The notes beneath the pieces are model-generated. The model was not told the origin of the DNA. It saw nothing but the letters and a program-made list of their open reading frames with translations, and ran no database searches. Positions 1-60,000 of a DNA stretch of 60,000 nt are shown here, piece by piece. Within the stretch, counting starts at the first letter, position 1. Each line of letters begins with the position of its first letter. Made by a program: the position numbers and the translations under genes. This DNA comes from Callorhinchus milii (Eukaryota): contig NW_024704742.1 in the NCBI RefSeq assembly GCF_018977255.1, positions 25,360,001-25,420,000 on the forward strand, written 5' to 3'.

Positions 1-89
1 TAATGCCAGTTCACCATATTAAAACTGCCATTCTGCGCTCCACCACCAACTGATCCTGCCTTGGGACTCAAGGTAAACAATATGATCTA

Positions 90-275
90 CAGTGTGCTAT
101 GAGAGCATGGAATGCTTTGGCACAAGTGCCTCTTGAAGCTACATTTAAAGTAGAACGTTTAAAAGGGAACCCAAAAGGTATTTGAAGAGCAATATTCAAA
201 AAGACCCGGGGAAAGAGTAGAGAATTAGGATTAGAATGGATACTCCAGTGAAGGAGCAAGCAGCAACATAGTGCA
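90..275 (+). mobile_element. CR1-type LINE 3' fragment (degenerate ORF2 C-terminus and 3' UTR)
   Basis: Reads ..RAWNAL.QV..EA.. and then a degenerate FKG..D.YLK.. / GERA segment typical of the CR1 ORF2 C-terminus; frameshifted. Confidence 0.65.
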
Positions 276-309
276 TACTACAGTACATTCTATAAATATA
301 TATATTAAC

Positions 310-548
310 TGGTCGTTAGTTGATTGGTGGATCGCTTTCCGGGGGTAAAAATCCCTTAAAAAAATAATAATAATAATTTGGTCACTCATTCCAGTTTGTG
401 GGGCACTACTGTATGTAATTGGCTGCCTGCGGTTCGCCCACAAAAATACAGAGTCAATTCACTTTACAGTATATTCTGTGAAGCGCTTTGAGATGTCTCA
501 ATGAAGTGATAAGGCGCTATAACAAATGCAAGGATTACTATTATTATT
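310..548 (+). mobile_element. 5'-truncated copy of the tRNA-derived SINE with L2-type tail
   Basis: Matches the body and tail (gtgaagcgctttgaga...aggcgctat..aaatgcaaggatta(tta)n) of the full-length copies at 17953, 36249, 45163 and 51341. Confidence 0.85.
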
Positions 549-2119
549 CAGTGGCACAGCGACACTACTGACTTAAAATCTAAATGAAGAGGAAACAATA
601 GCAGTTGGAGACCTCTGAGCCTGATGATCTCTTGACGACCTTTTTTTCATGAAATATTTTTTAATGCTGCATGTTGAACAGGGACACTTCACGCCTGCCG
701 TTTTCAGTTTCCCGGCAATGTGTGAGGACAGGCCCTCCCCCGCAGCTCTGATATGGGCTCGGCAGCAGAAAGACATTTTAGTTCTGTTCCTGAATAACAG
801 TTTTGGTACAGAACAGCATTTCACACTGCTTTATACAATCAAATTAGTGCAGGGAGCTCTGTTGAAATCAGATCAGATCAGAAATACACTGTATATGTTA
901 CTGAAGCCAAGGTGTCTAGGATACCATTATCCCCAACATTCACAAATATAATTGTCTAGGATACCGTTATCTCCAACGTCCACAAAAAAATTGAAACAGC
1001 AAAGCTTGCACCTGAAAGCAGAGCTACAACTTTACTGGATGTTATTTTCTCTGGAAAGGTGCCAGGGCAATCATTACATTTTGTGCTGCCAGAGCTAATC
1101 CCATCCTTCACAACAAAGCAAAATTGGTTTAGATGAAGAAGGCCCTTCGGCCCATCCAATCTCATCCCTTCACAACACCCACCCTACCATGCCCCCATCA
1201 CATAAAGCTGCCTTTTAAATGTGAATCCAACACCCTGGCCTCAACCACCATATCACCCTGACTATCAGGACACCATTTGGGTGATAAGGTCATAACCCCT
1301 CAATTGAATTCTTCACCAAATAACTATTCAATTCCCTCTTGAATTTGCTGATACAATATTCCCTCTTGTCCCCCAGAACATCTCTTCCTCACACTGGTGT
1401 AAAGTCTCTGTGTAAAAGATTTTTTGCCAGGTATCTTCTGTGTATGTCTTCTATGTATGTGTCGGGTTAGAATTTACTGTATTTGACTAAAAGCATATGT
1501 CTTTTTGTTGGGGTTGAACCTATATTATCTTCTAATTCAGAGATGAGAGTGCATCCAATTGGTCCAAACTACACAGTAAGGTAGAAGATCAAGAATGAGA
1601 TCTGAGTGTAATAGTTGGCTATTAAAAGCATCAGAATGTATACAATTGGTTACAAAATAAAATGATATATGAATGTCTCCAGTACATTCACACGTGTTAA
1701 AAGTTGTTAGTGAGAAAAAGGTGATTTCAGATCCTGCAGTATACAGTATCTCCCAGGTATCTTTTCAGTGCTTCAGAATATTAGCTGCCGTATGTCTAGG
1801 TTTATTTTTACAGGAGGACTCTGTCTTCCTATAGAAATCTGTGCTCATACCCAGTATTAGAAATAGCTTTGTACAGATGTAGCTTGCTTCTTATTGGCTG
1901 CATATATTTGAAAGGAAACTGTACTTGTCTCAACCCCTGCAAGACCCTTTACTAAAATGCTCCCACTATTATCTCCAGCAATTTGATCTATTACCAGCAG
2001 TGTGAATGCTAAGAGTCCATAAGAGAGGTTCAGATGAAGAAAGCTCTTTGCCTCGTGTGGCCTCATCCTTCCAAATGACAGTGCTAACCCTACCATCTTC
2101 ACATTTAAAACATCAAGCT

Positions 2120-2320
2120 ATTTCTTAAATCCATCCAGTGTCCTGACCTCTGCCATCCTTCCTAGTAACCTGTTCTATATGTTAATTATCCCCTGTGGAA
2201 AGAAATGCTTGCTGCTATCTTTCCTAAACTTGCCTCTCATTCCCCTGTTCTGGTGCCTTTGTGTGTCTGAAAGTACTGTTCTGGGTTTACTTTCTTAATG
2301 CCTTTTAGTATCTTATATAC
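2120..2320 (-). mobile_element. CR1-type LINE fragment (ORF2 C-terminal region)
   Basis: Minus strand reads KVYKILKGIKKVNPEQYF..TR.G followed by a degenerate HFF.Q..IN..N.L segment, CR1-like. Confidence 0.65.
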
Positions 2321-3059
2321 CTTTTTTCTGAGAACTTTGTTCTTGGTGGCCAATGTATAGGCAGCAAACCAAATCAGGCTCACTTTAAAATCCAGAGTCT
2401 GTCTGCAACCAAAGTACATCACCAAACCCTGTGTGAGCTTTAGATGTGTTGCTTAGTCAGGTGAGTTTCCTCAAGAACTGAAATGCCAGTCTCTGTTTTC
2501 AGAAAGGGTATTGCTTCTTTTTATTTGATGGTTTTGGTATCAATATGTTCCACTTTGGAAATGAGTTGAGTGTGTGCTACGGCTCCAGTTACAGCAATCA
2601 ACAAGTCTGAGAATATCAAGGGTAACCTTCCAGTTAGCAAAGGCAATTAAAAAGTAGCGTGTTCCAGTGATAGGAGGATTGGTCGGGTGAGTATTCTGGA
2701 GGGATTCTTCATCCTAACCAATCTTGTGAGTATTACAGAAGAAAGTATTAAGCTTTTAAGACAGAGAGCTTCATATACAATATTATAATAATAATCCTTG
2801 CATTTCATATAGTGTTTTATCACGTCTTTGAGACATCTCAAAGTTTTTACAGAATATATTGCAAAGTGGATTGACTGTGTATCTTGTGGGCGAAACATGT
2901 ATAGCAATCTATTTGCATCTCTGGGCAACCCCACTATCCCAGCTTGACTAGATCCCCATTCCCCCAGAAGATTGAGTTCAATATCCTTGTCCTCAGCTGT
3001 ATAGCCCTCCATGGTCTTGCTTCGCCCAACTTCTGCGACCTATGACTTGTCTGCTTCCT

Positions 3060-3385
3060 CCGTTCAGCCGGCACTGACCTGCTCCATGTCCCCCATCCTG
3101 TCTGCTACACTATCGGTGGTCGGGCATTCAGCCTTTCTGCCCCCACACTCTGGAAGTCTATCCTGGAGCCCCTCCACCTCGCCCCATCCCTTGACTCCTT
3201 CAAAGCCTGTTTCAAGACCTTTCTTTTTGACCGTGGCTTTGGACATCTTTCTTCCTTCACCCGCCCTTGCCCTCCATCCCTCTCTGATCCCAACACGCTG
3301 CACAGACACAAACCCCTCATTGTCCAGTGCCTTCGAACATCCTCTTGATGTGAAAGGTGCTATATAAATGCAATTTGTTGTTGAT
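3060..3385 (+). mobile_element. L2 LINE 3' end
   Basis: ggtggtcgggcattcagc..ctctggaa (G.RAFS..AP.LW motif), pyrimidine-rich 3' UTR and a tail ending tgaaaggtgctatataaatgcaatttgttgttg, shared with the other L2 copies. Confidence 0.85.
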
Positions 3386-3839
3386 GTTAAAATCGTAACT
3401 CACAACTTACAGCATAATTACAGCACATGGTTTGGCCTAAGTGAGATGGGATCCTAGCAACCACAGCCTCATAATATTCAGAGGCCATTCAAATAGAAGC
3501 AGGTCTGAGGTATGCTGCAACATAAGTACATAAGCACTCCATTAATGTCCTCAAGAACAATGTATCTCCCTGGCATTAGGTGACTGGGTAAGTGGATGCC
3601 CATTTCAAAGGTTAATGATAGTGATCAACCCCAATTTTGAGGACTAACGTTTCAAGTACCTCCATCATTTTAAAAGGTTTCCAGCAGCCAATTGTTCACG
3701 ATTTAATGTAGCCACATTGAATGCAATTGACTACACAAGTCAATTGCTTTCAATGTGCTCTAGAATGCAGGGTTTTCTAAATTTGTAAAAATTCAGAGTC
3801 ACAAAAGGGAATTGCTTCTGGGGACAGCAAGCTTTACTC

Positions 3840-4920
3840 AGTTGCCAGCACTCTTGTCTCCTTGAGTCCCTCACAAACACCCTCTCATCCTCAGATCTTC
3901 TCTCCCTCTGACCTTCCACCTGCAGTGATCTTGATGCAGCCGTCAAGCTGCGAAATGATCGTCTCTCCTCCACTTTCAATTCCCTTGTCCTCCTGAAATC
4001 CAGGACTGTCTCCAAGCCCACCTGTTCCCCTGTTATAACAGCCACCTCCACTTCCTTAAATCCAAAACCCGGAAGCTCGTGCTCAGATGGCACAAAATCA
4101 GCCTCATGGATCGCAGCCAGATGTGGCTCGAGCATTTTCATACCTCATTTTACACAGGAGAAAACTGCATTCAACTCCCAGGCCATCCTGGAAACTGCTT
4201 GGCTGCCTTGTATTCCTTCTCCAAGTCCTTTAGCACCTCCCACCCTCGCGCCTTCAATATCACCCTTTCCTTCTGCCACAGCTCCTACACTGGCCCCACA
4301 CTACTTCGTCAAAGTCACAAAGGATGTTTGCTCCCTCTCTGACCATGGTCCGTTTGCCTCCTTGTCCTCCTGGTAGTTTTCCGCTGCCTTTGATACAGTT
4401 GATCATGCCATCCTCCTCGACCTCCTCTCCTCCCCCATCCACCTCAGCCAAACCGCACAGTCCTGGTTTGAACCCTACTTAGGCAATTGCCATCACTTCC
4501 TCTCCACAAACAGTTTTTCTTCCCACCCCCGCCCAGTCACCTGCAGGGTACCCCAAGGCTCCATTCTTGTCCCCCTTCTTTTCATCATTTCCATGCTCCC
4601 TATCAGTCATGTCATCAGTAGACACAGGATCAACTTCCACATGTAAACGTATGACACACAAATCTACTTCTCCAGTTGGAATTCAAGGCCCGCTGACGTT
4701 TTGGCCACTTGCTCATCAGACATTAAGCACCAATCTTCTGTAGTTGAATATTGACAAGACAGAAGCCATACTTCTTGGCTCCTGTCAATGTCTTCGTGCC
4801 TGTAGCTTCAACCTCCTTAACCTGCCCAGCTTACCCCTCACACTTACCAAACAGTTGCGTAATCTAAACATCAGATTCAATCTCAGCTGTCCTTCATACC
4901 CCTCATCCAATCCCTGACCA
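3840..4920 (+). mobile_element. Degenerate L2 LINE ORF2 (reverse transcriptase region)
   Basis: Recognisable L2 RT motifs with stops and frameshifts: gctgcctttgatacagttgatcat (AAFDTVDH), gggtaccccaaggctccattctt (GVPQGSIL), decayed YADDTQ, and LNIDKTE. Confidence 0.85.
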
Positions 4921-4934
4921 TGACCCTGACATTA

Positions 4935-5175
4935 CAATGAAGTGCCAGGAGAGCATTGCATTTTCGGTGGTGCTATTCTTCGGATGAGAAATTAAACTGA
5001 GGTCCCATCTGCTATTATTTCAAAAGAGTGTGGAGATTCTCCCAGCATCCTGGCCAAACATCCTCCAGGTAAATTGCTCATTCACTCCACAGCTGTTTGT
5101 GGAATCTTGCTGTGTATCTTGTAGCTGTTGTGTGTACCAACCTGACTCTACATCACTTGCCTATGAAGCATTTTG
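4935..5175 (+). mobile_element. Deu-domain SINE (SacSINE1/AmnSINE1-like), degenerate
   Basis: Core ggtgctattcttcggatgagaaattaaactgaggtcccatctg resembles the DeuSINE core; the same core recurs at 14505, 16655, 26340 and 57040. Confidence 0.7.
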
Positions 5176-6054
5176 ACATTGTAGACTCTCCATCAAAACA
5201 ATGCATCCTGAAAAGATAAATGTCGATTTGCTGTCAAACCTTGGATTTCAAGGATCAGTAGTTTTTGTTAATCTTAGTCATGTAGATGGAGCACATTAGG
5301 AATAAAAGTTTTTTTTTTACAAACTTTACAAAAATAAGAGTATTTCCCATTTGAAGTACTCCCCCTATGTAAAGAGAAAAACATATGTTTATAAAATTAT
5401 ATATTACTTATAAAATTATTTTCTGCAGTTGAATGTTGACAAGACAGAAACCATACTCCTTGGCTCCTGTCAATGTCTTTGTGCCTGTAGCTTCAACCTC
5501 CTTAACCTGCCCAGCCTACCCCTCACACTTACCAAACAGTTGCGTAAAAAACATATATTTATAGAATTATATATTCTCTACAGCAAGGAATCCTCCTCAA
5601 CTAGGCTGTTGCAGCAAAGCCTGGTGTGTGTCTTGGAGCAGCTTTCTTGAGTTTAAAGGGGAGGTAAGAGGAGGGAAACAACGTAGGTGGGAACTTTGGA
5701 CCAGTCCAGATGTTTATCTGAGCAGCCTTTCTCCAGAAAAGCATGGCGACTGCCCAAGCGGTACTTGTTGGAACTGATACCTGTCCCACACATTTTGCCC
5801 TCATGGTTTGGGTTTGGATTCCTTCACCACAATGCAATGAGAACTATGCAAGTCTTTGTTCATGCAGTGAGGAACCAACATCCATCAGGACTCATTGAAT
5901 ATGTCAGTTGCATTGTGCACTAATTGTCATTACTGATCTTAATAATAATAATAATATTACTGATCTATATATGCAACATAGGCCCAAATGGTCACCTACC
6001 TTAGCCTGTCAGACCATTTTGTCTTAAAATTTAAAATGGTGCAGAATTTTGGAC

Positions 6055-6335
6055 AATTCCTTGCCTTGATTTGTAAGGAATAATGGCTCATCCAGGCCTT
6101 GATGTCTAACAGTCAAAGTGGATAGAACATCATTGGAGAAGTGGAAAGACAAGACTTAGGTGCAGGTTAACTCTGTATCTGCGGATGATGTCATCAAGAG
6201 AGAGTATGGAGATGAGAGGGTCAAGGATAGAGCCCTGAGATACACCACAGGTGACTATGCGAGGGCGGGAGGAGAAACCATTGGAAGAGGGAAAGTGGAG
6301 GAGCTGGGTCAAGCAGGATTGGAACCAGACAAGAA
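6055..6335 (-). mobile_element. L2 LINE RT fragment
   Basis: Minus ORF SNGFSSRPRIVTCGVSQGSILDPL..SLDDIIRRYRVNLH aligns with the L2 copies at 21067-21450 and 30700-30870. Confidence 0.8.
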
Positions 6336-7110
6336 TGAGGTGCGAGAAGAAATGACTGAAACTGGTATAAATTTTGGGTCAAAGATTAAGTGTGAGTGAA
6401 GCATGATCTTATACATATCATTATAAATCATGATGACGTCAATTTTACGGCTAATTAATTATCTAAAATAGATTATAAACAGACGTAGTTGATCAAATAC
6501 TTTACTGAATATAGTAATTCCACTGGACCATGAAAATCTCATCTCTCAAATAGACGTGGTCAGAGGTGAACATCGTAGGTTGCAGTGTTAGATTGATATG
6601 CTAAATTAGTTTAACGATCAGGGTTAAATTTTACAGGGCATTGCCTCACCCGCAATTATTTACCACGGTCAGAAGATTGATCGTCTGAATGGCTTTTCCT
6701 TCATTCCAGACTAATGCTCTTATCTTAACCTGTGGCCAATTGCTGAGTGAGGTTTATCAATTCCAACACTAGGTTATCAGGTTCACAATTCATCCAAGCA
6801 GGTCTGTGTACCAGTAACGCAAGGTGGAGATCGATCCAGGTAAGTACACAATGAGAGAGAGAAAGTGACACACACACAGACGGTTAGAGAGGCAAATCAT
6901 TAGGAAGGGAGATGCACACCTAAACATGCAGAGACTTGGTATCTACAGTGTTTTCAAACACACAATGGTGCAGGTATTAGGTTCTCTACCTAACTAACAA
7001 GGCAAGTCAGCTTTGGAGCTAAAAACATCTTTGTCCACTAATTCAGTTCACATTGCAATGGCCCTTACATGCTTGCTTATTAATGTTATTTATATATATG
7101 TTTTATACAG

Positions 7111-7374
7111 AGTGCCTTGGGGTCATTCTGCTTTTTGGTGTTTGCTGGAATTGCTGCGGCAGGAGCAATATATCTGCACTTTCTCTTACCTGAAACCAAA
7201 AATCAAACCTTCGCAGAAATATGTTTGTCATTTGCCAAGATCAATAAGAAGTCTCATGTGTCTGCAGAAGAGACTAAAACCATTACATTATCGGAGTTTG
7301 TGGAGATCAGTGCAAGCAATGTGATGAACCGCAAGCCCAACATTGAGCCAGATGATGTAGAATGCACTGTATGA
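7111..7374 (+). CDS. SLC2A9: Last coding exon of solute carrier family 2 member 9 (GLUT9, urate/hexose transporter)
   Basis: Acceptor ttttatacag at 7101-7110, phase 0. Encodes [47 protein letters not shown]...ECTV*, i.e. GLUT TM12 plus the PETK motif, closest to class II GLUT9 (YCFLVFA..GAIYLYF.LPETKN.T.AEI). It is convergent with DRD5, as in the known SLC2A9-DRD5-OTOP1 synteny. I did not find upstream exons in the window. Confidence 0.88.
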
Positions 7375-7552
7375 CAGACGGCTAGCAAGTCTTTTTTAAC
7401 TCGTGACCAATCCAAACCCAGAAGCTTCTTCATCATTGGTAGTGTGTGCAACCATTTGCCATCACTTTGCTGTCTGGTGCATGGAAAACGCTGGATTTCA
7501 GTGGAGGAAGCCTACGAGGAGCAGGTTAAGCATGTCCAAGAAAGATCACTGA

Positions 7553-8025
7553 AATAAAACTAGAAATGCTGGAAATCCACAGCAGCTGGATGAGCATGTG
7601 GAAGACAACGATTAATAAATGTTTAACACATGACCCTTCCTCCGAGTTCTGATGAGATTCAATGAAGAGTCATGTCCTTGTTGCCCTCCCACCATCAGCC
7701 ATTCTGCACCCCCACCCCCCTCACCCAATCTCTGGACTGCCATCCCAGAGTCCCTCCAACTCGCTCCCTTCCTCCCCTCATTTGAAGCCCAACTCAAGAC
7801 CTACCTCTTTTGGTCAACTTTCCCCTCCCTACCCACTTCGGTTCTCACCGCTGTTTGGCTGCCCAGCCAGCAGTGCCAAGCACTTTGAGACATCCTCTCG
7901 ACATGAAATGTGCTATGTAAATTATAAGTATGTTAACGAATATGTCTTTCTCATTTATATGCTCATTAACCTGCTAATAAATTACCAGCGTATCTATGTT
8001 TTATTCTAGATTTCCAGCATCTGCA
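7553..8025. mobile_element. Degenerate fold-back element of the Penelope-associated type common in cartilaginous fishes, split by an L2 insertion
   Basis: Left arm aataaaactagaaatgctggaaat..agcag..atgagcat (7553-7597) is inverted relative to atgctcat..ctgct..attaccagcgtatctatgttttatt (7959-8005). There is an inner inversion catgacccttc / gaagagtcatg and CTGATGA at 7649-7655. Confidence 0.55.
7678..7925 (+). mobile_element. L2 LINE 3' end nested in the fold-back element
   Basis: LWTAIPESLQLAP..FEAQLKTYLF plus the L2 tail cactttgagacatcctctcgacatgaaatgtgctatgtaaat. Confidence 0.85.
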
Positions 8026-10049
8026 ATTCTTTGTCTTTTTATATGTAATCAAAACTTTTTTTTATTTAGTAAAGTATTAAATTGATTCAACAGTATGTAA
8101 TAATAATCCTTGCATTTCATGCACTGTTTTATCACATCTTCAAAATGTCTCAAAGCACTTCACATGATCTTACTGTGAAGTGTAGGAACTGTGAATTTAT
8201 AGGCAAACGCAGCAGCTAATTTGCAATAACACAGTAATATCCCACAAAACTGCTATGAAGTAAATGTCCATTTTTATCTGGAAGTTTATTGGCCAGGACA
8301 CTGGAAGAAAATCCTTTATTAGAGAGAAGATCAGAGAGAAATAAACAGAAAGGTTTCTATTTTCTTAAACTGTCTGTTTTACATTCCTTTATTTAAAATA
8401 ATAATATGTGTATAATGTCTCGCTGTCTTCAGTTGTTAATCAGAGCAGTGTTGAGCCATGTGCCTGCGGAGAACAGGGCAAACATAAGTGAGAGTCATCC
8501 CTGAGAGGTACAGGTATCTCTAGCAGCTGCTTGCAAATGCACCGAGATTGGCCTGGGAGCCACCAGCCACTTAGCTCCAAGCACCAACCCAGAAAGCCAA
8601 AGAAAATACTAAAATAAAGGAGAAGCAAGCTTACCTGAACAACCCATGAAAGTACAATACAATACAAATTTACATTTATATAGCACCTTTCACGTTGGGA
8701 AGATGTCCCAAGGCGCTGAATGGCAAAGGTGAGGGGAACAAATCATTTACTACAAATGTTAGAACACTACACTTAATTCATCAATAGTAATCCTTGCATT
8801 TAATATAATCGGTTTCGGGACATCTGAAAGCACTTTGCAGGATTTAGTGTAGAGTGAAGTGACTGTATTTGAAGCCAAATGTGGCAGCCAATTTGCGCTT
8901 AGTGATGTCCCACAAACAGCCATGAAATGAGTGACAATTTTATTTTAGGGATGAATGTTGGCCAGAACACTAAGATTGGGAGATTACAGAGCATTGTTAG
9001 GATGTGGAATGTATTGCCAAATGCAGTGTTTGAGGTGGAAGTAGGCAATAATTTGACCCATTGTACTGGCATTGCTGCTGGATCCTACATTGAAGTATTC
9101 TTCCTAATACCAATTCCCTGCTCTTTCAACCTTACTCTACATGGGGGTTGATCTAAATCTCTTTGAAATGCTTCCTCTTCTCCCTTAATCATCTCTGATC
9201 AAACAGCCACCCGTTGACAAATGATTCAATATTCTGAAAATCGTCCAGAAGAAGAAAATCTTCCTACGTTTCCCTGCTTGACATCCAACCCCATCATTGA
9301 TAAGTACTCCCAGACCTTACCTTACATGAAGGAGATGCTATATAAATGCAAGTTGTTGTTGTCTAACTGACCCTTTATGTTAGGCACAATTTATTCTCAG
9401 TGACAAAAGTTGAATTTGGTTGATATGCTGCGTCCCTCAGGTTATAATTCCTTCAAAATAAATAAATACATATGATAATAATCTGGTCACTGAATCCACC
9501 ACTGTTTGTGGGACACTGCTGTGTGCAATTGGGTGCCATGTTTCACCCATAAAATATACAGTCAATTCACTTTACAGTATATTGTGTGAAATGCTTTGAG
9601 ACATCTCGAAGATGTGATAATATTATTATTATCCTTTGTGTGTTGTGAACCTCTCCTTAGTCATGCTATGTTTGAAAATTGAAAAAGAGTTTGCATTTTG
9701 TACAGCTCCTTATAGCATCAAAATGTGCTTCACAAGAAATTACTACCAACTCTAGCATCTGTATTTGTAGGCAAAGCTGGCAGTCATTTTACACCAGAAG
9801 GTCCCACAAACAACCTTGGGATAGATGACCAAGTAATCTGGAGGTTATTTTTGCAGACACTTTTTAAAAAAAAAATTTCATTAAATTAGTGGCACTGGAA
9901 AACAAAACTGAGATTGTTGATGGTTGAGATTGTTGATGTTAATTCATATCCTATGACTGGACTGGACTGAGAAACAAAATCAGTTTGCGAATAAGTCTTC
10001 TTGATTGCATTTATGAGAAAGCAGTGCACAATTCAAATTCGGAAACCGC

Positions 10050-10400
10050 ATCCAGGCCACTGTCACCTCGACACGTGACTTTTCCAAGGTTCTGCTTGCT
10101 TGACCTCCCAGCTCCACCCTCCCAACTCAAGACCCTACAGAACTCTGCAGCCTGTAACCTCTCCTGCGCTGTGAGCCCATCACCCCATATTGATCCAGCT
10201 GCACTATCCCCTAGCAGATCAAGTTGAAGATCCTCATGCTCACCATCAAATGCCTCATGGCCTTGCACCTCCCTGTCTTTGCAATCTCCCACAACCTTGC
10301 TTCTCCAACCATTCCTCAACTTCGCCAACTCCAGCCTGCTTCATGCCTCCTGCTCGTTCCGCCCCACCTTCAGTGGGCGAGCTTTCAGCCACTTTGCCCT
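10050..10400 (+). mobile_element. L2 LINE fragment (post-RT region)
   Basis: QLKTLQNSAA..., KILMLTIKCL.GLAP.. and ggtgggcgagctttcagc motifs. Confidence 0.75.
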
Positions 10401-10759
10401 CTAGCAGATTGGTAAACCACTGCATGACTAGCTTTACTAGACTTGACTAGTAAACAAACTGGGCAACTGAACCAAAGACAGCTGAAGGTGACTCGCCTGT
10501 GTTACAGGAAAGGTCTGCCCTAGGAGCCTCTGTCTTATCAATAACTAACAACTGCAAAGGTCCTTGGACGAGATTTTAAGAAAAGTTTGGAAAGTGACAG
10601 TAAATTTTTAAAAGTAGTATTTTGAGTAATATTTACACTGAATCACAGAGTCGATTGTTAATGTAAATCAGCAGTGTTTGACATTAATTATATTCCTTAA
10701 TCTCAAGATGTGCATTTGAATATAAATAAGTACAATGCAATCTCACACCTCTTCAAAGG

Positions 10760-11420
10760 TATGAAGGCGAGAAAGAGAGGAACAGTACAAGGAGTCGTGC
10801 TCCTTACAGAAAATAGAAGCGCTAAAACCGGTATGATTGATAGATAACTCTGATTTTGAATTACCAGGATGAAAGAGATGAGAAATAAAGAGCGAGTTTT
10901 AGATAAACACAGAAGTAGACAGTGAGAGGGCCAAAGATAGAAGCGAATAGAGAACACGAGAATCAGAAAATTCAGGTGAAGAATTAAAGAGAGGAACAAA
11001 GAAATAAAAAAGCAGAGGGATAAAAATAGAAGATCAGAGAGAAAGAAACAGAGGGGTCCAGAGAGAGAAAGAGAGAAAGGGAGTCAGGGAGAGAAACAAA
11101 GAGAGGACCAGAGAGATGAACAGAGATAGAAACAGCAAAAGAGAGGTCCAGAAAGAAAGAGAGAGGAAAACAGTGAGAGACAGAGGGAGAAACACAGACA
11201 AGATCAAACAGAAATAGGACCAAAAAATAGAGAGTGATAAATAGAGAGGTGCAAGAAAGAGAGAGCAGCAGAGAGACAAAACGAGATGAACAGGCAGAGC
11301 ACCCGAGAAATAGAGAGATCGCAATAGAGTCACAGAGAGGATAACAAAACAAGAACAAATAAACAAGGAGAAAACTAACAAGAAAGATAAAGAAACTGAG
11401 AAACAAATGATTTACTAAAG
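10760..11420. repeat. GA-rich low-complexity tract (decayed (GA)n microsatellite)
   Basis: About 650 bp that is strongly purine-rich on the + strand (agagagaaag, gagagaaaca...). Confidence 0.9.
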
Positions 11421-12019
11421 AGAACAGAATCTGGAATGATTCATTTATGTAATAACTTAAGCATTTATTTTTTCTTTGAACGTTATCACTTTTTCAAGTT
11501 CAATTTCACACTTGATGTAGCACGCATTATTCGACCCAACTTGATCTCTTCCACAGCTCACTACCTGGGATGCACAACAATCGATGAATAATTAAACTAT
11601 TGAACACTTTTTCATGCAACCTGCAGAATCAAAGCAACAGTTCCTTTTGTATGTAAGACATAGATCATTATCAACAAGGTCTTCTTGAACAGAATGATAT
11701 ATAACTTGCAATACTTTGTGAGATGGGCATGGAAACATTTGTCTGCACCGGGGTCTTTTCACCGTGCTTTAAACTCATTGTAGATAAATAGATAATGGGA
11801 TGTATTGACAAAGCTTTGGTGAAATGTCCTTTAGACTCAGTTTCTTTTAGACATGCCTCCTGAACTTAGCCATTGTGTTACTATTATTTTACAAATGGAT
11901 TCATCTGTAATTTCAGGTGTATGGAAATGAATCCCATAACACTATTTGAAAAGAGTTTCACCTGGTGTCTTTGCCAATAATCCTTCAGGTAAATTGGGCA
12001 TTTACTTGATAGTTTTTAT

Positions 12020-12160
12020 AGGAGGGACACATCCTGCTTAACTAATTCCAGAGAATATTAGGTGCTGGTTAGTAAAAGGTAAAGGTTGAGTACCCCAGAG
12101 AATACATTGAGGCACTGCTGGAGTTTAACCAGCTAAAACCACATAGCTTGTGATTGAGAG
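12020..12160 (-). repeat. Fragment of an unclassified interspersed repeat (copy 1 of 4)
   Basis: taattccagagaatattaggtgc..ggagtttaaccagctaaaaccacatagcttgtgattgaga matches 38540-38660 and the reverse complement of 32950-33070 and 34530-34650. Confidence 0.75.
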
Positions 12161-25264: not shown

Positions 25265-26339
25265 GAATCAATGCTAAAATTCCTACAGATTGTCTTTATT
25301 GTATCACCGGAGTGATTCAATCTATTGTTAGGAGAAGACCAATATTAATCTTTTCTGTCTATCACTGACCCAATGCAAGATTCCTTGGTTTACTCCTCAG
25401 TTCATAATCCACATTGGGGTCTGATTTGCAGTGTTTCTTAAATTAATTCTTCATTAAGGAATCCATGCCATGTAATTGAGGGCTTCCCAAATTCAAACAA
25501 ATTGGTTACAATTCTCATTGTTCTTTGCAGGACTTTGCTGAAATATTTACAAGAAAACTACAGAATCAATTCTAAAATTCCTACAAATAATCTTAATCAT
25601 AACGCTACTAAGGCTTATAAGGGGTAAAATTCCATGTGGGTCTGGATTTATTCTATTAACTCAATATTTCAGACCGTACAGAATTTGTCAGAATCTTAAA
25701 ATCTTTTAATAACTGCACATGTGAGAACAACCTCATGTGAGTTGAGCCCAAGGAAACTGATGAGTCGTTGATTAGCTGGAGTTTTCAGTTTAGGGGGAAA
25801 TTGGATCAGGGACCTCTTGATTTCGACAAGGACCATGTGGTTTTTGTTTGTCACTACCCGGGTGACATGAATTTTGCTGCCATCTGGTTGCAAGTGCCCA
25901 GCTTCTGTCTTGCACTTTGGCTTCCGTGCTTGGTAATGATCCAAGGCTACAATTGTACCTAGTCTTTGTTCTCGTCTCAAAATTAAAAATTTCTCAGAAC
26001 TGTGGGAGCTCTTTAATTCAATCTTAATTTAAAATTTGTTTTTTCAAAGGTTTTAATGCTAACTGGCTTTCAAATTAAGACTGAATTTGAGATTCTGTGC
26101 TGTCTTAAACTGTAAGATAAAATGGTCTTATATGCTAAGGCAAAGTGACATTTTGAGCTTTCTGCAAGAGCTCCCTGTGTGGTCGTGACTCTCAGAGATA
26201 GATCTACATCCAAGCACTGCTGAGTAGCAAATAAATCACCAACCCCCTGTAGCACCAAATTACTCTTACTGTAATGTTCAACATGAGGAACAATTGTTCA
26301 CCATCAAAACCTACTGGCAGAGGAAAAGAAAAACAAACT

Positions 26340-26750
26340 TGTATTTTTTTTAGAAGGAGCACGCATTTTTATAGCACCGATAACAATGAAACATCTCAAT
26401 TTGCTTTACAATAATTACTGTCACATCCAGTAACATAGAGAAAATGCAGTAGCTATTTTGTACACAGTAAAGTTCCACAAACATCCACAAGGTGATGGAT
26501 CAATTAATGTGGAGGATCAGCAAGACCCCAAGAGAAAATTTATTTTTCTTTTTGAATAGTGCAAGAGATCTTTAATTTCTGATCAGGTAGACAGGACATC
26601 GGTTTAACATCTCATCCAAATGACAATGCAATGCTCTCCTGAAACGGCACTGGAGTATTTGCCTAGATTATGATCTTAAAATCTGATATATGGCTTGAAT
26701 CCACAATCTTCTGATCCAGAGGAGAGACTGCTGCTAACTGAGCCAGGCTG
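26340..26750 (-). mobile_element. Deu-domain SINE
   Basis: Reverse-complement core (ggtttaacatctcatccaaatgaca) and head (gaatccacaatcttctgatccagaggagagactgctgctaactgagcca). Confidence 0.7.
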
Positions 26751-29299
26751 AGAAATGAAACCGTCTGATTGAAAGCAAAAACTGCTTCTCTCTGCAATTA
26801 ATATAAACAGTTTATTGTTGGTGTCTTTTGTTGTTTGTAAGAACAACTGCTTCAACTAGCAATCAAGCCACTTTCATATTTTGTTCCGTAAAGTATGAGA
26901 AAAAAATTATATTTGATCTTTTATTACCATGAGATTGATCCATTGTGCACCAATTACAAAGAACAGTGTTGTGTGTTGTTAATGGCATGTCATGTCATAA
27001 ACGTGTAATGAATAGCCACCAGCATATGATGGATCTCTGTGTTGTGATTTGTTCATAAGTAAATTTAAATTCTTCAGTGAATTGCCATCATGACCGAAGA
27101 CCTCGCTCCAGTTCCGTGACTTCTCTGTGCTGTCGGCACACAGCACAAACAAAGAAAAACACCTCTAAGTTATCGGCAAGAAGATCGCAACTATTTACTG
27201 CAGTGCTATGGAGACTTGGCTCGCTTTTGCTATGCCGCTGTTGACCTGTTAAACCGACATATAATTCAAGAGCTTTTCCATCAACCTATTTCCACAGTGT
27301 CCAACAACAGCTTTACACTTACCAACTCTCTTTTCAAATTTGACAGGAAATAAATCAAGCTTACTGACACCTTAACTGAAATTGTTATTGAAAATTGTTT
27401 GACTCTTCTGTGTACAGAATACAGAATGCACACTTTTGCTGTTAGTTACATCTATTTGTACCTGGTCTTTCCTTTTCCTTACCATGCACCCTCTTGAGTT
27501 TTTTTACGCTTATTCTATTTTTGCCCTTTTCAGCTGCAAGCTCTATAAATGGAATCTTGTTGTTGTTGTTGTTGTAAATGAATTTTCATGTGTTTACCGG
27601 TAATGCAGGCCAGAATGAAAACTCCCACCAGACTCCTAGTGCATTCCCCAACTCTGCGCTGAACAGCCCATATTATGCCCACAGCTTCCTGCCTCACCAT
27701 TAGTAAATTCGTTAAGTTTAGCGGAGTTTACATTTGAGCCTATGGAAACTTTTGGCCTGCAGATATATTTTTTAAAAATTTGAGGCCCGGTCAACAAACC
27801 GATGAATCCTCATTTATAGGCTGCCCTTACGTAAAGGCTACTATGGTCCAGTCCCCTGAGTGGCTGCTGAAAACAGGTTTGACTGAGGTGGAATTTAGGA
27901 TGACTGACTTGGCACACCTGGCATCCAACCAAAAAAGACTCAATTTTCAAAAATTTGGAAAATTTCTGCGCAATCTTGAATTTCACGACAATAGTCTTAA
28001 GACCACAACCATGAGAAAAAAGCTTTTGATAAGGTGCCACATTGCTCTTGAAGGAGCTGGTACGACATGATGGGCTGAATGGCGTTCTTTTTCTATAAAT
28101 TCCTATGGTTCTATATAAAAGAAACACTGACTGTGTTTTCAATCTCTTGCGTAGAGTAACATTCAGTATCGCTCATACATCATTTATTCCTAGTGGCTCA
28201 AAGATGATTGAAGGGCAAATATGCTTCAGACATGCAGGCTGTTTGTTATTGGGAAAAATGAAGAACATTGTCTTTGACTGTTTTCAGTAAGAACATTTTA
28301 TATTTCACAACCAGAAATACATTTGAAGTAAGACCACAAAATCTGGAAGCAATAAAGTAGCAGAGATGCAAATAATAAATCAACCTCGGGTACTCGACAG
28401 CCTCTAAAATAGGTCAAGGTTGGAAGTCAAGAACTTTGTCCAATCAACCTTACAATCTGTACAAGCCTTGAGTGCGAGTAGACAGTCTGATCTTGAAACT
28501 GTTGGAGGATCAAGTCTTCTTCAAGGGATTGCTACTTGAGCTGAAAGAGAATGAAGAGCAACATGATTAAAATTGGGGGAGAGAGGGTATTCAAACTCCT
28601 GCTTTTATTACAACTGCTTTTTTTAGTCAGCATTCTCTCTCAATGCCTAGCAACCACTGACATGGCTGCATAAATTCAACATCATTTGGCTCTTTCACTA
28701 ATCCATATTACACTGCGTAATTACAAGATGAAACAGTTGTTTTTGTCATATTAATCCGCTTATGTCTGGAATAGTTGTCTGTCTATATATTTTTGATATG
28801 ACAAGGCTGCTTGTAACGTACAATCAACATCTTTTCAACAATGATATGTACAAAAAAAAAATAATTGGGCAGTACTTTTTTTGTGTGAATGTCTTGTTCA
28901 TCAACTGATGGATTTTTATTGCTGAGAAATGCAACACTGTGTAATCTGGGATATCCAGTGTCAGAACACGCCAGCAAAGTCAGCAAGCACATTAGGGGCA
29001 AAGCAGTATAGTCAGATGCAGCACAAAATTGTCTATATATAATATATAAAAATATATATAAAAATGTGGTATTAACAGAATGGCACAAGTCATTATGATG
29101 TAAATGATTGTCATAGTTGATACTCATGAAAAGTAAACAAAGGCTGTACATAAGTAGTGTGAGAAAAATAGCAATTAGTAACTAAATTGAAGAGTACAGG
29201 AATAACAGCCTCAAGAAATAAAGTAGGAGTGATAATAACCATGAAAGAGAAAGTATGGAGAGAGCTGGCTTTCTTCATTGTCTGAGTAGATAAACGAAT

Positions 29300-29890
29300 A
29301 GGAAAGCTACAGGTTTGAATACTGGTCAGTGGTGAGTGAGCTTATATTTCCCTTGGCTACAATTAGTCTCACCTCTGTTGAGTTAGGGAAGAGAAAGTCA
29401 GCCAGAGTGTTAGGTTTTTCCTGGTCTCGGGGATAGATTCAAATAGAAAAGTATCCAGGACATTGGTATCTCCAGATAGATCCTCCTCCCCCATCAAAAG
29501 ATCTTGGTGTAGCTGGAAACCCATCTCAGAGCACCTGGAAACAAACTCCCCTGAAAATTTGTTTCCAAATTATATAGTGCAAGTGGTGGCATACATACCC
29601 TCTATTCCCTTCTCCTGTATATATGTATTAGATCCCCTCTTAAATACATTGACACACCTCGTTTCAACCACAGTCTCCAGCAACGAGTTTCACATTCTCA
29701 CTTCCCTCTGTGTATAAAAGTTCTGAGGACAGGGTTTGGCTGGGCTGTTATACTCCTGTAGTCGAATGGCTAACACTCACTGAAGAGTCACATGTGAGTA
29801 ATGTCCATTTGAGTGTCAGTCGGTGGTCACAACTGACAAAAGGGGAACCATACCTTGCAGAAGGAAAAAGGAACCAAATGCCTTCAGGAG
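29300..29890 (+). mobile_element. Ancient SINE-like repeat (possibly Nin-domain), interrupted by a minus-strand CR1 fragment at about 29590-29720
   Basis: ggtttgaatactggtc..ctacaattagtctca..tagggaagagaaagtcagccag and gaggacagggtttggctgggctg..gtcgaat..cactcactg resemble an old shark SINE consensus. Recognised from memory only. Confidence 0.4.
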
Positions 29891-30529
29891 GAGAGGAGGG
29901 AAAGCAGTAAAGTTGGCAGAAAAATCAAAAAGGAGAGAGAATGACACACTCACTACTTTTTTTCATTTGGCCAGTGAACTGACGCACATCAGTAACTCAA
30001 ACATTCTAAACCTTTGCAGCTAAGGCGAATGATTTTGTCTTTTCTGCGTGAACTGTGTAACTGCTGCATTGGTACTGGGAATAGCAATTTATCACAGCTG
30101 TTCCTGGACTAAAACTTCAGTATATACAATTTGCCTTGCTTTTACTGTTGGAAGTGCAGAGAGAGTGTCCAGGAGGAGAGCAATGCAGAGCCAGATTTAT
30201 AATTCACGGTCCTCACCAGCTGGGAATGAGCAGATGTGAAATGAGTTAACCACATGTGCTTAACTCTGGCATCATGTGTTAAGTTTTTTTGTGATATTAA
30301 AGAGATGGTAATCTAACCAGCTCTTTGATAACATTAAAAAACAATTATTAATGTATTGTATCTTGGACATCCATTAAACTGCCTGAGAAGGTTTAAGACA
30401 TGATTTAAGAGCAGGAATGGAATTGATTCCCGCCCACTGCCTTTATACTGCAGCAGTGACAAGTGTGCACGTCTATAACCATTTGCTTATGGTGTTTCTG
30501 GCAGTCAGGCTGCAGAGCAATTGCCTTCT

Positions 30530-31782
30530 ACATTGCGCCTGACCGTGTGTGACCAAGGCTCCCTCTGCCTCCTTGTCCTCCTCGACTTCTACGCCGCCTT
30601 TGACACCATGGACCACTCAATCCTCCTCCACCGCCTCTCCTCCCATCTCAACCTTCAAGGTTCTGTCCTTGACTGGTTCAGGTCCTAACTTTCACTTCGT
30701 CTCTGCAAATGGCTTCTCCTCCAGCCCCCGCACTGTCTCATGCAGTGGTCTTCAGGGCGCTGTCCTCGGACCCCTCCTCTTCACCCTCTACATGCTCCCC
30801 CTTGGTGACATCATCCGCAGACATGGGGTAAATTTCCACATGTACGTGGATGGCACCCAACTCTATCTCTCTGCCTCCATCTGTCCGACATCAAGTCTTG
30901 GATGAGGGACAACCTTCTCCAACTGAACGTCAGCAAGAGCGAGGCTCTCCTGATTGGCTCGCGCCAGCGCTTCCGCACTTCGGGTGCTGGCAGCATTAGC
31001 CTCCATGGCTGCACTCTCAACCTCACTAAGCCAGTCAGGAATCTCGATGTCTTGTTTGACCCTGAACTGTCCTTTCTCCCCCTCATCCGCGCCATGACCG
31101 GCACTGCCTACCACCACCTCCGCAACATTGCCAGACTCTGCCATTGCCTCACCCCTCAGGCTGCCGAAACCCTTATCCATTCATTTATCACATCAAGATT
31201 CGATTACGGAAACTCCCTCCTCATCAGCCTTCCCAAGTCTTCCTTTCACAAGCTGCAGATCATTCAAAACTCTGCAGCTCATATAGTCTCGCGCACCAGG
31301 CTCTGTGACCCCCATCACTTCCACTCTTGCCCGACTCCACTGGCTCCCCATCCCTCAGACGATTGAATTCAAGATCCTCTTCCTCACTTAAGCCTCATCC
31401 ATGGCCTTGCCCCCTCCTACTTCTCTGACCTGCTGACTCCCTACCAACCTGCCCACTCCCTCCATTCAGTAGGCTCCGGCCTGCTCCATGTCTCCCGCCT
31501 GACCCACCCTACCATCGGTGGCCGGGCTTTCAGCCTCTCTGCCCCACACTCTGGAACTCCATCCCACAGTCCCTTCGCCTCGCTTCCTCCCTTGCCTCCT
31601 TCAAGGCTGGACTCAAGACCCTCTTCTTCAATTGTGCCGTCAGTCACCCTCCCACTTCTCTGCCTTCCCTCACTCCTACCCCAGCCCTCCCCCATGCTTG
31701 GGTCCTGACCCCTGACTGTCCAACGCCTTAGGACGTCCTCCCGACATGAAAGGCGCTCTATAAATGTAATTTTGTTGTTGTT
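30530..31782 (+). mobile_element. 5'-truncated L2 LINE (about 1.25 kb, RT domain to 3' tail)
   Basis: [82 protein letters not shown]; ends tgaaaggcgctctataaatgtaattttgttgttgttg. Contains frameshifts. Confidence 0.95.
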
Positions 31783-32819
31783 GCCTCTCAATCCCACTGC
31801 CAAACTGGCACCCATTCATAAAGTATTTGCTCCATCTATCTAATCGATTTTGTAACACCTTCCTCCAACAAAAATAGCCTGATAAAACTCTACTTTACTC
31901 ACACAGGTACACTATACAGATTTTTGAAGTGTTCACTCACTCATTCTTTCCAGCCAGCTAACACAATCACTGGGCATTTCAGAAAATGAATCGAAAGGCT
32001 GGTTTAAACACCCTGAGACCTTACTCTCATGCGGAGCGTGATATAAATGGAAATTTATAGTTGCTATTTTTCTCACACTACTTATGTACAGCCTTTGGTG
32101 CTGTTGATTTTTCCAAGAGTTAAGCTACCATAAACATTAGATTTTTAAGAAAAGAAATCCAGTGCTTTTACGTCTCTGGGTTAGCCTATACACATAGTAA
32201 CCACACTTGATAGTAATTACCTATGAAGTTCTTTAAGGCATTCTGACAGGATAAGGTTTATATAAATGCAAGTTTGTTTCTTTCCTTTTCCCTCTCTCTA
32301 TCTTTTTCTCTATCTCTCTCTTGTTTTCTTTCTCTTCCTCTATCGCAGCTACCTGTATGCAAAGTTAAACCTTTTTTTAGGTTTAGCTTTGTACACAGCT
32401 AATCATAAGATTTAAGTCAAACAGGTGTTGCACAGCAGGGAGTTGAAATTGGCCCATCATGTTGCAAGATCACTGTGTCATGTTATGGTTCAAATTCTCC
32501 CTCTATTCGCTCCTGATCTCAGTCTGATGGCTGTAAGGAAACCCATCTGCCCACCTTAGGCACAGACAGTGAATGGTCACAGGATCCATGAGAAGCTAGG
32601 AGAATTTAATTCAATTCCACTCTGCGACAAAAATCATATAGATTTTACGAGCTTTTCTGTTCCACTATTTTGTTTTTTTCGTATTTTGTCTCCAAGCTGA
32701 CATGCTTGGCATCGGTATGTTGAAATCAAGTCAACCCTCTGTGGCAGTCTTGGTAGTGCAGTTCCTGAGCCAGACAGGTCCTCAGTACTTGAAGGCACTG
32801 CTTCCGACCAGCCAGTTGT

Positions 32820-33180
32820 CGATCGGCACAAATTGAAGGGGTAGACTTGGCTCTGCGCTGGGAGCCGGGATTCTTCGGCTCCTGTTAACCCTGCAAACTA
32901 ATCAGTAAGGTGCTCCTGGCCATACAAACAGCAGGAAACTTGCCAGACAATGCTCTCAATGGCAGGCTGTGTGGTTTTAGCTGGTTAAACTCCAGTAGTA
33001 TCCCAACTCTGGAGTCCCCAATCCTTGACTCTTATCAACTTGCACCTAATACGCTCCATAATTAGGTAAGCAGAATGCGTCCCTCCAAAGAGAGAGTGTG
33101 CATTCCATCCAGACATCGGGAAATTTCCATGTGTGGGTGGAATGCATATGTGGAACTCTCAGTCTGGTTTGGATACTGGT
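32820..33180 (+). repeat. Unclassified interspersed repeat (copy 2 of 4)
   Basis: gctcctgttaaccctgca..cttgccagaca..tagctggttaaactcca..ttccatgtg shared with 34400-34810. Confidence 0.75.
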
Positions 33181-34394
33181 CAAAACAAAATTGATATTGT
33201 GCTATGCGCAGCTTCCTGCACATGCATTACACACAAGAAGTGGCATCAATGTCACCCTGATAACCCAGAAATCAGCCATGTATTAGCATGGAAAGCTGGC
33301 CGGTCAGTGCTGTAAATTGAAAGTATTGGTATAGTGTAGGTCCACAGTAGACATTTAAGTGAATCCACACTCAGCAGGGGTGACTTCTAACAAGGTTGCT
33401 CTTTTGTACCAGAGTGGTGTTTCTGTGAGTCAGTGTGATGTACATCTGGTAACGGGAAGAAATCCACATTTGCTTCACTTGAATTCCTCATTAAGGAATC
33501 CAGTGAAACAAGTACTGCAAATTAGATACCCATAGCAACTCAGATGTAACAATCTAGGACTTAACAGCTGGTATTAACGGTAATGTTCAAGAATTTGATC
33601 ACAATGAGAAGAGAAGTGATATCACTTTATTTACACAAATGAATAGAGAAAGATTATAATGATATCCTCTGCTGCGGGCAATCTGTATCTCAAAAAAGCC
33701 AAAAGCTTTAACCTCTGTCCTTCGAGGATAGTAGGCAAGAAAGTATTGGTTGAATGATTCATTATCTGTATCTTGGAAATGCACTGACAGTAAAGTATAG
33801 AATTATATTGTAATGGATTCTGGATGCCGGCTGTAGGGAAACCTGCTTAGGAACTGACAAGGTGAAGACGGTTTAGAATGGAGAATGACCTTGGCATTGT
33901 ACTGGAAAGGGGGCAGAGCCTGTGTCACTGAGAGGGGGTGAACTCACTGGGGCCTCTGAAATCTCTCTCTCTCTGGGCCCCCAGGAATATCTCTCTCTCT
34001 CACACGCGCGCACACCCATATGCTCTTTCTCTGGGCCACATGAATCTCTCTCTCTCTGGGGTTCCAGGAAGGAGTCCCCAGCTCAGGAGGGGCAAAGAAC
34101 AGATGCCTGAGGCCTATATCACATGGTGGGCCAGATGGTTGCAGAGAGCAATATTGAGCACCGAGCAGGAAGTTTGCAAGGGCGGGTAGATATAAGAGGG
34201 TTTGAGAGGGTTGTAGGACTCCGACAATGAACACGGGTCGGTGCACCCTTTGGGATTGCTAGTGGTAGAGGGTGGTCTGTCTCTGGATCATTGAGGTTTT
34301 CCTCCTTGTGTTAATAAAACCTATCCTCCGGGGGTGAGGGGGGGGTGGTGGGGGGGGTGTGGAGGGGGTAAGTGGGGTCTCCTTGGAACTGAAC

Positions 34395-34810
34395 TGGCAG
34401 GTCCATAGAAGGACAGACCAGTCACTGGGGGCAGGGAGTTATTCCATTCAGCTCCTGTTAACCCTGCAAGCCAAAGCCCTAAGGTGGTCCTGGCTGGACA
34501 AGCAGTGGGAAAGCTTGCCAGACACCAATATCAATGGCAAGCTATGCAGTTGTAGCTGGTTAAACTCCAACAGTACTTCAACACACACTCCGGGGTCCCC
34601 AAGCCTTGGCTCTTGCCAACTTGTGCCTAATACTTTCCAGAATTAGATAAGCTGGATGTGACCCCCTAGGGAGAGAGTGCGCATTGCATTCCAAAAATCT
34701 ATCTCTGGGATTTCCATGTGTTGTTGGGATGCATGGAAATATCAGCTTGGTTGGATACTCTGAAGCATGGCGATTGGTTTCCGCGTGTGTCAGACACCCA
34801 GCTGACTGTC
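34395..34810 (+). repeat. Unclassified interspersed repeat (copy 3 of 4)
   Basis: Direct homologue of 32820-33180 and inverted homologue of 38380-38705. Confidence 0.75.
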
Positions 34811-35879
34811 TAAAAAAATGAATAAAACTATAATTCTTGAACCAAGCATGTGTGTGCGCGTCAATATCTATCTGGTTCAGGTGGTCGTTGGTTACAATAT
34901 TGTAAAATACAAACCCGAGAAGAATCTGCCCCCACCACTAATGATTCTGTACATTTTTCAATTCACTAATTCCTTAGCGAACATTTCACTGTGCCACCTT
35001 CACATTATCATTTAACGCCAATTAGCAAATGCTGATGAGCTTTTATAATTGCTTTTGCAAAGCTTACCTGAATGCCTATATCACAGCGGTAGTAATTTGT
35101 AGCATCCCTTACAGTTGACTTACATTAAATGGATTTTGTGCTGTGTCACTCAGAACACTACCCTGTATTATCCGTACTGAACTTCCTGCTGAGATCTAAA
35201 AGTGCTGCAGGGAGAACTGCGCATCATACAAACATTGTGTGATGATGCTGGTCAAGATGGGCATCAAAAATGGGTATTGGAAAGTTGCAACAAGGGTACT
35301 AAGAACTTAACTTCAAACAACCGGTTCTGAATGGAAGAACAGAAGATAAATAACAGCAGTCAACCCAAAGCACAAAGAGATAGATACATCCCTCCTTAGA
35401 GTAGTTTTGAGATACATCCCACCCCACCCCTGCCATAAAAGGAACAGCAGCTCAAGCACAATTGCAGAAATGCTGGCGGAAAAGTATTCTCAATGTTTTT
35501 TTATGTATATATATAATTATTGTATATACACACACGCAGGATGCTGTACATGTTCAATTCATGAATACTGTACCATATACTATTCTGCAGAAGCAAAAAT
35601 GTTGACACATCCGCCCCCAAGAGCCTTTTAAAATTGCTGAATATTTGCCCTTTAATATGCCTATTTGTTCTTCAGTGAAGTGTATGCTGTAGGTTGGTAT
35701 GATACATCTGTTTCCACTAGCTATATTTGTCTGTTAGAAAAATGTGAGGGTGTGACGAACATGCAAGCAAAATGTACAAAATTTTGCATGGCCTTTGAAA
35801 TCCAGTTTACTTCACGTGACATCAAGGGAACGGGCCTGGGTTAAACTCTCATATTGTTTTGATATTTTAAGCCCCCCAA

Positions 35880-36245
35880 AAATCTATCACTCTAACTAAC
35901 ACCCCAATCTCTCAGTTCCACTGACTCCTCATCCCCCAGAGGATCGAGTTCAAGATCCTTTTCTTCACTGTTAAAGCCATCTATGGTCTTACCCCACCCT
36001 ACCTCTGTGACCTGGTAAAACCTTACCAACCCACTTGCTCCCCCTCCTTGGCAGGCACTGACTGTTCCATAACCCCCACCCTGGCCACCCAGGTCAGGCC
36101 ATCAGCCTTTCTGATCCACCCTCTGGAACTCCATCACTGAGTCCCTTCATCTCCTCCTTCCTTTGCTTCTTCAAGGTCCATCTCAAGGTCTTCCTCTTTG
36201 TCCTCTTTGACCCTACCTTCAGTCATCTCCCCACTCCCAAACCCC
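35880..36245 (+). mobile_element. L2 LINE 3' fragment
   Basis: RIEFKIL..KAIYGL.P.YLCDL and ctctggaactccatc..ttcaaggtccatctcaag motifs. Confidence 0.8.
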
Positions 36246-36248
36246 TAT

Positions 36249-36595
36249 GGTTTCCTGTAGCTCAGTGGTTAGAACACTCGCCTCGCAAGTGAGAGACTTG
36301 GCTTCGATTCCTGACAGGGCTAAACTTTAAGCAAGTTTCCTTAATCCACATGCCTCTGTTTACCTAACGGTAAGTAGGAACCTGGGTGTTAGTTGATTGG
36401 CAGATCACTTTTCCAAGAGTAATAATTCCTTTTTTAAAAAAATTTGGTCACTTAATCCACGACTGTTTGTGGGACACTGCTGTACACAATTGGCTGCTGC
36501 ATTTCGCCCACAAAACATACAGTCAATTCACTTTACAGTATATTATGATGTGATAAGGCACTATACCAAAATCCAAGGATTATTATTATTATTAT
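36249..36595 (+). mobile_element. Full-length tRNA-derived SINE
   Basis: tagctcagtggttagaacactcgcctcgcaagtgagagacttggcttcgattcc head, central segment and (tta)n tail. Confidence 0.9.
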
Positions 36596-37429
36596 AGGAA
36601 TTCTTATGGAGGCAAGAGCACATTTGGCAAGGCATCCTGAGCAAAAAAGCTATGACAGTGATCACTAATTTGAGATACAGTATTGTGAACTGGATATGTT
36701 GTGTTGATTGCATCTTCCAGTTTCTAAATATCAAAAGCCATTTCATTTGGGAGACTGACTAAATGTACTCACTGTTATTTTCCCAGTCTCAAAATTGGCC
36801 ATTTCACCAGTTTATGATTTTCACAAATTAAAATAATAATATCCTTCCATTCAATATACCATCTTTCTTTCACATTAGGAGGACGTTTCAAAGTGCTTCT
36901 TGTGAAAAACTTATGAAGTGGAATAACTTTGCATTTTGTAGGTTAATGCGGCAACAAAATTGTGCTCAGCAATGTCCCACAAATAGCCATGAAGCGAATA
37001 GAGCAATAGATTGCAGAATAGCAGCAAGTGGAACCTTAAGACGTTTCTAATTATGCCAACAATAATGTTGAACACCAGATAGGATAAATCACGAAGTGAT
37101 ATTATGGAAGATCAGGAAATTGCACATGTGCTATTTTCAGATTTTAATTTTTTTTTACAAATGAAGATTGTGGGTAAATCCAGATCCAGTCACTTTGGCT
37201 CAAGAATAATTCACACAGCTAAATAACAACAACTTGCATTTATATAGTGCCCTTACACACAGGGTAGCACCTTGGAGCACTGAAGTAGCATCTTATGAAG
37301 AATCTTAAAGGATATCTACAAGGAAATTAAATTGATGGGCTGCACCCCAGGACCTTAAGGCTCTAGTTAATATTTTTCAGTGTTCTATAAATATTGGAGC
37401 TGTACCTACAGGTAGGAGGAGAATCTATC

Positions 37430-38110
37430 CTGTTATTGACAGAAGGAATGAGCCATCTGCCTGGAATTATTGACTGATTATAGCCTAATAATTGTAGTAG
37501 AAAAATGCTTGGTAACATTATACAGAATGGTATCGGTATCTGCTGAAGGAATAGTTCAGATGGATTTAGAAGCAATAGGTCATCATGCCTCACATATCAA
37601 TTAGAATTTTTTGAGGAAAAAGTAACCTTATCTAATTCAAATGCTTTACTTAGGTTTTATGAAGACATTTAAGGAGGTTACACATACAAAACGTTTAAAA
37701 AAAAGTTACAGCTAATGGAATTAATGGCAAATATACTCTTTAGATTGTAGATTGTCTTGGAAATGAAGCATACGATAACAATAATTCTTACACTTGATAC
37801 AATGCCTTTAAGATCAAGAGAATGTACCAAAGAGACTCACTGTGTATTTTGCAGGTGAGTGCCAACATTAATGATTAATGGGAAAAGCTCTGTTTGGTAA
37901 CAATGTCTAATGGGCTTCCACAAGGGACTGTTCTGAGTCTCCTGTTAAGACTTAAAGAACAATGCTTTTTATTATGTTATCAAAATTCATGGTGATACGA
38001 ATATGGGACAGATTTGCAGTATAGTTAAACGTAGCCTGAGGGTACAAAACAAAAATACAATGCTTTAAAATTTTGAACAAAACCAAGAGGTAAATGTGTG
38101 GAGCTTGAAA
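37430..38110 (+). mobile_element. Highly degenerate CR1 RT fragment
   Basis: Decayed motifs: SCLT..LEFFE, GI.G.IL..I, G.PQG.VL.., KF..DT. Confidence 0.55.
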
Positions 38111-38379
38111 ATGTGAGAGCTTTTTTTTTATAATTGAAAGGCCTCAAGATAAAATTAAGAATAGATTCCCCCCCACCCCACAGAGTGATGCAAAGGAGGC
38201 AGCCACAGAGGGTTGACTTTGATTCTCACATTCCATTGCCAAGCACGTCATCTTACAGCTAGCTCTCCTCCTTCCTCCATCCAGGAACTCCCAGTGTCCT
38301 TCCTGGTGAGCAGCACAGTTCTGCATGAAATGCTCAACAAAAACAATTGCTCTTCATATTAACTTCTTCCAAAAAATGT

Positions 38380-38705
38380 TTTGGGTCATCCAGATGTCTG
38401 ACACATGCATCCACCACCATGCTTAAGAGTGTCCAAATCTCACCGAGTTCCCCAAATGTATGACATCTGCACTTGGAAATTTCCCAGTGGCGGGAATGTA
38501 ATGCTCACTCTCTTCCTGGAGGTACACATGCTGCTTATTTAATTCCAGAGAATATTAGGTGCAGGTTGGCAAAAAAAACAATGTTCAAGGACCCCAGAGT
38601 GCGAGTTGGAGTACTCTTGGAGTTGAACCAACAAAACCCACATAGCTTGCGATTGAGACTGCCTGGAAATCTTCCTGCTGTTTGTCCAGCTAGGACCAAC
38701 CTATG
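38380..38705 (-). repeat. Unclassified interspersed repeat (copy 4 of 4)
   Basis: Reverse complement aligns with 34480-34810 and 32910-33180. Confidence 0.75.
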
Positions 38706-39856
38706 CTTCAGAGCTTTGATTTCAAAAGAGAAATGCGTCAGTATAGGGTTAGCATTGAAGGTTTTTCAGAATAGGTCTGGAGCAAACAGAATAATTTTCT
38801 CACCTATTACATTGTTTGTAGAGGAAAAAAGACTGGGTTTGAATAATGGCAATGTTGAGATGTAAGATGACAGAGTTTTGCTTGCTTTTATCATTTATGA
38901 AAGAACAAATTATAAGCCGGAATCTTTTAGGGCAATTCATTACTTTATATAGCATAAACAAAATAACACAGGGATCTAATGTGTGGGTACTTTTAAAATG
39001 GGATTCTTTAATAAGGAACCCAAGTTGTGTAAATCTCTGCCATATTTTCCGATGAGAGATGGAGTGAATGTATATGTTTTACTGATCAAAGGAGGATGCA
39101 CCTTTGATAATCTGGGTGCCCATTTCTTCTTTAAAGCAGGATTCTTATTTACCTTCTTTGGGGTATAATTTACATGTCTTAATAAAATGAATCCCATAAG
39201 AATTCTTCTCGACATAGTGAACACCGTTTCAGAAGTAGATTACATTGCAATGGAGTGCCTGTGATTTACTTCTGGTTATGAAGTGCTCTGGAACACTACC
39301 CCATGTGAAGTGCGCTACATAAATGCAAGTCATTGTATTGGAAAGAGACCCCCACTTACACAACATAGTTCCTTATTCAAGAATCCCATTACAAAATACC
39401 ACAAATGAAATCCTTGTGTTATTTTGTTTAGGCGATAAAGCAATTTTTTTAAAAAACACTTGCATTTGATATACTCCCATATCACATCAAAAGGTTGCAA
39501 CCTGCTTCACAGAGTTCTCTGAAGTCCAGTGACTACGTATTTGTAGATGAAGGTGGCAGCCAATTTGCACACAGCTGAGTCCCACAAATGGCCAAGAAGT
39601 AATTTACTGGTTGTATGTGATAGATTAGGAGTTCTGTTATAGAAGCCTTGTGAGGAGCATACATGTGCATCTCTGCAATGTCTTCATTTTACTGATAAGT
39701 CTGATCAATAGTTACACTGTCTTCTAGGTGGGGCACAAAGACTTGGGGTGGGGAGGGGGAGAGATTATTATTAACCCACACAAGCACTTGCTTTAGAAAC
39801 AGAATCGATTAAAACTCCTCCACCTCGATATTTCAAAGCAATTTAATAAGAAACAA

Positions 39857-39862
39857 TTTATT
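39857..39862 (-). other. Candidate polyadenylation signal (AATAAA) for DRD5
   Basis: tttatt on the + strand about 1.6 kb downstream of the DRD5 stop, next to an ATTAAA. No transcript evidence. Confidence 0.3.
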
Positions 39863-40729
39863 AAGAATGAATCTGTCTACCCAGAATCATTTAAAAAGTA
39901 CTGTTCTGAGATAACTTGTTTTTTTTTTAAACACACACAGTCCAAAAGCATTTGCAGTCAATGCGACAGCCAGAGTGGGTAAAGGGTTCAAGCCCAAGAC
40001 TGTAATGTATTATTATTATTATTATTATTATTTATTATTATTATTATTATAACGAATAAAGGACTCTTGCTGTTAAATGATCAGCATAACAACGTTTTGA
40101 TCTTGATCTGAGGTCGATGTGGCTCTCTGTGATGTACCTGAAAATAGTCTGGATTTTATACTACAGAAATAGTCAAAACCCTCTAAAACATCCATTGATC
40201 ATCGCGAGTGGAAACCAAACACAAGAGAGAGAGAGAATAAAACTCAGTGTCACTTACCCGGGTGTTGGCTAACCCCAAACAAGGTGAATTTTGCAAAGAC
40301 ATGTCTTTTTTTCCCCCAAAAAAAGCAAAGGTGGTGGTGGTGGGGGAAGAGTTGAAACGATTTGTGCAAATACATTTTCATTGCCCCCTTCCTTCTCTCA
40401 GTCTGAAATGCTCCCTCCAGCGCTGGGCTGTGGCTTGGATTTAAGAGCACATTTGCAGTTTCAAAAAAAAGTTACGGGTCTTTCTTTCGTGGTTGTTTTC
40501 GAAGAGTCTGCGGCTTCTCATCTGTTTAAAACCAAATGCCCGCGTCCCTCCCTCTCTCCCTCTCCTTTTGCAGAGCGCTGTTCCTTTCCCGTCGCAGGAG
40601 AGGGGATGCAATGCGTAATGTGCCAGAGTTTGGGACAGACTGGGTTTGGGACAGACTACTGGGTTTGGGACAGTTTGGGTGGATACGAGTAGTTTACAAA
40701 AACAACACACGAAAAACTGATGAGTGCGG

Positions 40730-41352
40730 GTGGGAGGATTGGGGGGTGATGGGGAGGATTGGGGGTAGTGGGAGGACTTGGGGTGTGGGAGATTGGGGGG
40801 TGTGGGGAGGATGGGGGGTAGTGGGAGGACTGGGGGTGTGGGAGGATTGGGGGTGGTGGGGAGGACTGGGGGTAGTGGGAGGATTGGGGGGTGATGGGGA
40901 GGATTGGGGGGTAGTGGGAGGACTGGGGGTATGGGAGGATTGGGGGGTGATGGGGAGGACTGGGGGTAGTGGGGGATGGGGGGTGATGGGAGGATTGGGT
41001 GTAGTGGGAGGACTGGGGGGGTAGTGGGAGGATTGGGGGGTAGTGGGAGGACTGGGGGGTAGTGGGAGGATTGGGGGGTAGTGGGAGGACTGGGGGTAGT
41101 GGGAGGATTGGGTGGGTAGGTGGTGGGGAGGATTGGGTGGGTGGGTGGGGGGTGGTGGGGAGGATTGGGGGGTGGGGTGGGGAGGATTGGGGGGTGGGTG
41201 GGGAGGATTGGGGGGTGGGGTGGGGAGGATTGGGGGGTGGGGTGGGGAGGATTGGGGGGGTGGGGGGGGAGGATTGGGGGGTGGGGTGGGGAGGATTGGG
41301 GGGTGGGGTGGGGAGGATTGGGGGGGTGGGTGGTGGGAAGGATTGGGGTGGG
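40730..41352. repeat. G-rich minisatellite (unit about 18-20 bp, GGGAGGA(T/C)TGGGGGGT(A/G)GT), roughly 30 copies
   Basis: Directly visible tandem array beginning about 90 bp downstream of the DRD5 stop codon. Confidence 0.95.
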
Positions 41353-41438
41353 GTGTAGGTGTTTGTGTGTGTGTGTTTGTGTGCGTGAGTGTGAGAGAGA
41401 GACAGAGAGAGAACAGATCTCCTTTGCTTTTGTTTCTT

Positions 41439-42968
41439 TCAATGCAAACCGTTGAGGGTAAACGAAGTCACTTTGTCCGGGGACACGTCCGGCTCTGGGT
41501 CCAGACCGTAGAGCGGGGGGGAGTCGGTGGTGGCCGCCGCCGGGACCACCTGGTGACCGGCTGAGATCTGGGACATCCTGTCGAACATGTCCTCCCTGTC
41601 CTGGGCGCAGCTGCCCACGGCGTTGGGGATCATACTGACATAGGCGGCCACCATCTCCCGGTGAAACACCGTGTCCCGGTTGCAGGAGGCCAGCTCGTTG
41701 CTGAGGTTCACCGTCTCCACCGGGGTGGCCGAGCAGAGGCGGCGGCAGCCCAGGAGGCTGGAGAAGGCCTTGCGGAACTCGGCGTTGAACGCGTACACCA
41801 CCGGGTTGAGGGTGGAGTTGGCCCAACCGCACCACACGAAGACGTCGAAGGTGGTGTCCCCCACGCAGGGCAGGCGGGAGGGGCCGCGCCGACAGAAGGG
41901 CACCAGGCAGTTCACCACGAAAAAGGGCAGCCAGCAGCACACGAACACCCCCATGATCACCGACAAGGTCTTCAGCACCTTGGTCTCTTTCCTGAAGGAG
42001 CTCTTCAGGGAATTGTGGTGCTGCTGCTGGTGTTGCTGCTGGTCCTGGTGCTGCTGCTGGTGCTGCTGGTGTCGCTGCTGGTGCTGCTGGTGTCGCTGCT
42101 GGTGCTGGTGCTGCTGCTGCTGGTCCTGGTGCTGCTGCTGGTCCTGGTGCTGCTGCTGGTCCTGGTGCTGCTGCTGGCGCGGATCTCGCTTGCTCCTGCG
42201 GCAGCTCTTGGCGTGTTCCGCCGCCCTCTCCAGCGAGGCGATCCTCCTGATCTGGATCTGGGCAATCCGGTAGATCCGGGTGTAGGTGACCAGCATGATG
42301 GCCACGGGGATGTAGAAGCTGATGAGCGACGAGGAGATGGCGTAAGTCCGGTTCAGGCTGGAGTCGCAGTTGGTGCCGCTGCCGCCGCCGCTGCTGGAGT
42401 TGAGCTGGGACACGGTGATGGTGGCGGCGGTGGCGGTGGCGGTGCGGGTCTGGTGCTGCTGCTGGTGGTGGCTGGTGGCTTTGTGCCAGTTCAGTTGCAC
42501 GGGGATGAAGGAGATGAGGACCGAGAGAGCCCAGGTCACCCCGATCATCACGAACGCCAGCCTCCTGGTCATCTTGCGCTCGTAGCGAAACGGGCTGGAG
42601 ATGGCCCAGTACCGGTCCAGGCTGATCACGCACAGGTTCAGGATGGAGGCGGTGGAGCACATGATGTCGAAGGCGATCCACACGTCGCAGAAAGCCCCGA
42701 AAGGCCAGTAGCCGGCCACCTCGGCCACCGCCTTCCAGGGCATGACCAGCAGGGCCACCAGCAGGTCGGAGAGGGCCAGCGAGACGATGAAGATGTTGGT
42801 GACTTTGGTGCGGAAGTGGCGGAATCTGAGCACCGCGGCGCACACCAGGGCATTGCCGAGCAGCGTGAAGAGGATGAGCAGGGACAGCAAACTCCCAGTC
42901 ACTACACTGGCCGCCAGCTCCTTCCTCGGACCCCCTGTGGGCTCCTCATGCCCAGTCCTGTTGGACAT
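41439..42968 (-). CDS. DRD5: D(1B)/D5 dopamine receptor, intronless class A GPCR, 509 aa
   Basis: ATG at 42968 (MSNRTG...). 7TM motifs: [107 protein letters not shown]. The C-tail [27 protein letters not shown] is D5-type. Synteny with SLC2A9 and OTOP1 supports DRD5 over DRD1. Confidence 0.95.
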
Positions 42969-43560
42969 GATTCCCGGCTGGAACACAAGACTCGTTGGAT
43001 CTGCACACACCCCCCCCCCCCACCCCCCCCCACCTCCCTCACTCCCTCCCTCCCCTCCTCCTCCTCCTCCTCCTCTCCGGTTGCTCTTACATCCCCCGGT
43101 CACCGCCGCCCCGGACTCGGACAGGCGTCAAGGACCGGAGAAGCCGCAGCCGAAGAGACTTCATTGATTGGAAACGAGTCCGTATCAGGAGTCGCGGCTT
43201 TTACTGTGTCTCACGCGAAACCTCCTCATCCCCCTCCGCTCTCCCTGTCTCACTCACTCACTCACTCACTCACTCACTCACTCACTCACTCACTCACTCG
43301 CTCGCTCACTCACTCACTCACTCACTCAGTCGCTCGCTCACTCACTCACTCACTCACTCACTCACTGATCCACGTTTCTTCCTCTAAAGCGCAAACTTGA
43401 GTCGGAGCGGATTTTTGCACATTCCCCAACAGTCGGCGAGAGCTCCGACTCCGACTCCGACAGTAAAAACCAAATGCCTTCAACACACTGTGTGGGGGTG
43501 TGAGTCCCCGAGAGAGAGAGTATCCAGAGGCGAGACTGCGATACGGCAGCCACGGAGATC
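41470..43560. promoter_or_regulatory. CpG island covering DRD5 and its 5' flank; a second CpG-rich patch at about 44700-45160 is a possible promoter or upstream exon
   Basis: High GC and dense CpG compared with the CpG-depleted, AT-rich remainder of the window. Confidence 0.7.
43250..43366. repeat. (TCAC)n tetranucleotide microsatellite with TCGC variants
   Basis: Direct tandem repeat about 280 bp upstream of the DRD5 ATG. Confidence 0.95.
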
Positions 43561-44040
43561 TGGGGGGGGGGTGAGGGGCAGGGGGGTGGGGTGCGGGGGT
43601 GGGGGGGTGGGGAGGGGGTGCGGGGGGGGAGGGGGGTGCGGGGGGTGGGGAGGGGGTGCGGGGGTGGGGAGGGGGTGCGGGGGTGGGGAGGGGGGTGCGG
43701 GGGGGTGAGGGGGGTGCGGAGGGGGTGAGGGGGGTGAGGTGGTGGGGGGGGGTGAGGGGAGGGAGGGGGTGAGGTGGTGGGGTGGGGTGAGGGGGTGGGG
43801 GAGGGGTGAGGGGGTGGGGTGAGGGGGTGGGTGAGGGGGTGAGGGGGTGGGGAGGGGGTGGGGTGGGGGAGGGGGTGAGGGGGTGGGGGGGGTGAGAGGG
43901 GGTGGGGAGGGGTGAGGGGTGGGGGAGGGTGAGGGGGTGGGGGAGGGGTGGGGGGGTGAGGGGTTGGGGAGGGGTGGGGTGGGTGAGGGGGGTGAGGGGT
44001 GGGGGGGGTGAGAGGGGAGGGGGGGATTAGGGGGTGGGGG
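43560..44040. repeat. G-run low-complexity tract (GGGGGT/GGGGA units)
   Basis: About 480 bp dominated by runs of 4-9 G. Confidence 0.95.
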
Positions 44041-44149
44041 TCATTTTGGGTACCAGAGGAAACAGAGAGAGAGCAAATCATTCATCTTCCAGATACCTTA
44101 GTGGATGCTCCATTTTGGTCCTTAGAAACGACCGACATAAAAGATATTA

Positions 44150-44692
44150 GGGAGAGGGGGGGGGGGGGTGGGGGGGGGGAGAGGGAGGGAGTGGGGGGGG
44201 GGGAGAGAGAGGGGGAGTGGGGGGGGGGGGGAGAGAGGGGGGGTGGGGGTGAGGGAGAGAGAGGGGGGGAGTGGGGGGAGGAGGGAGAGAGGGGGGGAGT
44301 GTGGGGAGAGGGAGAGAGAGGGGGAGTGTGTGTGGGGGGGAGAGGGAGAGAGAGGGGGGAGTGGGGGGGGGAGGGAGAGAGAGGGGGGAGTGAGGGGGGA
44401 GAGAGGGAGAGAGAGGGGGGGAGTGGGGGAGGGAGAGAGGGGGGGAGTGTGTGGGGGAGAGGGAGAGAGAGGGGGAGTGTGTGGGGAGAGGGAGAGAGAG
44501 GGGGAGTGTGTGGGGGAGAGGGAGAGAGAGGGGGGGAGTGGGGGTGTGCGTGGGGGAGGGAGAGAGAGGGGGGAGTGAGGGGGGGGAGGGAGAGAGAGGG
44601 GGGGAGTGAGGGGGGGAGAGGGAGAGAGAGGGGGGAGTGAGGGGGGGAGAGGGAGAGAGAGGGGGGGAGTGAGGGGGGGAGAGGGAGAGAGA
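44150..44692. repeat. Purine-rich minisatellite (about GGGAGAGAGAGGGGGGAGTGAGGGGGGA)
   Basis: About 540-bp homopurine-dominated tandem array. Confidence 0.95.
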
Positions 44693-45162
44693 CAGAGTCC
44701 CACCACCGTTGATTCCGACAACGATTAAATCGCTTGAAGGCGAACGGGAAAGAAATAACCCCCAAACAATTAAACAATAAAGACCTTAAGAGCTGCAAAA
44801 ACAGTGTCAGATGTTGCGCAAGTTATCCTCCCGTTTACTTCCCGAACGATTGACTTCAGTGCCCGGGAAAAAAACACACCACTTTCGTTATTCTGCCGCC
44901 GAGCGCTATCCCCTGAGAACAACAACAACAACAACAGGTGCCACTCGCGATCCTCCGGATCTTCCCGGATATCTAAGTCTCCTTCACTTATTCCCTGTCT
45001 CGCTCGATGGGCCGAGAGAGCAAAAGGGGAGGAAAGCATCAGCAATCCCAGACCAGAACCAGACCAGAACCAGAACCAGACCGGGAGCAAAACCGAACAC
45101 CGTCAGCAGCACTCAGACCCGGTGCAGCGTCTGTGGTCCGGTCTCTGTTGCCAATACAGACT

Positions 45163-45464
45163 GGAGTCCCGTAGCTCAGTGGTTAGAGCACTCGCTTTGC
45201 AAGCGAGAGACCTGAGTTCAATTCCAGGCACAGGGCGAAACCTTGGGCAAGTTTCCTTACTCCACACAAAACCAAAAACAATAATAAATTGGTCATTTTC
45301 AATCTACCACTGTTTGTGGGACATTGCTGTGCGCAATTGGCTGCCACGTTCGCCCACAAATATACAGTCAATTCACTTTACAGTGTGTTCTGTGAAGCGC
45401 TTTGGGACGTCCTCACGACATGAAAAGCGCTATAACAAATGCAAGGATTATTATTATTATTATT
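45163..45464 (+). mobile_element. Young tRNA-derived SINE (centrally deleted variant)
   Basis: ggagtcccgtagctcagtggttagagcactcgctttgcaagcgagagacctgagttcaattcc head; near-identical to 51341-51667; (tta)n tail. Confidence 0.93.
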
Positions 45465-45619
45465 CCCTGCGAATCCCACTCTGGTCCCGATGCTTTCCCA
45501 GCGTCAGCTGTCGACCAGAGCCTCGCCACAGGGAACCCGAAGCTGATAACCCCACGAAATGTACATTCCATTCACTTTACACTGTATTCTCTCTCTCTCT
45601 GAAGCCCCTCAAAAAACAC

Positions 45620-46110
45620 ACACACAGTCGGTTTACTTTAGGGTGTGTTCTGGAGGAGGGCACTGGGAGGGGGTTAGTGGGGTGGGGCAGGGTGGCCGAA
45701 GGCACTGTTGAAGGAACTTGAAGGAGACAAGCGAGGGGGTGAGGCGGTGGTGGTGGGTGGGGGGGGGGGGGCGGGGGTTTTTGCGGGATAGAGTTCCAGA
45801 GCGTGGGGGGCAGACATGCTGAATGGCCGATCGCGAATGCCCGGCAGGAAGTGCGGGGGACCTAAAGCGGGCTGGTGTCTGCCGAGAGGAGGGAGCGGAC
45901 AGGCTGATGTGGGGTTATGAAGTCGGAGAGGTGGGGGAGAGCAAGACCGTGGAGCACCTTGAAGGTAAGAATGAAGGTTTTGTACTCGATTCTCTGAGGA
46001 ATGGGGAGCCAGTGAAGCCGGGCAAGAACAGGGGTCATAGGTTCCCGGAGCCTGGTGCGGGAGAGGACACGCTCTGCCGCTTGTGGAGGGAGGAGTTGGG
46101 AAATCTGGAA
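45620..46110 (-). mobile_element. L2 LINE 3' fragment
   Basis: AAERVLSRTRLREPMTPVLARLHWLPIPQRIEYKTFILTFKVLHGLA. Confidence 0.9.
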
Positions 46111-46639
46111 ATAAAGGAAAACACCATTCAAATTTGCAAAATAACAAAGCCTTCAAAAATCAATTCCACCCATTGCGCCTTCAATAAGCAAATCATAGTC
46201 TTCTTCTTAATCTGTCTAATTGTTCCCTTGCTTGCATCATGTCATTAGAAATCAAGATTGGGTGTTCCTCTTTACATTGCATTAGCTTTTCTAACATTGA
46301 GCGTAAGGGGAGCAATGGGTATTGTGAAATTAGATAAATCATTATTAATGTGAATCAAGTTTTCCACCCTTACGTTCTGTATCATATGATACTAAACTAC
46401 CGTCGAGATTATGTTTATTTCATAATTGAGTATGAAGCAAAAATTGGGCCTATCAATTGCATACCCTAGCTCATCATATCTAAATGTCATAGCAGTCATC
46501 ACAATACAATATTGTCCATTCCCCATGTATATTTCTTTCATTAACTCTTTCTTTACTTCAGTCAATTGAACCGAACAACTCAACACTCTTTTCCTCGCAT
46601 CCCACATACATGTTACACACATACACACATACACACATA

Positions 46640-46850
46640 CATAATAATCCCTCCAAAACCCAAAACAATAATAAATTGGTCATTTTCAATCTACGACTGT
46701 TTGTGGGACATTGCTGTGCGCAATTGGCTGCCGCGTTCGCCCACAAATATACAGTCAATTCACTTTACAGTGTGTTCTGTGAAGCGCTTTGGGACGTCCT
46801 CCCGACGTGAAAAGCGCTATATCAAATGCAAGGATTATTATTATTATTAT
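46640..46850 (+). mobile_element. 5'-truncated young SINE copy
   Basis: Nearly identical to the 3' two-thirds of 45163-45464 and 51341-51667. Confidence 0.9.
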
Positions 46851-46980
46851 TTTCCCCACATAATACGGTACACTGGTATATCCATTGATTACCCCTTTGA
46901 GAACAACAGTTGGTGATAGCCATTTCCCATTTAGCCCCACCCAATCTTTTTACCATTAATGAGGGTAATGATAAAAAAAG

Positions 46981-47090
46981 CACTTGCCTCACAAGTGAGA
47001 GATCTGGGTTTGATTCCCGGCAGGGCGAAACATTGGGCAAGTTTCCATACCCCCAATTTTTTTTAAAAAAATAATAAATTGGTCACTCAA
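46981..47090 (+). mobile_element. SINE head fragment
   Basis: cacttgcctcacaagtgagagatctgggtttgattcccggcagggcgaaacattgggcaagtttcc. Confidence 0.8.
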
Positions 47091-47149
47091 TTCCCTCTCT
47101 TTGTGAATTGCACCACGGGATCTTTAACATCATTGTAGAAAAAGTAATT

Positions 47150-47335
47150 TTAAATGAATTATTACCCCCAGAAAAACAATCTGCCAATCGACTAACAACC
47201 GAGTTCCTACTTACTGCTAGGTAAACAGAGGCATGTGGAGTAAGGAAACTCGCCCAACATTTCATCCTGCCGCGAATTCAACCCAGGTCCTCTCGCTGGT
47301 GAGGTGAGTGCCCTAACCACTAAGCTACAGGACTA
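47150..47335 (-). mobile_element. SINE 5' half (head and central segment)
   Basis: Reverse complement reads agtcctgtagcttagtggttagggcactcacctcaccagcgagaggacctgggttgaattc. Confidence 0.85.
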
Positions 47336-49784
47336 CACAAATGGTAACAGGCACTGAAGGAGGGGTTCATAGAAAAAACAACAAGTACACCTGTGACAGA
47401 AAGACCATCCCCCAGAAACCTACCAGGCCAGAAATTCAGCAGCAAACACCAGAGGAGGAACAGTATCAAATCAGGTACAGGCATGCCATCCAAATACTGG
47501 TCAGGCTCCTGAAGCAAAAATGAATCAGAACCCGGGCAACTGATCAACGTCACTTGTTATTTTCGAAAACAAAGGTAAATTAAAAAAAAAGATGTTGTAT
47601 TCTTTGTAAATACAGGATATAGTTTTAAAGCCGGCATAACCAGGACACTAAAGACCCCCTGGGATGTAATGATTGATGTGGGGTGGAGATTGATGGACTT
47701 GTGAGCTGCTTTCTCGAATTCAATAAAATTCAACTTACTTAAAACAACACTTGTCTGTTACTCCACATATTACAGTTGTAGTGGCAAGTTAATAGCTTTT
47801 GCAAATATCTGGAAAGACTATTTAAACTGGTGACAATTGTCACAAATTTCCTGTTGCCTTCGATTGGTCTTGCTATTTGCACTTACCTTGATAGGTAAAT
47901 CGTGCTCCATCACTTCCAAATTTTTATTTCTAGTATCCATGTCCACTTGCTGCAATTTTTCCCCATCCTAGTTTGATTTACTCTGAATACTATGTAATTT
48001 GCTGTCAAGTGTGCTGTCGAGTTCTTTGAGCCTTGACCAAATCCAATCGACTCGGTGACAACATACCACTTTCCCAATGTCCTGTTCTAACCAGTCTCAA
48101 TTGGGTTTCTTAATTTCTTTGAGGGTTGATGGTCATTTAAAGAGATCTCTCCACAGGTATATAAATACCAGTAGTAGTACTACAGAATCCCAGTGGGATT
48201 GTCTATGCACAAACTGATTTTCGGGCACTCCTGGATTACCTATCGAGGTGAATGCAAATACCAAGACCATTGAAGCCAACAAGAAATTTGTGACAATTGG
48301 CACTCGTTTAAATTGGCTTTCCATCACTTGGTACTTGGTTACCTGTGAAATGCTTTGAGGAAACACTGACGTTCAAGGCATCAAATGCAAGGATTATTAT
48401 TACTATTTATACTAGTCAGAGAGCATTTTGACTAGCTCTCATTTGTACCAAATACCCACCTGAGAGGAAGAGGTTTTAAATCAGATTTACTTTTTTTTTA
48501 GTAAACAGTTTTCTCTCCTCTTCTGAAGTGAAACATTTATTTTAACGATCGCTTCTCGGTCCTTTGTCTAACATCAGAACGCTGCGGATTGTTATTATTA
48601 TTATCATCGACTGTGAAAAGTACATAGCACATCTTTCCAGTAGTGGGCTCTGAATGTATAAGCTGCACAGGCTTTCTGCAGGATTTGTTAAAGGTTTCCT
48701 TCATTCCGTGGACTCATTGCTGTGCTATACAAATGTAATCTTGTTGTTGTTGTTGAATGTACCATTAATGTTATTGAAATACTGTATCTTCAATCGCTGG
48801 AAAGTTCAGCGGTCAGTTTACCAAGGCATTAAATCGCTACAGGTCCAAGTGAGTGGATATTCATGAACTCTCAGAAAAAATGACAAAAATGCAAAGGGAT
48901 AAAACATCAGAACTGCAGTATCTTGGGAACTGGCCTGACAGCTGCTTGGTAAGTTTCCTGAATACCAAAGCAGCGTGCTATATGCCCCAATTACATACTG
49001 AGTTTTGCTTTGGTGAGATATATTTGTTTTGTGAAACGCAAACATCAAACGTGTAGTATTATATGCCTAATTTCGCAGAAATGGACAGTTTGGCTTCAGC
49101 AGTATCAGTATTGCACCTTGCTGAATTTGGGATTTTAACAATCTGAACACACTAAATCACCTTTCACTTACGCTAACAGCAGAGATTGACCATCATGTCA
49201 TTTATTTTCTATCGATGGAAATTTCACTGTCTATCAGTGGTCAACAAGCATTGCTCTATGGATGTGTCTGTCTGCCAGAAGAACATCCGGTTTCGGGAGT
49301 GCCAAAGGGCCTCCTTTGCCGAGCTTATGGTCAAGTCTGGAGCAGTTTTGACACAGGCACCAGAGATAAAAGAACAGTCTGTCATCACTGAATCCCTATG
49401 CTCAGAGCTCTATCTGTCCACTCACAAAGTGATTCATGCAGACTGTATAACTAATGAACATTTGAATCATGTTAACAATGTACCCCATTAGGGCTACGTG
49501 CTTGATGCAGTATAATCACACTATTCAAATAGCTTTATGGATGTTTGAGCCTGGAAAGACCAAGATCAATAGATTCGCAAAAAAATTTCGGTTCTGGAAG
49601 TTGAAAAGTTTTGAGAAATCAAAAGTAAAATTAATTGTCAATTCTACAAGATAAGGTAACAGGTTAATGTTTAAATCATAGCTAATGAAGTGTGGGGTTT
49701 ATTTCCTCACTGTGGAATGAGATTCAGTGGTGACGGACTGTTCTTTTATCTCTGGTGCCTGTGTCAAAACTGCTCCAGACTTGA

Positions 49785-50403
49785 CCATAAACTCGGCAAA
49801 GGAGGCCCTATGGCACTCCCGAAACCAGGTGTTCTTCTGGCAGAACGAGGGGACAGTGAGAGCCTGCCTCAGGCTTGCGCACGCTAGGATCAGTGACTAT
49901 ATACTGAGGGACAAGCTGAAGTTCGGCTCAACAACGGCAAAGGCCAGATGGGGCTTGACCCCGGTAGGAGCTGCTCCAGCACAACCCGCTCAGGGGGCAC
50001 CCACCGAGTAGCCCACAAGCTCACCCAAAACTGATTGAAGTAACGGTGCAGAACGACACTCGAGATGTAACCAAAGAGCGTCCCGAAAATGTAAGTACAG
50101 TAAACATGTGCACGTACTGTGCACATCGGGTGCCTTCCGAAAGCGACAAGTGCACCTTATAGGGGTGTGTGTGGGCACAAACATGGATGTGGTGTACACA
50201 GGGACGACACCCAACTGTGTTAAAGGGAGTGTCCCGAAAAATGTGTGTGCAACCTATGTGCGGTGAAGGAATACACCGTGAACAACGGAATGTGTTTTGT
50301 ATTGGGAGAAAGGAGAAAAATCGAAACAGAAGATGTGTTTCATTTGGGATTTCAGTTGTACTATATATTGTATTGATAAATAAAAATAAATTTTCAAAAA
50401 AAA
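49785..50403 (+). mobile_element. 5'-truncated Tx1-clade (L1-like) retrotransposon with poly(A) and 13-bp target-site duplication
   Basis: Encodes TINSAKEALWHSRNQVFF...CLRLAHARISDYILRDKLKFG...KARWG, which resembles the Tx1 ORF2 C-terminus. The 3' UTR ends aataaaaataaattttcaaaaaaaa. TSD gctccagacttga at 49772-49784 and 50404-50416. Confidence 0.85.
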
Positions 50404-51340
50404 GCTCCAGACTTGAATATAAAGGAAATAAACTTCTTCTAGTAGCACTGAACTCTTCCCAACCCACTCATACGATGAGGGAAAAACCGAACCATGGTTA
50501 AAGACTGCTATAAAATCAGTTCCCTTCAACTTCTCCGATTTCTAAGGGTAATCATGGGAAATTTCAGATCGTTTGAACTGCACAACTCAAATTTACTTTT
50601 CTGCCAATTGCATTCCACTAAAACCCATTGGCCAAGGATGTTCTAATCATGATTATAACCCAAAATGCTTTATCCCACATGTTTGAACTGAAGGGGCAGC
50701 GTCAACAAACCGATGCATCTGGTTACAGGAGATTATTGTGTAGACATTTGCTGGTGAAGTGAAATGAAGAGCTTGGGTGTTTTTTCTCCTTTCTCAGACG
50801 CTGAAGGAATGAACCAAGAAATGAAAGAACGCGATTGCCCCCTAGTGCAATGTCCAAACACTGCACTGAGCGATTGGGATATACAGTAGCTACATTTTTT
50901 GATAGCTACCAAACTTCCAATACCTCGAGAAATATGATAGTATTGTGCAATTCCTCCCCGTGTATCACTGCGGGTAAAAGGACTTTCTGCCATTGATCAG
51001 CTACCCTGCATGTGGGGCTCAGCCACTGGTTTATAAATGCAAGTTGCTGTTGTTGCTTGCTTCATCGCTGTTTGTAGATTACTCGAACTTTTCATTTTCT
51101 TGTGTTGTTCACAGTATTTTCTTGCAGTTATTCATCAAATTTGAACATTGCTTTTTTTCCTGGATGATTTGTTTTTTAGTTACTAATTTGGGATTTTTCA
51201 TTTTTTTCGGGATTTTTTCTGTTTTCTTTGTTTTAATAAACTGTATTTATAATAATATTGACGCATCGCAAAGTCCCTTGCAGTGATTTGCTATCAAATG
51301 TAGTGACTGTACTTTTAGGCCAACTCAGCAGACAACTTGT

Positions 51341-51667
51341 GGAGTCCTGTAGCTCAGTGGTTAGAGCACTCGCTTTGCAAGTGAGAGACCTGAGTTCAAC
51401 TCCAGGCAGGGCGAAACCTTGGGCAAGTTTCCTTACTCCACACGCCTAATAATAATCCCTCCAAAAAACAAAAACAATAATAAATTGGTCATTTTCAATC
51501 TACGACTGTTTGTGGACATTGCTGTGCGCAATTGGCTGCCGCGTTCGCCCACAAATATACAGTCAATTCACTTTACAGTCTATTCTGTGAAGCGCTTTGG
51601 GACGTCCTCCCGACGTGAAAAGCGCTATATCAAATGCAAGGATTATTATTATTATTATTATTATTAT
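51341..51667 (+). mobile_element. Young tRNA-derived SINE with TSD, nested in an older minus-strand SINE
   Basis: Intact head and (tta)n tail; 7-bp TSD aacttgt (51334-51340 and 51668-51674); the flanks rejoin into a minus-strand SINE body. Confidence 0.93.
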
Positions 51668-52410
51668 AACTTGTAAACAAGGTCACACAAACCACCATGA
51701 AGTGAATGGCCAATTTATCTAGAATCGTCTTCTCTTTTTGAGGAGTGTCATGGGATCTTTGCCATTAAATGAAGTAAATCAATATGAAATTCCTGATTTG
51801 AAAACATCAATGGATGAAATAAAATAATAATAATAATACAATACAAGATTACATTCGTATAGCGTCTTTCATTTCAGGAAAACATCCCAAGGCGCTGATA
51901 GACATGGGATTCCACACATCACAGAATACAATAAATACATTGTGCTGCCATAAGGATTTGCAGGTATTGTATTTAAGATTTAAATCAGGTTCTAACTTCC
52001 ATCACTCTAGATCCAATACAAAACAAACGTTTAAAAATGTTTAAAAAATAAATCGAATTGTACGTACAAAAAGGGTTATAACTATTTGAAGAAAAGTTGC
52101 AGATAAGTGTGGTTACTATAATTTATAGAATTATACAAATTTAGCAAGGAGGCATTATATTGTTTCTAGCAATTTTGTTGTGTATTGTCATCAGTTTCTG
52201 TTGCTTGTAAAACGTTATCAGAAAAAGCCCAAATGAAAAGAGTCTAACCCTTTATATTAAAATATGCAGTTTTCCTTTGCATAATACAAGATACAATATA
52301 ATTTAAGATTTGTAATTGTATCACAGTAAAACACTAAAAAGACAGATTATGTATAAAATCCAATATACTAACTTAGATGGCCTTAAAAATCAATCCACAT
52401 TAATTATTAA

Positions 52411-52581
52411 TTAACTTAAACAGAATATCTCAAAAAGTGCTGCAGATGAATGCATGCGGTAAAAAATAGCAAAGGGCATTGCAATGTTTACAACTAGAAT
52501 CCACATTTCAAAACCATAAACCTTTTCTTCCAAGCCACTGTCAAATTGGGGCCGAGCTCCAAAAGCTGCAAGTATCCAAAA
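52411..52581 (-). CDS. OTOP1: Otopetrin-1 proton channel, last exon (exon 6, 171 nt)
   Basis: Acceptor ttttcttttcttttaaag; FWILAAFGARPQFDSGLEEKVYGFEMWILVVNIAMPFAIFYRMHSSAALFEIFCLS* contains the otopetrin FYRMH motif. Confidence 0.95.
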   Translation of the reverse strand, partial: FWILAAFGARPQFDSGLEEKVYGFEMWILVVNIAMPFAIFYRMHSSAALFEIFCLS

Positions 52582-53943
52582 CTTTAAAAGAAAAGAAAAA
52601 CAAAATTTAGAACCTGTGTGTAGATCAACAATTGTCATTATCAAATAGTAACTCGCTGATGATAAAATCTTACGGACAACGTCACCTGCAAGAAATAAAA
52701 AGCATTATCTTTATGACAGTGGCAATTTTTTTAGCCTTTGAATATAATCAGTAGCTATGCTACTGTGTTTACATTTAACGAACAACAACCTAATTTATAT
52801 AGAGTCCCTCACGCAGAGTAGCATCCCAGAGTGCTTGACAGTGGCGGAGCATGGCACCGAGCTGGGAGGAGTGGCCCTAAATACAGTTGAATAGGAAGGT
52901 CTTCAGGCGCGACCGGAAAATGGGGAAGGATGGGGCAAGGCAGAGAGATTAAGGGAAAGACTTCCAGAGTTTCAGGGCATAGTGGCTGAAAGTTTGGCCA
53001 TTGATGGTGGAATGGAGGGCATGAGGGATGAGAATTAATACCATGGTTTAAGTACTGAAGCAGTTTTTGCCAATACAGGTAATTCCCTGTACTGTACAAT
53101 AATGCTATCAACATTTGTTCATGACATTGTAAAACTAGGTTGATAACCCCTGCCACCCCCTTGACTTTGGTGTATATTGTCATTCCTGGATGAACATCTT
53201 TCTGGATAATTGTATATTAAATCAACTGCAACTTTTATTATTTCCAAATAAGGCTTTATAAAAGTTTAAATAATTCTTAGTTCACATTTTAATCGTTTGT
53301 ATTATCTTTATAAAGATATTTGATGTGTTAATAGAAATAAATCCATGTATTTGATATAGTGACTTATCACATCTTTAAGATTCTCAAAATGCTTCACTGG
53401 ATTTACTGTAGTGTAGTGGCTGTGTAATTTGAAGGCAAAGCTGGCAGCCAATGTCTCATAAATCGCCATGAAGTGAGTGATCAATTTGATTTTGAGTGAT
53501 CAAACAGATTTAAGTGCTTTGAGACACTGCCTTGTTCGGAGGGCGCTATATAAGTGCAAACTGTTGTTGATTTGCAGGATTGTTGGCCGACAAACCAACT
53601 GGAGAAACTCTCTTCTCTGATCAAGTGGTGTCAATAGATCTTTAAGGTCCACCTGAACAGGCAGATGGGACGTTTAACAGCTCATCCCAAACACAGCACC
53701 TCTGACAATACAGTGATCCCTATCCAGCATCTTCAGAAATACTTTACCTGAGTACATACATGTTATGATCTCCATGTTGAGTATGCCATATTTTGAAGAC
53801 ACGTTTAAACATTCATCAAATTAGAAGTTACTGAGTAAAGAAAGGTTGGAGGGAAGGGGCAATAAGGGTGGTACTTATGAATGAAAACTGAAGAGATTTT
53901 TCACTTATTTTTAAAATGCAATGTTTTGCTAAATTTCTCTCAC

Positions 53944-54914
53944 CGAAATATTGCACAGGAATAAAAAGGCAGCAACATTCTTGGTGAACTGTCTTTCCTT
54001 GCTCAGTTTTTCCGACTTCCTTAAGCTTGAGTGAGGAGGAGGAGGAGAAGGAGGAGGAGAAGAAGAAGCAGAGTCTTGAGAAAGACTCAGGTCACTATTG
54101 TATCCCTCGCTGTTCTCAACCCAATCGCAGGAAGGTTTGGACAGAGAAACGCACTGAGGAGTTGAGCAGGACGACTGGTTATCCGAAGTCTCAAAGGCTT
54201 TGTTGAGGATCCCGCAGTATGAACATGTCAGAGGGAGATTATTGGAACTCGATACTGTGAATATCCCTTGAATCATCCCCACTTCCCCATCCGTTTCACC
54301 ATGTTTCCGATAAAGGGATTCAATTATAAACAGGTTCTGTAGGTATTTCTCAATGATGACCAGGACAGAGAATGACAAGTTCAGCCAAGTGTGAGGGGGC
54401 TGTGTTTCCCCACAAACAGCAGCCACGATGGAACACCAGGACATAAACCAAGACGCACATGCTGTGCTCACCAGCAGATTGCCATCCAACTTCCTGGTGG
54501 GGTTTTTGCAATAATCCAGGGATCTTTTGTCAACTCTATAAATGACCAGACCGGCTGCAGCTGCTGCAGACATTAAGCAAAGCACCGTGATACCGTATAG
54601 ATAAAACATAGCTACAGCTGACACTCGCTGCTCTGTTGAATGTCCCACCTGTGAGCTGTACACAATGAGAATCCCTATTGTGGCTGCCAGCACTGAAGTT
54701 CCCAGAACTGGACCTGCCATTACACTGTAGGTCCTAAAGGTAACCTTCAGAGCTCTGTGCTCTTCCAGGGTGCGCCCAACGTTCTTCCACATAACATAAA
54801 ACATGGCAGATGCAAAGACGTGGAACTCAATGTTGAAAGGGTACATATAATGGGAACTGTTGTAGAAAATAGCGCAGGCATTTGTATTGCAGCTGCAATT
54901 TGGTCCAGTGTCAT
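53944..54914 (-). CDS. OTOP1: Otopetrin-1, exon 5 (971 nt)
   Basis: Acceptor tttctttgtag and donor TCG/gtgaga. Encodes C.C.T..C....YMYPFNIEFHVFASAMFYVMWKNVGR...KNPTRKLD..LL...EKYLQNLFIIES...FLFLCNIS. Starts in phase 1 and ends in phase 0, consistent with its neighbours. Confidence 0.95.
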
Positions 54915-55037
54915 CTACAAAGAAATGGAATAAAGCATTAACACAGATTATTCTAAAACAAAACACATATCAAATTGCGTGGCTGGCTGGCACTTACATG
55001 ACCTCTTATTTTTTCTGTTCAAGGCTTAAACCCTTAC

Positions 55038-55168
55038 CCACTGTGATATTTGCGAAGCCCAATGCTGTAAGTCGCCTTTTGTGGTCTATCAGCTGATGCT
55101 TTGACTCTGAGACTACACCGTTCACCCACAACAGCAGGTTTGTGAAGACGGCATGAATCATTCCAAAC
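55038..55168 (-). CDS. OTOP1: Otopetrin-1, exon 4 (131 nt)
   Basis: Acceptor tttgtctttag and donor GTGG/gtaagg; (R)FGMIHAVFTNLLLWVNGVVSESKHQLIDHKRRLTALGFANITV. Confidence 0.93.
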
Positions 55169-55619
55169 CTAAAGACAAATATCTGTTTGTGATCCGTACT
55201 AAAAGCAGTACATAAAACCAGAGCTCAAAGCAAGATAATATAGTCAATTCACTTTACAGTATACTATAGGGACATAAGAACATAGGCCCAGGAGTAGGCT
55301 ATTCAGCCCCTTGAGCATGTTTCACCATGGCTCACCTGTATCTCAATTCCAAATACCCGCCTTTATTCTGTGAAGTGCTTTGTGACGTCTCAATTACGTG
55401 ATAAGACGTTATATCAAATGCAAGGATTGTTATTATTATCTGGGTTTCATTGATAATAATTGTATTCCCTGAACATCAATATCTGTTAAAGACAAGATCA
55501 GGTTCCTTTAATTATATTACCGGGGGGGGGGGGGGGGTGGGGTTTGTGGGGTAGGGTTACCACTTCAGTTGCAAGTCTGATTACAAATATCAAATTGATA
55601 TTGTAATTTGATCTGCTCT

Positions 55620-56296
55620 GCCTTCCCCCACCTCCGCAACATCCCCCGGCTCCGACACTGTGTCACACCATAGGCCGCCAAAACCCTCACACATGCCTTC
55701 ATTACATCGAGGCTCGACTATGCAAACTCACTGCTTGTCGGCCTTCCCAACTCCTCCCTCCACAGACTGCAGATCATCCAGAACTCCGCAGTCTGTGTCC
55801 TCTCCCGCACTAGGCTCCATGACCCTATCACCCCCATCCTCGCCCACTCCACTGGCTTCCCATCACACAGAGGATACAGTTCAAGATCCTGGTCCTCACT
55901 TTCAAAGCCCTCCACAGTCTTGCTCCCCCTACCTCTGTGACTTCCTAACTCCCTACCACCCTGTTCGCTCCCTCCGCTCAGCGGGCTCCAGCCTGCTTCA
56001 TGTCCCCCACGTTGTTTGCCCCACTATCGTCAGGCGGGCCTTCTGCCCTCTGCACCTACTCTCTGGAACTCTATCCCGCAGTCCCTCCGTCTCGCCCCCT
56101 CCCTCGCCACCTTCAAGGCCCACCTCAAGACCCTCCTCTTCGACCGTGCTTTCGATCTCCCTGCTTACGCCCCTGCCCTCCACCCTCCCCCATCCCGACC
56201 CTCAGCTTGTGTCCGTAACTCTGTCTGTCCAGCGCCTTGAGATGTCCTCCCGACGTGAAAGGCGCTATACAAATGTAATTTTGTTGTTGTTGTTGT
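55620..56296 (+). mobile_element. 5'-truncated L2 LINE in an OTOP1 intron
   Basis: [60 protein letters not shown]; tail gacgtgaaaggcgctatacaaatgtaattttgttgttgttg. Confidence 0.93.
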
Positions 56297-57039
56297 AAAT
56301 TGATCACTGAACCAATATTTTTAACTCAGCTATTTGACCAATACTTTCAGTGCACAGTAGTATTTTACACCCTTGGCGATTTAAAAATATGTACAATTTA
56401 CAAATATAAATAGTCACATTAGACACCAAATAACGAGGAAAAAATACTTTAAAAGATACATTATTACAAGTTACTTCTGAAATTGATTTTTATGTGCATG
56501 TCATGCATATGTATCATTTATATTATCATACGATTATTTGTATCATTCTAAAGTGCTCTTTAAATTCAGGTGCATTCACAATCTAACTGCAATAATTTGA
56601 GCATCCAGTAACGCTAGAGTAAAAATGAGCCTTTGTTACATTTTTTTTAGAGAGCGCTGTCTTTGAAAATATAACTGGAAGAAATATAACTGCCAAAAAA
56701 TGTGTATTTTAAATTACTTTTTAATTTAACAAATTCATACTGTTTTTAAGCCATTTTGCGAGTCTGTCTCCACTTGCTGCAGCCTTCATCAATTACCTTC
56801 TGTAACTCTCAATTGTGCTGGACTGATGATAAGGGAGTGACATTTATGGGAGACTGCTGTGCGCAATTGGCTGCCTCATTTCGCCCACAAAATATACAGT
56901 CATTTCACTTTGCAGTATATCCTGTGAAGCGCTTTGAGAGGTCTTGAAGGCGTGATAAGGCGCTATATTAAATGCAAGGATTATTATTATATGGGAAGGA
57001 AGAATGGCAATGAAAACCCTTGCATTTACATGGATTTAC

Positions 57040-57470
57040 AGGTGTCAGACTGGATCAATTGGTATCACTCTTGCTTTTGAATCTGAAAGTTGTGACTTGG
57101 AGCTCATTAGGGAGCGAGACACTGGGTGGAGGAGGGGTTGTATTATAGGAGGTGGTGTCCCTCAGATGAGACTATCTGCCAATTCAGGTGAACGTTAAAG
57201 ATCCTATGATACTATTTCAAAAAACATTTCTTCCAGTGTCCTGGACAACCAATCTACCAAATTATAAAATTGATCATTCACTTCCTAGTTGTGGGGCTTT
57301 GCTGCGAGCAAATTGGCTGCTCTATTGGCCTGCAAAGACAATCACTACACTACAAAAATTATTTACATTTATACAGTGCCTTTCGCATGGGGAGAATCTC
57401 TCAAAGCCCTTAAATCACAAGAAAAAAAACTATGTGAAGCGCTTTGAGATGTTTGTTTGTGATAAGAGCT
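57040..57470 (+). mobile_element. Deu-domain SINE, degenerate
   Basis: Head ggatcaattggtatcactcttgcttttgaatctgaaagttgtg; core gaggtggtgtccctcagatgagac..caggtgaacgttaaagatcctatgatactatttc. Confidence 0.65.
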
Positions 57471-58865
57471 ATGTGATGGATTTATTAAGACACAGTACTA
57501 ATAAAAAGAGAATTTCATTGTGACAACATCTGGGTTGAGGTGAAGCTGTAATTAAATAATTCTGTTGGGAGAATCACACCTATGTTCATGTTATACAACC
57601 ATGGTAGTATTAATTATTTAGAGTGCCATGTCCCTGTTTATATGTCAGGGCACAGGAATGTGGTAACTATTTCCACTGTTAGTCTGAATAAAGGACATTG
57701 GCACCTGTAGTGAATAACCCGAGTGGCCTTTTTTTTTGCATATCAAGTGGCATAAAACGGAAGTATCTATATCACAAAGAAAGGTATCGCCCAGTTGGCT
57801 CTATTGAGAAAAACGGAAAAAGTCTGGAGAAGCTGTCCCAGGGTTACCAATGGACAATGACAAGTCAGCGATTGTCTAACGTGTGCGCCAGCAACACAGT
57901 CAATTCTGCACTGGAATAGTTGCTTACAGGGGAATGAGTCACTGGGATAATTCTGCAAGTCCCGCTTCTTGGTTTAGATTGGAAAGATGCCTTAGAAATT
58001 GACACTCTCATCAGGATAGGTAGAAAAGTAGAACTGGTTAGGAAAAGAGAAAATAAAAAAAGGAGAAAATAGGGAAAGGGGAAGATAGGAAGAACAGATG
58101 GGCAAATGTAGTGTTTAAAATGTTTTCTTTATTTTGAATTGAATAGTGTAGATTTTTATATTTAATTTGAGTGAGTTTAGGCTATTACAGCAATAAAGCT
58201 GATGTTCACATACTTTATGGCTACTTTTTCACCAGCTGTCAAGTCTAACGTTAAAGTACATCTTGTGATTAATGGCTGTTAATAGCAGTCCTGCTAAGTT
58301 TGCTTTTGAAGAATAAGGAGTTTCTTCAGTTTGTTCTGACTAATATCCCTCCCTCAACTAAATTCATGTCAAAGCATTCAGAATAATTTGCTACTCTTCT
58401 CATTGTTGTTGGTGGGACCTTGTTACCTCAAAATATCTGCCCATTTTCCCACATAACAGTGCAAGTCATTTCTAAGTGCTCTCTCATTTTGTAAGGCGCT
58501 TCCAGGAGTTCATTTTGGTGAAAGATTCAAGTAATGGGAAGACGATAATGAACGGATTGCATTTTCGTTTCACTTGTGAGTCTCTAAAAGATCAATGCAG
58601 ACAACTGACTGGGGATTTAATCAGTTATGAGATCTTAATGTGTGTCTCACCTTTGAAACAGAGTTCCAGACATAATGTACATAGTGTGTGCAGACAGTTG
58701 CTCTGTCAGATCTCTGTAGCACTGGATTAATACATGGAATATAAAGGACTGTGATTTATTTAGGCCATATGGAGTGTTGAAATCTTTTAAACGTCTTGTG
58801 TCAGTAAACGCATAATCTAAAAGAAGTGTAACAAGTACAGAGAGTAGAATTTCACTTAACGTTAC

Positions 58866-58924
58866 CTTTCAAAGGCTTGGAAAGTTTGAATGACATCCTT
58901 TGCATGAAACCACAGGAAATACAC
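58866..58924 (-). CDS. OTOP1: Otopetrin-1, exon 3 (59 nt)
   Basis: Acceptor ttttatctgcag and donor AAG/gtaac; VYFLWFHAKDVIQTFQAFE(R). Confidence 0.93.
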
Positions 58925-59021
58925 CTGCAGATAAAATGTACACATATATATTTACAAAAGAGAAAAATACATTATTATTCCAAATAATAATGCAATAACA
59001 AGCTGAAAGCAGTAAGTGTAC

Positions 59022-59158
59022 CTGGGAGATGGTGTGCACTGCATGTACAACGGGAAAGACACCTTTAGCAGCAGTGAGACACCTCGAGTATCCAATGTAG
59101 TATCCAATTTTAAACACATCCAGCACTAAACTCAAGATGCCAAACAAGATTAACCCAC
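59022..59158 (-). CDS. OTOP1: Otopetrin-1, exon 2 (137 nt)
   Basis: Acceptor tttcattactag and donor CAG/gtacac; (G)GLILFGILSLVLDVFKIGYYIGYSRCLTAAKGVFPVVHAVHTISQ. Confidence 0.93.
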
Positions 59159-59975
59159 CTAGTAATGAAATGCACAAGATCATAACACAGGATTGAAGGA
59201 AACACAAACCCGCCTTAGAGAATGGTCTCACCATGTCATGCAAGTCACTAGTTTCAGGCTCAGAGCATTTCCCTAAATTCATACCTGACTTTCGATCAAC
59301 AGGTTTAGTTCCATGAACTCAGCAGGTGACTGGCACAGACCCGTTTAGCCCGTCGTCGCTTTAACCCCATCCTCTCAACCATCAGCACAACATCAAACAA
59401 ATCACTTAGATATATTTCAAGCGCCATCCTTGACAGTCACTGTGCTGCTGAGCTGACCTCGCTTCTCCAAACATCCCAAAATGTTCTTAGTTTATATCTA
59501 GAACAACGTCGGGTTGTCGTCGTTGCAAATTATTCCAAAGACTCATGATCCAAGTCTACAAACACACGTTAAAACAAAGTCCCAAAACAAAACTTGGGAC
59601 GTCCTCCTGACGTGAAAGGCGCTTTATAAATGGAATCTTGTTGTTGTTGTGTACATATGTAAATATACACACATGTACACAACGTGCACACACACACACA
59701 GTAATAGACCTGCGACCATAACACCTTCATAAAGCATAAGGTTTTGAGAATAATCCCAGCCTAATTTCACATTCCCACTATTGGGTCACCGCAAATTAGA
59801 CCGATGCTGTCAATAAAGCAGATGGCATGTGATTTTGTTTTGTTTTCCGCATGCAAAATGATCTACTCTACAATACTTCACAGAGCTGTGAACAACCACT
59901 TGCGCGCAGCTCAAGTCCCAGTGAAGTTCACCGCCGCCTGGACTTGCTTTGCCATGTACCGTGTTTATACTCTAC

Positions 59976-60000
59976 CTCTCAGCCACCTCGCCCCAGCGTG
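59976..60000 (-). CDS. OTOP1: Otopetrin-1, 3' end of exon 1 (continues beyond the window)
   Basis: HAGARWLR+G followed by donor gtagag; matches the otopetrin HAG..WLRG motif and joins exon 2 in phase 1. Confidence 0.85.

Follow-up and report, generated by a model that had tools for sequence, protein, structure and literature searches.

A glutamine/histidine codon array in the third intracellular loop of the D5 dopamine receptor gene of Callorhinchus milii: probable expansion in place and omission from public gene models

The D5 (D1B) dopamine receptor gene of Callorhinchus milii carries an in-frame array of 54 codons, most of which specify glutamine or histidine, in the part that encodes the third intracellular loop (ICL3). 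The gene lies in the window, which is the whole 60,000-nucleotide stretch of DNA analysed here (contig NW_024704742.1, positions 25,360,001 to 25,420,000 of the forward strand). We infer that the array grew in place by slippage, that it is translated and that it is tolerated and nearly neutral, with perhaps a modest damping or sharpening of coupling; judged from the sequences compared below, this is held to be the probable reading. The kind of feature, an in-frame repeat in the ICL3 of a G protein-coupled receptor (GPCR), is known, and what is new is its D1-class host and its different units. The gene and the components of the array, all on the minus strand, are located as follows.

41439..42968, minus strand: coding sequence (CDS) of the D5 (D1B) receptor, single exon, 509 codons plus the stop codon (41439-41441), from the ORF listing
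42015..42176, minus strand: Gln/His array at the tip of ICL3 (residues 265-318), 162 nt or 54 codons, from the codon listing
42123..42176, minus strand: 18-nt unit CAGCAGCAGCACCAGGAC (QQQHQD) in three perfect copies, from the codon listing, coordinates derived
42102-42122, minus strand: 21-nt QQQQHQH unit, ahead of the QQRHQQH pair, from the codon listing, coordinates derived
42060..42101, minus strand: 21-nt unit CAGCAGCGACACCAGCAGCAC (QQRHQQH) in two perfect copies, from the codon listing, coordinates derived
42015..42059, minus strand: end of the array, consisting of an 18-mer (QQQHQD), QQQH (with the sole CAA) and QQQHH, from the codon listing

The identification of the gene as a D5 dopamine receptor, made originally from the sequence alone, is borne out by the agreement of Pfam, the closest structure, the top database matches and the tree. 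The protein has the rhodopsin-family seven-transmembrane fold (Pfam PF00001, 7tm_1, E 1.7e-65, residues 38-392), among solved structures human D1B (8irv) comes closest, with 580 bits as against 512 bits for D1A, and almost all of the best 120 database matches are named D(1B), the closest being Callorhinchus milii entries. RefSeq XP_007895536.1 (457 aa) agrees with the ORF protein at 456 of 457 residues, the alignment having a single gap of 52 residues. In a tree of 42 rows the ORF protein falls within a chondrichthyan D5 clade of 12 rows (SH-aLRT 99) on a stem branch of 0.42; this tree contains no named D1A, D1C or D1E outgroup, and the subtype rests on the bit scores and the tree together. 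The whole protein, from TM1 to the C-tail, is encoded by one ATG-to-stop ORF with the array in frame, and the coding region is thus intronless.

The ligand and activation motifs are intact, as had been proposed: DRY, CWLP-FF, NP..Y, the TM5 serine and the TM3 aspartate all occupy columns that are invariant across 78 sequences. The invariant columns include D101, D118-R119-Y120, S212-S214, C94, C201, C345-W346-L347-P348-F349-F350 and N388-P389-Y392, which we take to be the TM3 Asp, the DRY motif, the TM5 Ser cluster, the ECL2-TM3 cysteines and the CWLPFF and NPxxY motifs. Every column invariant across the 78 D5-type sequences is kept by the ORF protein, and among 209 columns with at least 97% conservation it departs at 7, the other sequences departing at up to 14, with a median of 1. 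On this comparison the receptor looks live and somewhat diverged. A pseudogene was considered and rejected on the grounds of the intact ORF and the conservation of every invariant column.

The 54-residue Gln/His repeat was recovered exactly at 42015..42176 in translation, with the same residues and flanks that had been quoted for it, and a codon-by-codon reading located the in-frame 18-bp and 21-bp units, which are far beyond chance; the sequence of the array is confirmed in one assembly. With tandem, in-frame units inside an exon, the array is a candidate coding variable-number tandem repeat. Its residues are 35 Gln, 13 His, 4 Asp and 2 Arg, with Gln encoded by 34 CAG codons and one CAA, His by CAC in all 13 cases, Asp by GAC and Arg by CGA. 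The units are arranged as three 18-mers, QQQQHQH, two 21-mers, a further 18-mer, QQQH and QQQHH, to a total of 162 nt, and the final QHH is the same as the end of the elasmobranch patch described below. Tandem Repeats Finder reports the array at 42019-42177 with a period of 18, 8.3 copies, 85% matches and a score of 181, and also with a period of 6. T is absent from the coding strand across the whole array, and the T-free coding-strand run of 170 nt is the maximum in the CDS; the open frame within the array is uninformative, because a T-free strand cannot hold a stop codon. Folding of the strand gave z = -0.58 (RNA) and -0.55 (DNA), which is no structure beyond that expected from composition. 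A pure polyglutamine (CAG) expansion was rejected as a description, the longest Q run being only 4, with His, Asp or Arg at every 2-5 residues.

For the comparison of loop lengths, the ICL3 segment was defined as the residues between the conserved LERAA and KVLKTL anchors, which could be measured in 138 of 167 proteins, the other 29 being without one anchor. The segment lengths are distributed as follows.

27 residues (the mode): 78 of 138, most D5 orthologues
38 residues or fewer: 126 of 138, the 27-residue proteins counted in
41-43 residues: 2 of 138, a protein with a His10 run and that of Podarcis raffonei, which has runs of Gly and of Gln/His
50-75 residues: 9 of 138, teleost proteins named D(1)-like
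79 residues: 1 of 138, the C. milii D5 ORF studied here

With 79 residues, the C. milii D5 segment is the longest of the 138 D1-class proteins and the sole one composed of tandem units. The array indeed lies in frame in ICL3, at the apex of the loop between the cytoplasmic extensions of TM5 and TM6, which is the least conserved point of the segment. D1-class genes are usually stated to have no introns and a short third loop, according to the available part of PMC5900934. The premise of the original prediction that the D1-class ICL3 is short holds for the mode of 27 residues and fails for the nine teleost D1-class proteins with 50-75 residues, some of them His-rich. Eight of these long-ICL3 teleost proteins were placed in a tree, where they form their own clade apart from D5 (SH-aLRT 100), and D1R is counted among the long-ICL3 receptors in the accessible portion of Sadler et al. 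2023 (PMC10033409). The C. milii D5 itself, with 79 residues against a mode of 27, lacks the short loop of its class; because it has every other feature of the class, its D1-class membership stands.

The three other D1-class genes of the C. milii genome have segments of 38, 27 and 27 residues, and the large array is found only in D5. The 38-residue segment belongs to a D1-like gene with a Q8 run, encoded by five CAA and three CAG codons. A search with the region yielded no comparable Gln/His array in other proteins at similar length, and surfaced the long-ICL3 teleost clade. Against shorter proteins, residues 226-345 gave 13 matches, all of them ordinary D1-class fragments (36-77% identity) and none with the array. 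No report of a coding repeat in D5, whether Gln/His or other, was found in the literature, as represented largely by abstracts.

The origin of the array can be approached through its closest relatives. All 10 elasmobranch D5 proteins have segments of 25-34 residues with a small Gln/His-containing patch at the column of the array, for example KRDSQQRQHIQHHS, DSQQQHIQHHS, DARQQVQVQHHS, EPRQQQQQMHHHS and DARQQVQVQHH. Since both ends of the array, the DPR-QQQH start and the QHH-NSLK end, match the elasmobranch patches, the array looks like growth within an ancestral patch rather than an insertion from elsewhere. Its description as lineage-specific stands insofar as the expansion is missing in 10 of 10 elasmobranch D5 proteins and in the three other C. 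milii D1-class genes, and the expansion would postdate the split from elasmobranchs, in sets where C. milii was the only holocephalan with a D5. The idea that the insert adds a new domain to the receptor does not survive, as the Gln/His patch dates back to an ancestor, and smaller, repeated growth of it is seen in lizards, characiforms and catfish. By this alignment the array is the far end of a tendency already known, not a novel domain. The smaller Gln/His growth at the same column in squamate, characiform and catfish D5, with segments of up to 43 residues, marks the column, on present alignments, as a recurrent slippage hotspot.

The D5 proteins of skinks, lacertids, characiforms and catfish thus share with C. 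milii the same column and residues and the likely cause, CAG/CAC slippage, in segments of 34-43 residues. They have, however, added at most about 16 residues as homopolymers, whereas C. milii has added about 50 in higher-order units. The near-pure CAG/CAC codons and the perfect copies of the units point to recent slippage. A hand count gave about 34 further loci of the C. milii genome with CAG/CAC-like arrays; donor arrays among these were considered and set aside, being generic CAG/CAC compound microsatellites with 69-86% identity, and growth in situ is the simpler account.

The series of events we propose would begin with a short Gln/His patch at the ICL3 apex (..D-P/S-R/Q-QQQH-x-QHH..), common to sharks and rays. 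This patch would have been enlarged in place into the 162-nt array as CAG/CAC-based units of 18 and 21 nt slipped during replication or were exchanged unequally. Translated as coding sequence, the array would bring the variable ICL3 segment from about 27-34 to 79 residues and leave the rest of the receptor intact. Its likely role would be that of a low-complexity, nearly neutral spacer where the loop is least constrained, and any effect would come from loop length gating the access of G protein to the cytoplasmic cavity.

The locus is a G-skewed, GC-rich island (57-66% GC against a background of about 40%), with the following features around and within the gene.

40444..40656, minus strand: alternative 3' exon of one Ensembl model, from tblastn, 98.6% identity over 71 aa
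40730..41355, plus strand: G-rich minisatellites with periods of 19, 22, 38 and 44, directly downstream of the stop codon, from the repeat search
42369..42482, minus strand: low-complexity ECL2 of 38 residues, measured between PVQLNWH and a second anchor, with HHQQQHQ and a T/A-rich run
43562..44691 (43562-44040 and 44149-44691), plus strand: more G-rich minisatellites, upstream of the CDS
45054-45101 and 45157-45225, minus strand: upstream exons in Ensembl models, probably 5' UTR, from tblastn, 100% identity

The flanking minisatellites and the genome-wide CAG/CAC arrays fit a repeat-prone setting. The low-complexity stretch in ECL2 was considered as a second outlier and rejected, its 38 residues lying within the family range of 6-63. 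An otopetrin-like exon is present at 53932-54969, 11 kb from the D5 gene; OTOP1 and human DRD5 are presumably on one chromosome arm. OTOP1 has 0 occurrences in the available part of PMC5900934.

The public gene models of C. milii give a different picture of ICL3. In all four (RefSeq XP_007895536.1 and three UniProt entries derived from Ensembl) the array is missing for the most part or altogether, with junction sets that differ among all four and with GT-AG in none. The RefSeq skip of 156 nt has the ends AT..CC or TC..CA in this sequence, its junction codon specifies E where the C. milii ORF and sharks have the ancestral D, and its product has an ICL3 segment of exactly 27 residues, the family mode; the E at the junction and the modal product suggest a homology-guided placement. 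The three Ensembl solutions for ICL3 are a 174-nt GC-AG skip, a shifted-frame PPGP piece and another shifted-frame piece, and in all three models low-complexity sequence in ECL2 is dropped too, by GC-AG skips of 72 or 75 nt. The Ensembl models rest at least partly on transcript data, because they carry species-specific upstream exons, and for this reason transcripts without the array may exist. A collection of 15 billion sequences does not contain the exact 509-aa protein, which is what one would expect of annotation that invariably removes the array.

A search for signals that could remove the array as a cryptic intron yielded none that are usable. No GT donor is present between residue 226 (TM5) and the end of the array, and each of the 22 GT-AG skips that keep the frame would take away the end of TM5 together with later columns that are invariant in the 78 sequences. 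Splicing needs a branch point and a polypyrimidine tract ahead of the acceptor, and because the stretch is T-free it contains no normal branch point or U-rich tract within the array. The absence of GT, the 170 T-free nucleotides and the loss of invariant columns by the skips set the stretch apart from a spliceosomal intron or exitron, and a normal intron is, on the sequence, very unlikely. Given the want of a usable GT-AG, the T-free stretch and the disagreement of the models among themselves, the skips in the models probably arose as artefacts, of the pipelines or of reverse transcription, where the sequence is GC-rich and of low complexity.

Words of 31 nt sampled from the CDS were sought in read data. 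No run listed as containing them was marked as RNA; two that were guessed to be RNA contained 0.33 and 0.22 of the CDS words, unplaced, and runs of a second organism contained 0.07-0.08, likewise unplaced. In four samples, all of one study, the shares found were 0.97, 0.93, 0.91 and 0.87. The array touches 192 of the 1500 CDS words, and by arithmetic a sample without any array word could not exceed 0.872. Three of the four samples lie above this ceiling, with the words unplaced, the array words redundant and the best sample possibly the source of the assembly, and the shares above the ceiling weakly support the presence of the array in the reads. No second copy of the locus was found in the assembly.

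These observations bear on two readings in which the receptor would have a shorter loop. The array could be real in the DNA and be removed from some or most mRNAs by an exitron-like or non-canonical event, leaving a receptor whose ICL3 is short. That all four public models skip the array speaks for such removal, as do the Ensembl upstream exons, obtainable only from transcript data, the two skips that can be written as GC-AG and the match of the RefSeq product to the modal segment of the family. However, the same four models supply four junction sets without a GT-AG, the RefSeq ends are AT..CC or TC..CA, and the 170 T-free nucleotides offer no U-containing branch point or polypyrimidine tract before the array acceptors; the ECL2 skips of 72-75 nt resemble the behaviour of aligners or gene builders at low complexity, and the RefSeq junction E in place of the conserved D would fit homology-guided placement. 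Removal from the mRNA is therefore considered unlikely. The array could also be mis-assembled, that is over-expanded, mis-sized or chimeric, with a true patch that is much shorter. Similar CAG/CAC arrays at many other loci of the genome, the missing exact protein in public collections and a GC-rich region with minisatellites on both sides would favour an error of this type, but the array is in frame and has kept its ancestral DPR-QQQH start and QHH-NSLK end, the unit structure is orderly, the locus is single-copy in the assembly, and three samples of one study contain 0.91-0.97 of the words, above the 0.872 ceiling. We regard mis-assembly as very improbable.

The insert contains no S, T or Y, and for this reason adds no new phosphorylation sites or kinase barcode. 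From its composition it would have a slightly negative net charge at neutral pH, turning positive on His protonation. A His at every few residues might make coupling sensitive to pH or Zn2+, and the earlier suggestion of pH or metal sensing by the insert is pure conjecture. An AlphaFold2 model built with 78 sequences shows the insert mostly as helices continuing TM5 and TM6, with a pLDDT of about 80 at residues 291-310; the model as a whole is poor (mean pLDDT 56, pTM 0.34) and inadequate for a fold search. Helical prediction of polyglutamine is a known bias, and a helical insert is a weak lead. Loop length is the sole route to an effect that is backed by the literature. Sadler et al. 2023 (PMC10033409) report that ICL3 occludes the cavity that receives the G protein, the threshold being near 45-46 residues, and name D1R as one of the receptors whose selectivity requires ICL3. 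By analogy with this autoregulation model, length alone could change the coupling of D5 through closed, cavity-occluding states. The model was, however, derived from beta2AR and grafted loops, and the available text includes neither Gln/His repeats nor D5, so that its application to the D5 array would be an extrapolation.

A third reading builds on such effects and takes the array as a selected module, whether a length-tuned gate, a His-rich sensor of pH or Zn2+ or a helical stalk, which would alter the basal activity of D5, its choice of G protein or its binding of partners. It would draw on the gating of G-protein access and selectivity by an ICL3 of at least about 45-46 residues (PMC10033409, in the part available), on the independent origin of long, partly His-rich ICL3s in the teleost D1-class clade, on the AlphaFold2 helices and on the long stem branch of this D5, which could also signal altered selection. 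The near-pure CAG/CAC codons and perfect copies argue instead for recent mutation and not for a long-kept function, there is no S, T or Y among the added residues, and the quality of the AlphaFold2 model is low. A selected module is distinctly unlikely by these comparisons. A bolder version would see in the array a minisatellite, translated and polymorphic in length, that makes the ICL3 segment about three times as long, tunes basal activity or G-protein gating and has been hidden by the splicing of the models; it is likewise unlikely. The slippage expansion, tolerated and nearly neutral, is thus preferred among these readings.

The array can be placed beside known systems with which it shares some features. 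The 48-bp variable-number tandem repeat (VNTR) in exon 3 of DRD4 lies in the ICL3 of a D2-class, Gi-coupled receptor, has a proline-rich unit and shows documented length polymorphism. Both are in-frame tandem repeats in the ICL3 of a dopamine receptor that lengthen the loop and leave the ligand pocket untouched, but the DRD4 repeat has 48-bp units in a D2-like receptor, whereas the D5 array has 18- and 21-bp, Gln/His-rich units in an intronless, Gs-coupled host, and the relation is one of analogy and not of homology. The teleost D1-class clade (Esox, Salvelinus, Micropterus) has an ICL3 of comparable length, partly His-rich in Esox and Salvelinus; unlike the D5 array, its inserts have no tandem repeats, are separate from D5 and are conserved within the clade, and they look like older, fixed sequence. 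In ataxin-1, a CAG tract is interrupted by His codons, and these interruptions are thought to limit DNA instability and aggregation. The D5 array resembles it as a CAG tract broken by His codons, but ataxin-1 is a nuclear protein, whereas the D5 array belongs to a loop of a membrane receptor, with a longest Q run of 4 and His encoded by CAC.

For annotation the gene is a trap: it has no introns, and RefSeq and Ensembl between them present it as four proteins, each shortened in its own way. A comparative study built on these entries would find an ICL3 of spuriously normal length and, in the case of Ensembl, an ECL2 that is spuriously short as well. D5 is credited with high basal activity. If translated, the array would make the ICL3 segment of the C. 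milii receptor the longest among the 138 measured in the D1 class, with no other composed of tandem units, and would provide a natural pair with and without the insert for the effect of ICL3 length on Gs coupling and on D5 basal activity. Should the tuning of coupling by the array prove true, it would constitute a natural experiment on the model of autoregulation by ICL3 length; otherwise the array is an ordinary result of CAG/CAC slippage in a repeat-prone, GC-rich locus.

The D5 dopamine receptor gene of Callorhinchus milii is embedded in repetitive and compositionally distinctive sequence, and the following features of the window, other than the in-frame CAG/CAC array itself, were recorded within and around it.

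Window 42369-42482, minus strand: low-complexity second extracellular loop (ECL2) of the D5 gene
Window 40730-41355, 43562-44040 and 44149-44691: G-rich minisatellites bracketing the D5 coding sequence
Window 43249-43366: (CTCA)n microsatellite, 29.5 copies, 94% matches
Window 53932-54969, minus strand: open frame of 346 aa matching Pfam Otopetrin (E 2.2e-17)

The ECL2 contains HHQQQHQ, after which come first a T/A-rich run and then a run of Ser/Gly, and its length of 38 residues lies inside the family range of 6-63. A stretch of 72-75 nt of this loop is skipped at a GC-AG junction in 3/3 of the Ensembl-derived models and is kept in RefSeq. The bracketing minisatellites are long, with periods of 17-44 nt and 142 nt and up to ~30 copies, and the microsatellite is located in what is presumed to be the gene's 5' flank or UTR. 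The GC content is 57-66% throughout window 40-46 kb, as against a background of ~40%, with a GC skew of +0.22 to +0.41. The Otopetrin match covers profile positions 158-366 of 434, and the frame probably belongs to an otopetrin gene adjoining DRD5, as one of its exons.

The stem branch of C. milii D5 in the D1-class tree is long (0.42 vs 0.06-0.2 for the elasmobranch tips), and the protein differs at seven highly conserved columns (L52F, V98I, L352V, S370G, F380C, I422L and Y429C). Both features are unexpected, since C. milii is reputed to be a slow-evolving species.

Arrays of the CAG/CAC type are not confined to the D5 gene, as ~34 loci with compound arrays of this type, showing 69-86% identity to the D5 array and some exceeding 1 kb, are scattered in the genome assembly of the same species (G000). 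Examples of these arrays, and a D1-like paralogue, are listed below.

G000 C1:58369910-58371175: compound array
G000 C2:50971158-50972921: compound array
G000 C19:10891025-10892713: compound array
G000 locus L003: array of 18-nt unit CAGCAGCAGCAGCACCAC x11
G000 locus L007: GCA-like array, 675 nt
G000:C13:8591351-8594697, minus strand: D1-like paralogue of C. milii (L004)

Long third-intracellular-loop (ICL3) segments, 50-75 residues in length, were also observed in a clade of teleost D1-class paralogues (P0148 from Esox, P0165 from Salvelinus, P0151 from Micropterus, and P0144, P0150, P0155, P0161, P0163 and P0164), with His-rich patches in the Esox and Salvelinus members. Human D1 and human D5 score about equally for this clade. 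The ICL3 segment of the C. milii paralogue L004 comprises 38 residues and carries a Q8 run (codons CAA x5 and CAG x3) at the equivalent apex, a second run, Q5, being present in its C-tail. Thus, two D1-class receptors of C. milii, D5 and the D1-like paralogue, carry Gln runs in ICL3.
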